Origin: Promethearchaeota archaeon
GTDB taxonomy: Archaea > Asgardarchaeota > Thorarchaeia > Thorarchaeales > Thorarchaeaceae
Length of the DNA stretch: 44,044 nucleotides
Direction of reading: 5' to 3'
NCBI GenBank assembly: GCA_048939765.1
Contig: JBHLPF010000030.1
Coordinates: forward strand, 3,402-47,445
Shown: positions 1 to 44,044 of the stretch, one piece after another
Numbering within the stretch: position 1 is the first letter of the stretch
Layout: every line of letters starts with the position of its first letter
The notes under the pieces: model-generated
Seen by the model: only the letters and a program-made list of their open reading frames with translations
Database searches by the model: none
Told to the model about the DNA's origin: nothing
Position numbers and translations under genes: made by a program

Positions 1-1197
1 TCCCATTGGGCAGTTGATTATGGGGAATATGATACGTATATGAGAAACCACACATGCGGTACAGGTCCTTACATGTTGACTGAGTGGAGACCGAACGAGT
101 TTCTTAAGATTGAGATTTTCGATGACTACTGGAGAAAAGATGCCACTGAGGCAGCTATTATTCCACCATCCTACGCAGGCGTCATCAAGACCGTTCTCTA
201 CAAGACCAACTTGGATACGACTGATAGAATGCTCAATCTGAGAACTGGTCTCGCTGACAGTGTATATTGGCCACTAGATTCTGCATACGAAGCTTTGGAC
301 AACGATACCATGATGTCCAGCGATCCAAATCTCTACGTATCCTATAGCGGCGCGGAGTATACCATAATGGCCTTGGCTTTTCAATTCAATAGAGTGAACA
401 TCTCACGTGGCGGGGTATGGAAGGAGATTGATAGTCCGTTTCGTTTCAGGGAATTGAGGAAATGTTTCGCATATGCTTTTGACTATCAGGAGGCTATAGA
501 CAGGGTGCTTAACGGATGGGGTATACAGGCCAGGGGGTTCATACCCCAAGGAATGTTTGGTCACAACTCGACACCCTGGCAGGAGGAATACAACCTGGAT
601 GAAGCAGTTGCGTGGTGGAACCAAGCAATGAACCAACCAGGCTTCGTGGAGAATATCAACGCTTTGGAGGGCTACATTGATCTCTATCATGGAACTGGGA
701 ATATAATTCGCACATGGGCTTTGAGGCTAATGAAAGCCTTCAATGAAGTAGTTGCCCATCCCAGTGCCAATCGAACCGGAATTATAAATCCCCCAGAGGT
801 TAGGGTTAATCTTGTGGAGTGGGCTCAGTATCTTGAGAAACAAGACAATGGAGAGTTCTTCATGTGGCTAATAGGACGGACTCCCAATTGTGCAGATCCC
901 GATGATTCCGCGATTCCATTTGTGTACTCCCAGTGCACATTCATGAAAGATAGTGGATACGATAACCCACAGGTCGATTATTTGATTGAAGCTGCGAGGA
1001 ATTCCACGTCTTCCCTTGAAAGATTGCACCTTTACAGTCAACTTCAGGAAATTGTAGCTTTTGACCAGCCTAGTGTGTATATCTATCAGCCAAGAGAATT
1101 CAGAGTGTATAGATCATGGTTGGCAGGTCTAGGTATGATTTGGAACCCAATGCACGGATACTACTGGTACCACATCTACAAGGACTACCTATCATAG
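1..1197 (+). CDS. ABC transporter substrate-binding protein, family 5 (DppA/OppA-like), 5'-truncated by the window edge
   Basis: Frame is open from base 1 (SHWAVDYGEYDTY then M at 40). Motifs CGTGPYML.EW..NE, ELRKCFAYAFDY, GFIPQGMFGH, ADPDD and Y.QLQEIVA.DQP.VY are typical of SBP family 5. Confidence 0.88.
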   Translation, partial: SHWAVDYGEYDTYMRNHTCGTGPYMLTEWRPNEFLKIEIFDDYWRKDATEAAIIPPSYAGVIKTVLYKTNLDTTDRMLNLRTGLADSVYWPLDSAYEALDNDTMMSSDPNLYVSYSGAEYTIMALAFQFNRVNISRGGVWKEIDSPFRFRELRKCFAYAFDYQEAIDRVLNGWGIQARGFIPQGMFGHNSTPWQEEYNLDEAVAWWNQAMNQPGFVENINALEGYIDLYHGTGNIIRTWALRLMKAFNEVVAHPSANRTGIINPPEVRVNLVEWAQYLEKQDNGEFFMWLIGRTPNCADPDDSAIPFVYSQCTFMKDSGYDNPQVDYLIEAARNSTSSLERLHLYSQLQEIVAFDQPSVYIYQPREFRVYRSWLAGLGMIWNPMHGYYWYHIYKDYLS

Positions 1198-1266
1198 GAT
1201 TGCTCCCGATTACGCATTCAGCTATGCATAAGTGGACAGTAGTCCAAGACATGGTGAGGAAACCAA

Positions 1267-1548
1267 GTGATACCACTCTTGACGCAGCTGCAGATGGCTA
1301 TGGTCCTGCCATTTGTGTTGGGACTATTCTACATCAAGCAGAGGAGAGATCTCGCCATGAAGAATTCACATCTGCTGGGCAAGGCGTCCATCACGGTGGG
1401 AGGGCTTTTGGTTGTCTGGTCATTCCTCCTGGTGCTCTATGTTGTTCCGACCTTCATTCTTGCTGAGCTGGGGCAGGCCTTGTTTGGTCTCTTTGTCAGC
1501 TTGATTGTCTGGAGCGGCATTATTCGCGACTATCTTAGAATGAAATGA
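1267..1548 (+). CDS. Small hypothetical membrane protein (about 3 TM helices)
   Basis: 93-aa ORF with three hydrophobic segments. GTG start preceded by GGTGAGGA SD-like sequence; fills the intergenic gap. Confidence 0.6.
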   Translation: MIPLLTQLQMAMVLPFVLGLFYIKQRRDLAMKNSHLLGKASITVGGLLVVWSFLLVLYVVPTFILAELGQALFGLFVSLIVWSGIIRDYLRMK

Positions 1549-1628
1549 TTCTGAGATACCACTCAAGTGAACTGCGATAGGAACGGACTATAGATTTAAA
1601 CTCGAATAGGGCTATAGAGGGCGGGAGA

Positions 1629-3641
1629 TTGCAGATGCACCGTAGGTTCGTCGTCTACTCATTTATTATAGCAACTTCTTTGTTCTCTCTATTCGCCCAA
1701 GTCCCTGCAACTACAATTGGCACTTGGAGGAGCAATGAAAGAATAGAACAGACCAGCTTTCTGCTACCGTCATCACTCACAGCCCATAATCCAATAACTG
1801 TAGATGGCGACCAGAACTTCACCAACACCGCTCTGGCTGAAGGATGGCAAGGTAATGGGTCCTCACAAAATCCGTATATTATTGATACTCTTGAAATTGA
1901 CCGAGGGGGTGCACCAGGTCATTGTATCAGTATAAGCAACACTCGTGTCAACTTCACAATCAGCAACTGTCACCTCACTGGGGCATCTATTGATCCTGGG
2001 GCTGGCGTCTTCCTCAACAATGTATCATATGCAGAAATCATCAACAACAATTGCAGTTCCAATCGGTTTGGGATTAGCTTGGCATCAAGGTCGGACCACA
2101 ACTCCATTATCAATAACACATGCAATGGCAACAATCGAGGAATAAAGGTAGTTTCTAGCTATTACAATACTATTGAAGGCAACTTCTGTGACGGCAATGG
2201 AGATGGAATATACCTGATTGGATCAGAAAGCTGCCAAGTGAATTGCAATTGGGTGAATAATAGTGCATGGTCCGGAATTCATTTCGAAGGTGTTGATATT
2301 GGTTCCATTACAAACAACACATGTCAATATAATGGCCAATCGGGCATTGAATATGTTGCTTCCGATCGTGGCTTCATCGCTAACAACACCTGCAGAAACA
2401 ACACATGGTTTGGGGCATACCTATTCTTTTCATCCAATTCAATTTTCACAAACAACACATTCGTGAATAATGGCTATGGTATATTCATTGAGTCCGGACC
2501 CTCCTCCTGTGTTTTCACATGGAACATTCTCGAAGCTAATAGGAATCTCAACGCTGAGGATCACGGCGATACTCCAGGTGAGATTATGTATAACTACTGG
2601 TCAGATTATGCAGGTAACGACTCAGACAATGATGGGATTGGAGACACACCTCATGTGCTACCTGACGCAATAGATCCGTATCCATTGATATATTACCCAA
2701 CTCCACCAAGGTGGATTTCAATCCCCCAAGATGTCGAAATTGAGCAAAGTGATGAGATATTCCACGCATTTTACAGCGCCTTCGCTCCAGCACCTCTTAC
2801 CTGGTGGGTGAGTGACGGAGTTCACTTCGCAATTGATGACTCTGGCCATCTGATTTCCCTGTATTTCTTGGAAGCGATCACCTACGACCTCAGGATTGTT
2901 GTGAGCAATATCTATGGGCTAGCCATCTCTGCCGATATTACAATTAGAGTGACTGAGGACATTTCACCGAGTTGGATGATTGCTCCCCTTAATCAGACAA
3001 TTGAACGTGATGAAGCATTCGACTACTATGTGGCAGCTATCGACTCCTCTGGAATCGCAAAATGGATCCTCCTAAGCTCGTCTTATTTCACTCTGACAGA
3101 GTATTACTTTGAGGGTGGAAGCACAGCCCGTTTGACAAACACTTCTGTTCTAGCTTCTGGTACCTATTTGCTCAATATCAGCGTCTTTGATACTCACGGC
3201 AACAAACTTTCAGCTCTATTGTACGTAACTGTCAAGCAGCCCGCTGTTGATACAACATCGCCGTCTTGGGTCATAGCATCACTAACTCACACTCTCGAAT
3301 TCGGTGAATTACTATCAATACAGATGGGAGCATGGGATGCATCAAGTATCGACCATTATTGGATAAACGATACAGTCAACTTTGCTATTGATGAATCAGG
3401 TCTAATTACAAATGCCATAACACTTCAGGTAGGCGAGTATAGCTTAGAAGTCAGAGCATATGATCCGTCTGGCAATTATTGCTCAGTCATTCTCATTATC
3501 ATAGTGGTGCCGCCTAGGCTCACACTTCCCCTAGATGTCTTTGCCGCATTGAATCTTGCCGCAGGGATGGGATTTACCGTCGTTGTGATCGCCGCAATCG
3601 TCTTTTTCCGGAAATGGCAATCCAAGACAGAAGAATCGTGA
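1629..3641 (+). CDS. Cell-surface protein: NosD/CASH parallel beta-helix, Ig/cadherin-like repeats and C-terminal TM anchor
   Basis: N-terminal signal-like hydrophobic segment, GNGSSQNPYII motif, repeated NNTC..N..GI beta-helix turns, NYWSDYAG.D.DNDGIGDTP motif, about three beta-rich repeats (FAIDDSG / FAIDESG), C-terminal TM followed by RKW. Confidence 0.8.
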   Translation: MQMHRRFVVYSFIIATSLFSLFAQVPATTIGTWRSNERIEQTSFLLPSSLTAHNPITVDGDQNFTNTALAEGWQGNGSSQNPYIIDTLEIDRGGAPGHCISISNTRVNFTISNCHLTGASIDPGAGVFLNNVSYAEIINNNCSSNRFGISLASRSDHNSIINNTCNGNNRGIKVVSSYYNTIEGNFCDGNGDGIYLIGSESCQVNCNWVNNSAWSGIHFEGVDIGSITNNTCQYNGQSGIEYVASDRGFIANNTCRNNTWFGAYLFFSSNSIFTNNTFVNNGYGIFIESGPSSCVFTWNILEANRNLNAEDHGDTPGEIMYNYWSDYAGNDSDNDGIGDTPHVLPDAIDPYPLIYYPTPPRWISIPQDVEIEQSDEIFHAFYSAFAPAPLTWWVSDGVHFAIDDSGHLISLYFLEAITYDLRIVVSNIYGLAISADITIRVTEDISPSWMIAPLNQTIERDEAFDYYVAAIDSSGIAKWILLSSSYFTLTEYYFEGGSTARLTNTSVLASGTYLLNISVFDTHGNKLSALLYVTVKQPAVDTTSPSWVIASLTHTLEFGELLSIQMGAWDASSIDHYWINDTVNFAIDESGLITNAITLQVGEYSLEVRAYDPSGNYCSVILIIIVVPPRLTLPLDVFAALNLAAGMGFTVVVIAAIVFFRKWQSKTEES

Positions 3642-3729
3642 CAACCCTATGAAAATGGTTTATCCCGAAAGCCTTTATTCATAGTTAGTATGATGACGAA
3701 AGCACACAGAGGAATGGCCGTGAGCTATT

Positions 3730-4461
3730 ATGGATGGAGAGATTATCGTTACGCGAGAAGACCCGATTGCAATAGTGACAATATCCCGACCAAACAAACT
3801 CAATTCAGTAACCTATGATATGTTCGTTTCATTTGAGGAGAAGGCCTCGCAATTGACAAACGACCCTGATGTTGCGGCGATCATCTTCACTGGTGTGGGT
3901 GAGAAGGCGTTCTCTGCGGGCTTTGATATGGAGATGATGATGGGCCTCGCCCCCGATGCCTATATGGACTTCTTTCTCCTGCTAGAAAAGACAACAAAGA
4001 CGATACGAGAGGCCAAGAGCTGCATCACTCTTGCAGCAATAAATGGATTTGCAGTCGGATTTGGTGCCATGGTTGCCTCCGCCTGTGACTTCCGATTCTT
4101 CTCTAGAACAGCGGCGTTCCGTTTTCCAGAGATTGATCTCAGTATCTTTCCCGGAATGGGTGCGGCCTCGAATCTCCTCCATCTTGTAGGCCCATCCAGA
4201 GCAAAGGACCTCTTGCTCTCAGGCAGAACGATTGAAGCCGAAGAGGCTTTGAGGATTGGCCTTGCGGATAGAGTCTTCGACCATGCTGAGCTACTGGTGA
4301 AGACAATGGAATTCGCTAAGGAATTGACTCAGAAGGATAGAAAGATTCTGTTTCGAACAAAGACGCTAATCGATGGAATAACTGGAAAGACGGTTTTCGG
4401 CGCTGCTGAGATGGAATCAGCTTACAGCGAGGAGTGGCTTAGAGAAAAACGAGACGGGTGA
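3730..4461 (+). CDS. Enoyl-CoA hydratase/isomerase (crotonase) family protein
   Basis: IVTISRPNKLNS, GEKAFSAGFD, AAINGFAVGFG, ACDFR, FPEI and AEEALRIGLADRV crotonase motifs. Confidence 0.93.
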   Translation: MDGEIIVTREDPIAIVTISRPNKLNSVTYDMFVSFEEKASQLTNDPDVAAIIFTGVGEKAFSAGFDMEMMMGLAPDAYMDFFLLLEKTTKTIREAKSCITLAAINGFAVGFGAMVASACDFRFFSRTAAFRFPEIDLSIFPGMGAASNLLHLVGPSRAKDLLLSGRTIEAEEALRIGLADRVFDHAELLVKTMEFAKELTQKDRKILFRTKTLIDGITGKTVFGAAEMESAYSEEWLREKRDG

Positions 4462-4468
4462 ATGGATC

Positions 4469-6571
<2,103 letters not shown>

Positions 6572-6718
6572 CTAACATGCCCCATTTCTCACAATAATGT
6601 CGCGAAGATTGCTTTATCAATCCCACTCATGCATTAAATCCCAAAGACTGAGCCAACCATTTCGTTTAATTAGGAATAATGTCCCCAAATTGACCTCTGT
6701 CCAAGTGAGATGATTTGA

Positions 6719-7696
6719 ATGACAAAGAAGGCTGTAGTCGCAATAGGCGGAAATTCTCTCATTCGAGATAAGACGAAGAAGACAGTTCCTGATCAATATG
6801 CCGCCACAGCGGAAACCTGCAAACACATAGCAGATATGATAGCCGAAGGGTGGGATGTGGTCATCACTTCAGGCAATGGCCCGCAGGTTGGGTTCATTCT
6901 TCGTAGGTCCGAACTCTCTGAACATGAACTCCATCCGGTTCCTCTGGATTCCTGCGGAGCTGACACACAAGGTGCAATTGGGTATATGATTCAGCGGGCA
7001 CTTTACAATGAGTTCCATAAGCGCACAATGGACAAGCATGTTGCCACCGTCGTCACACAAGTCAGGGTGGCAAGGGACGATCCCGCATTTGAGAACCCAG
7101 CAAAACCCATTGGCTCGTTCATGGATGAGAAGACCGCAAAGAAACGTGCTGAAGCTAATGGATGGCAGATAAAAGAGGATTCAGGAAGGGGTTGGAGAAG
7201 AGTTGTAGCATCTCCGGTTCCAAGGGAGATCGTTGAGCTTCCAGCAATCGAGACACTCAACAAGAATGGAATCATTGTCTATGCGGTTGGTGGCGGTGGG
7301 ATTCCAGTCGTCGCAGACGCTGATGGCCAACTCGAGGGCGTTGCGGCGGTCATTGACAAGGACCGAGCATCAAGTCTTCTCGCTACCGGGCTTGACGCAG
7401 ACCTCCTGTTGATTTCAACTGCTGTTGAGAAGGTGTATCTCAATTTCGGTCAGGAGAATCAAGAGGCAATAGACAAGATGGATCATATCGAGGCTCAAAG
7501 ATATCTTGAAGAAGGACACTTTGCGCCGGGAAGCATGAAACCAAAGGTCGAGGCCTGTATTGAGTTCATCAAGAATGGTGGCGAGATGGCCATTATCACG
7601 GACCCGCCAAATATCACCAAGGCCCTTCGTGGAGAAACTGGTACCAGGATTGTAGAAGGGCACGCGGTTCCTCCACCCCCGCCAGTAAGACATTGA
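6719..7696 (+). CDS. arcC: Carbamate kinase
   Basis: VVAIGGN, GNGPQVG, GADTQGAIGY, DDPAFENPAKPIG, GRGWRRVVASP, AVIDKD and GSMKPKVEA. Confidence 0.96.
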   Translation: MTKKAVVAIGGNSLIRDKTKKTVPDQYAATAETCKHIADMIAEGWDVVITSGNGPQVGFILRRSELSEHELHPVPLDSCGADTQGAIGYMIQRALYNEFHKRTMDKHVATVVTQVRVARDDPAFENPAKPIGSFMDEKTAKKRAEANGWQIKEDSGRGWRRVVASPVPREIVELPAIETLNKNGIIVYAVGGGGIPVVADADGQLEGVAAVIDKDRASSLLATGLDADLLLISTAVEKVYLNFGQENQEAIDKMDHIEAQRYLEEGHFAPGSMKPKVEACIEFIKNGGEMAIITDPPNITKALRGETGTRIVEGHAVPPPPPVRH

Positions 7697-7742
7697 CCGT
7701 TACATTAATGCTGAAGATTGATGCCGCACTACATGAACTCCT

Positions 7743-8123
7743 ATGAACCGAGAAGTAGTATCATCAGAAAAGGCACCAGAGGCAATAGGTCCCTATTCGC
7801 AAGGTATCAAGGCAAACGGCTTTGTCTTCTGCTCAGGGCAGATACCCTATGATCGAGAACATGAAAAGATGGTTACAGGTTCCATAACAGATCAAACCAG
7901 ACAGGCACTAAAGAACATCAAAGCAGTCCTTGAAGCCGCAGGATCCAGCATGAACAAAGTTGTCAAAGTCACTGTATTCTTGAAGGACATGGATGACTTT
8001 GGCGAGATGAATGCTGAATATGCTAAGTGGTTTGCTGAAACGCCTCCAGCCAGAGCGGCAGTACAAGTGGCCAGATTACCTAAGGATGTTGATATCGAGA
8101 TAGAAGCGATTGCAATCCAATAG
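7743..8123 (+). CDS. ridA: RidA / YjgF / UK114 family reactive intermediate deaminase
   Basis: [23 protein letters not shown] and [24 protein letters not shown]. Confidence 0.96.
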
Positions 8124-8186
8124 GATGTTGATGCCAATAAAGCCACTGTGCATTTTTACCATGAGAACAAACCTTTTCTAGGGATT

Positions 8187-8223
8187 TTCTAGCGTCCAAA
8201 TCAAGGGTTGGACCACGCTAGAG
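8187..8223. other. Intergenic stem-loop between ridA and the TPR gene
   Basis: TCTAGCGT (8188-8195) pairs with ACGCTAGA (8215-8222), plus an inner CCAA/TTGG stem. Function unknown. Confidence 0.35.
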
Positions 8224-8245
8224 TGTTGACGCTTCTCGTGGGGGT

Positions 8246-8887
8246 TTGAATTTGGCGATAGGAACTGCTGAGTCCCATGGAGTTGTTCAAATTCTTGACC
8301 AGGCTACAGGCCTGATGAAGAAATCAAGATACCTTGAGGCCGCAAATGCCTTGGAAGATGCTTTGACAAAGTACCCCACCAGCAAGGAGATTCTGCAGCA
8401 GCTTGTTGTGTGCAATATTGAGCTCAAGAGACCTCAGAGTGCAATCTACATGCTAGACAGAATTACTAAGACTGCTCCCGATGAACTATCCGCTTGGTCA
8501 GACAAGGGCTTCTTACATCTGCTCCTAAATGAGAACAAAGAGGGGACTGAAGCTCTGACGAAAAGCATTGAATTGGACTCACGAAATGGCTATGTCTGGC
8601 AGTTGCTTGGTCTTGCACATATGGGAGAGGAAAGGTGGGCTGAGGGGCTTGACGCCTTTGAGCGTTCATTGTTGCTGGATCCAAACTCCGCTATCACCTG
8701 GTATAACCGTGCAGTGTGCTTCTTCTTTCTAGAATACTTCCATGAAGCCCTTGCTTCCGTAGAGAGGGCGTATTCGCTGGACCCCGATCTCGAAGCGTTG
8801 GCTGAAGAGTGGGTGACCATCTTGCAGGAAGCGGTAGATGAATTGGGGATTGACTACGTGGATGATTTCGAAGCTCAAGCTAGCTAG
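8246..8887 (+). CDS. Tetratricopeptide repeat (TPR) protein
   Basis: About five TPR units (AWSDKGFLHL, VWQLLGLAHM, TWYNRAVCFF, each ending in a LDP-like turn) and an acidic tail. Start codon uncertain (TTG 8246). Confidence 0.88.
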   Translation: MNLAIGTAESHGVVQILDQATGLMKKSRYLEAANALEDALTKYPTSKEILQQLVVCNIELKRPQSAIYMLDRITKTAPDELSAWSDKGFLHLLLNENKEGTEALTKSIELDSRNGYVWQLLGLAHMGEERWAEGLDAFERSLLLDPNSAITWYNRAVCFFFLEYFHEALASVERAYSLDPDLEALAEEWVTILQEAVDELGIDYVDDFEAQAS

Positions 8888-10841
8888 TGTCTTCCTTTTT
8901 GGATGCCGCTTTGGATTTCTTCTTCCTAGTTGATTTAGGCCGCTTCTTGGGCTTGCTAGGCTCAATTCCATCTAGGATCTCTTGGATGGTCTTTTGTTGT
9001 TCTTTCATCTTGAATTTTGTCGCTGATGCAAGAGCCTGCCTTAGGGCTCCCTGAAGCCGCTCCGACTCAATCTTCTGCTCCTGTGGATCCGTCATTTCCG
9101 CAATAGCATCTCTGCGTTTCGGTAGGACTCGAAGAAAGCCCTCTATAGCCGCCATGGCTTCCTCCTTGCTGACGAGTTCATCCATTGGATCAGTATCGGT
9201 GGCTTCAATGATGCGGCATATCTGCGAATACACCTGCCTGTGTTCATCCAGAGCGGCACTGAGTATTGATTCTACTTCACTTCCAGGTTCTGCGTCCTTT
9301 AGTTTCGCATTTATCTTGGCCATAGCATCATCTAGGAATGCCTTTCGCTCGTTCAGACTAGTCTTCTTTCTTTCCATCCAGCGCCATTCGTTCATGATTC
9401 CATGAGTCAAAGTCAATGCCTGATTGACCGTTTCTCTGTATTCATTGACCTTTGCCATTGCTTCGGTTAATTCAGTTTCCAGAGTATCAGCAACATCAGT
9501 TAGTTGATAACTCAGAATGTCTCCAGCCTGCGCATCGGATAAGACGCGACTCTCCTTGATAGCTCTAGCCGTTTCATCCCAAAGCTTGTCGATCACAGCA
9601 TCTTGGAGCCGAACATGGGTACCCGGCTCGACCTGTGCAGAGATCTGGTTGATTCGCTCTGTCAGGGTCCCCAGCTCTTGAATCTTTGACTTTAGGAGCG
9701 CCCGCCCGAGTCGTTCATTCAACTCCTCTGTTAATTGTTGACGCTCCTCCGGCACTTCCAGCAATGCATGCGTATTATCTATCAGATATTGGAGTGCTTT
9801 CTCGTAGGCGGCAACTGCTTCTTGATGATTCTCCTCGTCGAAGTATCCGTCTCCCTGTCTCTGAAATACTAATACGGACTCTAAGACATCATATGGTGAG
9901 GTTCTAAGAAGGCTCACTCCGTATCGCGACTCACTTGACATGTTTAGATCAAGCGGTACTTCCCCAATAGTCAAAGAAAGAACAAGGATTCCATCAGACC
10001 CGACGGCATACACATGGAGGTGGTCAGCATCGATGTATTCGATTTTATAATTCTCAATTAGGAATCGGCCCATCTCATTTCCTCTGATGAGGTCCCAGGC
10101 TGTGATGAGACCCGAGTTCATTACAGCGACCAGATAGGAGCTGTTTGACCACATAGATACAACAGGATTCGAGGTCTTATTCTGAAGAGTACGAATTAGC
10201 TGCCATTCTACCCTGTCCCATATGCCAATCTCTCCAGATTCAGATCCTATTATTACGAATTCGGGATTGCCAACAATGGCTGTGGGACGAATCTTCTTAT
10301 CGAGTCTTGCTAGCTCTGTGGGTGCCTTATTGGGTTCATGAAGCCAAACTCTGGGCTCTTCCTTCCTGCATCCAGTTAGTATGACCTTATCGTCTGACCA
10401 TAGCGTCGATATGTCAGACTTATGAAGCTGCCAGCTCGAGGTCTCGTGGGTGTCTTTCTTTATAGAAACTAGTCTTCCATCACGTGCGCCGACATAGAAA
10501 CTGTCACCTTGGAGGGTGGATGTAATGGCATGATATGTCAGCTCAAACCATCCGGTCATGCCCCAAGTCTCTTTTTTCCAGACGTATACGCGGCGTTCGC
10601 ACGTAGCATATACTCTGTCGTCATCGACATGAACTACAAGCGGTTCTGTACTGGTTTCTCCAAGCTCCGCTACTAGTTGCCAGTCTTCCTTTGACCAGAC
10701 TCTTACCTTCAGGTCTCTACAGGCAGCGTATAGAAACCTATCATCATGAACAATATGAACTGCATCCACATCTAGGACGGCAATGACTTCATGACCAAGT
10801 GGTAACGCCTCACCTGTGCTGCCTCCTGCAGAGATGGGCAT
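8880..10841 (-). CDS. WD40 beta-propeller protein with MIT/TPR-like helical bundle, coiled-coil region and Lys-rich tail
   Basis: N-terminal about 290 aa with WD-type blades (DLKVRVWS, GARDGRL, GSESGEIGIWD, SGLITAWDL). All-helical C-terminal half ending KPKKRPKSTRKKKSKAASKK. Confidence 0.82.
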   Translation of the reverse strand: MPISAGGSTGEALPLGHEVIAVLDVDAVHIVHDDRFLYAACRDLKVRVWSKEDWQLVAELGETSTEPLVVHVDDDRVYATCERRVYVWKKETWGMTGWFELTYHAITSTLQGDSFYVGARDGRLVSIKKDTHETSSWQLHKSDISTLWSDDKVILTGCRKEEPRVWLHEPNKAPTELARLDKKIRPTAIVGNPEFVIIGSESGEIGIWDRVEWQLIRTLQNKTSNPVVSMWSNSSYLVAVMNSGLITAWDLIRGNEMGRFLIENYKIEYIDADHLHVYAVGSDGILVLSLTIGEVPLDLNMSSESRYGVSLLRTSPYDVLESVLVFQRQGDGYFDEENHQEAVAAYEKALQYLIDNTHALLEVPEERQQLTEELNERLGRALLKSKIQELGTLTERINQISAQVEPGTHVRLQDAVIDKLWDETARAIKESRVLSDAQAGDILSYQLTDVADTLETELTEAMAKVNEYRETVNQALTLTHGIMNEWRWMERKKTSLNERKAFLDDAMAKINAKLKDAEPGSEVESILSAALDEHRQVYSQICRIIEATDTDPMDELVSKEEAMAAIEGFLRVLPKRRDAIAEMTDPQEQKIESERLQGALRQALASATKFKMKEQQKTIQEILDGIEPSKPKKRPKSTRKKKSKAASKKEDTS

Positions 10842-11044
10842 AATTGTATCTCGCTTTTTTCTGTTTTAGTGCTTAAGTCTTTGGTTCTTCGCGTATAAAA
10901 CTCAAATTGGGGCCGAATTGCGCATTCCAGAGTCCACGCGGGATTTGTTGAAAAGGAATTGTTAGTTTATGAAGCAATGCGCGAAACATACTTTTATAGC
11001 TCGAAAAATAGAAGATATCAATCCCCAGGCTGGAGGTAGGCATT
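10842..11044. promoter_or_regulatory. Divergent archaeal promoter region for the WD40 gene and the helical-repeat/tubulin-like operon
   Basis: TATA-like TTTTATA on the - strand (about 10894-10900), TTTTATA on the + strand (10992-10998) preceded by purine-rich GCGAAA, and SD GGAGGT at 11032-11037 before TTG 11045. Confidence 0.6.
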
Positions 11045-13732
11045 TTGGATAGTCACGCATGGAGACGCGAAATCGACAAGGTCGCTGAAATTAAAGGAAT
11101 GTTGATTCAGCTCAACAAATCTCTAGAAGACCAGACTGACAGAACCGTGCGCCATTTGTATGATACACTGGCGAAGTTCGCAAAGTTTGAGAGTGATGCA
11201 GGTTCAGCAGGTTTCATGAAAAAGAGAAAGCTGGTCGCTCAGATGGAAAAGACTGCTGGCGCTCTTGAAGAGGACTTTATGCGGGCAGTAAGGGATTTCT
11301 CAGACCTGCTGCGAAAGGAGCAACGAGAAACAGCTGCAGTCCTTCCAAAGCTTCAAGCAGAGAAACCCAATGAAGCAAAAGCAATCAGCGCGTTGACATT
11401 TCCATCTACAGGAACTGGGGATGCGAAAGACCTAGAAACCCTCTTGACATTTGCGAAGAATTTCTCAAAAATCACTCTCGGCGTTCATCAAGATCTAGCC
11501 CGAGAAGTCAAAGAGTTTCTGGACGAAAGCAAGCGGATCGTTGAGACCTATGAGAGGCATATTACCATAGACAGGGGTGAAGTCGCCTCGACTCTGTCAT
11601 ACGAAGAGGTAGCCCAACTGCCAGTCGGGGACATTATCGGACTATCTGAGAAGCTAAAGGCTGAACGCACATATCTTGACGGGCGGAAAGACGAAGTAAG
11701 CAAGATGATTGGAACTGCTTTGATGACTGAAGTAGAGTCATTGCAGGCGTCAGTTGAAACAGCATCAAGATTGGGCCTAGAGCTTCCAATGGATTTTGGA
11801 CAGCAACTCAGAATCATTGCAAGAGACTCCTCAAAGACAACGAACCTAACTTCACTCATTGCTCTGGAGAATCAGCTTCATTCCGCGAAATTGAAGATGT
11901 CGAATCTACTCCGCGACAGGATTATCAATATGAAACATGAAGTGACCTCTAAGATTGTTGAGGGAGGCATTCCTGTCACAGCTGCTATTATTCCAGAATC
12001 ACCAATTGTTGGTGTGGAGGCTGAAGATGTTGCTACTCAGCTATCCGGATATCAGAAGATGGTCGAATGGGAGTCTCAGGTCAATATCTCTCTGAAGGAC
12101 CATGTGGAAGAAGTAATCGAGGAAATTGAGAAAGCCTTGGATGCTCCAGATGATGCGGGAATCAAGGATGTCGCCAAGGTCAAAAAGTGGATTACGGACA
12201 CTAGGACGTCTTTGAAGAAGCCAACAGTTGATGGCATGGTTGCAACTTATGTGAAAGCAAATGGTATGCGTGAGGAATACCGAAAGAACATTACTGATAC
12301 CATTCGTGGATATATCACCAGATTCAATGAACTCGCTACCTCAGCAGACCGCGTGCTTGATTACGCTCAACTCAGTAAGAAAGCACCAAAGGTCGAAGAA
12401 CTTGATGGAGGTATCGTCTATCTTCTGCAGTCACTTGCTAGCCTACGTGTCGCTGTCGAAGACGGAGTTGCTACTTTCCGTGATGCATGCAAGCAAGAGA
12501 TTGAAGTGATTGTTGAGGACCTTCAGACCATCAAGCCTGCATACGCGGAAATCTTCATGCCAATCATTACCGAGCTAGACGAAGGCTCCATGCGGATTGA
12601 GAAACTCAACGATTTCGGCGAAATCAGGTCCGAGATGAGAACAATCAAGGACACAATTCTTGTTAAGGCGCAAGAGTCATTGGAGAATCTCCGCTACAGG
12701 CTTGGAGTCAAGATTCGACTCGCAGCAGCCAAGCTGATGGGAGCTGGTGTTGAGATTCCAAAGGAAGCTCAAGAGGCAATCAGCGAATTGAACAGCGTCG
12801 GTGTGGCTGCTGACACGGTCTTTAGTCTACCTGCAATCGCGAGGAAAATGATTGAACTCTATGAGCACAAGATAAGCGCAGAAGTCATAGAATCACTGAA
12901 GGAAGAGGTCGCCAAACTTCAGAAATCATTTGATCAAGCAGACGCGATTGGAGTCCCAGTCAAGGATGAGCTCAAACTGCTAAAGAAATTGCGAGAGACT
13001 CCTCCGGAAGAACTGGAATCTGCAGCTGATTCGTTTGATCAACTCATGGGCCTGACAACCTCGCCAGACGTACACAAGAAGATTAGGACACGAGCAGAAG
13101 AGGCCTACCGCCAGATTCAAGGCGCTGTTTCCATCTTTGAAGAACAAGGTATGTCTGACTTCGTTGGGCGCCTAAAAGGACTATTGGAGCAAGTTCCAGA
13201 CCAACTCAGCAAGGATTCAAAGCACATCTTCGAAGTGCTTGATGTCTGTCTCACATTGGCAAACATCCAAGATGAAATGTTGCAGGTCATAAAGGGTATT
13301 GCAACCAAGGATGGAGAAGTTCATCAAGAAGAAATCAAGAAGCAATCGGAGTATTACTCGACAATTGAAGCAGTCTACGAAAAGCATCCCAAGGACTTCA
13401 GCAAGCTCATCTTCCCGCTCGAGAAGCTCCGGAAGCTTGAAACTGACCTAGCTGAGGCCACGGTTCTTGAGGACGCCATTAAGGACTTCAACGAGCTCAA
13501 GGGACTTCGATTGGAATGGGTCGAGAAAGCAGGAAAGATGGATGACTGGCATAAATCCATGAAGGTATTCATAACCGGTTTCAGTCCATCAGCAACGCCT
13601 GACCAACGTGAGACTTTCGTCACTGACGCAGTCAAGAAGGTCAAGGAAACATACAGTAGAGAGGACATCAGTTCCTATCTGACATGGGCGATTCGTGAAA
13701 TCACAGACAAAATGGTGGAGAAAAGAGGTTAG
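11045..13732 (+). CDS. Large all-alpha coiled-coil / helical-repeat protein of unknown function
   Basis: 895-aa ORF, E/K/L/A-rich heptad character throughout, no TM and no Walker A. Recurring helix-G-hydrophobic turns (RLGLELP, EGGIPV, GAGVEIP, AIGVPV). Good SD. Confidence 0.85.
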   Translation: MDSHAWRREIDKVAEIKGMLIQLNKSLEDQTDRTVRHLYDTLAKFAKFESDAGSAGFMKKRKLVAQMEKTAGALEEDFMRAVRDFSDLLRKEQRETAAVLPKLQAEKPNEAKAISALTFPSTGTGDAKDLETLLTFAKNFSKITLGVHQDLAREVKEFLDESKRIVETYERHITIDRGEVASTLSYEEVAQLPVGDIIGLSEKLKAERTYLDGRKDEVSKMIGTALMTEVESLQASVETASRLGLELPMDFGQQLRIIARDSSKTTNLTSLIALENQLHSAKLKMSNLLRDRIINMKHEVTSKIVEGGIPVTAAIIPESPIVGVEAEDVATQLSGYQKMVEWESQVNISLKDHVEEVIEEIEKALDAPDDAGIKDVAKVKKWITDTRTSLKKPTVDGMVATYVKANGMREEYRKNITDTIRGYITRFNELATSADRVLDYAQLSKKAPKVEELDGGIVYLLQSLASLRVAVEDGVATFRDACKQEIEVIVEDLQTIKPAYAEIFMPIITELDEGSMRIEKLNDFGEIRSEMRTIKDTILVKAQESLENLRYRLGVKIRLAAAKLMGAGVEIPKEAQEAISELNSVGVAADTVFSLPAIARKMIELYEHKISAEVIESLKEEVAKLQKSFDQADAIGVPVKDELKLLKKLRETPPEELESAADSFDQLMGLTTSPDVHKKIRTRAEEAYRQIQGAVSIFEEQGMSDFVGRLKGLLEQVPDQLSKDSKHIFEVLDVCLTLANIQDEMLQVIKGIATKDGEVHQEEIKKQSEYYSTIEAVYEKHPKDFSKLIFPLEKLRKLETDLAEATVLEDAIKDFNELKGLRLEWVEKAGKMDDWHKSMKVFITGFSPSATPDQRETFVTDAVKKVKETYSREDISSYLTWAIREITDKMVEKRG

Positions 13733-13751
13733 CTGAAAGGGGACACAAACA

Positions 13752-15137
13752 ATGCTACGAGGAACATCGAGTGATGATGATCTGACAAAGGCCGCGGAGG
13801 TCTTTGCAATTGGGATTGGAGAGTGTGGGAGTAATATTGTAGGCTCCTATCTGAAAGCCAGTAAGGACAGGCAACTGCCTTCCAGAGTCAGAGGCTACTT
13901 GCTCATGAACACCGACAGAGCTGACCTCACCAAGGTGCGGCAAAAATACGGCATCCCCAAGGAGCATACAATGCTCTACGGTGCATCAGAGATAGGCGTT
14001 GGTGGAAGATTCATGGACGGATATAATGCTGTCATTGAGTCGAAGGACATCATCTTCGAGCAGCTCAAAGACCTAGGATTCGAAGGAGTCTCGGGCTTCT
14101 GCATTTTCACGAGCCTTGGCGGCGGTACAGGTTGCGGCGGGACACCCGCCATAATCGAACTGCTAAAGCAGAGATTCCAAGAAGAAGAAGGCCGCCGAAT
14201 CTTTGTGTACGTTGTAGGCATCCTACCATTCGAAGGACAGTCGAGTGAGGCGCTGAACTCGATCTGGGCTGTATCCCGTCTTCTTAGAGCACAGCTCCAA
14301 GAACGTGGAGCAGACCTTACTATTCTCCTGAGCAATAGGACTATGCTGAAGCGAATCCTCCAATCAAGAGGAGCTGATAGCGTCGACTATCTTCAACGTG
14401 AGCTAGAGATCGACATTGCCAATATCAACCAGATTGAGAGCATGGTGCCATCCACTCTGGATGAGGGCGGCGAACTAGAGGCTCGAACTGAACAGGCATT
14501 TGTTGAGTTGGTAAACCCGCTCGCACTGGATGTTGTCGAGGCAATGCTCTCGCCAGGTGTGTATGAACCTCACAAGGATGTGTTCCCGACAACAGACCTT
14601 GCGGACTATGCGAGAAAGCTTGACCCTGTCGTTGTCCCAGCGCTTTACACAGACGTTGGATTGATACCGGACGCAGGCAGCATGCCGAAGCAGCTCAAGA
14701 CAATGATGGATTTTGCAGTGAAAGAATGCTCCTATGCTGATGTAGGTGCAGAGCCAAATGCAGAGAGTGTATACTATGTCTTCTCTGGCCCAAGGCACAT
14801 CTCCAAAGCTGAATACGGAATGCACCTGAAGGAAGCACTCAATGGATTCATTGCTCCTGGAGCTGCGATCACTCCATGTTATGTTACATATACCACCAAA
14901 GATCCTTCTACCAACCTCCTTGTCCTTCTGGGTCTACCAAAGATTCCAGAGCTTGTACAAATCATCAACGAGGCAACCCAACTCGTTAATCTTCACAGCG
15001 GTTCTTCACCGCTCAAGCAGGGGTGGTTCATGCGGGCTAAGGGAACAAGTAGAAAAGAGCTTGTTGATGCCATTGCGGACTTCCGTGAGCTGTTCTCATA
15101 CTACATGACACCCGGTGATGCAGCTGAACCGATGTAG
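13752..15137 (+). CDS. Tubulin/FtsZ superfamily GTPase, divergent, with tubulin-like C-terminal helices
   Basis: T1 IGIGECGSNI, T2 NTDRADL, T3 GVGG, T4 signature SLGGGTGCG (GGGTGCG at 14118-14138), T5 LPFEG, T7 TDLAD, and C-terminal WF...G....EL.DA..D...L...Y. Confidence 0.92.
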   Translation: MLRGTSSDDDLTKAAEVFAIGIGECGSNIVGSYLKASKDRQLPSRVRGYLLMNTDRADLTKVRQKYGIPKEHTMLYGASEIGVGGRFMDGYNAVIESKDIIFEQLKDLGFEGVSGFCIFTSLGGGTGCGGTPAIIELLKQRFQEEEGRRIFVYVVGILPFEGQSSEALNSIWAVSRLLRAQLQERGADLTILLSNRTMLKRILQSRGADSVDYLQRELEIDIANINQIESMVPSTLDEGGELEARTEQAFVELVNPLALDVVEAMLSPGVYEPHKDVFPTTDLADYARKLDPVVVPALYTDVGLIPDAGSMPKQLKTMMDFAVKECSYADVGAEPNAESVYYVFSGPRHISKAEYGMHLKEALNGFIAPGAAITPCYVTYTTKDPSTNLLVLLGLPKIPELVQIINEATQLVNLHSGSSPLKQGWFMRAKGTSRKELVDAIADFRELFSYYMTPGDAAEPM

Positions 15138-15156
15138 ATGATGGGATGGTGCGGAC

Positions 15157-16251
15157 TTGACTGAAGGAACCAACATTGCAGAGGACCTCCTTGACAGAGT
15201 TCTCTTGATAGTGACCTTGAATTCAACTCTCCTTCATTTTCTTCTAAGCACCCAGGTAGATGGTACAGTTGATCCCGATAGAGTGGACTCCTTGATTCAA
15301 GGCCTCCTCAGGACTCGTCGATGGATGGAAGAAGCGACTGAACTGAAGAACATCACTCCATCCACACAGAACATCATTAGTCTAATAGTCAAAAGGCTTT
15401 CCCAGATTGAGAGCCTGTTGCCGAAGCTATCAGCAAGAGCAAAAGAGGCTGAAGCAAAAGGAGCTCCAGCTGCAGAGATCATCTCTTTCTTGGATGATGG
15501 CGCTAAAGCGTCTACGACTACAGCTATCAAGACCTCTGGAACGCCAACGGCTGCCACGAAGAAGACAGCAGCAACACCAGATTCCGGTGTCATTCCTCTT
15601 GTTGGTGAAGAAGAGGAAGTCCCTGTAGAGCCTTACCGAAAAGTCGAGGTTGAAAACGACGAATGGGGCTTGATAGGGCAGATGCAGAGGATGATTACTC
15701 AATATAGCAAGAGATGCCATGTCCTGCTGCCTACATTCTGGATTGATACTCTTCGCGAACTCCACAAGTATAGATCCGACTCGCCATTCTATGGAGATGT
15801 GATTGAACTCCCGGGTCGGGTTATTGTTAGAATCGTAAAGGGACTTCTCACTGAAGCTCCAGGAGCAAGGCTTCTTCAAGATCTATCCAAGAAGCGCCCA
15901 CAGGAAAACTATCTGAATCCCTCAGAGATGGAGCGGATTGAACGTGCTGTGGCTAGGTACTTTGCAGGCGTGGTGGATGTTCTAACTGAAGGCGAATTCA
16001 ATGTGGATGAAAAGATTGGAGAGGCTCACGCAAGCTTCGACAGCTTTGGTTGGGGAGGTCCTGAGCTAGAGAAACGAATCATCAAGAGGATAAATCAACA
16101 GGTCCAAGAAGCAATCCAAAATGCGGAATCGGCCAGTGATCCTCCAAGACAAGTGATTTATTCCGAGATTGCTAAACTATTGACAAAGTTGCAGCATGCA
16201 ATCCTTGCAGAGCCTAGATTGAGAGAGATTCTGGCTCAAATGAAGCCGTGA
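15157..16251 (+). CDS. Hypothetical helical protein, third gene of the tubulin-like operon
   Basis: 364-aa ORF 19 bp after the tubulin-like stop (TTG start). Two helical regions joined by an A/T/K/P low-complexity linker and an acidic EEEE patch. Confidence 0.75.
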   Translation: MTEGTNIAEDLLDRVLLIVTLNSTLLHFLLSTQVDGTVDPDRVDSLIQGLLRTRRWMEEATELKNITPSTQNIISLIVKRLSQIESLLPKLSARAKEAEAKGAPAAEIISFLDDGAKASTTTAIKTSGTPTAATKKTAATPDSGVIPLVGEEEEVPVEPYRKVEVENDEWGLIGQMQRMITQYSKRCHVLLPTFWIDTLRELHKYRSDSPFYGDVIELPGRVIVRIVKGLLTEAPGARLLQDLSKKRPQENYLNPSEMERIERAVARYFAGVVDVLTEGEFNVDEKIGEAHASFDSFGWGGPELEKRIIKRINQQVQEAIQNAESASDPPRQVIYSEIAKLLTKLQHAILAEPRLREILAQMKP

Positions 16252-16326
16252 GAGATTGTTAGCGCAGCAGCACATTGGATATAAGGGGCAACACCGTGGA
16301 CCATTCAAGACAGTTGAGGGAAGCCT

Positions 16327-17733
16327 ATGTCCGGTCTCAAGACAATGCTTAATCCGAATGTCACTGCTGTGGTTGGAGTTTCAACATCCAACCCATTTTC
16401 CCCAGGAAATGTTATCTTCAGGAAACTCGCCTTTGAGAACGGCCTGCCTACATATCCGATAAATCCCAAAGGAGGACTTGTCGAGGGGAAGCAGGTCTAC
16501 AAGAGTATTAGTGAAGCACCCGATGACATCGAACTTGTCGTGATTTCAGTACCGGCAAAATACGTACCTGGTGTTCTACAACAATGTGCTGATAAGCGGA
16601 TAAAGTCTGTAATAGTGGTCTCAGGAGGATTCAGCGAAGTTGGAGAGTCAGGAGCGTCGCTTCAAGATGAAATTGTGGAGATTGCGAACAACAATGGAAT
16701 TTCAATGGTTGGTCCTAACTGCATTGGCGTCTTTGTGCCGGATCAGATAGATACATTCTTTCTGCCATCTGAACGTGTTGCGCGTCCCAGAAGGGGAAAT
16801 GTGGCAATCATCAGTCAGAGCGGCGGATGGTTAGTGGAGCGACTGGAGGAGTTTGCCGCGAGAGATGTTGGTATCGCAGCAGCCATCTCTATCGGCAATC
16901 AAGCCCAGACAAATGTCACTGACTTCGTGAGATATTTCGGGGATGATAAGAAAGTTGATGTCATTTTAGCTTATGTCGAAGGGTTTGGCAAAGATGAAGG
17001 AAGAGTATTCGTAGAAACCTGTTCTGAGATTGCTCCCAAGAAGCCGGTAATTGTGCTGAAAGGAGGCGAGTCAGAGGCAGGTCATAGAGCAACGCAGAGT
17101 CATACCTCGTCACTCGCTGGAGATATGGCAATTACAGAAGCGGCATTTGAGCAATTTGGAGTGATTCATGCGATTGATGAAGACGAGGTAATGGCGTATT
17201 CAAAGGTGTTCTCAAGCAGACCAAAACTGATGATAGGATTGGGTGTGGGAACAATGACTGTGAGCGGTGGTCACGGAGTGATAGCAAGTGATGAGGCTGC
17301 TCATTACGGTCTGGTTTTTCCAGCATTCACGAAAGAACAACAGGAAAGTATGAGAAGCGTCATGACACCGGCATACCAGGGGATTGCATCATTTAGAAAT
17401 CCAATTGATCTCACCGGAAGTGCCTCGGATGTCGATTACGAGCGGGTTCTAGATGTAATGCTTGCTTTCGAATCCATTGATGCAGCGTTGCTGCTGCTCC
17501 TCCCCTATGCTCCAGGAATATCTCTTCAGATAGGTGCTAGAGTCGCGAACGTTGCTAAGAAACATGCGAAGACTGTGGTTTCATATGTGCCAAACCTGGA
17601 TAAGTATGAAGTCATTATCCGGGGTTTCGAGCTGAATGGAGTTCCTGTAGCGGATACAATTGAAGAGGCAGTACAGATGCTAAATGGAATTCGGAAACGC
17701 TCAAAATATCTAAAGAGAATTGGGGCGCTCTAA
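16327..17733 (+). CDS. acdA: Acetate/acyl-CoA ligase (ADP-forming), alpha subunit
   Basis: CoA-binding domain (YPINPK, VVSGGFSEVG, GPNCIG), ISQSGG, SIGNQ, phospho-His motif SHTSSLAG and NPIDLTG. Confidence 0.88.
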   Translation: MSGLKTMLNPNVTAVVGVSTSNPFSPGNVIFRKLAFENGLPTYPINPKGGLVEGKQVYKSISEAPDDIELVVISVPAKYVPGVLQQCADKRIKSVIVVSGGFSEVGESGASLQDEIVEIANNNGISMVGPNCIGVFVPDQIDTFFLPSERVARPRRGNVAIISQSGGWLVERLEEFAARDVGIAAAISIGNQAQTNVTDFVRYFGDDKKVDVILAYVEGFGKDEGRVFVETCSEIAPKKPVIVLKGGESEAGHRATQSHTSSLAGDMAITEAAFEQFGVIHAIDEDEVMAYSKVFSSRPKLMIGLGVGTMTVSGGHGVIASDEAAHYGLVFPAFTKEQQESMRSVMTPAYQGIASFRNPIDLTGSASDVDYERVLDVMLAFESIDAALLLLLPYAPGISLQIGARVANVAKKHAKTVVSYVPNLDKYEVIIRGFELNGVPVADTIEEAVQMLNGIRKRSKYLKRIGAL

Positions 17734-18854
17734 CCCGCAATCTTCCTGTAGTCTATATCTAAGGATTTGAGGGCTTCGACTAGCTGACCACTTAGAATCA
17801 GAGGTCTCTCAGCTAGATCATCAACCCCGCTACAACCAGTCAGGTACATCGCAACCTTCAGACTCTCCAGAATTCGTTCTATCTCAACAACCACATCAAG
17901 GACAGAGCCCATTGCCGCAGGTCTCAGCAAAGGATGGGCAACGCCAGCTGCGATGGCACCCAGAGATAGGGACTTCGCGACATCGAGGCCATTTCGAATC
18001 CCGCCAGTTGCGATTACATCAAGCTCGGTTGCATCACGAACCATAATGACGCTAAGTGCAGTAGGTATGCCCCAGTCCCAAAAATCAAGTCCAAGCTGTG
18101 CTTTCAAGTCATCATCTTCCTTGACCGCCCTGAAGTATTCGACCGCAGCCCAGCTAGTCCCACCTGCACCTCCGACATCAATAGCATCCACCCCGACAGA
18201 TTCTAGTGCTTGAGCCACCTCACCAGAGATCCCAGCTCCAGTCTCCTTCACAAGCACGGGAACGTCAACTGAATCCACTATGGAGGCAATGTTCTCCAAT
18301 ACGCCTTCTGAATTTGAATCACCCTCGGGCTGAATTGCTTCTTGCAGTGGATTAAGATGGATAGCGAGAATGTCCGCATCAATCATCTCTATGGCGTCAG
18401 GAGCCACATCAACATGAGTTGCCCCAATGTTAGCAATCACTGGGACGGATGGGGCTGTCTCTCTCACGACTCGGAATGTATCTGCGAGTGAAGGATCCTC
18501 TACTGCAGCCCTTTGACTGCCAACTCCAATCGGTATTCTGAGCTCTTCTGCGGCGCCTGCTAGCTTCTTGTTGATGTCATATGTCTTAGGGTGGCCGCCA
18601 GTCATAGCTGCAATGACAAGGGGAGCGTGAGCCCTCAGTCCCAAGAAGTTCGTCGTGAGGTCAATCTTGTCCTTGTCTATCTCAGGCAATGCATTGTGAA
18701 CGAGGTTGATATGCTCAAACATTGTAGACTGTCGGCATTGCACGTCCTCTTCAAGACATATCTCGATATGCTCAATTTTCCGTCTTCGTGTCGTAGAAGA
18801 TTCCGAAATATCATCCTCTAATGTGCTGTCTGCAAGTGGCTCTCCTTTCGCCAT
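17730..18854 (-). CDS. fni: Type 2 isopentenyl-diphosphate delta-isomerase (FMN-dependent)
   Basis: RKIEHI, AMTGG, GVGSQRA, ANIG, HLNPLQEAIQPEGD, KETGAG, GAGGTSWAAVE, WGIPT and TGGIRNG. Confidence 0.97.
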   Translation of the reverse strand: MAKGEPLADSTLEDDISESSTTRRRKIEHIEICLEEDVQCRQSTMFEHINLVHNALPEIDKDKIDLTTNFLGLRAHAPLVIAAMTGGHPKTYDINKKLAGAAEELRIPIGVGSQRAAVEDPSLADTFRVVRETAPSVPVIANIGATHVDVAPDAIEMIDADILAIHLNPLQEAIQPEGDSNSEGVLENIASIVDSVDVPVLVKETGAGISGEVAQALESVGVDAIDVGGAGGTSWAAVEYFRAVKEDDDLKAQLGLDFWDWGIPTALSVIMVRDATELDVIATGGIRNGLDVAKSLSLGAIAAGVAHPLLRPAAMGSVLDVVVEIERILESLKVAMYLTGCSGVDDLAERPLILSGQLVEALKSLDIDYRKIAG

Positions 18855-19088
18855 GGGGTCATCTCCCTGTGAACGAACTGTGTACGAGGATGTTGATAGC
18901 CATTTTGGTTGAGACTACTTTCGTTTACCTACTGCTTCTATACGGATGTTTCATTCAAAGTCACAAAGGTAGAAGTGTGGTATAGAACATGGAAGACGAG
19001 TCGGAGTTCAGAGTAGAATCCCCAGCCCAGGAGGAGAAGGAAAAGATTGAACTTCATAGGAACTCTACTTCGCGAGTTCCTCTAGTAC

Positions 19089-19547
19089 CTAGAAATCACT
19101 CTCAGCAAGATAGCTCCAACCAGATGCAACCATCTTTCGCTTATCCTTTTGCCACGAGTCGTATCCTTCATCACGAATCTTATGCAATGATGGTAATGCC
19201 CATGGTCGAGCCTTTAGTTCCGAACAAGATTCTATCCGAATGCAGTCGAGGCATGTCCGATATCCTCTATCAATTGAACACGATCTTACTTTGCAGTCTG
19301 GGATTCCTCCCCCCTTACGACAGCCTCTGCAGCCGTCAAAATCATCTTTTACCCCATCAAGCACCTTCTCATACCTTTCTAGATGCATTCGGACTGATTC
19401 GTCTTCGCCGATTTCTGCTGCACGCCTTTTAGATGGAGCTAGCACACTCTGAAGGTCGTCAACGCCATGCACAAATTTGCTTTGGTGTATGTCACAGCCT
19501 GGACAATAGAGACCACAATATGAGGTCAAATCATCAGAGCTAGGCAT
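19089..19547 (-). CDS. Cys-rich DUF3795-like protein (putative Fe-S/Zn binding)
   Basis: YCGLYCPGC ... CRGCR ... C.VRSC...RGYRTCLDC....C pattern. ATG 19547 is preceded by AGGTGA SD (ORF track starts at GTG 19556). Confidence 0.82.
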   Translation of the reverse strand: MPSSDDLTSYCGLYCPGCDIHQSKFVHGVDDLQSVLAPSKRRAAEIGEDESVRMHLERYEKVLDGVKDDFDGCRGCRKGGGIPDCKVRSCSIDRGYRTCLDCIRIESCSELKARPWALPSLHKIRDEGYDSWQKDKRKMVASGWSYLAESDF

Positions 19548-19696
19548 ACGACTCACCTAAGCAAGGTATAGACATTAGTTCAAGATAAACCTTCTAACTC
19601 AGGTGTTCATGCAATTGATTCCTTAGCACAGCATTATTAACAGCTTCAGCCAACACAACTTAGACGCTTCAGGCATGTATTCGGAGGCTTGTTGTC

Positions 19697-20404
19697 ATGA
19701 CGATAGCTATCGTCAAGTTTCCCGGGACAAATAGCGAGAAAGATGTACTTCGAGCGCTTTCATTAATCCCAGGAACAAGACCGTTTGTGGCCTTGAGCCA
19801 AATGGGGTCAAAAATCCTACAAGAAGCAGATGCCCTGGTCATTCCAAGCGGAGCCTCGATTGAAGAGTATGTCAATGTAGGGGCAGAGAAGTGGATAGAC
19901 AGTCTAAAGGATGCGATTCAGGAAATCGCTGAATCAGGCAAGCCAATCCTAGGAATTGGAAATGGCGTACAAATATTGACAAGATTCGGTTTGCTGCCAG
20001 GTCAGCTTCGGATGAATAAGAACGGGAGATTCATTTGCAAGTGGGTCTATCTCAGGGTATGTGAGGACCCCACGATTTTCACCGAGGGACTTGAAGGACT
20101 TGTGATTCGAATTCCAATAGCACACTCCCATGGGAGATTTCACTTCAAGAAGAAGGAATTCGAGAGAATAAATCAATATAGAGGGGTCGTGTTCAGATAC
20201 TGCAATCAGGAAGGAGAGAGCATCCCTGAAGCTAATCCAAATGGATCGATAGACAATATTGCAGGAGTGAAGAACGAAGCAGGAAATATATTGGGAATTA
20301 TACCGCAGCCGGAAAGAGCAACCAGAGCTGAACTAACATCTAGTGATGGTCTGATTCTTCTAGAGAGCTTTGTGCGGTCTATAAAGTCGAGGAGTCTTTC
20401 ATGA
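19697..20404 (+). CDS. purQ: PurQ-like glutamine amidotransferase subunit with degenerate catalytic triad
   Basis: IVKFPGTNSE.D, N..GRFICKWV.L, IPIAH..GRF and NPNGSIDNIAG match PurQ. The nucleophile motif reads LGIGNG (canonical LGICNG) and the His motif reads IPQPER (canonical MPHPER). Confidence 0.88.
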   Translation: MTIAIVKFPGTNSEKDVLRALSLIPGTRPFVALSQMGSKILQEADALVIPSGASIEEYVNVGAEKWIDSLKDAIQEIAESGKPILGIGNGVQILTRFGLLPGQLRMNKNGRFICKWVYLRVCEDPTIFTEGLEGLVIRIPIAHSHGRFHFKKKEFERINQYRGVVFRYCNQEGESIPEANPNGSIDNIAGVKNEAGNILGIIPQPERATRAELTSSDGLILLESFVRSIKSRSLS

Positions 20405-22548
20405 TATCTGAGCAGGAGAGAGAGCAGCTAGCGCTAGCTTTGGGACGAGAGCCAACAGAAACCGAGCTAGGAGTGGTTTCAATTCTATGGTCAGAACGGA
20501 GGAGTTACAAAAGCAGCAAGCGGTGGTTCAGCGAGTTCAAGACTGAAGGAGATAATATAGTACTGGGGCTTGGGAAAGGAGCGGGAATTGTCAATCTTGG
20601 AGATGATGTATTTCTTGGAGTTGCCATGGAATCGAACAATCATCCTACACAAGCAAATCCGTACATTGGATCTGCTTTAGGAATTGCTGGTGTCATCAGT
20701 GATGTGATTGCACATGGATGCAAACCAATTGCATTGCTGAATAGTCTGAGATTTGGAGACCCTGGCATTGAAGAAAATGCCGCTGCACTTAGAGAGGCAG
20801 TGAGAGGGATTTCGCATTTCACTAATAACGTAGGGATTCCTATGATTGGAGGGGACACTGAGTTTGACCAATCATTTGAGAAAAGCAGTGTGCTGAATGT
20901 TGTCTGTGTCGGAATAACGAGTCCAGACAGTATGGTTATGAGCAGAGCTTCAACTCCTGGACATCACCTGGTGCTCTTCGGTGCAAATACTAGAAGAGAC
21001 CGCCTAATTGACTACACTGAATCATCAAGAGAAGCAGCGGTAGCTGTGCCCGGAAACCCTCTGGCGGAACGGATAGTCATTGATGCACTGGATCAACTAG
21101 TCGATTCGCATCTTCTGGGCGGTCTGGAAGATGTTGGCGGAGGCGGATTGGCCCTTGCGGGAGCGAAACTTGCCGCAAGAGGGAGGACCGGCGTTGAGCT
21201 TCATGCTGACTTGGTCCCGATCGATGAGGAAGATATGAGCACGCTCGAAATCATCACTTCCGATTCGCAAAATCGAATGCTTGCTGTGGTTGCTCCTGAG
21301 CATTTGGAGAGAGTCCTTTCAATACTTGGCTCCTATGATACTCCATATGCAGTAATCGGCAAGGTGACAGACGAAGGACTCTACAATGTTTATCATGACG
21401 GGGAATTGAAAGCGAGCATTCCTGCAGTTCTATTGACTAGCGGCTTTCTCGAACCTGATCGGTTTGAGGAGTATCTTCCCGAGAGAACTGCATCAATTGA
21501 CTGGTTAGTGCAGCCAGAGGATCATGCACAGATGCTGCTATCAGTGCTTTCCTCACCAAACATTGCCGATAGGTCTTGGATCTATAGTCAGTTCGACCAG
21601 CACATTCAGGCAAACACTCTTGTTGACATAGGAGATAACTCAGGTGTTATCGATCTTCCTAAGGGAAAGAGAATTGCGCTAACCACATCATCAAACTCCT
21701 TCTGGAGCCATCTTCACCCTCAGATTGGAGCGGCGAATTCTGCCACACTTGCTCTAAGGAATCTGGTTGCATCTGGGGCAAAGCCCATCTTCATAGCGGA
21801 TTGCATAAACTTTGGAAATCCTGAACGTCCTGAGTCGTATGCGGAGTTTGTAGAGGCGGTGAAGGGCATAGGTAGTTTCTCACACGACTTCGATATTCCT
21901 GTGATAACTGGCGGAGTCTCACCCTACAATGAAAGAAAGATAGACGGTAGGCCCAAGAGGATTCATATTACTCCCCAGATTATGATGGCTGGAGTCCTAT
22001 TGGAAGGACATCTTCCTACTAGACGAAGGCTATGTACGCCGTGGGCTAACATCTTCCTTGTTGGCGAAACTCATCGAGAATTGAATGGCTCTGAGTTCCA
22101 ACGAATCCTACTAGGGAAGATTCAAGGACTCCCGCCTGGATATCAGCCTGCTGCTGAGAGAGCGGCAATGCGCGCAGTACTTGCCTCATTTGCCAAAGGG
22201 CTCGTCAGGTCATGTAATGATATTGGACGAGGCGGCTTGGCCATTGGATTGATGAAGATGGCTCTGCGAGGAGATTTGGGATTTAGACTCGACCTCACGG
22301 ATGTTCCCGGATCTGCAAAAGGACTGACCGAGATTCTATATTCGGAAACATCAGCCAGATATCTTGTAGAGGTGACAGAAACAAATCAGGATGAATTCCT
22401 GCGCACTGTTGAGGGATACGGAGTTGCAGCCACTGAGCTAGGGTTGACTTTGAACGAACCGATAGCTAATTTTGGCGCTTTCAGTATTGATCTGAAAGAA
22501 GCCAGAGAAGCATACCTGAATGGAATTGCAGGAATACTAGATACATGA
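20401..22548 (+). CDS. purL: Small PurL-like FGAM synthetase subunit with degenerate active site
   Basis: LGREPT.TEL, SYKSS, LNSLRFG, WIYSQFD, DCINFGNPE and LYSET match PurL; ATGA overlap with purQ. WSEHC reads WSERR and ESHNHP reads ESNNHP. Confidence 0.9.
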   Translation: MISEQEREQLALALGREPTETELGVVSILWSERRSYKSSKRWFSEFKTEGDNIVLGLGKGAGIVNLGDDVFLGVAMESNNHPTQANPYIGSALGIAGVISDVIAHGCKPIALLNSLRFGDPGIEENAAALREAVRGISHFTNNVGIPMIGGDTEFDQSFEKSSVLNVVCVGITSPDSMVMSRASTPGHHLVLFGANTRRDRLIDYTESSREAAVAVPGNPLAERIVIDALDQLVDSHLLGGLEDVGGGGLALAGAKLAARGRTGVELHADLVPIDEEDMSTLEIITSDSQNRMLAVVAPEHLERVLSILGSYDTPYAVIGKVTDEGLYNVYHDGELKASIPAVLLTSGFLEPDRFEEYLPERTASIDWLVQPEDHAQMLLSVLSSPNIADRSWIYSQFDQHIQANTLVDIGDNSGVIDLPKGKRIALTTSSNSFWSHLHPQIGAANSATLALRNLVASGAKPIFIADCINFGNPERPESYAEFVEAVKGIGSFSHDFDIPVITGGVSPYNERKIDGRPKRIHITPQIMMAGVLLEGHLPTRRRLCTPWANIFLVGETHRELNGSEFQRILLGKIQGLPPGYQPAAERAAMRAVLASFAKGLVRSCNDIGRGGLAIGLMKMALRGDLGFRLDLTDVPGSAKGLTEILYSETSARYLVEVTETNQDEFLRTVEGYGVAATELGLTLNEPIANFGAFSIDLKEAREAYLNGIAGILDT

Positions 22549-22627
22549 ATCACAAGATTGGATGCCTGAGATATTATATCGCTTAGATAATAAGGCCGCT
22601 AAGGGCTGTTCTGGTCGTGCATCACCT

Positions 22628-23776
22628 ATGAGCGGCAAGTTAGTTTATCCATACACAGATGCGCTTCTGCAATACGAATTCAGGGATGACCATCCCCTAA
22701 AGCCTGACCGACTATCCTTGACACACGAATTGTCCAAAGAGCTCGGTCTTCTCAATCATGTCGACCAAATCGAACCTTCAATGCCTACAAGAGAAGATCT
22801 TGAAATATTCCATAGCCCTCAATATATCGACGCTGTGATTGAAAGCGGCGAAACGTTGACGCCGAAACCAAGCTATGGACTTGGGACAATGGACAATCCT
22901 GTCTTTCCTAATCTGTACGACGCTGCGGCCCGCTATGTTGGAGCCACTCTGGATGCAATGAAGGCAATGATGAATGGGGCGCCGAAGGCGTTCGTCATCT
23001 CCGGAGGATTACATCATGCACATGAAAGCATGGCGTCAGGATTCTGCGTCTTCAACGATATTGTGATTGCGATTAAGCATTTTCAGAAGAAGAAACCATC
23101 AAAGGTTCTATACTTGGATGTTGACGCTCATCATGGCGATGGAGTACAGAATGCCTTCTTTGAGTCAAAGGACGTATTGACGATCTCAATTCACCAGCAT
23201 GGACAGACTCTGTTTCCAGGCACAGGTTTCACTCATGAAAACGGGAGAGGGGAAGGTGTAGGCTATTCAGTCAACATCCCTGTGTTGCCTGGTGCAGGAA
23301 GTGAAGAACTCATCCAAACGTTCGATGAGGTAGTTGTTCCTCTCTTTGACGCATTTCAGCCGGATCTGCTAGTCACACAACTGGGAGTTGATGGACATTT
23401 CTTGGACCCGCTAGCGCAGCTCAGCTATTCCACCAAAGGCTACGAGCACGTCCTCAAGAATTTGAAGAAGATGGCCGAGAAGACTTGTGGCGACGGATGG
23501 CTCGCTGTCGGAGGGGGTGGATATCATCCTGTCAATGTCGCGCGCCTTTGGACGCTATTCCTTTCGGTTATTCTAGACAAAAAGATACCTTCTGAGATGC
23601 CTGACTCATTCATTCAGCTCTGCCGGGAAAAGGGATATTCAAATTTCCCAGAGAAAATGAGAGATGAAGACAATGTGGTCCAAATCTATCTTCCCATAGA
23701 GCAAATCAGGCTTGATCTCGATAGAGTTCTTCGACAGGTCAGGGAAAAAGTGTTCCCCTGGCATGGACTTTCGTGA
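22628..23776 (+). CDS. Zn-dependent histone deacetylase family protein (AcuC-like)
   Basis: HPLKPDR, GGLHHA, SGFCVFND, DVDAHHGDG, FPGTG, QLGVD and GGGGY all intact. Likely start ATG 22628 (ORF track 22562). Confidence 0.93.
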   Translation: MSGKLVYPYTDALLQYEFRDDHPLKPDRLSLTHELSKELGLLNHVDQIEPSMPTREDLEIFHSPQYIDAVIESGETLTPKPSYGLGTMDNPVFPNLYDAAARYVGATLDAMKAMMNGAPKAFVISGGLHHAHESMASGFCVFNDIVIAIKHFQKKKPSKVLYLDVDAHHGDGVQNAFFESKDVLTISIHQHGQTLFPGTGFTHENGRGEGVGYSVNIPVLPGAGSEELIQTFDEVVVPLFDAFQPDLLVTQLGVDGHFLDPLAQLSYSTKGYEHVLKNLKKMAEKTCGDGWLAVGGGGYHPVNVARLWTLFLSVILDKKIPSEMPDSFIQLCREKGYSNFPEKMRDEDNVVQIYLPIEQIRLDLDRVLRQVREKVFPWHGLS

Positions 23777-23777
23777 G

Positions 23778-24398
23778 TCATTCTTCCCCGTGGAAACTAA
23801 TATCTATCCACTCTCGCACCATTCTGGTCACCATTTCAGATGCCGCCGCGATGATTACAGCATCAGCATCCTCAGAAAGCAATGAAGACGGGTCCACGCC
23901 TACACGAGCCATACGAAGAAGAGATGGATAGCAAAGAAAGCCCAGAGCCTCCACTATCTCCATCGCGTCGGCGCCTGCGACTTGCAGACGGCCTCGTAGT
24001 AGCTCATGAGGCGAAATTCGTGCGTCGCTGTCAAGCAGGTCCATAAGGGTTTCAAAGTCTGATGAGATTACAACATCTGGCTCAATGCATTCGTCATAGA
24101 CCTTTGTCAATCCGCCATCGAATACAATGGAGTACTCATCGTCAGTGTCAGAGGTCTTGAAACAGAAGGAAATGTTGGAGAATGAACCTTCCTTAGAATG
24201 CATGAGCTCTTCAAATTCGTCTTCAGACATATCGTGAAGCTGTCTTGCCTTCTCCACACTAACACTCAGAGCTGATCTGCAGCCATCAACTATAGGACCA
24301 AGATACTCCATCAGCATAAATCGATCTACATTGATGTCAGATGATAGCTGATTGAGGCTTCGTCCGATGCTTCGGGGTTTCTCATCATTCTCGGTCAA
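23778..24398 (-). CDS. Hypothetical protein with a probable SCP2 (sterol-carrier-like) lipid-binding domain
   Basis: YSIVFDGG..KV......PDVVISSDFETLMDLL.......ELLRGRLQVAG resembles SCP2. Start placed at in-frame TTG 24398, downstream of a TTTTATTA box; the longer ORF would overlap the divergent gene. Confidence 0.6.
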   Translation of the reverse strand: MTENDEKPRSIGRSLNQLSSDINVDRFMLMEYLGPIVDGCRSALSVSVEKARQLHDMSEDEFEELMHSKEGSFSNISFCFKTSDTDDEYSIVFDGGLTKVYDECIEPDVVISSDFETLMDLLDSDARISPHELLRGRLQVAGADAMEIVEALGFLCYPSLLRMARVGVDPSSLLSEDADAVIIAAASEMVTRMVREWIDISFHGEE

Positions 24399-24511
24399 CT
24401 GGCTCGAGAAAAAGGTAGGCTTCTTCCTTTTAGAGATGATGATAAGCTCCCAACAAATAATAAAACTCAATCCTAGTAGTAAGAGGATGCACCAGAGAAG
24501 GAATGCACCCC

Positions 24512-25267
24512 ATGACGACCGATATTCACACTCATCTCGGAACCGACAGGAATTCACTTCACGAGGTCGATAAGCACAATCTCGCTGAGCAAGTGGACCT
24601 TCTTATCAGTCGCATGGACCATTTTGGCGTTGAAAAAGCTGTGCTCACTCCGCTAAATCCATTCAAAGATAACGAGCTAAATATGGCAGCAGCAGCTATT
24701 TACCCTGATCGCCTGTTTAGTGCGTGTACTCTGCTTCCTCGACCGATTGATTCGGCTATCGAGAGGTTAAAGCACTACATCAAAGAGGGATGCGTGGCTG
24801 TTGTTCTTGATGACAGGAATTATGGACCAGAGGACCCTGCTGCGCTGATGTTGATTCGAGAAGCTGTGGATCGCAATGTGCCGGTCTATATTCATAATGA
24901 TGTCTTGACTGCTGGGGGGCTTGCATTCATAGATAAGGCGTCAACCATGTTTCCAAAAGGGAAATTTGTGATTCTTCATATGGGGGGTCTCTTCGGCTTC
25001 CCTCAACTCATTCCATTGATGTCACGTCAGAACATCTGGTTGGATATATCCATCACACTAGTGAGACTCGTTGAGTCACATCTCAGAGTATTCCTTGATG
25101 CACTTGCCCAGGACATTGGTGTACGAAAGCTTGTGTTCGGTTCAGAGCATCATAGCGAATACTTGGACTTGAGGGCTGCTTTGAATCTGCTAGATCTGAA
25201 TGTTGAAACAAGCAGGATAATTCGTGCTGAGAATGCATGGGTCCTTCTAGGACTTGATTTCACGTAG
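24512..25267 (+). CDS. Amidohydrolase family (Amidohydro_2-type) TIM-barrel protein
   Basis: DIHTH, MDHFGVEKAVL, PVYIH, ILHMGG, NIWLDIS and KLVFGSE. Start 24512 or 24503. Confidence 0.85.
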   Translation: MTTDIHTHLGTDRNSLHEVDKHNLAEQVDLLISRMDHFGVEKAVLTPLNPFKDNELNMAAAAIYPDRLFSACTLLPRPIDSAIERLKHYIKEGCVAVVLDDRNYGPEDPAALMLIREAVDRNVPVYIHNDVLTAGGLAFIDKASTMFPKGKFVILHMGGLFGFPQLIPLMSRQNIWLDISITLVRLVESHLRVFLDALAQDIGVRKLVFGSEHHSEYLDLRAALNLLDLNVETSRIIRAENAWVLLGLDFT

Positions 25268-25281
25268 AGGGGTCCATTCTG

Positions 25282-25623
25282 CTATTCCAGATATTGTGAA
25301 AGCATCTCTTGATGAATCAACTGCTCAAGATCATCTACCCTTGGCATTCCGACTATTCTAGAATTGGCGACAAAGACAGTTGGCACAGCCAAGACCTGAT
25401 GTCTTTCAGTTAGAGCGGGTTTCTTGTCCACCGGAGATTCCACCACCTCGATATATGGCTGATAATAGGAGACTCGCGCAAGAGCTTCCTTCACAACCTC
25501 TCTCGCTTCATCACAGAATGCACAAGTATCTGATACGAAGAGAGTTATCTTGATCGACTCTCTTGTGGTGTCGAGTTCTTGTGAGATGGAAGTCTTGTCT
25601 GTCATGGAATTGCGATGCATCAT
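25282..25623 (-). CDS. Thioredoxin-fold protein
   Basis: CAFC CxxC motif, cis-Pro motif AVPT and G.P. Start set at ATG 25623 after GAGGA SD. Confidence 0.85.
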   Translation of the reverse strand: MMHRNSMTDKTSISQELDTTRESIKITLFVSDTCAFCDEAREVVKEALARVSYYQPYIEVVESPVDKKPALTERHQVLAVPTVFVANSRIVGMPRVDDLEQLIHQEMLSQYLE

Positions 25624-25639
25624 AGCGAATTCCTCAGCG

Positions 25640-25873
25640 TTACTCAGCAAAGGCAGGAGGCTTCAGACGAACATGGTCTTCAACTCGGTCCACTGCTCTC
25701 AGAGGTATGACTTCCCATGTGTGAGGGCTCTGATCGGTTTCGGATCTCTCAATAACAACTTGAGGACCCAAATCGTCATCGTACCATACCTGCTTCACAC
25801 GACCCAAAGGAAAGCCTCTGAAGTCACGCACAACCTTTCCTTTTAGCAACCATTTCACTCTGTCATTCTTCAT
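25640..25873 (-). CDS. PRC-barrel domain protein
   Basis: LLKGKVVRD..G..LGRV..V..D and IP..AVDRV.D.V.L match the PRC-barrel consensus. Start ATG 25873 (ORF track 25897). Confidence 0.72.
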   Translation of the reverse strand: MKNDRVKWLLKGKVVRDFRGFPLGRVKQVWYDDDLGPQVVIERSETDQSPHTWEVIPLRAVDRVEDHVRLKPPAFAE

Positions 25874-26163
25874 CGCTCTCAAGGTGACATTGAGCAAGTC
25901 ATTGAAGAGCGTGTGTACAACCTAGACAATATTCACACACGTATCGGGAGCTGTATTACGCTCCTACTCATTCCGGTATTCTTCATCCTCATATCCACAT
26001 TCAACAATCGTCGAAGGCCTTCTTTGAGCGCCATGGATTGCCTATGCTTCATCGACCGAGTGAAAAGGCATTACTATCAGATACAGGTGTAACGAACAGA
26101 ACATTCGCGTTCTTCTTTAGAGTGTCAACTTTAAAGAGCCATCATATAACTATGAGAGAGATA

Positions 26164-27840
26164 ATGACCGAGTTTCTTAGAATCGCTGAAACACTGGATA
26201 AGATTGCTGCTGTTTCCAGCAGGAATGCCAAGATTGGCTTCGTAGCCGCACTTCTCAAAGAAGTAGACTCTATCGAAGTTAGGACGACTGCTCGTTTCCT
26301 GGGTGGTCGCATCTTTCCAGAAAGTGACGATCGAGTCCTCAATGTATCTTGGAGCGGGCTCAAATCGGCACTTAAACAAGTCATTGATTTCTCAATGGAA
26401 GATCTGAGCGAATCATATCAGGGAGACACTGGTGAGGCTGTTGCTGCTTTGCTTGAGTCAGGGAAATTTGCTAGGCAGACAGCGCTCTTCTCAACCCCAC
26501 TATCAATAGGGATTCTCGAAGAGAACTTCAGTATCATTGCTGGGCTTCAGGGGGCGGGTTCAAAGAAGAAGAAGGAAACGATCTTGGCACAGATATTGAG
26601 AGATGCGGCCCCAAGAGAAGCGAAATACATCACGGCCCTGGTGTTGAATGACATGCGCATTGGACTTTCTGAAGGTCTCTTGGCGGAGGGAATCGCCCGA
26701 GCATTCAAAGTAGAGCCGAAGCTAGTGAGAAGAGCATGGAGTCTCACGGGAGATCTGGGCCAAGTTGCAGAGAAGGCGGCACAGGGAGGGGCATCAGCCC
26801 TAATGGAATTCAAAGTGATGCTCTTCAGGCCTGTGAAACCCATGCTTGCCAGTCCTGCTGATTCTGTTGATGAGGTGTTTGAAACAGGTTCGTTGTACGC
26901 CTTCGAATTCAAGCTCGACGGAGCACGAGTTCAGATTCACAAGCAAGGAGATGAAGTCATCATCTATTCTCGTAGGCTCCAAGATGTCACTGAAGGCCTG
27001 CCTGATATTGTGGAAATCGTGAGGAAGAAAGTGGGTGCAGGAGTGGCAGTCTTGGACGGGGAGGTGGTTGCCATTGATGACAGAGGACAGCCGTTTCCCT
27101 TTCAGGTTGTGATGAAGCGGTTTGGAAGGACGCGCGAAGTCGAAAAGACAAGGGATGAAGTCAAATTACGGCTGTTTCTATTTGACCTTCTTTTGCTCGA
27201 GTCCAAGCAGCAGATTGATTCTACATATACTGAGAGGAGGAAGCTGCTAGAATCTGTAGTGCCTCAGGAACTTCTGATAGAGAGTTATACCGCTACGAGT
27301 AAGGATGAAGCAGCTAGATTCTTCGATAAAAGTAAGAAACTCGGACATGAAGGGCTGATGGCAAAGCAAGTTGATTCAGCCTATGTGCCAGGAACCAGGG
27401 GTAAGAATTGGTTCAAAATCAAACACTCATTGGATACTATGGACTTAGTGATCATAGCTGCAGAGTGGGGACATGGACGAAGGAAGAATTGGCTTTCAGA
27501 TTACCATCTCGCAGTTAGAGACCCCGACACAGATTCGTACGTAATGATTGGCAAAACATACAAGGGTCTAACTGACATCGAGTTCGAAGAGATGACTAGC
27601 AAGCTCAAGTCAATCTCTACTGGAAGGAAGGGCCATGTTGTTATTGTTAAGCCTGAGATTGTGGTCGAAGTACTAGCAGCAGAGATTCAGGAAAGCCCAA
27701 CCTACGATTCAGGGATGGCCTTGAGATTTGCAAGAATTGTAAACATTCGTGAAGATAAGTTGGCAACTGATGCGATGACGCTGGAGCAGTTGAAGACAGT
27801 CTATGCAGAGCAGTTCAAGTATAAGGCAGGCCAGCCATAA
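26164..27840 (+). CDS. lig: ATP-dependent DNA ligase (archaeal type)
   Basis: KPMLA, motif I EFKLDGARVQIH, LDGEVV, FDLLLL, GHEGLMAK, RGKNWFKIK, DLVIIAAEWGHGRR and LRFARI..IREDK. Start probably ATG 26164 or 26152. Confidence 0.96.
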   Translation: MTEFLRIAETLDKIAAVSSRNAKIGFVAALLKEVDSIEVRTTARFLGGRIFPESDDRVLNVSWSGLKSALKQVIDFSMEDLSESYQGDTGEAVAALLESGKFARQTALFSTPLSIGILEENFSIIAGLQGAGSKKKKETILAQILRDAAPREAKYITALVLNDMRIGLSEGLLAEGIARAFKVEPKLVRRAWSLTGDLGQVAEKAAQGGASALMEFKVMLFRPVKPMLASPADSVDEVFETGSLYAFEFKLDGARVQIHKQGDEVIIYSRRLQDVTEGLPDIVEIVRKKVGAGVAVLDGEVVAIDDRGQPFPFQVVMKRFGRTREVEKTRDEVKLRLFLFDLLLLESKQQIDSTYTERRKLLESVVPQELLIESYTATSKDEAARFFDKSKKLGHEGLMAKQVDSAYVPGTRGKNWFKIKHSLDTMDLVIIAAEWGHGRRKNWLSDYHLAVRDPDTDSYVMIGKTYKGLTDIEFEEMTSKLKSISTGRKGHVVIVKPEIVVEVLAAEIQESPTYDSGMALRFARIVNIREDKLATDAMTLEQLKTVYAEQFKYKAGQP

Positions 27841-27957
27841 GAGCAGTTTTTATGGAGGGCCAAGAGACAAGAAGCGTACGAACAAAACAATGAACTCCAA
27901 GTTCGAACTCGCCAAGAGGCGTATAAAAGGGAAGCCTGCTTCCCAATTCGGCAAGAA

Positions 27958-28878
27958 GTGCTAAAATTGGTTTCCAAGGAAATTACACCCGGTATTCATA
28001 TTGTCTTGGGAGGCTCTTTTCCGTTTTGCAATACACTTGTCATATTAGGTGATGAGTTGGTAGTTGTCGATCCGGGATGCTCCATTGAATCCCTTCGACG
28101 ATTCCTATCATCACAGAATAGGGAGCTGCGAAATGTGGGAACAGTTATCCTCTCTCATATCCATCCAGATCACATCACGCATGCAGCGCGACTCAATCGA
28201 TTATCCGGTTGTAGAATTGCAGCTAACGAGATCACTGCTCCCTTATTCAATGAAAAGGAGAGAATGAAGGAATTCCTTGGATTTCATAAAGCTAATCCAG
28301 TACGAAGAGCTTGGGAAAATCTTGTTAATGAAAGAATGTATGGCGCTCTCGATGAAGGGCGGGTTGATGAGATCCTGAAAGATGGAGATAGGATCCAACT
28401 TGGTGATGTTTCATTAAGGGCGGTAATGACACCTGGTCATCTTCCAGATCATATGTGCCTTGAGATTGTAGAACACGGCCTCGTCTTTGCAGCTGATCTA
28501 GACTGTACTGAGTTTGGCCCATTCTATGGACATCCGAACTCCTCTATAGAGGATTTCAAGAAGTCAATCGCTAAGGTTCAGAACGGCAACTACAGCGGAA
28601 TCATAAGCGGCCATCTCAATGAACCCCTCCTGAGAGATTATAGGCTCGCCTTGGACGCATTTTCACGTCAGTTTGATATTCGAGATGACTTGGTGTTTTC
28701 AGCCATTGAAGAAGGAGCTGATTCCCTAGATAGAATCACAATGACCCCTATTGTCTATCCATCGCTCACAAATCCAGTGTTCCTGTACTTTGAGAAGTGG
28801 ATGATTGAACACCATGTCAAGAGCCTGATTGCCATGGGTCGCATAGAGGAGAAGCAGGGTCGATTAAAGCCGATATAG
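27958..28878 (+). CDS. Metallo-beta-lactamase fold hydrolase with C-terminal winged-helix-like domain
   Basis: VVVDPG, SHIHPDH, TPGH..DH, FAAD and SGH. Confidence 0.9.
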   Translation: MLKLVSKEITPGIHIVLGGSFPFCNTLVILGDELVVVDPGCSIESLRRFLSSQNRELRNVGTVILSHIHPDHITHAARLNRLSGCRIAANEITAPLFNEKERMKEFLGFHKANPVRRAWENLVNERMYGALDEGRVDEILKDGDRIQLGDVSLRAVMTPGHLPDHMCLEIVEHGLVFAADLDCTEFGPFYGHPNSSIEDFKKSIAKVQNGNYSGIISGHLNEPLLRDYRLALDAFSRQFDIRDDLVFSAIEEGADSLDRITMTPIVYPSLTNPVFLYFEKWMIEHHVKSLIAMGRIEEKQGRLKPI

Positions 28879-28937
28879 CAGATACTTAATACCCAGTATG
28901 CTTTGTGTTCTCAGTCAAGCCCTGGAGATGATAGAAT

Positions 28938-29624
28938 ATGCCAGATTCAGAAAGTGATAGAACTGATTCGAACGATGAGTTGGGTGATGCTAGAAGGCTA
29001 TTGGCGTTAGCAGATATTGTTGACAGATATCCACAGGTTGTCACGAGAAGGGTAAATGGAATCATATACATTCTGATTGGAGGCGGGATATCATTCGCAA
29101 CGCTAGTCTTGTTCGTACTTACTGTGGTATATAGCCCACTAGCCTGGAATCCTCTGTTGAATCTAGCATTTGTCGCAGTGAGTCTGCTAATCACGTGGGT
29201 CATTTCATTTCGACTTGTCGGTCCGCTCACGAGGTCATTTCCGAAGAAAGTGGTGCAACAGAAACCGCCTATCTGGTTCTACATTATGTGGGGAGTTATT
29301 GCCGTCGTCTTGGCAATTTCATCGGTGGTTCTATTCACACAAGAGAATCAGCTGGGGTTCCCAATCGTCGTTCAGTGCGTTCTAGCATTTGGGCAAGCGG
29401 TCAACTATTACTTCTCGAGAATGGATCCGGATAAAACCGCATTCTACAAGGAGAATCTCGCCTTTGCTATTGCGGCACTGCTGTCGATCCCAATCATGCT
29501 GTTATTGCCAGAATTGGCATACCTGATTTTAATCATTGTCGACATCGGTGGAATCTATATCATCGGAGTCTATGCACTGATTACTGCTGAAAGACTCCTT
29601 TTGGAAACCACCGGGCGGGGATGA
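28938..29624 (+). CDS. Hypothetical multi-pass membrane protein (about 6 TM)
   Basis: 228-aa ORF with six hydrophobic segments; GGAGA SD; ATGA overlap with the next gene. Confidence 0.8.
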   Translation: MPDSESDRTDSNDELGDARRLLALADIVDRYPQVVTRRVNGIIYILIGGGISFATLVLFVLTVVYSPLAWNPLLNLAFVAVSLLITWVISFRLVGPLTRSFPKKVVQQKPPIWFYIMWGVIAVVLAISSVVLFTQENQLGFPIVVQCVLAFGQAVNYYFSRMDPDKTAFYKENLAFAIAALLSIPIMLLLPELAYLILIIVDIGGIYIIGVYALITAERLLLETTGRG

Positions 29625-29965
29625 CACTGTCTGCAGATAGAGACCTTCTGAGGGTACTCGCTGGCTTCATGAGCGAAGACCGAGAGACCCTCGTACCTGC
29701 CAGACTCTCTATCTTAGTATATCTCTACTTCACAGGTTCAGCACAGTTCTCCAAGCTTCAGGACAAACTCGAATTGACCTCCGGCAATCTAGCTAGTCAC
29801 CTGAAGAAGCTCGAGTCCATGGATCTAATCAAAACAACACGGGGATTCATCGAGGTGAAACCAGTCCGCTTCATTGAGATCACTCCTGCTGGTGTTGAGA
29901 AAGTGAGAGAGCAAGTCCTTAGAATGCGTGAATTGGTATCAAAGGTAGTTGAGAATGAGTCTTGA
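29621..29965 (+). CDS. Winged helix-turn-helix transcriptional regulator (HTH_34 / ArsR-MarR-like)
   Basis: PARLSILVYL....FSKLQ..LELTSGNLASHLKKLE...I ... ITPAG. Confidence 0.9.
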   Translation: MTLSADRDLLRVLAGFMSEDRETLVPARLSILVYLYFTGSAQFSKLQDKLELTSGNLASHLKKLESMDLIKTTRGFIEVKPVRFIEITPAGVEKVREQVLRMRELVSKVVENES

Positions 29966-30032
29966 ACAGGTCAATCCACAAATGCTTTAACTATTGTTAA
30001 TGATTCATGATGCACAGTGCTGAGGCTTCTAG

Positions 30033-32135
30033 ATGACAAATCAAGAGGGCAGACCCAATAGACTGAGTTCAGAGAAGAGCCCCTATCTCCTTCAACACGC
30101 CTATAATCCAGTGGACTGGTACCCATGGGGCACAGAGGCATTCGAAAGGGCTAGGAAAGAGAACAAGCCCATATTCCTTTCCATCGGCTACAGCACCTGT
30201 CACTGGTGTCATGTCATGGCACATGAGTCATTCGAGGATGACGAAGTGGCGGCGCTCATGAATGACGCTTTTGTCAATATCAAAGTGGACAGAGAGGAAC
30301 GACCAGATATTGACGGAGTGTATATGCAGGTTGCTCAGATGATGACAGGGAGTGGAGGATGGCCTCTTACAATCGTCATGACGCCTGACAGGAAGCCGTT
30401 CTATGCGGCTACGTACATTCCGAAGGAATCAAGGTTCAGACAGCTAGGAATGATTCAGGTCGTTCCAAGGCTCAAAGAGATCTGGGAAACTGAACGTGAA
30501 AATGTCCATGATGTGATAAGCCAAATCGAGGATGCACTTTCAGCTGAATCTAGTAGCACAAGCGATGTTCAAGTTGACCTAGAAACAATGGAGACCGCCT
30601 TCTCCATGTTTTTGAAAAGGTTTGACGAGAAGAGAGGGGGATTCGGCACTGCACCGAAATTCCCTAGTCCTCATAACATAATGCTGCTCTTGAGGTATTG
30701 GAAGAGAACGGGCAACAAAGACGCTCTGAACATGGTTGAAACAACGCTCAGGGAAATGCGAAAGGGAGGGATCTGGGACCACATAGGATTTGGATTCCAT
30801 AGATATTCCACGGATGCCGAGTGGCTGCTCCCTCATTTTGAGAAGATGCTCTACGATCAGGCAATGCTTCTTCATGCATACATTGAAACTTTCGAAGCAA
30901 CCGGAGATGCCTTCTATTCAGATGTTGCACAGGATATCATTCAGTATGTCTTTAGAGACCTGACCAGTCCTGAAGGTGCGTTTTATTCGGCTGAAGATGC
31001 AGATAGCGAGGGCGTCGAAGGCAAATTCTATGTATGGGCTCACAACGAGATCAAGGGCATTTTGGATGCTCAAGAATTTGATGCATTCTCTAGATACTAC
31101 AATATTGTTGAGCACGGCAACTTCGAGGAAGAGTCTACTCGAGAAGAGACAGGACTAAACATTCCACACGTAACAGACTCACTGGAAAAAGTTGCAGAGG
31201 AAATTGGCACCACTTCAGACCTACTTGATAAGATACTAGAAAATGGTCGAAGCAAAGTATTCGATGTCCGCGAGAAAAGAATTCGACCTCAACGGGATGA
31301 TAAGATTCTCACAGATTGGAATGGCCTATTCATTGCAGCCCTGGCAAAGGCGTCTCGGACTCTGGGTAATAACGACTACCTGAAGGCAGCTGAGCAGGCA
31401 ATGGATTTCATTCTGACTAAACTGAGGGCAAATAATGGTCGGTTGCTTCACAGATTCAGAGAAGGAGAAGTTCTCGTGCCTGGATTCTTGGATGACTATG
31501 CGTTCCTGGTATGGGGACTCATCGAACTCTATGAAACCTCATTCAATCCGAAATATCTGGAGTTAGCCAGAGACCTGACAAAGACACAGATTGAACACTT
31601 CTGGGACACACAGAAAGATGCCTTTTTCTTCACAGCTGATGACTCTGAGCAATTGCTTGTGCGTCAGAAAGATGCCTACGATGGTGCGATTCCCTCGGGC
31701 AACTCTGTATCCATGTTAAACCTCATTCGATTAGCCAGGTTGCTAGGGGATGAAGAATTCGAAGCGCTATCTGCTCAAATCGCAGAGCCTTTTTCAGGCA
31801 TCATCAATAGAAGCCCTACTGGATTTTCGTTCATGCTGATAGGTCTAGACTATGCTTTGGGTCCTTCTCATGAAGTCGTCATAGCTGGTGGACTCGATGA
31901 AGAAGAAACTCATAGGATGTTGGAGGAGCTGAGGAGCCGATTCTTGCCAAACACTGTCGTTCTTCTTCGCTCGAACGAGGAAACTTCCAAGAGATTGAAT
32001 GACCTTGCACCATTCTCAAAGTTCTATGACAGAGTGAACGATAGAGCTACAGTTCATGTCTGCATCAACCACAATTGCAAGCTCCCGACAAATGACATCG
32101 ATCAAATGCTCAAGCTTCTTGGGGAAGCGTCTTGA
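30033..32135 (+). CDS. YyaL / SSP411 (SPATA20) family thioredoxin-domain and alpha/alpha toroid protein
   Basis: [69 protein letters not shown] and DGAIPSGNS. Confidence 0.96.
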
Positions 32136-32144
32136 GAGAGCGGT

Positions 32145-33626
32145 CTATTGCGAAGGTCTCTTGCGGATAATGACTACAACGACTACTACAAGAGCTCCTA
32201 CTGCAAAGGCAGCCAGAATCAAGTACGGTCCAAATACGACAAAGGGGTTATTGGGCCAAATATCCGCAAGCGCATTTCCAGCTGCGAGCCAAGAGTCTGC
32301 AATCCCCAATAGGTGATTAGAAATCTCGCTCAATTCAGACTGATGTGCTGTAAGGACAGATTCCAAATCCCCAGTTGAGTTGTATTCATCGGCCATTCCA
32401 ATGAAAAGTGATGCAACGGGACCTTCTTGCGCAGTTAGATTATTGGGATACACTAGTGTTGAGTTGGCAGAAATAGCCTCGAAATGCGGCAAAGCCTCTC
32501 GTCCCGCAGTCAGAAATGCCGCTAGATCAATGTCGGGCATTAATCCTGGGAGGGCTTCCAAGCCAGTCCTATAAGAGAGATACTGAAGACTAACTTGAGC
32601 TTCAAGTCCAAGCCCTAGAAACGTGAGGAGTTGCGCCTTGAACTCACGCTCACCGTCCATCCCTGTGAATATATCGAAGTATTCCGTCAGTCCCTGAATA
32701 GTAAAGTCCTCACTAAGGCCTCTAAACGCAGCTTCTCCAAACTTCCAGAGAACAGCGGTACTCGGATCTGCATAATATGCAGTTGCAGTGCCGAGTAGCT
32801 TGTCGCGGATATACTCTCCTAGGAATTTGCTTGGATTCTCCGCGGGAATGCCACCCGATTTCAATAGTACAGTGATGAAATAGCGGTCCGACCACGCTTG
32901 GATCAGGTTTGTGTAAGTTATCTTTGTATAATTGCCTCTTCCATCTTCCGGGTAGCCAAAGTTTTCCCCGAACGAACCCACCCCAGGATCGATGATAGTG
33001 GCAGATGAATCTGTGTCATTGTATCCGACTATGAGGATTCCGTGCGCACCTCCTGAAGCTCCGAGGTCTCGAAGATAATCATAATCAGCCGCGGGTAGCC
33101 ATGCGGGATTGACACTGATGAGAAGTGGATAGCCCTCATCAATTGTAGATCTCATGAGCGCTAAAGCTTCACTCTGTCCATCAAGTAGTACAGTGTGGAT
33201 TCCTCGTCCCTCCCACACTTCTACCAGCTGGTCCGCCGAGGGAGTAGAAGTATCGAAATACATTGTTAGATTCAGACCGTAGAGGTCTGCAAGAAACTGT
33301 GTGGGCTCAGCCTGCATATAGATTGCTCCAGGATAAATCAGCCATGTGTCGTTATACCTCACATATGCAAACGAAAGGCCTACACCAGTGGCAGCTAACA
33401 CATCATGAAGGTCCAAATCAACACCTGCAGCCTGAACTGCCGCAGAAGTTGCAGCCCATGCACAGAGTCCGTTGATCTCTTGCCAAACATATGGCACATT
33501 CTCAATTATTCCTTCAGAAAGTACCTTCACCTCATGATTTGGAGGAGTCTGTGCTTCCATCGATAATTGGGGCGTAAGCATAACCACTGTGATAAGTATG
33601 AGCGCAAGGGCGCCGGACCGTTTCAT
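32145..33626 (-). CDS. Membrane-anchored papain-fold (C39/BtrH-like) cysteine peptidase-like protein
   Basis: Signal peptide, VPYVWQ....LC (Cys), GAHGILIVGY (His), IIDPG (Asp), helical C-terminal region and TM followed by RKR. Confidence 0.72.
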   Translation of the reverse strand: MKRSGALALILITVVMLTPQLSMEAQTPPNHEVKVLSEGIIENVPYVWQEINGLCAWAATSAAVQAAGVDLDLHDVLAATGVGLSFAYVRYNDTWLIYPGAIYMQAEPTQFLADLYGLNLTMYFDTSTPSADQLVEVWEGRGIHTVLLDGQSEALALMRSTIDEGYPLLISVNPAWLPAADYDYLRDLGASGGAHGILIVGYNDTDSSATIIDPGVGSFGENFGYPEDGRGNYTKITYTNLIQAWSDRYFITVLLKSGGIPAENPSKFLGEYIRDKLLGTATAYYADPSTAVLWKFGEAAFRGLSEDFTIQGLTEYFDIFTGMDGEREFKAQLLTFLGLGLEAQVSLQYLSYRTGLEALPGLMPDIDLAAFLTAGREALPHFEAISANSTLVYPNNLTAQEGPVASLFIGMADEYNSTGDLESVLTAHQSELSEISNHLLGIADSWLAAGNALADIWPNNPFVVFGPYLILAAFAVGALVVVVVVIIRKRPSQ

Positions 33627-33828
33627 GTTTCGTCAATCGCTTCAGTAGCTTTCCTATCATAAGCATGTCGCTGGAGGAATAGGTGAACTATAAGATTCTT
33701 GATAGATGATTAAATTCGCACGCTTCCTAGCATTAAAGCCAATTACGATTTGCATTGAGATGATTCACATAGTCTTGCACATCCAGAATAAGTACTAATT
33801 ATGAAATAGCTGACAAAATGGGAGGAAA

Positions 33829-34500
33829 ATGAGAAGAAGGTCTATGTGCATCCTTTTTGTAGTGCTTCTTATGTCTGCCGTCATTATAGGCGGATTGTAC
33901 TTATTGATGACCCTTGAGCCTATAGTTGAGTACGATGTGACAGAGGTCATAAACGAAGACACCTATCCAGATGCGGAGAATATCTCAATCTACTACGACG
34001 TCTGCTTTCATAATGCCACCTTCAATGTAGTCAATGATCCAGGATTTATGATCAAAATCAACTATAGACTTGAAGTCCTTGTGGATGGAGCCAAAGGAAA
34101 GAACACGAATCTCCAAGTGCAACATAGTGAAAATGGGAGGGTTGTGAGTATTCAGATTCTGAAAGAGAATCCAGCTGATGTGTGTGCACTGAATAAGGGA
34201 GATGCACGCGCATTTGTCAATGTCACAATCAATAGGGCTTACACGATTGACATCGAAGCATCGGCCGGACATGGCAATCTGAATTTGACTGCAAATGGCG
34301 CAACCTTCGACAACATCTACTTCCATCATGGCATCAATTGCCCTGGAAACAACAACTTCAACATAACAAACTCAGTGGTGTTTGAGGATCTGAGGTGTGA
34401 GGTAACCACGGGCAATTTCTGGGTAAGACTTGAGAACGTAGACGTGAGAGGCACATTGACCTGTTCACCGGAGAGTAGTGGAACACTCATAATAGTATGA
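33829..34500 (+). CDS. Hypothetical N-terminally anchored beta-rich extracellular protein (adhesin-like)
   Basis: MRRR plus TM helix, then a beta-rich Asn-rich region with multiple N-x-S/T sequons. Confidence 0.7.
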   Translation: MRRRSMCILFVVLLMSAVIIGGLYLLMTLEPIVEYDVTEVINEDTYPDAENISIYYDVCFHNATFNVVNDPGFMIKINYRLEVLVDGAKGKNTNLQVQHSENGRVVSIQILKENPADVCALNKGDARAFVNVTINRAYTIDIEASAGHGNLNLTANGATFDNIYFHHGINCPGNNNFNITNSVVFEDLRCEVTTGNFWVRLENVDVRGTLTCSPESSGTLIIV

Positions 34501-34603
34501 AATCTTCAAATTTCAATTGGTGAAAACAGACTATCCGCATCCAATGACCAGAGAACAACGTTTATGCGCTTGATGAGTAGAGACGGCATGGAGCGAAGTC
34601 TGT

Positions 34604-35686
34604 TTGAACTATCACCTGGTCTTGACACGCAGATGTAATCTCAATTGCTCATATTGCCATGGCGGAGAGCAGACAGGACCGGATTCGGAGATTCAATATT
34701 CACTCGAGGAACTTACCTCCTTTTTGAAGCAAGACGATGATGTCCAACTCATGCTCTATGGTGGCGAACCCACTCTCAGAATTCCTCTAATCACTGAAAT
34801 GATGAAGCGATTCTCCAACGCCAGATTCATGCTACAGACCAATGGACTGCTTCTGAATCAGATTCCAGAGGAGTATACCAGGAGATTTCACTCAATCCTT
34901 GTGTCGATCGATGGAATTGAAGAGATAACTGATGGCTATCGCTCCAAGGGGGTGTATCAGAAGGTCATCAATAATGTCAGATGGCTGAGAGAGATTGGGT
35001 ATGAAGGGGACGTCGTAGCTAGAATGGCGGTCTCTGAGCAGTCAGATATCTATAGAGATGTCAGACATCTTGTTGAATTGAAAGATCCCTCTTTCGACCA
35101 CGTGCATTGGCAACTAAATGTTGTCTGGGATGCCGAAGGAAATTGGCATGATTTTGATGGATGGCTCAACAATTCCTACAATCCCGGAATCTCACGACTC
35201 GTTGATGACTGGGCTGCAGCCATGGAGTCAGGTGTGGTTGAAGGAATCGTTCCATTTCTGCCGCTTATGCGGACTCTGGTAACTGGCAAAGATTCTGAAT
35301 TGCGTTGTGGATCTGGTCTTGACACATTCGCGATTCACGTTGATGGTTCAATAGGAGTATGTCCCATCTCGCCTGACTGGGAATTCTCGATTGTGGGGAA
35401 CATCAATGACTCTTCACCAAAAGAACTGAGAAATGTGATGCATGTCGATGAGCCCTGCCCCTCCTGTGAGATATTCGGCATCTGCGGAGGTCGATGCCTC
35501 TTTGCAAACAAGCAAAGACTCTGGGGAGAAGAAGGCTTTACGAAGATCTGTGGCATTGTGAAGCATCTGGTCGCCTCATTAAGAAGACATGTGCCCACGG
35601 TGAAGGATCTGATTGAAGAAGGTGTTGTTTCAATCTCAGACTTTGACTATCCAGAGTTTAACAATGGATGCGAGATAATTCCCTAG
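34604..35686 (+). CDS. Radical SAM/SPASM protein, AF0577/TIGR04084-like putative peptide-modifying enzyme
   Basis: CNLNCSYC, YGGEP, LQTNG, SIDG, SPASM cysteines (RCGSG, CP, CPSC, CGGRC, C) and C-terminal NGCEIIP. Confidence 0.88.
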   Translation: MNYHLVLTRRCNLNCSYCHGGEQTGPDSEIQYSLEELTSFLKQDDDVQLMLYGGEPTLRIPLITEMMKRFSNARFMLQTNGLLLNQIPEEYTRRFHSILVSIDGIEEITDGYRSKGVYQKVINNVRWLREIGYEGDVVARMAVSEQSDIYRDVRHLVELKDPSFDHVHWQLNVVWDAEGNWHDFDGWLNNSYNPGISRLVDDWAAAMESGVVEGIVPFLPLMRTLVTGKDSELRCGSGLDTFAIHVDGSIGVCPISPDWEFSIVGNINDSSPKELRNVMHVDEPCPSCEIFGICGGRCLFANKQRLWGEEGFTKICGIVKHLVASLRRHVPTVKDLIEEGVVSISDFDYPEFNNGCEIIP

Positions 35687-35687
35687 T

Positions 35688-36197
35688 TCACAATGTATCT
35701 TCATCTTCGTCGATTGCTTCTTCCTCAATGAGGCTCTTTTCCATGGTGACGATTACTTCCTTGAGCCGTGTCTTTCGTCCGGTTTCCAGATACCCTAGAG
35801 ATTCATAGAACGATAGCTGGGCTTCGATGGCACCATAGACTTCGACTTCGACCACTTGCGCGCCCCTCGAAGCCAAGAGATTCTCGGCATATTGCATGAG
35901 CAGGGTACCAATTCGTCTACCTCTGAATTTCTCAAGGACTCCAAGTCGTGAGATAACTCCTCTATGGCCACTTAGCCGCACGCGCATCGTACCAACTATC
36001 TGGTCTCCAACAATCGCCACATATTGATCACCCATCTGGATGTGACGCGCAATCTTCGATAGACCTTCGGTAAGCGCTGCAGGAGTTCGAGAAAGCTGCT
36101 TCTTCACAGGCTTATAGGCTTCCACTATAATTGCTTTGACTAGGTCGACCTCGCCAAGCTCAGCCCGTCTTATCATCACTTCTGCATAGTCGTACAT
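35688..36197 (-). CDS. GNAT family N-acetyltransferase
   Basis: ISRLGV...FRGRRIGTLLM and FYESLGY. Confidence 0.9.
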   Translation of the reverse strand: MYDYAEVMIRRAELGEVDLVKAIIVEAYKPVKKQLSRTPAALTEGLSKIARHIQMGDQYVAIVGDQIVGTMRVRLSGHRGVISRLGVLEKFRGRRIGTLLMQYAENLLASRGAQVVEVEVYGAIEAQLSFYESLGYLETGRKTRLKEVIVTMEKSLIEEEAIDEDEDTL

Positions 36198-36362
36198 TCT
36201 GCGCGTTTCCTCACGACATTCTCTGCCTCTGTTTACATAACCACACTAACATATGAGATTTGGGGCGTACATATATTAGATTCATGTTTTAGGCTGTCGC
36301 TATCCATCTGGTCTATTTTTCTAATAACGTAGATTTCATTAGAGGAATAGGCGGTAATTTCA

Positions 36363-36857
36363 ATGGTTGCAATGGATCCTGTATTTATCCTGCCAGTTAA
36401 AGATACAGACCGAGAATGGGTACGTCAGGTATCTATAGAGCATTGGGCATCTGAGATAGTTGTGACAAGAAACAGCGTTTATCTTGTTGAGGAGCAGCCT
36501 GGGTTCATAGCTCTCCTTGAAGAGCAGCGTATAGGATTGGTGACCTACAGAATCGAGTACAATCATTGTGAGATCCTCACGTTGAATAGCCTTGTTCCAG
36601 GGAGAGGAATTGGTTCAATGCTCCTCAATGCCGTCGAGGATGAAGCTAAGAGACAGGATTGCAAGAGAATATGGGTAATAACGACCAACAACAATCTCGA
36701 GGCGTTGGGATTCTACCAGAAACGCGGCTATGTCATAAAAACAATACATACCAATGCTATCGAGAAATCTAGGAGGCTAAAGCCAGAGATTCCCCTTGTT
36801 GCAGATAACGGCATTCCAATTAGAGATGAGATTGAGCTTGAGAAATTCCTAGACTGA
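36363..36857 (+). CDS. GNAT family N-acetyltransferase
   Basis: EILTLNS...GRGIGS.LL, ITTN.NL.AL.FYQKRG and LKPEIP....NGIPIRDEIEL. Confidence 0.92.
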   Translation: MVAMDPVFILPVKDTDREWVRQVSIEHWASEIVVTRNSVYLVEEQPGFIALLEEQRIGLVTYRIEYNHCEILTLNSLVPGRGIGSMLLNAVEDEAKRQDCKRIWVITTNNNLEALGFYQKRGYVIKTIHTNAIEKSRRLKPEIPLVADNGIPIRDEIELEKFLD

Positions 36858-36925
36858 AAGGATTCACCAACATACACAGCTTTATTATCTGAAATGCAAA
36901 GAGCAAACAATCAGGAGAGGCAGCT

Positions 36926-37072
36926 ATGACCGACGAAGACAAGGATGAGGTTGTTGAGTCTCAGAAGATGAGCAAGAAAGACAAGCAGGAGCTGCAGGAA
37001 GGCGCATGCGTCAACTGTGTAGTCTTTGGAGTCATTTTCATGATCGTATCACTTCTCGCAATGGTCCTTTAG
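36926..37072 (+). CDS. 48-aa tail-anchored membrane microprotein (not in the ORF track)
   Basis: ATG 36926 after GGAGAGG with an upstream TTTATTAT box. Translation MTDEDKDEVVESQKMSKKDKQELQEGACVNCVVFGVIFMIVSLLAMVL, stop TAG 37070-37072. Confidence 0.65.
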   Translation: MTDEDKDEVVESQKMSKKDKQELQEGACVNCVVFGVIFMIVSLLAMVL

Positions 37073-37220
37073 AGAGGGGTTCAAGAACGAGGATTGAACA
37101 GGAAGAAGTTTCTAGAAAATCTCCCCGCACATTGATAGCAGAACGTATCTGGCATAGGTTTTTGTCGTATTACTACCAACATATTGCTAATAGACTAACT
37201 TGCTGTCATAGAAAATTGGA

Positions 37221-38267
37221 GTGACCGAGTTCGTGACTGATCCTGGAGGGCCCACACCATTCGATAGGAGTGAAGGAGAAAAGGCCTTTGATGCAGGGAA
37301 TGTCATAATGAGCTACACCAGGGGAGTATTGTTGCACCAGAGAATGAATCTTGATGATGCAATTAAGCTACTTGAGAAGTCTCTTTCCCTGGCGGTCACA
37401 GGTGATATGTTTGACTATGCCATAAAGGCACAGGTTCAACTTGCATCTGTCCATCTAAAGAGATACCAGATTCACGGTGATGAACGCGACTATAAAGCTG
37501 CGTACAACTACTCTGAAAATCTTACTCAGATTGCAGAAGAACAGAATCTAGCTCCAGGGATTGTTGAGGCATTGCTCCTCAGGGCAATTCTCAAGAGAAC
37601 AGCGAAGGATGTCATCGGAGCTAAGCATGACTTACTGAGAGCAAAGGCACTTGCTCTGGAAAACGAACTCACTACAGTTGTAAGTGTGATTAATCGTGAG
37701 ATAGATGAAGTGCAAAGCCTTGAGAAGACCCCTCTTGTCGTCAAAAGGAATCTATCTGAAACGCCGCAAATAGAAGAAAGCCTAGAGGAGGTACCAGGAG
37801 TCTTTGCCAGACTAATGGACATGGAGTTGGCGAGAAAGCCGATTGTAGTTCCAGTCAAGATTTATAGACTCGTTGTGATGCAGCCAAGAGTTGGGCTGCC
37901 AATCTATACCTATGATTTTGATGCAGAGATGGAAGAGGCAAGCTTTCTAGTGTATGGGCTATTGTCTGCAGTCACATCTGTTGGCTCCGAGATCTTCCCC
38001 GATGCGGGACGAATTAGATCATTGTCTCATGAAGGCAAGACCATCATTATGGAGCATCAAGGGGAGTATATGGGGGCTCTGATAGCTGAAAAGGAGAACT
38101 TCAGAGCAAGAATTTCACTCAGCAATTTCCTCAAGGGATTCAATGAGATATATCCATCTGAAAATTGGAATGGTGAGATGTTGAGTGATGAAGCAAAACA
38201 GGAAGCAGATTTCCTAATTGCAAAAACATTCCGAGATTTGGCCATTTCAGCTCCAAAAAGCGAATAG
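37221..38267 (+). CDS. TPR-like helical repeats fused to a C-terminal longin-like domain
   Basis: N-terminal TPR-like helices (DDAIKLLEKSLSLA, AKHDLLRAKALA). C-terminal IYRLVVM...GLPIY.Y.F ... LVYGLLSAV.S...EI ... I..L......II.E......ALI ... L..F...F...Y matches the Asgard longin pattern. Confidence 0.75.
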   Translation: MTEFVTDPGGPTPFDRSEGEKAFDAGNVIMSYTRGVLLHQRMNLDDAIKLLEKSLSLAVTGDMFDYAIKAQVQLASVHLKRYQIHGDERDYKAAYNYSENLTQIAEEQNLAPGIVEALLLRAILKRTAKDVIGAKHDLLRAKALALENELTTVVSVINREIDEVQSLEKTPLVVKRNLSETPQIEESLEEVPGVFARLMDMELARKPIVVPVKIYRLVVMQPRVGLPIYTYDFDAEMEEASFLVYGLLSAVTSVGSEIFPDAGRIRSLSHEGKTIIMEHQGEYMGALIAEKENFRARISLSNFLKGFNEIYPSENWNGEMLSDEAKQEADFLIAKTFRDLAISAPKSE

Positions 38268-38269
38268 AA

Positions 38270-41200
38270 TCAGACTCTCGATGAGCGAGATGCCATCTCT
38301 TTCTCAATTGACTCCAGAATGGTATCTATGCGATCGAGAAGCATATCTCTCAGTCGCAATCCAGCTGGCTCTGTGGGAAGCTCCAGTTCAAACGCCTTGA
38401 CGTACATTTGCCTGGCCTGGGTTAATTCTTCACTCAGTATCACCAGGACATTATTCCCCATGTAGGGTATTTCTTCCGATAGATCACGCAACCACTCAAG
38501 ATGATTAACAATCTGTGCGCGCATAGTACTAGAAATGCCAACATCCTCGAGCGATAGTAGCTCTTCAGGGGTAAGTGCATGTTCTAGTGTTGTGACTCGC
38601 CTTCGTGCTCGTGCTACAAAGACGATGGCTAAACCTGTGATCCCCGTTAATCCTAGAAGCAGGATATACGGAGAAATTGGTGGCGAAGTCCATGCAACTA
38701 TGGGGGCCAACTCCCTATGATCAACCTCAGTGAGACCAAAGCGGTCTCTAAATGAGCTAATACGGTACTCAACAGGTTCATCGCGATCACTTGTGAAAGC
38801 CACTTCCCACCGCTCAGTAGTTGAATTATATGCTGCTGGCTTTCCATTGACGATGACCAAGGTATTAGGGTCCGTAATTAGAGCACCATCCGAGGCATAG
38901 CGCAGCTGGAAGTATATTATGACCTCGCTACCCAATAAAACAGATAGTGTATCCGGCGCATCTACTTCAACGATCAAATCCTCAGCAATATTCCTGCCTC
39001 TTACTCCAGCGGATGAAACATAGACACTGTCGAATTTTGCAGTACAGAAAATGCCTCCTTGATTTCTAAGACTAGCTATTGTAGATGTATCATCTTCGAA
39101 TCGTTCTACGAAGTAGTTGAATTCACCAACATCGTTATGGGATACAAAAACGAACCAATATCCACCTGTCGAGTTGTAGCTTGCCTGAGTCCCGTTTATC
39201 CATAGTCTTCCGTTGGAGTTGGTGTATGGCGATTGATCAAATATGTAGTGAATCCAAAATCTAACTTGTGATGATGATCCCAAATCGCTGCGTTCAGGCT
39301 GGGCTCCGCTATCGTAGATCTCGAGCTCATCCCAGATCACGTATGTTTGATCATTGCTAATAACAGCGTTGATTCCATACGTACCGCCATTGATGGAATC
39401 TTCTCGAACCGTATAGCCACGTATTCCAATGAAAGACTGCAGAAATACAGTATCATTCAACTGCAAATTGCCATCAAAAGGTTCGCCATCAAAGGCGTAT
39501 ATAACGGACGTTCCCACAACGATTGGTGTTCCCAAGCCTACTCGATGATAACTGACTGATAGATCAACTATAAGACCATCCCAGATGATGCTCACTTCAT
39601 CATTTGACAGAATGGTATTGATACCATTGTCAAAATCAACAACAGACATTACCGTGAATCCATATCTCCCAACAGTATTTTGTACTAAAGACTGATTGAA
39701 TATCAGGTTTCCATTAAATGGACTGCCATCAAAGGCATATACATAGTCATAATCGAGGACTGTGAGTGCTGATTCATAGACATTTATTCTTTCATCGATG
39801 ACATTCAGAGTAATATTCACTGCATCCCATATAATATATGGTGCGGAAATATCCATTTGGTAGTATGCGGCTCCAGCAACAGCTATATCTGTAACTGGCC
39901 ATTGACGGTAAAGGACGGTTGAACTGGAGTTTGTGAAGGTGACCCATCCTGTTTCATTAATATCGTGCGGCGTTGAGTCTACGTATAATAAACCAGTTTC
40001 AACCGGACTGCTGTTTTCACGCCACACACAATGGAAGTAGATATAGACTAATGTCCCTATATTCACCCGATTCACCAGTCCATCTCCATCACTCACGAAA
40101 GCAGCATCAACTTCGACCACGGGAGCATTAGTCCAAAATACCTCAATCATGATGGTGTCGAATTCTGAAATTCCATACAGACTATCTTGGGCCGAGACCA
40201 CGAGATATTGATAGCGCGCATCTATTGGTCCATTCCAGGTGTCACTGAAATTACCATACTTGCTTTCCGTGCCATTTCTTAGTGTTTCAACTGTAAGAAT
40301 CATAACTCTGCTGTTATCATATTGATAAGTTGCAGTTACCGTGAAGTTCACTAATTCATCATAGTATGCGACGGATGAATCAGCCTCTATAATGACATTC
40401 AGTTTATCCCATATGATGAATCTAGGAGCGTTTTTCTCGCCTACTACGGTCAACCCATACAGAGAATCAGAAACTCCCGAAACTTGGAATGTATATCTAA
40501 CAGGTATTAAATAGACGAAGCTGTGGTTCCAGCGTAGTTGTGTAGGATGCCAGGTCATTGCTGAGCCATTCATGAATAGCGTACCAAATGCACCCTGAAA
40601 GATAGAGCCATCATATTCATAGTGCGCCGTCACGTAAACTTGCCGAGTCGCACCCACGTTTGTCCGGTTATCAGCTTCATCTGTCCAGTAGGATAGGATT
40701 TCAAGTCTATCCCATATCACATAGTCCTCGTCATTTGAAGCAATCAGGGATATGTCATAGGAGTCACCCGATGCGGAAACCACTGTGTAGGCCCACCGAC
40801 CAACATCTGCATGCATATGGATTGTATCATTCAGTTGGAGAGTCCCATCGTATACAGTGCTATCATAGGCATAGATAGCACTTGGTTGAATTGAAGCTGT
40901 AGAACCAACATCAATTCGTCTATCATCGACAGCGATGGTCACAAGCAGCTGGTCCCATATAACGGTCTGTGATTGAGAGTTCTGGTTCACGCTTTGTATT
41001 CCATGGTTGTTGCCAGTACAAGATACCGAATTAAATATGATACCAATGACAGACGTTTCTGTTCGATTGTGCCGCCATAATCCCATTCCGAGATTATCAA
41101 AGACGTATCCACTAACAGTCACGGAACCATCTTCAACAGGAGTATTATCATATTCATATCGCAGAATCACATCCACCCATATTGGATCATCAACATTATC

Positions 41201-44044
41201 ACGCGCATCACTGGCACTTAATGAAAATACCATTACCTGATCCCAGATACACCATGTTATGTCGTTGGAAATGATGGCAGTAATCCCATAGAAGTCATCG
41301 CCAGCAGCACTAAGAACAGTATACCCCTTCTTCATCACTACTGTTGCAATGAAATCAGTATCATTGAGAATCAGAGAACCGTCATAGACCGTATTGTCAT
41401 AGTCATATCTTGCACTGACGACTATGCCTGAAGCATTTTGGTTTACATCTATTCTCTGATCAGTAGGATCTAATATTGAGATTCTGAGTGCATCCCAAAT
41501 GCAGTATGTTTCAGCATCATTTGCTACAGCTGTGATGCCATGGACTCCACCAGAAATTCCCTGTACACCATATCCCTGCCTCTGAGGTGAATTGTAAAGA
41601 AACTGCGTGACATTCAATGAGAGAATGCCATCAAATGTCAAGTTGTCATAATCATATACAGCTGTCACAACTATGCCCGAGGCGTTTGTGCCAATGTTGA
41701 CTCGCTGGTCAAACGGGTCAGTAATTGCGATGGTTAGAGAATCCCAAATGCAATACACCACATCATTTAGACTGATTAGGGTAATTCCATAAGTATCGTC
41801 ACCAGCAGCGTTCAAAACTGTGTAGCCCTTCTTCAATGCCACAGGTGAAACGAATGACGTGTCGTTTAGATTCAAAGTCCCATCATAATCTGAGTTGTCG
41901 AAGTCATATGTTGCTGTGGCACCAATGCCCAATGCATTCTCAAAGATGTTAATCCTGCTATCAATCGGACTTGTTATGCTGATTGTCAGACTATCCCAGA
42001 TGATGCCCTGAAACTGGCCATTCTGGTCAACTTGATTGAGTCCATGCGTACCACCACTGTAGGTAACGGAATTGTAGATAACCTCCTGGACCGACGACTT
42101 GTTCACGGTGATTCGCCAGACACCTCCGCCTACATGACTCATCGGAATGGAATTCACTGTGACCGTTCCATCTGTAACAGGACTAGAATCGAATTCGTAG
42201 ATGAGAGCAATATCGAGGTCCACATTGTCATCGACATTGACTCTGGAATCATCTGGAGAATATGATTGGACTAAGACCCTGTCAGCAGCGTATGTGCCTT
42301 CTATCGATGTTGAGAAAAGATCCTGGGCCCCACTACCCGATCCTTCCTCGACGGCTATCACAGTTATCGTGTCCTCACCTACCGCGTCATCCGCGAAGGC
42401 TGTCAAGGCGAACTGCCCTAAGACCAATGTAGTATCACTCCAAGGTCCAGCGCTAGAACCATATCCTGAGCTCAACACCCAGACATCAGTTTCATTTGAT
42501 AGAGGATGATCGTTTCCTGAGCCTAGATAAAGCAAAGTTCCGCTCACACCGAAGCTGCCGTCAAGAGGCCCCCGGTTGACTGTGCCAGAACCATCAGAAA
42601 TTGTTAGCCCGGAAATATCTAGACGTGTTTCAACATCCCAGTTCACTTCATAGTAGTCTTCGTCCGAATCAATACCGTCTGTTGCATGTTGTCTGATATC
42701 TATGTCTGTCAAGTCAGAGTGGTCCCAATCTATCTTGATTATCCACGTAACTACAAGTTGATTGCCGGCACCAGATGCTGAAGACCATGACGCCAATGCC
42801 ACATTGGCCGCTCCTTGTTGAATTGAGAAAGAGTCAGTCGCGATAGTATATCTCAATGTCCATTCAGATTGAGTGCGGAGATTATCATATAGAGAGATCT
42901 CTACATATTGAAGCGCATCATAGCCATTTCCGTCACTCACATTCGATGTTATAACATAGAATCGATACCTTGCATACAGATTATCAGAATCATCGGCATT
43001 TTCGAGCATTGAAAGGCCATCTGTTGTGTTCACAGGAACTTCATTGGGAGCCTCAGACCATGTGACCTTCTGGGTAGTAGTGATGAAGGCAATTATTCCG
43101 AAATCGGTTTCGGAGCTGACAGAAGAAGCATTGTAGTAGTAAATACCATCAAAAGCGGTATCTCTGAAGAGGGACTTGTTGGAGTCAGTGAACAAGTGCC
43201 ATGCGGTCGTATTGCGAGAGATAACTATCTCGTATGTCGTGCAAGTCGTAGAGTCATAGTCATATGTAACCATCAGTGTGAAGTTCGCCTGCTGCCCATT
43301 GAATAACGAAGCGCCATCTACTGTGATTTCAATCCTGAGTCTGTCCCAAATACAGAATGTGGAATCAGGAGTCGATATTGCGGTTATGCCGTAACCATCA
43401 TCACCGTTTGCTGTGAGGACTTCATAGCCACGTTTGCCTACAGTGGCATAAGTAAACTGGGTGTCGTTCAATACAAAAGTTCCATCGTATTTCGAACCTT
43501 CATAAGCATAGGTTGCACCTACCAAAATGCCAGTTGCATTATCACCAATATTCACTCGTTGGTCAGGTGGATCAGTGATGGAAATTATGAGAGAGTCCCA
43601 AATGCAGTAAGTCTCGGCGTTTTGTCGAATTGTCGTAATTCCAAAGGAATCGTCCCCTGAGGCAAAACTCACTTTATAACCCTGTCTTTGCGCCGAGGGA
43701 TAGCTGAAGAGAGAATTGTTCAAAGCAAGGGAGCCATTATAAACGGCGCCGTCAAAGTCATACCTGGCCGATACGACAATCCCTGATGCATTAGAATTCA
43801 CGTCAATTCTTTGGTCCAGAGGATCAGTCATCTGAATTGTCAAGCTATCCCAGATGCAAGATACCTCATCATTGACTTCGATCACAGTGATACCATAAGT
43901 GTCGTCTCCACTAGCTGAACTGACATTATACCAGTGTTGTTGCGCTGACGCATAGATGAATGCCGTGTCATTTAGAACCAATGTTCCATCATATGCTGAG
44001 CCATCGTACAAGTAGGTCGCCGTTGGGGTAATAGATGCAGTATC
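38270..44044 (-). CDS. Giant repeat-containing single-pass surface protein, N-terminus beyond the window
   Basis: Frame is open to base 44044. More than 1900 aa of beta-rich repeats of about 84 aa, a TM (YILLLGLTGITGLAIVFVA-RARRR) and a helical C-terminal domain of about 105-110 aa. Confidence 0.88.
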   Translation of the reverse strand, partial: DTASITPTATYLYDGSAYDGTLVLNDTAFIYASAQQHWYNVSSASGDDTYGITVIEVNDEVSCIWDSLTIQMTDPLDQRIDVNSNASGIVVSARYDFDGAVYNGSLALNNSLFSYPSAQRQGYKVSFASGDDSFGITTIRQNAETYCIWDSLIISITDPPDQRVNIGDNATGILVGATYAYEGSKYDGTFVLNDTQFTYATVGKRGYEVLTANGDDGYGITAISTPDSTFCIWDRLRIEITVDGASLFNGQQANFTLMVTYDYDSTTCTTYEIVISRNTTAWHLFTDSNKSLFRDTAFDGIYYYNASSVSSETDFGIIAFITTTQKVTWSEAPNEVPVNTTDGLSMLENADDSDNLYARYRFYVITSNVSDGNGYDALQYVEISLYDNLRTQSEWTLRYTIATDSFSIQQGAANVALASWSSASGAGNQLVVTWIIKIDWDHSDLTDIDIRQHATDGIDSDEDYYEVNWDVETRLDISGLTISDGSGTVNRGPLDGSFGVSGTLLYLGSGNDHPLSNETDVWVLSSGYGSSAGPWSDTTLVLGQFALTAFADDAVGEDTITVIAVEEGSGSGAQDLFSTSIEGTYAADRVLVQSYSPDDSRVNVDDNVDLDIALIYEFDSSPVTDGTVTVNSIPMSHVGGGVWRITVNKSSVQEVIYNSVTYSGGTHGLNQVDQNGQFQGIIWDSLTISITSPIDSRINIFENALGIGATATYDFDNSDYDGTLNLNDTSFVSPVALKKGYTVLNAAGDDTYGITLISLNDVVYCIWDSLTIAITDPFDQRVNIGTNASGIVVTAVYDYDNLTFDGILSLNVTQFLYNSPQRQGYGVQGISGGVHGITAVANDAETYCIWDALRISILDPTDQRIDVNQNASGIVVSARYDYDNTVYDGSLILNDTDFIATVVMKKGYTVLSAAGDDFYGITAIISNDITWCIWDQVMVFSLSASDARDNVDDPIWVDVILRYEYDNTPVEDGSVTVSGYVFDNLGMGLWRHNRTETSVIGIIFNSVSCTGNNHGIQSVNQNSQSQTVIWDQLLVTIAVDDRRIDVGSTASIQPSAIYAYDSTVYDGTLQLNDTIHMHADVGRWAYTVVSASGDSYDISLIASNDEDYVIWDRLEILSYWTDEADNRTNVGATRQVYVTAHYEYDGSIFQGAFGTLFMNGSAMTWHPTQLRWNHSFVYLIPVRYTFQVSGVSDSLYGLTVVGEKNAPRFIIWDKLNVIIEADSSVAYYDELVNFTVTATYQYDNSRVMILTVETLRNGTESKYGNFSDTWNGPIDARYQYLVVSAQDSLYGISEFDTIMIEVFWTNAPVVEVDAAFVSDGDGLVNRVNIGTLVYIYFHCVWRENSSPVETGLLYVDSTPHDINETGWVTFTNSSSTVLYRQWPVTDIAVAGAAYYQMDISAPYIIWDAVNITLNVIDERINVYESALTVLDYDYVYAFDGSPFNGNLIFNQSLVQNTVGRYGFTVMSVVDFDNGINTILSNDEVSIIWDGLIVDLSVSYHRVGLGTPIVVGTSVIYAFDGEPFDGNLQLNDTVFLQSFIGIRGYTVREDSINGGTYGINAVISNDQTYVIWDELEIYDSGAQPERSDLGSSSQVRFWIHYIFDQSPYTNSNGRLWINGTQASYNSTGGYWFVFVSHNDVGEFNYFVERFEDDTSTIASLRNQGGIFCTAKFDSVYVSSAGVRGRNIAEDLIVEVDAPDTLSVLLGSEVIIYFQLRYASDGALITDPNTLVIVNGKPAAYNSTTERWEVAFTSDRDEPVEYRISSFRDRFGLTEVDHRELAPIVAWTSPPISPYILLLGLTGITGLAIVFVARARRRVTTLEHALTPEELLSLEDVGISSTMRAQIVNHLEWLRDLSEEIPYMGNNVLVILSEELTQARQMYVKAFELELPTEPAGLRLRDMLLDRIDTILESIEKEMASRSSRV
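39300..44044 (-). repeat. Intragenic degenerate tandem repeats (about 84 aa / 252 bp unit marked by IWD)
   Basis: 13 IWD motifs counted. Consensus IWDSL.I...DP.DQRI.V..NASGI...A.YD.D...YDG.L.LNDT.F.......GY.V....GDD.YGIT.I..N....C. First-to-second IWD spacing is 84 aa. Confidence 0.85.

Follow-up and report, generated by a model that had tools for sequence, protein, structure and literature searches.

Three adjacent, co-directional genes in a Thorarchaeota (Asgard) MAG, encoding an 895-aa helical protein (H895), a GTPase of the tubulin/FtsZ superfamily (TUB) and a 364-aa two-domain helical protein (U364), constitute a real and conserved module that is probably filament-forming. We regard it as reasonably probable that this trio is a chromosomally fixed module of certain Asgard lineages, in which a CetZ-related GTPase would provide the core of a scaffolded filament. 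The wider proposal, of a third tubulin-superfamily cytoskeleton peculiar to Asgard archaea, whose vertical inheritance would predate the separation of the Thor/Hermod/Sif lineages from the Heimdall/Hodarchaeal lineages, with H895 as rod and U364 as adaptor, is put forward tentatively. The genes lie within a stretch of 44,044 nucleotides (the window), and the features under discussion are listed in Table 1.

Table 1. Coordinates of the trio and of its upstream neighbours in the window.
Feature	Positions	Strand	Description
TPR neighbour gene	8246-8887	+	213 aa, convergent with WD40 gene; outside trio
WD40 neighbour gene	8880-10841	-	653 aa; outside trio
Operon upstream region	10842-11044	+	203-bp divergent spacer between WD40 gene and H895
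H895	11045-13732	+	895 aa, first operon gene
TUB	13752-15137	+	461 aa, tubulin/FtsZ-superfamily GTPase, middle gene
U364	15157-16251	+	364 aa, last operon gene

The five open reading frames, the divergent spacer and the two gaps within the operon (13732 to 13752 and 15137 to 15157, 19 bp each) are exactly as an earlier note on this DNA had placed them. On the operon side of the spacer, a TATA-like box (TTTATA, 10993-10998) and a Shine-Dalgarno-like GGAGGT (11032-11037), the latter 7 nt 5′ of the TTG start codon of H895, can be read from the sequence, and a second TATA-like box (TATAAA, 10895-10900 in + strand coordinates) faces the WD40 gene. Since both flanks consist of housekeeping genes (LigA, an amino-acid kinase (AAK) and RidA; a CoA ligase and an FMN dehydrogenase), the locus lacks an ftsZ-type or tubR/plasmid context, as had been noticed before.

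Each of the three genes is present in 26 of 41 relatives, in the same genomes at the family level and nearly always individually, a few fragmented same-genus assemblies missing one of them, and in the carriers among these relatives the three are adjacent and in identical order. In a sample of 400 Asgard genomes, TUB was found in 125 and H895 in 129, confined to exactly the same nine of about 33 families sampled and missing from the others (e.g., 0 of 135 genomes in family f9 and 0 of 31 in f5). The carrier lineages are Thor-, Hermod-, Borr/Sif- and Heimdall/Hodarchaeota, and the order of the trio is kept in every family that has the GTPase. Across 13 loci from distant families the trio are the sole gene families in common, with U364 immediately 3′ of TUB in 11 of them; all three genes run in one direction, with no more than 19 bp between them and overlaps in some lineages. 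Such conservation makes the trio more than a chance arrangement, and the proposal of a dedicated GTPase module with two flanking co-directional genes is upheld by the order kept in nine families and by matching presence and absence at the family level. Absence from most Asgard families sampled indicates that the module is not essential. Copy number is one per genome and two in Hodarchaeales, where the second copy is a paralogous H895-TUB pair without U364, and on one contig H895 lies 2.2 kb from TUB with unrelated genes in between; hence U364 is not an obligatory member, and the genes are not strictly adjacent everywhere.

Residues 16-200 of TUB match the Tubulin family PF00091 (E 1.9e-20, 74.4 bits against a gathering cut-off of 33 in Pfam), a match also recovered by the genome scan, which confirms its assignment to the tubulin/FtsZ family of GTPases. 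The closest solved relative in a PDB sequence search is CetZ (4b46, E 1.2e-9, over the N-domain), and the nearest language-model clusters are likewise CetZ-type (0.94). In 14 sequences from at least eight families, the T1 loop GxGECGxN and the T4 signature GGGTGCG are invariant, the latter carrying Cys where GGGTG[ST]G usually has Ser or Thr, and within the T7 motif TxDxxD (TTDLADY in the window protein) both D282 and D285, the putative catalytic T7 residues, are invariant in the 14 sequences. Apart from PF00091, the Pfam search at E ≤ 0.01 returned only a weak Tubulin_2 match (E 0.0023), with no recognisable CetZ_C (PF21011), FtsZ_C or Tubulin_C (PF03953) domain. Two other identities for TUB were rejected: that of a cell-division FtsZ, given that it scores 35 bits against the 295.2 cut-off of the FtsZ equivalog TIGR00065 and lacks FtsZ_C, and that two better FtsZ-type candidates lie on other contigs of the same genome, and that of a eukaryote-type tubulin (OdinTubulin, AtubA/B and BtubA/B included), to which similarity is limited to E 1e-4 to 1e-3 across about 120 residues, Tubulin_C being absent. 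TUB identity is 84-99% inside a family and 44-63% between Asgard classes. Identity to the orthologues in genomes G017, G025, G035, G102 and G336 is 86, 71, 62, 56 and 60%, and the best FtsZ matches in the same five are 80, 48, 63, 46 and 59% with paralogue 1 as query and 81, 62, 49, 49 and 51% with paralogue 2, some of the FtsZ figures being cross-paralogue matches; the constraint on TUB is as strong as or stronger than that on both FtsZ paralogues of the same genomes.

These properties bear on whether TUB polymerises at all. An alternative in which TUB forms no filaments, and instead works as a GTPase switch or a chaperone-like component of a soluble hetero-oligomer with its two partners (Misato-like or degenerate), seems unlikely to us, although it would suit the distance of TUB from characterised polymer-forming families (best PDB E only 1e-9), the missing C-terminal domains of CetZ, FtsZ and tubulin, the Cys in the T4 signature and the scaffold-like appearance of the partner models. 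Against it stand the invariant D282 and D285, because in this superfamily such T7 residues work solely in trans, across the longitudinal contact between polymer subunits, and a full-length conservation that matches that of the FtsZs, as several constrained polymer interfaces would give. In the filament model that we prefer, TUB would polymerise head-to-tail in a GTP-dependent manner, since each subunit would supply the T7 loop that completes its neighbour's active site, and a C-terminal domain and polymer interfaces are presumed from its sequence. Because separate FtsZ1/FtsZ2-type genes exist elsewhere in the genome, the role of this putative third filament most likely lies in cell shape or in the organisation of the cell interior, and not in division.

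The earlier note had also drawn the divergent WD40 gene and the TPR gene into the system. Their domains are partly as described: the 213-aa protein is a TPR protein (TPR_2, E 4e-19, Pfam), and the 653-aa protein shows many weak Pfam beta-propeller models over residues ~25-290 and matches designed WD40 propellers (E 3e-17, PDB phmmer), with the propeller at the N-terminus followed by a TPR-like hairpin, then by a helical region and lastly by a basic tail rich in Lys. The supposed MIT-like domain (residues ~315-384) did not hold, as the segment scores as a single TPR_2 hairpin only (residues 326-352, E 0.0012), and Pfam and PDB sequence searches gave no MIT family or structure in this protein. 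A five-gene system, in which both neighbours act as filament regulators or anchors co-regulated through the 203-bp spacer, is improbable in our view. Eukaryotic microtubule regulators commonly possess WD40, TPR and basic tails, the spacer contains two opposed TATA-like boxes, and a WD40 ortholog stands divergently beside H895 in nine genera of the window's family. However, gene order in this family is collinear all the way from AAK and RidA through TPR, WD40 and the trio to CoA ligase and FMN dehydrogenase, so the adjacency of the WD40 and TPR genes carries no specific signal, the metabolic flanks being equally conserved in position. In the sister family represented by G025, which belongs to the same taxonomic order, the FMN dehydrogenase still stands beside U364 but no WD40 ortholog is present there, and none was found near the operon in any lineage beyond the window's family. 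A shared divergent promoter is further disfavoured by two same-genus genomes, in which an insertion of about 2.5 kb that contains a TBP gene separates WD40 from H895. The synteny expected for the locus applies to the trio, which co-occurs and stays ordered in nine families, and not to the WD40/TPR genes, whose adjacency is confined to one. They are ordinary neighbours whose membership in the system is not supported, and a misleading eukaryote-like reading of the WD40/“MIT” gene is removed. Of the dedicated filament system proposed before, what is retained is a GTPase with the motifs of a polymerising enzyme and stable partners, without WD40/TPR regulators.

The helical nature claimed for H895 agrees with its AF2 model (pLDDT 86.5, pTM 0.39), which is 100% helix/loop and elongated, composed of long-helix bundles. 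No match was found in Pfam, NCBIfam, PADLOC or PHROG, Foldseek against the PDB gave nothing at E ≤ 0.001, and VIA matches to the model were generic 3- or 5-helix bundles only; in a profile search of 1.84e9 representatives the family comprises 51 representative clusters. Conservation resides in the N-terminal (~1-350) and C-terminal (~727-895) parts. Homologues range from 873 to about 1400 aa, and in the longer ones the central module is duplicated, with 3-4 repeats in a homologue of 1244 aa. It has been considered whether H895 could be a distant homologue of the gamma-tubulin complex proteins (GCP/GRIP, with the GRIP1/GRIP2 domains PF17681 and PF04130), capping or nucleating TUB filaments. An all-helical protein of ~900 aa beside a tubulin-like gene, with a weakly supported contact to TUB through its C-terminal half (below), is compatible with this, and one of 19 family members matches PF04130 (GCP_C_terminal, E 0.0032); but this single match stands among equally good spurious coiled-coil matches, no GCP was recovered by profile search against the PDB or among the 1.84e9 representatives, GCP chains are absent from the Foldseek and VIA lists for the whole model, and the model consists of long-helix bundles. 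We consider a GCP/GRIP origin very unlikely.

U364 is modelled by AF2 (pLDDT 84 for the whole) as an N-terminal three-helix bundle (residues 2-119), a disordered linker (115-153) and a C-terminal helical domain (160-364, pLDDT 92-98). Neither any library searched, including Pfam, PADLOC and PHROG, nor structural comparison with the PDB and ESM Atlas yielded a match, and all of its 205 homologues are unnamed Asgard proteins. No transmembrane segment was detected in H895 or U364, the products of all three genes being soluble, and neither partner resembles a known filament-binding protein.

Multimer prediction, as suggested for the GTPase and its neighbours, gave weak support for a contact of TUB with the C-terminal half of H895. 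Co-folding of TUB with H895 residues 457-895, with our own shallow alignments as input, scored 0.54 against 0.01 for the best control, a weak pass (as are scores ≤ 0.60) of a mark attained by 58 of 80 solved complexes and by 2 of 110 mismatched pairs; the runs agree in at least 88% of contacts, with a partner pLDDT of at least 82. We infer that H895 is a helical-bundle rod whose length would vary (873 to about 1400 aa) by duplication of the central module, and whose conserved C-terminal half may bind the polymer, so that the protein could act as scaffold, cross-linker or spacer. U364 would be an adaptor or assembly factor working through its conserved C-terminal domain.

Asgard archaea are the nearest known prokaryotic relatives of eukaryotes, and models of eukaryogenesis give their cytoskeleton a central place. 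Work on the Asgard cytoskeleton has dealt mainly with lokiactin, FtsZ1/2 and the rare OdinTubulin and AtubA/B, whereas the present module is far commoner than true tubulins, being found in roughly one in three of the 400 genomes sampled, Hodarchaeales included. It is conserved as FtsZ is, brings two partner families of unknown fold, and has earlier served as a phylogenetic outgroup only. If the proposal is correct, a third cytoskeleton would exist in addition to the FtsZ1/2 division ring and to the true tubulins, which are rare, with H895 as a dedicated, length-variable rod decorating or spacing the filament and U364 as adaptor, amounting to a prokaryotic analogue of a filament and structural-MAP system built from protein families without relatives anywhere else. 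Its three-gene definition makes it a directly testable system of three soluble proteins.

Among known systems, CetZ (4b46, 3zid, 4b45) offers the closest solved relatives of TUB, also archaeal, soluble and coexisting with FtsZ1/FtsZ2. TUB differs in having no detected PF21011, in its greater length (461 aa) and in its own conserved C-terminal region. BtubA/B-BtubC and the Asgard AtubA/B resemble the trio as tight operons of a tubulin-superfamily gene with a helical-repeat accessory, AtubA/B being Asgard as well; BtubC is a TPR protein. Unlike BtubA/B and AtubA/B, the trio has a single GTPase rather than an A/B pair, its partners are unrelated to BtubC, and TUB is similar to tubulins only at E 1e-3 to 1e-4 and without Tubulin_C. 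FtsZ with EzrA, the bacterial spectrin-like-repeat regulator, is also listed among the closest known systems, and for H895 the features considered in this respect were spectrin-like triple-helix repeats and an N-terminal membrane anchor. The plasmid partition system TubZ-TubR-TubY, like the trio, groups three genes with a divergent GTPase of tubulin type at the centre. A reading of the trio as a chromosomally integrated cassette of TubZ/PhuZ type, serving DNA segregation or the maintenance of a mobile element, is suggested by the TubZRC-like pairing with two small partners, the weak Tubulin_2 match and RepX/TubZ among the weak PDB matches (E 0.0046). It is very unlikely, for the locus is fixed between the same housekeeping genes family-wide, there is one copy per genome (two in Hodarchaeales), GC content is flat along the region, family searches of H895 and U364 found neither an HTH nor any other DNA-binding family, and PADLOC and PHROG searches for defence and phage families gave nothing beyond one marginal PHROG of unknown function.

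The claim that the system is undescribed stands in part. The GTPase clade is already in the literature under the name Asg.Tub, as a CetZ-like group of Asgard proteins whose neighbours are “unknown, mostly coiled-coil”; its set of four sequences comes without a definition of the operon, the families of the partners, a distribution or a function, and its phylogenetic position is unstable between CetZ and tubulins (Santana-Molina 2023, PMC9871819). We found no paper that treats the operon as a conserved unit, the families of its partners or a function for the system. CetZ genes are without conserved operon partners (PMC9871819, section 8), whereas TUB comes with H895. Relative to that study, which covers the same protein family as TUB and had already remarked on the coiled-coil neighbours, the present analysis adds the trio across nine families, the definition and modelling of its partners and the exclusion of the WD40/TPR genes. 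Judging from the C-terminal alignment, TUB belongs to the Asg.Tub clade: in supplement 35 of the same paper, KXH77455.1 (Thorarchaeales, 461 aa) has a C-terminus nearly identical to that of the window's TUB, and OLS26264.1 of the same alignment is homologue P0110 of the present TUB set.

When the 895-aa helical protein (H895), the 461-aa GTPase (TUB) and the 364-aa protein (U364) were searched singly in 41 relatives, each was found in 26 genomes. The carriers coincide by family and almost always by genome, one of the three genes being missing from a few fragmented assemblies of the same genus. H895, TUB and U364 follow one another in that order, always as direct neighbours. At the scale of the phylum (400 genomes), TUB was detected in 125 genomes and the H895 profile in 129, distributed over exactly the same nine families of Thor-, Hermod-, Borr/Sif- and Heimdall/Hodarchaeota: f1, the family of the window itself (75-76/85), f15 (4/4), f18 (20-22/22), f19 (2/2), f12 (15-16/19), f32 (5/5), and f2, f6 and f8. 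Both genes are absent from every other family among these genomes, including f9 (0/135) and f5 (0/31). Furthermore, 25 loci were collected, and all-against-all BLAST of the neighbours at 13 of them, taken from distant families, revealed three common gene families only, TUB (13/13), H895 (13/13) and U364 (11/13), with no fourth conserved gene. Intergenic gaps across the compared loci are short, or the genes overlap.

The five-ORF map of the earlier note agrees exactly with the ORF listing, including the gaps of 19 bp between H895 and TUB and between TUB and U364 and the divergent spacer of 203 bp between the WD40 gene and H895, in which a second, opposed TATA-like box points toward the WD40 gene. 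The same note had extended the system to the WD40 and TPR neighbours. Synteny across Asgard families holds for H895-TUB-U364, but orthologues of the WD40 gene adjoin the operon only within f1, where the entire block AAK-RidA-TPR-WD40-[H895-TUB-U364]-CoA ligase-FMN dehydrogenase is collinear, so that adjacency of the WD40 gene tells no more than that of a CoA ligase. The WD40 gene is gone from this place in the sister family (G025), where the FMN dehydrogenase still adjoins U364. Moreover, in two Thorarchaeota genomes of the same genus about 2.5 kb, carrying a TATA-binding-protein (TBP) gene and small ORFs, lie between the WD40 gene and H895, an insert that the window does not have; conservation of the supposed shared promoter thus breaks down already within the genus. 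These observations speak against a five-gene system; the unit consists of the three genes H895, TUB and U364. As to the WD40 protein itself, residues 1 to ~290 form a WD40-type propeller (designed WD40 propellers matched at E 3e-17, PDB phmmer), and the segment formerly labelled MIT-like scores as one TPR_2 hairpin only (E 0.0012).

Coordinates of the genes and sites discussed; positions without a locus prefix refer to the window
Feature	Position	Strand	Remarks
LigA	4469-6565	-	full-length, bacterial-type, NAD-dependent
TPR gene	8246-8887	+	213 aa; TPR repeats (Pfam)
WD40 gene	8880-10841	-	653 aa
TTTATA box	10993-10998		5' of H895; read from sequence
GGAGGT	11032-11037		7 nt 5' of H895 TTG start; read from sequence
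H895	11045-13732	+	895 aa; TTG start
TUB	13752-15137	+	461 aa; PF00091
U364	15157-16251	+	364 aa
TBP gene	L028:7553-8170	-	PF00352, E 1e-52 to 2e-62 over both loci
TBP gene	L029:4600-5085	-	as for L028
H895-TUB paralogous pair without U364	L034:8420-14178	-	H895-like 1140 aa, TUB 441-444 aa; Hodarchaeales-type genome
H895-TUB paralogous pair without U364	L039:3562-9331	+	as for L034
Rearranged locus	L041:583-9734		GCA_054381455.1

The assignment of TUB to the tubulin/FtsZ family in the earlier note is borne out by Pfam (PF00091, 74 bits, cut-off 33). Its closest solved relatives in a PDB sequence search are CetZ proteins (4b46, E 1.2e-9; 3zid, E 6e-6), with BtubB, OdinTubulin, AtubA and FtsZ ranking behind (E 1e-4 to 1e-3), and its language-model neighbours are likewise CetZ-type clusters (0.94). 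TUB reaches 35 bits against the FtsZ equivalog model (cut-off 295), and Pfam detected none of the CetZ_C, FtsZ_C and Tubulin_C domains. Two FtsZ-type genes lie on other contigs of the source assembly, a Thorarchaeota MAG (3.37 Mb, 88.5% complete), TUB being a third and much weaker PF00091 match. Across 14 aligned orthologues, drawn from eight or more families, the T1 (GxGECGxN), T4 (GGGTGCG) and T7 (TxDxxD, D282/D285) motifs are invariant, as is a long C-terminal block. The T4 signature carries an invariant Cys (C128) in the usual place of Ser/Thr, and the Cys of T1 (GECG) is almost invariant; these two cysteines near the predicted nucleotide pocket might be redox-sensitive. Identities of TUB to its counterparts in G017, G025, G035, G102 and G336 are 86, 71, 62, 56 and 60%, and the best FtsZ matches in the same genomes, some of them cross-paralogue, give 80, 48, 63, 46 and 59% with one paralogue as query and 81, 62, 49, 49 and 51% with the other. 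The constraint on TUB is thus no weaker than that on the division proteins, as one would anticipate if it forms a polymer through several interfaces.

A CetZ-like group of Asgard GTPases has been named Asg.Tub, its position between CetZ and tubulins being unstable, and its neighbours were called "unknown genes", mostly coiled-coil (Santana-Molina et al., 2023; PMC9871819). Supplement 35 of that study contains a Thorarchaeales sequence with a C-terminus almost identical to that of TUB, and also OLS26264.1, one of our own protein matches (P0110), which places TUB and Asg.Tub in the same family. No description of the operon, the partners or a function was found by full-text literature searches. 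Hence the suggestion that the system is undescribed fails for the GTPase and stands for the rest: the clade already has a name, although it is uncharacterised, and what is new is the conserved operon together with the partner families.

H895 is predicted to be soluble with no transmembrane segment, and neither it nor U364 has a Pfam match. Its AF2 model consists of long helices throughout, locally confident (pLDDT 86.5) and extended (pTM 0.39). Of 1.84 billion representative clusters the family profile retrieved only 51, and in the PDB it found nothing. A central module (profile positions ~230-450) is repeated in longer homologues, which reach ~1400 aa; the window protein yields a single weak segment pair (hhalign probability 43%), and module duplication is clear only in the longer homologues. 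The most conserved residues gather at the C-terminus (W825, W835, H836, Y878, L879). Three proteins of 376-747 aa (P0138, P0141, P0146) match the N-terminal ~350 positions of the profile only; they are perhaps fragments, or else represent a separate architecture with just the N-terminal domain. Homology of H895 to the GCP/gamma-TuRC proteins has been considered on account of a single PF04130 match within the family; however, this match is not seen in the eight most divergent members, and GCP is absent from the profile searches of the PDB and of the 1.84 billion representatives, from Foldseek and from VIA wide with the whole-protein model, leaving this relationship improbable.

In its AF2 model, U364 has a three-helix bundle at the N-terminus, which a disordered linker (115-153) joins to a very confidently modelled helical domain at the C-terminus (pLDDT 92-98). 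Residues D168, P192, P235, G300, E305, R307 and K363 are invariant. Foldseek against the PDB returned no match, VIA wide matched the three-helix bundle only, and the ESM Atlas gave TM of at most 0.35 by shape and no usable match by feature. No named relative was found by structure or by sequence. The 205 homologues are all Asgard proteins without a name, and their locus tags neighbour those of TUB.

Multimer prediction, suggested earlier as a check on the neighbours, weakly supports a complex of TUB with H895(457-895), which scored 0.54 against 0.01 for the best of three controls; the three runs agree in at least 88% of contacts, with partner pLDDT of at least 82. In calibration, 58 of 80 solved complexes reached the mark applied, as did 2 of 110 mismatched pairs; passes up to 0.60 are counted as weak. 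Taken with the strong operon prior, the co-fold lends modest support to binding of TUB through the C-terminal half of H895. The three genes are best read as a dedicated filament system of CetZ-like kind, in which a rod-like scaffold and an adaptor accompany the GTPase; we hold this reading to be somewhat more probable than not. Their interest to archaeal cell biology and to the study of eukaryogenesis is moderate to high.

Variant arrangements also exist. In Hodarchaeales there is a second, paralogous pair of H895 and TUB genes that lacks U364. A conserved 311-aa ORF without family assignment precedes this pair, and a 739-aa protein of Gtr1/RagA small-GTPase type (PF04670, E 9e-31) is convergent toward it. 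On one rearranged contig (L041), TUB and a U364-like gene are followed by four unrelated genes, NUDIX and MoCF_biosynth among them, and then, 2.2 kb beyond, by a 1244-aa H895 homologue that contains three to four matches to the central module (profile positions 230-450).

In the window, housekeeping genes stand on both flanks (LigA, amino-acid kinase, RidA, CoA ligase, FMN dehydrogenase) and GC content is flat throughout the region. A defence or phage origin was rejected, PADLOC giving no match and PHROGs one marginal match of unknown function. LigA, a bacterial-type DNA ligase in a Thorarchaeota genome, possesses adenylation, OB, Zn-finger, HhH and BRCT domains, and its position is kept in two relatives (L020, L031).

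Follow-up and report, generated by a model that had tools for sequence, protein, structure and literature searches.

Motors and MAPs read eukaryotic microtubules through an outward-facing H11-H12 surface, and the question raised by the locus described here is whether a GTPase of the tubulin/FtsZ superfamily encoded by an Asgard archaeon carries the same structural element. The locus lies in a window of 44,044 nucleotides, the whole stretch of Thorarchaeaceae DNA that was analyzed. A sequence-only reading of this stretch had aligned the C-terminus of one of its proteins by eye with alpha-tubulin, and had proposed that the protein possesses the outer-surface platform used by accessory proteins, with the co-encoded partners in mind. 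The gene, the parts of its product and its two neighbors are as follows, in positions of the window:

13752..15137, + strand: Asg.Tub gene, an ORF of 461 aa plus stop encoding a tubulin/FtsZ-superfamily GTPase (PF00091) with a C-terminus near-identical to that of KXH77455.1
13797..14351, + strand: GTPase domain with the GGGTGCGG signature (residues 16-200)
14913..14933, + strand: strand S10, the last core element (residues 388-394; secondary structure taken from the model)
14946..14993, + strand: predicted H11 helix (residues 399-414; pLDDT 85-87), with one conserved face
14994..15050, + strand: H11-H12 connector, including a short H11'-like helix (residues 420-430); the most conserved C-terminal stretch
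15051..15104, + strand: H12-like helix (residues 434-451), with its buried face conserved and its exposed face variable
15105..15134, + strand: short variable tail (residues 452-461; pLDDT <50), not an E-hook
11045..13732, + strand: upstream operon partner, an 895-aa all-helical protein, present in 68/68 of the related loci whose upstream flank measures 2.5 kb or more
15157..16251, + strand: downstream operon partner of 364 aa, present in 78/78 of the related loci whose downstream flank measures 1.2 kb or more

The H11-H12 feature lies within the last 69 codons of the Asg.Tub ORF, and NLLVLLGLPKIPELVQIINEATQLVNLHSGSSPLKQGWFMRAKGTSRKELVDAIADFRELFSYYMTPGDAAEPM is the in-frame translation of 14913-15137. 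Both strings on which the by-eye alignment had been built are present in the protein, IPELVQIINEATQLV as residues 398-412 and WFMRAKGTSRKELVDAIADFRELFSYY as residues 425-451, the latter at exactly 15024-15104; the start that had been given for the whole segment, 14930, is off the codon boundary and out of frame, which is without consequence.

The protein contains the GGGTG(S/T)G signature and the T7 acidic residue by which the tubulin/FtsZ superfamily is recognized, and a Pfam scan matched PF00091 (Tubulin) over residues 16-200 at 1.9e-20. At E-values up to 1 the same scan detected the GTPase domain only, with no match to PF03953 (Tubulin_C), the model by which a tubulin-type intermediate domain is recognized. 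When the PDB sequences were searched with phmmer, the best matches were CetZ1 (1.2e-9) and Methanosaeta CetZ, followed by BtubB, OdinTubulin, AtubA, and alpha-tubulin at 1e-4 to 1e-2 over residues ~50-215; every one of these matches covered the N-terminal half only. When 1.84 billion cluster representatives were scanned, full-length relatives were confined to two clusters and one 31%-identical outlier, the remaining matches covering residues ~16-205 only; a word-indexed search returned over 100 orthologues (49-95% identity). All named orthologues are from Asgard archaea (Thor-, Hermod-, Hod-/Heimdall- and others). A few are auto-annotated as 'Tubulin-like protein CetZ'; NCBIfam holds no specific model for the family and gave a sub-threshold FtsZ match only.

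One of the relatives (P0110) is OLS26264.1, which is among the four sequences in the published Asg.Tub C-terminal alignment, and a second sequence from that alignment, KXH77455.1 (Thorarchaeote, 461 aa), is near-identical to the window protein over the last 60 residues. By these sequence identities, we assign the window protein to the 'Asg.Tub' family of Santana-Molina et al. 2023 (PMC9871819); the family is thus already named, and the window gene is a new member of it. The same study described Asg.Tub as restricted to Asgard archaea and accompanied by helical or coiled-coil neighbors, found no other tubulin/FtsZ protein matched by a C-terminal HMM of the family, and favored an affinity to CetZ, having seen limited similarity to CetZ only, together with CetZ-like indels (PMC9871819). 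No bench study on Asg.Tub was found in the searchable literature, and in the papers searched we found no account of a tubulin-type H12 in this family that retains some sequence signal.

Asg.Tub genes were present in 115 of 301 sampled Asgard genomes, or in 32 of 90 when just the high-quality ones are counted, and most genomes have a single copy. The genome to which the window belongs also encodes two ordinary FtsZ proteins elsewhere, separate from Asg.Tub. A search with PF03953 found nothing in this genome, yet it found eight genes in seven other Asgard genomes; none of the Asg.Tub-bearing genomes falls within a taxonomic family carrying a Tubulin_C tubulin, but there are just three such families, and the complementarity counts as an observation rather than a test. 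Across 44 family sequences the nucleotide motifs are invariant, as are GGGTGCGG and the two acidic residues of the T7 loop, D282 and D285, whose joint retention is likened to FtsZ/CetZ rather than to tubulins. The family also has a specific insert of ~40 aa around residues 205-245.

The AlphaFold2 model, which was built without templates from the 44-sequence alignment and is a prediction that may lean on learned tubulin folds, has a pLDDT of 83 and a pTM of 0.84, with residues 400-450 at pLDDT 79-90. At its C-terminus, strand S10 (residues 388-394) is followed by helices at residues 399-414, 420-430, and 434-451. In the Foldseek ranking OdinTubulin stood together with CetZ and the eukaryotic tubulins (E ~1e-18 to 1e-19). 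The superpositions by VIA-align differ in where along the model they end:

Tubulins proper (Odin 7evb/7evg, BtubA 2bto, beta 4ffb_B, AtubB2 9f6v_D, alpha 7quc_A, gamma 3cb2): end at model residues 453-454 and chain residues 420-437, with 356-367 residues aligned and Z 31-35
CetZ1, CetZ2, and Methanosaeta CetZ (4b46, 4b45, 3zid): end at model residues 413-422, with 317-327 residues aligned and Z 34-35
TubZ and PhuZ: end at model residues 415-421
FtsZ: ends at model residues 395-396 (2vaw: model residues 10-396)

The Z-scores of the FtsZ, TubZ, and PhuZ superpositions were 21-29. The surplus of ~33 aligned residues in the tubulin superpositions corresponds to H11'-H12. The predicted C-terminus thus superposes on tubulin H11-H11'-H12, the comparison on which the sequence-only reading had staked its proposal, and the outer-face H11-H12 hairpin that serves as the criterion for tubulins proper is present in the Asg.Tub model. 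That reading had also called the hairpin a tubulin hallmark absent from FtsZ. Solved FtsZ does end before H11, but CetZ, TubZ, and PhuZ have H11 as well, so that H11 alone is not tubulin-specific; the discriminating tubulin element is H11'-H12.

Set beside its relatives, Asg.Tub combines features of several. With tubulins proper it shares the core fold and the predicted H11-H11'-H12 to the end of H12; it differs from them in that whole-length comparison detects the GTPase domain only (E ~1e-4), in having neither a Tubulin_C (PF03953) signal nor an acidic tail, in its ~40-aa insert, in being encoded by a single gene rather than an A/B pair, and in its operon partners. With CetZ, the best PDB match of its GTPase domain, it shares an equal structural Z and H11, whereas the solved CetZ chains lack H11'-H12, the sequence match ends at about residue 200, and the taxa and gene neighborhood are different. 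CetZ ends at H11 and a disordered tail, where Asg.Tub is predicted to continue with ~30 further ordered, conserved residues. FtsZ, TubZ, and PhuZ have the superfamily fold in common with Asg.Tub, but FtsZ ends at S10, and TubZ and PhuZ carry just one helix at the C-terminus.

We then turned to the sequence itself. The register that had been drawn by eye is the optimal local alignment (Smith-Waterman score 22) between the last 77 residues of the protein and a 26-aa alpha-tubulin fragment, but taken alone this alignment is no better than chance, its score being reached by 266 of 2000 shuffles (13%). The same register recurs in pairwise alignments against eight Asgard tubulins, which were the genes from the PF03953 search and comprise Odin-type tubulins and an AtubA/B-like pair. 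Against the Odin-type tubulins 3-28 of 2000 shuffles reached the real score (102 for one of these tubulins), and against the AtubA/B-like ones 85-160 of 2000 did.

Comparison of profiles gave a clearer signal. When a family profile of the last 77 residues (residues 385-461; 44 sequences) was aligned by hhalign with the C-termini of the eight Asgard tubulins, the score was 28.4 (P 3.9e-5), with family residues 419-453 placed on tubulin residues 383-420. The offset of 33 between the structural endpoints, model residue 453 and Odin tubulin residue 420, equals that of the sequence register, and the two independent alignments therefore agree. The match surfaced only in the separate comparison of the C-termini; full-length hhalign of the Asg.Tub family against the Asgard tubulins aligned the GTPase region alone (residues 82-204). 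Of 200 column shuffles none reached 28.4 (mean 10.3, sd 2.4, maximum 18.9), although column shuffling destroys amphipathic periodicity and generic helix similarity could supply part of the profile signal. The positional controls disfavor that generic-helix reading: the reversed profile scored 11.5, and each C-terminus, when run against the full-length profile of the other family, found the other's C-terminus as its best match, with second-best scores of 11.9 and 19.9. Three invariant positions coincide in the alignment (Asg.Tub G431 with tubulin G398, A440 with A407, and Y451 with Y418), as do the hydrophobic positions. The placement of W425 is ambiguous; it falls on tubulin W407 in the pairwise alignments, with a 1-residue gap, or on an upstream Odin Trp in the hhalign alignment, with a 3-residue gap.

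A shared H12 motif, G-x5-hydrophobic-x2-A-x2-[DN]-hydrophobic-x2-hydrophobic-x3-[YF], was defined after the alignment had been seen, and its counts are to be taken as supportive only. Of 114 family members 96 carry it, as do six of the eight Asgard tubulins and the alpha-tubulin fragment; in the 17,454 residues of the window's ORFs it occurs once, at the H12 site of the Asg.Tub protein. Among 65 other superfamily matches one bears the motif, and that protein belongs to the true tubulins (7e-70 to alpha-tubulin); the 64 non-tubulin matches, canonical CetZ included, lack it. As a further candidate, the C-termini of Halo.Tub-like proteins contain an R..NL..Y helix that resembles H12 by eye, but their profile match to tubulin H12 was not significant (14.2, P 0.22). 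Read together, the profile results indicate that a sequence trace of tubulin H11'-H12, weak but real, survives in the Asg.Tub tail; the published C-terminal HMM of the same family had no matches (PMC9871819), as against the match of ~35 residues to tubulin H11'-H12 obtained here.

Conservation was computed over 115 family sequences, with residue burial inferred from helical periodicity. The conserved face of H11 consists of E400, I404, E407, A408, L411, I412, and L414, and the conserved, apparently buried face of H12 of L437, A440, D443, L447, F448, and Y451; in both helices the conserved residues are spaced i/i+3/i+4/i+7, as for helices packed on a core. The other faces of H11 and H12 are variable, with entropies of 2-3.2 bits that place them among the family's more variable positions. 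Constraint is strongest in the connector (H415, S419, W425, F426, R428, S429, K430, G431), in which W425, F426, K430, and G431 are invariant in more than 100 orthologues. The tail (residues 452-461), short and variable, lacks a strongly acidic character and is no E-hook. This pattern makes the hairpin look structurally essential, with an exposed surface that varies across the family. This bears on the proposed outer-surface platform, of which one half holds: a hairpin is predicted, with conserved buried faces and connector, but its exposed faces vary and it is followed by no acidic tail. The idea of a conserved platform for partners is weakened by that variability.

We consider it likely that the tubulin-type H11'-H12 of Asg.Tub is real and homologous to that of tubulin. 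A resemblance by chance, without structural or evolutionary meaning, has in its favor the pairwise score reached by 13% of shuffles, but such an accident is highly improbable in view of the profile significance, the reciprocal positional matches, the superposition, and the family-wide conservation. Somewhat less remote, though still very unlikely, is a modeling artefact in which the W-F...K-G residues and the amphipathic helix are in fact a flexible partner- or membrane-binding peptide, comparable to the C-terminal peptide of FtsZ or to amphipathic helices that target the membrane. The structure is a predicted one, the most conserved residues are in the connector rather than in H12, and the partners are strictly co-encoded, all of which would suit such a peptide; against it, residues 400-450 are modeled at pLDDT 79-90 without templates, the segment has no long disordered linker before it, H12 has a hydrophobic conserved face with the periodicity of core packing, and the superpositions on seven tubulin families share one endpoint.

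A weightier alternative, although one that we also judge unlikely, is convergent extension, in which a CetZ-type protein gained two post-H11 helices independently and the likeness reflects the constraints on amphipathic helices that pack on the same surface. The GTPase domain is nearest to CetZ by sequence, the pairwise alpha-tubulin alignment is not significant, and the CetZ-like indels and the CetZ affinity favored by Santana-Molina et al. (PMC9871819) point the same way. Phylogeny speaks on both sides. In a quick ML tree of the core columns, from which H11-H12 was excluded and for which the FtsZs of the window's own genome served as outgroup, canonical CetZ (including P0143, 3e-113 to CetZ1) formed a separate clade (SH-aLRT 96), and Asg.Tub fell outside it, in a weak assemblage with tubulins and the Halo.Tub-like group (SH-aLRT 87). 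A forced clade of Asg.Tub and CetZ was not rejected (delta lnL 4.5, p-AU 0.45), and the core-domain phylogeny does not separate a tubulin from a CetZ affinity, as in the literature. What argues against convergence is the C-terminus itself: the profile match is reciprocal and position-specific, the invariant G, A, and Y coincide, the H12 motif is found in none of the 64 non-tubulin superfamily matches, and the Halo.Tub-like C-termini, serving as a control, scored no higher than 14.2.

In the favored reading, the last ~65 residues would form a tubulin-type C-terminal domain, comprising H11, an H11'-like helix with the invariant W-F, and H12, in which the H11-H12 hairpin would pack across the outer side of the two core domains (GTPase and activation). 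GTP binding would drive head-to-tail polymerization through a T7-to-nucleotide contact; we infer such GTP-dependent filament formation from the invariance of the nucleotide loops and the T7 acidic residues. The hairpin would clamp the two core domains and, in its presumed orientation, form the outward-facing helical surface of the filament. In tubulin structures H11' is found close to the longitudinal contact at the top. The connector (H415, S419, W425, F426, K430, G431) would be a functionally constrained element, perhaps a site where subunits touch near the monomer's top, perhaps one for docking. The two adjacent, co-transcribed helical proteins would act on the filament, possibly on the hairpin surface through fast co-evolving contacts; judged from the sequences, such contacts are possible because the partners themselves evolve fast.

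With a CetZ-like GTPase domain and a tubulin-type H11'-H12, Asg.Tub is a candidate intermediate in the rise of tubulin from FtsZ/CetZ-like ancestors, and a tractable protein with which to study the age of the outer surface and its earliest binding partners. Its fixed three-gene operon offers two candidate binding partners. This value is tempered by the facts that the family is already named, that the evidence is predictive, and that the phylogeny is undecided between tubulin and CetZ. A far-reaching version, to which we give a small share of belief, is that Asg.Tub survives as the sister lineage to the tubulins as a whole, that H11'-H12 arose a single time, in an ancestral Asgard archaeon and earlier than the tubulin-specific intermediate domain and the A/B heterodimers, and that the two co-encoded proteins are archaeal filament-associated proteins docking on that surface. 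If this were true, the Asg.Tub operon would be a prokaryotic forerunner of the tubulin-plus-MAP arrangement.

The operon itself is compact, with Asg.Tub beginning 19 nt after the 895-aa gene and ending 19 nt before the 364-aa gene. The synteny counts given above come from 82 loci of other Asgard genomes; wherever the flank was long enough, both homologues were found on the same strand (68/68 upstream, 78/78 downstream), so that across the family Asg.Tub is always flanked by a helical protein of ~900 aa on one side and a protein of ~360 aa on the other. The partners are homologous to the Heimdall neighbors (6e-21 for the 895-aa and 8e-24 for the 364-aa protein), and they diverge fast, at 20-29% identity where Asg.Tub keeps 54-63%. 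For the 895-aa partner no relative was found in Pfam, the PDB, or the Atlas, which returned its own cluster only. A 445-aa neighbor of Odin-type tubulin genes gave no match to the 364-aa partner; against the 895-aa partner it gave a 27-column motif match (P 0.005-0.009), but the best of 120 shuffles (32.9) exceeded the re-run real score (31.3), and we treat this likeness, seen in sequence comparison, as a lead and not a finding. The 364-aa partner has no Pfam match and no sequence relative in the PDB, its C-domain included; with its model, Foldseek and VIA-align gave generic three-helix-bundle matches to the N-domain only (Z ≤11.4). The model of this partner (pLDDT 84, with residues 160-364 at ~97) predicts a three-helix N-domain, a disordered acidic linker, and a helical C-domain of very high confidence.

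In a quick maximum-likelihood tree built on the core columns, with H11-H12 excluded and the FtsZs of the window genome as outgroup, three proteins of ~31% identity (P0126, P0137, and P0190) form a small clade that is sister to Asg.Tub, with SH-aLRT support of 97 for the trio and 93 for the trio together with the Asg.Tub group. The trio and Asg.Tub have in common the start of H11, G(A/L)PKI.E, but differ in the connector that follows between the two C-terminal helices, and the three proteins may represent a more distant branch of the Asg.Tub family. A separate archaeal clade of the tubulin superfamily, comprising P0134, P0136, P0147, P0155-P0157, P0161, P0163, and P0165, and including a member from Methanosarcinales, is probably "Halo.Tub"-like; it joins Asg.Tub and the tubulins in the same tree rather than canonical CetZ. 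Its C-terminal helix reads R.I..NL..Y, for which the top local match falls at the tubulin H12 positions but does not reach significance (score 14.2, P 0.22).

Asg.Tub also contains a family-specific, poorly conserved insert, the length of which differs from orthologue to orthologue:

14364-14486, plus strand: Asg.Tub insert, residues ~205-245

The insert is modeled with low confidence (pLDDT 49-68), and, judging by the order of helices in the predicted structure, it would follow the GTPase domain and precede the central helix. For the 364-residue partner encoded downstream (15157-16251, plus strand), the structure prediction shows residues 160-364 as an all-helical domain, at very high confidence (pLDDT about 97). 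No PDB match to this C-terminal domain was found among the matches listed by Foldseek and a wide VIA-align search, the lists being taken up by generic three-helix-bundle matches to the N-terminal domain.

Directly 3' of each Odin-type Asgard tubulin gene, and on the same strand, lies a gene for a conserved coiled-coil protein of ~445 residues (loci L008-L013), as exemplified by one of these loci:

L010:2-1339, minus strand: ~445-residue coiled-coil neighbor
L010:1360-2634, same strand: Odin-type tubulin gene

The profile of this neighbor and the large Asg.Tub partner have in common a 27-column motif, E..A.I.D.Q......E.F.P (hhalign P 0.005-0.009), located at residues 484-510 of the large partner encoded in the window. 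The top of 120 shuffles scored 32.9, above the real score of 31.3 obtained on re-run, and we regard the motif as a weak lead to a candidate tubulin-binding element common to both proteins.

Among the sampled Asgard genomes (G001-G300), a Tubulin_C-type tubulin occurs in seven genomes from three taxonomic families, and these families lack Asg.Tub; Tubulin_C genes are in turn absent from the families with Asg.Tub. The two distributions are complementary across families, of which only three carry Tubulin_C, too few independent cases to test the pattern. Several large genomes of genus g44, which belongs to the Asg.Tub-positive family f22, encode two Asg.Tub paralogues (e.g., G139, G259, and G253; E-values of about 1e-234 and about 1e-211), which suggests that Asg.Tub was duplicated within this lineage.

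Follow-up and report, generated by a model that had tools for sequence, protein, structure and literature searches.

The stretch of DNA analyzed here, a window of 44,044 nucleotides from a Thorarchaeota genus of the Asgard archaea, contains two adjacent genes of purine-biosynthesis type, designated purQ* and purL*, followed by a gene for an HDAC/AcuC-type deacetylase (Table 1). The two ORFs encode proteins of 235 and 715 amino acids, respectively; each is open over its entire length, and they overlap at an ATGA (20401–20404), as an earlier sequence-only reading of this DNA had described. In profile searches, TIGR01737 covers the whole of PurQ* (222.5 bits; cut-off 177.8), and PurL* matches TIGR01736 (606.2 bits; cut-off 525.75). 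The stricter cut-offs of NF002957 and NF002290 are missed, with PurQ* scoring 200.6 against 212, and PurL* 610.6 against 648. Other PurM-superfamily profiles (HypE, ThiL, SelD, and methanogenesis marker 2) all fall far under their cut-offs, with scores of 80.8 against 365 for marker 2 and 54.3 against 251.6 for HypE. The deacetylase gene begins 14 nt behind purL*, or approximately 80 nt if its start is the ATG at 22628. A plus-strand ORF at 18989–19432 lies antisense over the DUF3795 gene, has no family match, and is probably not a gene.

Table 1. Genes and altered catalytic positions at the purQ*-purL* locus (coordinates are those of the window).
Feature	Coordinates	Strand	Description
FMN-dependent dehydrogenase-like gene	17730..18854	-	Left-hand synteny anchor of the slot once occupied by the pur supercluster
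DUF3795 gene	19089..19556	-	Divergent from purQ*; genus-specific neighbor
purQ*	19697..20404	+	Full-length PurQ-type class I amidotransferase subunit; dead triad, oxyanion loop (residues 50-58) rewritten
PurQ codon 88	19958..19960	+	GGA, Gly at nucleophile Cys position (alignment, codon check)
PurQ codon 204	20306..20308	+	CAG, Gln at triad His position (alignment, codon check)
purL*	20401..22548	+	Full-length small-type PurL; catalytic residues replaced
PurL codons 33-34	20497..20502	+	Arg-Arg for His-Cys (T. maritima His32-Cys33)
PurL codon 79	20635..20637	+	Asn for catalytic His (T. maritima His72); ESHNHP to ESNNHP
PurL catalytic-loop remnant	20983..21045	+	Residues 195-215; ~9 residues shorter than canonical
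HDAC/AcuC-type deacetylase gene	22562..23776	+	Catalytic motifs intact; orthologue of the supercluster's last gene
orf259 and Amidohydro_2 genes	23778..25267	- (orf259), + (Amidohydro_2)	Right synteny anchors

Residues of PurQ* were assigned by alignment to T. maritima PurQ (3D54_D), and those of PurL* by alignment to T. maritima 2HS0 and T. thermophilus 3VIU, with codons checked in both cases; these assignments agree with the earlier claim that catalytic motifs are altered in both subunits. Position 88 of PurQ is Gly in every genome of this genus (g1) and Cys in every canonical relative, and the change of His204 to Gln is private to this genome; the triad residue Glu206 is retained. The oxyanion loop reads PSGASIEEY, compared with the canonical PGGFSYGDY. 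The loss of catalytic elements from PurQ* is stepwise: the Cys is lost genus-wide, the oxyanion loop in one subclade, and the His here. PurQ* does not have the Cys-His-Glu triad and oxyanion loop of a small-type FGAM synthase; it lacks the nucleophile Cys needed for glutamine hydrolysis and, judged by its residues, would be useless as a glutaminase.

A 2006 study by Morar and colleagues is said to have identified His32 and His72 of T. maritima PurL as catalytic residues, and PurL* has Arg33 and Asn79 at these positions. In addition, the motif IIRD is VISD in PurL* (Arg100 to Ser), QIGDP is VPGNP, and SESQERM is SDSQNRM, while His105, Phe159, Lys256, and Phe398 replace the canonical Gln, Tyr, Glu, and Tyr, respectively. 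The TGRDGIxGxxFAS catalytic loop, which in the real enzyme caps FGAR and the iminophosphate intermediate (PMC7124931; PMC13013826), is replaced by a remnant that varies within the genus. PurL* lacks the residues needed for FGAR amidation (His33, His79, and the catalytic loop). Glu77, Ser78, Asn80, His81, Asp101, and Asp244 are kept; of these, Glu77, Asn80, His81, Asp101, and Asp244 are invariant across PurL homologues and are presumably ATP/Mg ligands. The PurM-superfamily DX4GAXP motif is present as Asp101-x4-Gly106-Cys-Lys-Pro109, a GC variant that also occurs in the canonical sisters, and this putative ATP motif is accompanied by the acidic metal ligands Glu77 and Asp244. The AF2 model of PurL* (pLDDT 93.8) is disordered only in the loop remnant (203–214) and is matched by Foldseek to 3VIU with a TM of 0.92 and an rmsd of 2.1 Å; the four-subdomain PurL fold is therefore predicted to be preserved. 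The next-best fold matches are HypE, ThiL, and SelD.

The absence of purS and other pur genes, which the sequence-only reading had pointed out for the window, extends to the 88.5%-complete assembly. A tblastn search of this assembly with the whole sister cluster gave matches only to purQ, purL, and the HDAC gene; purN, purP, purC, purE, and guaA are additionally absent. PurS (PF02700) was not found in this assembly or in 15 further genus genomes, PurM was not found in 16 genus genomes (including a single-contig genome), PurF and PurD were not found in five, and purA and purB were not found in four. PurS is present in all five of the sister genera (5/5), where it is fused to PurC, and canonical FGAM synthase complexes need PurS (PMC3261824). 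An APRT-like salvage enzyme is present. An assembly gap is ruled out by the contiguous and syntenic flanks, and is also contradicted by the single-contig genus genome, which has neither PurS nor PurM; the missing pur genes are local deletions, and the genus has lost the remainder of purine synthesis, purA, purB, and guaA included. Both the PurS partner and the pathway context of an FGAM synthase (FGAR supply and FGAM use) are missing, and the absence of the steps before and after it likewise implies that FGAM synthesis has been lost. A genome search for a second canonical purQ, purL, or purS found none, which excludes one role that had been suggested for the pair, namely as a regulator of a true PurSQL.

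In favor of a surviving FGAM synthase that works via other residues or with free ammonia, PurL* and PurQ* pass the cut-offs of TIGR01736 and TIGR01737, respectively, and the name PurL is given to the protein in public records. Such an enzyme is nevertheless exceedingly improbable: the genus genomes examined encode no enzyme that makes FGAR (PurF, PurD, PurN) or uses FGAM (PurM), neither the catalytic His residues nor the loop remains, and there is no PurS. PurQ*-PurL* almost certainly lacks FGAM synthase activity.

All of the PurL substitutions and the PurQ Cys-to-Gly change occur in the nine other genus genomes that carry the gene (9/9), as well as in 20 clusters of public proteins. The derived pocket residues do not vary, with zero exceptions for Arg33, Arg34, and Asn79 across the genus and the 20 public clusters. 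Synonymous sites are saturated between subclades, and dN/dS is quoted from unsaturated pairs: 0.076–0.096 for PurL* and 0.096–0.18 for PurQ*, compared with 0.04–0.08 for the adjacent, catalytically intact HDAC-type gene and 0.23–0.38 for the upstream DUF3795 gene. Within the genus, both halves of PurL* are constrained (dN/dS of 0.07–0.10 for the N-terminal half and 0.05–0.12 for the C-terminal half). These ratios indicate strong purifying selection on both proteins ever since the genus diverged. The stem branch leading to the genus is long in the PurL tree (0.31 substitutions per site), and the rate of PurL* relative to HDAC is 1.2–1.5x, vs. 0.74–1.05x in canonical genera. The divergent genus member G016 has a split and faster-evolving PurL.

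Of the two outcomes tested that would have counted against the earlier proposal, substitutions confined to this assembly and a neutral dN/dS, neither holds; only the PurQ His204-to-Gln change is not shared. The reading of the pair as a functionless relic, the last undeleted part of the operon on its way to pseudogenization, draws some support from the full erosion series seen at the same slot in the family, through to complete loss, as well as from the split PurL of G016, the very recent loss of the PurQ His in this genome, and the elevated PurL*/HDAC rate. This explanation is strongly disfavored, and we regard it as very improbable, given a dN/dS of ~0.08–0.1 (with synonymous sites saturated between subclades), more than 700 codons held open in ~20 independent sequences, and the invariance of the derived residues. 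Very probably, selection for a function other than FGAM synthesis maintains the pair; the shared substitutions and low dN/dS support the earlier proposal of selection for a new role rather than decay.

The ancestral arrangement at this slot is an 11-gene supercluster (purN-purF-purP-purP-purC/S-purQ-purL-purE/M-purD-guaA-HDAC). Sister genera keep the pur-guaA-HDAC supercluster at the same slot, and purQ* and purL* are its sole survivors here besides the HDAC gene. The orf259 and Amidohydro_2 anchors are common to those auxotrophic lineages of the family that were examined. Across the family, this one slot shows an erosion series that ends in complete loss; in other auxotrophic genera the pair is wholly gone, so close relatives can do without its function. 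The HDAC gene lies 14–80 nt behind purL*, on the same strand, throughout the genus, and in 9 of 10 prototrophic relatives it closes the ancestral operon. This arrangement would be consistent with preservation of the ORFs in cis, whereby the downstream HDAC gene needs purQ*-purL* for its transcription or translation. However, such a dependence would at best keep the reading frames open and would not conserve amino acid sequence (dN/dS 0.08), and the genera g3, g5, and g23 keep an orthologous HDAC with no purQL upstream, which makes this explanation highly improbable. The same three also rule out an obligate functional link between the pair and the deacetylase; the adjacency of the two is due to inheritance from the ancestral operon.

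Other Thorarchaeia lineages without the pathway have either differently degenerated purQ-purL pairs or nothing. The pairs of G046, G056, G016, and P0003/P0257 resemble that of the genus in having intact ORFs (with or without purC/S) in which Cys, His, and loop residues are replaced, but the replacements differ: Cys is changed to Ser or Ala, and His79 to Arg, Leu, or Tyr. G056 and G016 have also lost Asp101 and Asp244, and the pair is nonetheless kept; P0005, a metagenomic degenerate PurL like P0003, P0050, and P0078, is of the G056 type. In the PurL tree, G046 and P0003 stand apart from the genus, and none of the class representatives is closely related to P0003. The AU test did not reject grouping all degenerate PurLs in a single clade (p = 0.378), and the HDAC tree lacks resolution in its deep branches. 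In every degenerate lineage, sites that are invariant in the sisters are retained at 76–100% per 50-residue window in the C-terminal half of PurL, and at 15–83% in the N-terminal half.

As to the function that is kept, we favor a non-catalytic binding or scaffolding complex over a new enzyme, and give the former about an even chance of being correct. PurQ*-PurL* would be a non-catalytic heterodimer, and hence a pseudoenzyme; that the two proteins interact is assumed because their genes are coupled at the ATGA and retained together. PurL* would still use its PurM-type nucleotide-binding framework, above all the nearly unchanged C-terminal half, which includes the auxiliary nucleotide site and, we assume, the PurQ-docking surface. 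The old FGAR pocket would have been rebuilt, with Arg33, Arg34, and Lys256, into a new, fixed site of greater positive charge for some other ligand or partner, and instead of working as an amidotransferase the complex may serve in binding, sensing, or scaffolding. A non-catalytic role is favored because PurQ*, useless as a glutaminase, is kept while it sheds catalytic elements stepwise; because the intermediate-capping loop of PurL is truncated and drifting; and because the C-terminal half is preferentially conserved in every degenerate lineage, including G056.

Against the non-catalytic reading, constraint within the genus is just as strong on the rebuilt N-terminal pocket as on the remainder of PurL*, and the presumed ATP/Mg ligands are all kept; a new enzyme would fit both observations equally well. 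The absence of PurS and the loss of the pair from other auxotrophic genera also weigh against it. In a neofunctionalized enzyme, which we consider somewhat unlikely, PurL* would bind ATP and carry out PurM-superfamily chemistry on a new substrate (phosphoryl transfer to a carbonyl or other oxygen), with PurQ* serving only as a structural subunit; the substrate would probably be anionic, held by Arg33, Arg34, and Lys256. Retention of all six residues from Glu77 to Asp244 listed above is in keeping with this, as is the invariance of the derived pocket residues across the 20 clusters. A functional shift would be expected to leave just such a pattern, a low dN/dS in the N-terminal half following a long stem (0.31 substitutions per site), and the PurM superfamily, to which the next-best fold matches (HypE, ThiL, and SelD) belong, has diversified likewise before. 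A new enzyme is harder to reconcile with truncation and variability of the loop that shields the activated intermediate, and with selection on a dead PurQ, which a PurL-only enzyme would not need. Moreover, the degenerate G056 and G016 keep the pair despite the loss of Asp101 and Asp244, and no candidate substrate pathway adjoins the genes.

The pair shares descent, length, fold, and purQ-purL coupling with the canonical PurL-PurQ-PurS2 complex (EC 6.3.5.3; 3D54, 2HS0-2HS4, 3VIU). PurL* is 52–55% identical to the canonical PurL of sister genera at the same syntenic slot, and the DX4G(A/C)xP motif and the C-terminal half are conserved between the two. Unlike the canonical complex, the pair has lost the PurQ Cys (and, in this genome, the PurQ His) and the PurL His33, His79, Arg100, and loop, and has neither PurS nor a surrounding pathway. 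The vFGARAT/vGAT proteins of herpesviruses (ORF75, BNRF1; TIGR01739) are pseudoenzymes derived from host PFAS that have a protein-binding role (PMC7605207). By the definition used for vGATs (PMC7605207), the archaeal pair is comparable, being a retained FGAM-synthase homologue that has no catalytic triad and does not serve purine synthesis. However, vGATs are viral, single-chain proteins of the large-PurL type and are very divergent, whereas the archaeal pair consists of two cellular genes that have diverged 45–50% from active enzymes. It does not belong to TIGR01739 (31.4 bits; cut-off 716.1), and comprises two separate small subunits. In the literature searched, FGAM-synthase-derived pseudoenzymes are documented for herpesviruses alone.

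Because public annotation of these proteins is PurL, a step of purine synthesis will be wrongly assigned to these Thorarchaeota whenever their metabolism is reconstructed automatically. The erosion series at a single slot cleanly documents the dismantling of an operon as auxotrophy evolves, and the pair has been preserved throughout the history of the genus, in Asgard archaea devoid of purine synthesis. We tentatively propose, as a possibility rather than a probability, that PurL-PurQ in Thorarchaeia has a second, non-enzymatic, purine-independent function, which may already exist in the active enzyme. If true, this second function would account for the survival of purQ-purL as the last genes at each deletion of the supercluster, as well as for the selection on the C-terminal half of PurL and on a dead PurQ; it would also parallel, in an archaeal cell, the moonlighting of PFAS/vGAT known in animals and herpesviruses. 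A cellular two-subunit pseudoenzyme would show that the large FGAM synthase has a selectable role beyond catalysis, and the pair would constitute a natural "separation-of-function" allele for finding that non-catalytic role.

Both genes of the pair are open from end to end, with purQ and purL overlapping at ATGA and a GGAGG-like motif 5' of both starts; both products fall below the cut-offs of the stricter NCBIfam equivalogs, and close public homologues of PurL are annotated as Thorarchaeota PurL. The window is contig C27 of a MAG (88.5% complete; genome G000). Residues were called from HMMER alignments to solved chains and a 28-29-sequence Asgard alignment, and codons were verified. The sequence-only reading had described intact, ATGA-overlapping ORFs with altered catalytic motifs in both, and this holds: the frames are full length and the residues are replaced. 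In PurQ, the nucleophile Cys is replaced by Gly88 and the triad His by Gln204 (Glu206 is retained), and the oxyanion loop reads PSGASIEEY in place of PGGFSYGDY. In PurL, Arg33-Arg34 occupy the place of the canonical His-Cys (T. maritima His32-Cys33), Asn79 lies at the T. maritima His72 position, and Ser100 replaces the Arg of IIRD; QIGDP has become VPGNP and SESQERM has become SDSQNRM, while the catalytic loop TGRDGIxGxxFAS is substituted and has lost ~9 residues. We take His32 and His72 to be the catalytic histidines of the T. maritima enzyme. PurL still has Glu77, Ser78, Asn80, His81, Asp101 (DX4G[A/C]xP motif), and Asp244, all of which except Ser78 are presumably ATP/Mg ligand positions. 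In real PurL, the catalytic loop caps FGAR and the iminophosphate intermediate and signals to the glutaminase (PMC7124931, PMC13013826), and in a 2011 survey of archaeal purine synthesis the Cys and Glu were conserved in every archaeal PurQ examined (PMC3261824). The pair is almost certainly devoid of FGAM synthase activity.

Coordinates of the pair and associated features (positions in the window unless a locus, L, or contig, C, is named)
Feature	Location	Strand	Description
purQ	19697-20404	+	235 aa; end-to-end PurQ match, TIGR01737 222.5 bits (cut-off 177.8)
purL	20401-22548	+	715 aa; end-to-end small-PurL match, TIGR01736 606 bits (cut-off 525.75)
HDAC gene, alternative starts	ATG 22562 or ATG 22628	+	first start 14 nt 3' of purL
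Rejected ORF	18989-19432	+	147 codons
Supercluster, G019	L065:4180-17599		11 genes, single strand
~180-aa protein	L074:893-1435, L075:914-1453, L078:789-1403, L096:1169-1834, L094:1164-1712, L095:2842-3552, L064:3220-3765, L097:6817-7356
purF and purP remnants, G051	L096:1951-2165		purF C-terminus, purP N-terminus
APRT-like phosphoribosyltransferase, G000	C86:64568-64996

The AlphaFold2 model of PurL (63-sequence alignment) has a pLDDT of 93.8 and a pTM of 0.93, with only the loop remnant (residues 203-214) below 50 pLDDT; its top Foldseek match is T. thermophilus PurL 3VIU (TM 0.92, rmsd 2.1 Å), followed by T. maritima PurL. Public collections hold other altered PurL homologues from outside the lineages studied: P0050 (His33 and His79 both to Arg), P0078 (1064 aa; Gln/Tyr at altered catalytic positions), and P0224 and P0243 (His33 to Asn and Cys34 to Ser only, the rest canonical). 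In the literature searched, a review of herpesvirus vGATs was the sole match for "pseudoenzyme" and PurL (PMC7605207).

The changes are old and fixed. All nine other genomes of the genus with the gene carry the PurQ Cys-to-Gly change and, in PurL, Arg-Arg, Asn79, Ser100, and the loop loss, at PurL identities as low as 60%; PurQ and PurL are fully canonical in six sister genera of the family. A 5.8-billion-protein collection contains 20 clusters of the genus-type PurL, all with Arg33, Arg34, Asn79, His105, Phe159, Lys256, and Phe398; one has Asn at position 100 and the other 19 Ser, and the loop remnant varies freely. The expectation that orthologues share the substitutions is thus borne out for PurL and the PurQ nucleophile, but not for the PurQ His-to-Gln change. 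PurQ has decayed stepwise: the Cys is gone genus-wide, the oxyanion loop in the subclade of G000, and the His in G000 only.

The rest of the purine pathway is missing. Searches of 16 members of the genus (one a single-contig genome) recovered neither PurS nor PurM, both present in 5/5 sister genera; PurF and PurD were likewise not recovered from five (the PurF search gave only a partial GlmS-like match), nor purA and purB from four. Sister genera, by comparison, encode a single-strand supercluster (loci L064-L073), in G019 purN-purF-purP-purP-purC/purS-purQ-purL-purE/purM-purD-guaA-HDAC, with purC::purS and purE::purM fusions. In tblastn searches of the whole of G000, its 11 products matched purQ (50%), purL (53%), and the adjoining HDAC gene (61%) alone; the genome has no second canonical purQ, purL, or purS, and the earlier statement that the window holds no purS or other pur gene is upheld. 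guaA was not found in G000, which does encode an APRT-like phosphoribosyltransferase, making salvage plausible. Thus, with neither de novo synthesis nor purA, purB, and guaA, AMP and GMP must both be supplied by salvage.

The pair occupies a syntenic slot. In those auxotrophic and degenerate lineages that were compared, it is bounded by an FMN-dehydrogenase gene (-) on the left and by HDAC (+), orf259 (-), and Amidohydro_2 (+) on the right; the left anchor is established for these lineages. Prototrophs have the full cluster, ending in guaA-HDAC (9/10 checked). In G051 (genus g5), short purF and purP fragments lie immediately 5' of canonical purC/S-purQ-purL, apparently a recent deletion that is proceeding in several steps; the TGRDG loop motif of the G051 PurL already has Tyr in place of Asp. 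G046 (g28) has a diverged purC/S, PurQ Cys to Ser, and PurL His33 to Ser and His79 to Arg with the loop cut. G056 (g24) has PurQ Cys and His both changed to Ser and a highly degenerate yet open PurL (706 codons) without Asp101 and Asp244. In the window genus, DUF3795 (-) precedes the pair; in G016, placed in this genus, Cys is Ala, His is Tyr, and PurL is split. Genera g3, g23, and part of g5 retain a small conserved ORF and nothing else between the anchors.

HDAC is a class I/II-type deacetylase with intact catalytic motifs. Its position is inherited from the ancestral operon and its orthologue persists without purQL in other auxotrophic genera, so adjacency by itself is no evidence for a functional link; the later start is possible because alignments with orthologues only set in around residue 20-23. 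In every lineage examined, a conserved protein of ~180 aa (36-57% identity across genera; no Pfam match) is encoded between the FMN-dehydrogenase gene and the complete or eroded pur cluster. It was not detected by tblastn in the window, the rest of G000, or two more loci of the genus (L013, L014), where DUF3795 takes its place on the opposite strand. The rejected ORF is probably no gene, being antisense to DUF3795, with no family match and similarity that tracks the opposite strand.

Across every degenerate lineage, the PurL C-half (351-715) keeps 0.69-1.0 of sister-invariant sites per 50-residue window, the sole exception (0.59) being at the G016 split, vs. 0.15-0.83 in the N-half. Among 160 near-invariant canonical Asgard PurL sites, 35 are changed in the genus, 29 of them within residues 1-345. 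The genus, G046, and P0003 (a public homologue) share Gln105His, Tyr159Phe, Glu256Lys/Arg, Gly262Asn, and Tyr398Phe; the ML tree places them apart, but the AU test does not reject a single clade (p = 0.378), which singles out neither convergence nor one old origin.

For unsaturated pairs (Nei-Gojobori; comparisons across the genus's two subclades have reached saturation at synonymous sites), dN/dS is 0.076-0.096 for PurL, 0.096-0.18 for PurQ, 0.04-0.08 for HDAC, and 0.23-0.38 for DUF3795. Within the genus, both PurL halves are constrained (N-half 0.07-0.10, C-half 0.05-0.12), and dN is 2-4x higher in the loop remnant. In the PurL tree, the genus clade is monophyletic (SH-aLRT 99) on a long stem (0.31), with root-to-tip paths ~2.5x those of canonical relatives; relative to HDAC as an internal clock, PurL divergence is 1.2-1.5x in the genus vs. 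0.74-1.05x among canonical genera. Together, these indicate that change came in a burst and that constraint then returned, relaxed only mildly. That the pair is a decaying relic in this genus is very improbable, and the proposed retention by selection is backed by dN/dS well below 1 and by the genus-wide fixed changes.

The main rival is an ATP-dependent enzyme of new function that works through the remodelled, more basic PurL pocket; we consider it less likely yet quite possible, given that the acidic ligands are kept and that the N-half has come back under constraint. The dead PurQ is co-retained, the cap loop drifts, and the PurL C-half, which contains the auxiliary ADP site (of unknown function even in the real enzyme; PMC3815217), is preserved throughout; on these grounds we favor, at about an even chance, a non-catalytic PurQ-PurL complex, which would serve in binding, sensing, or scaffolding.
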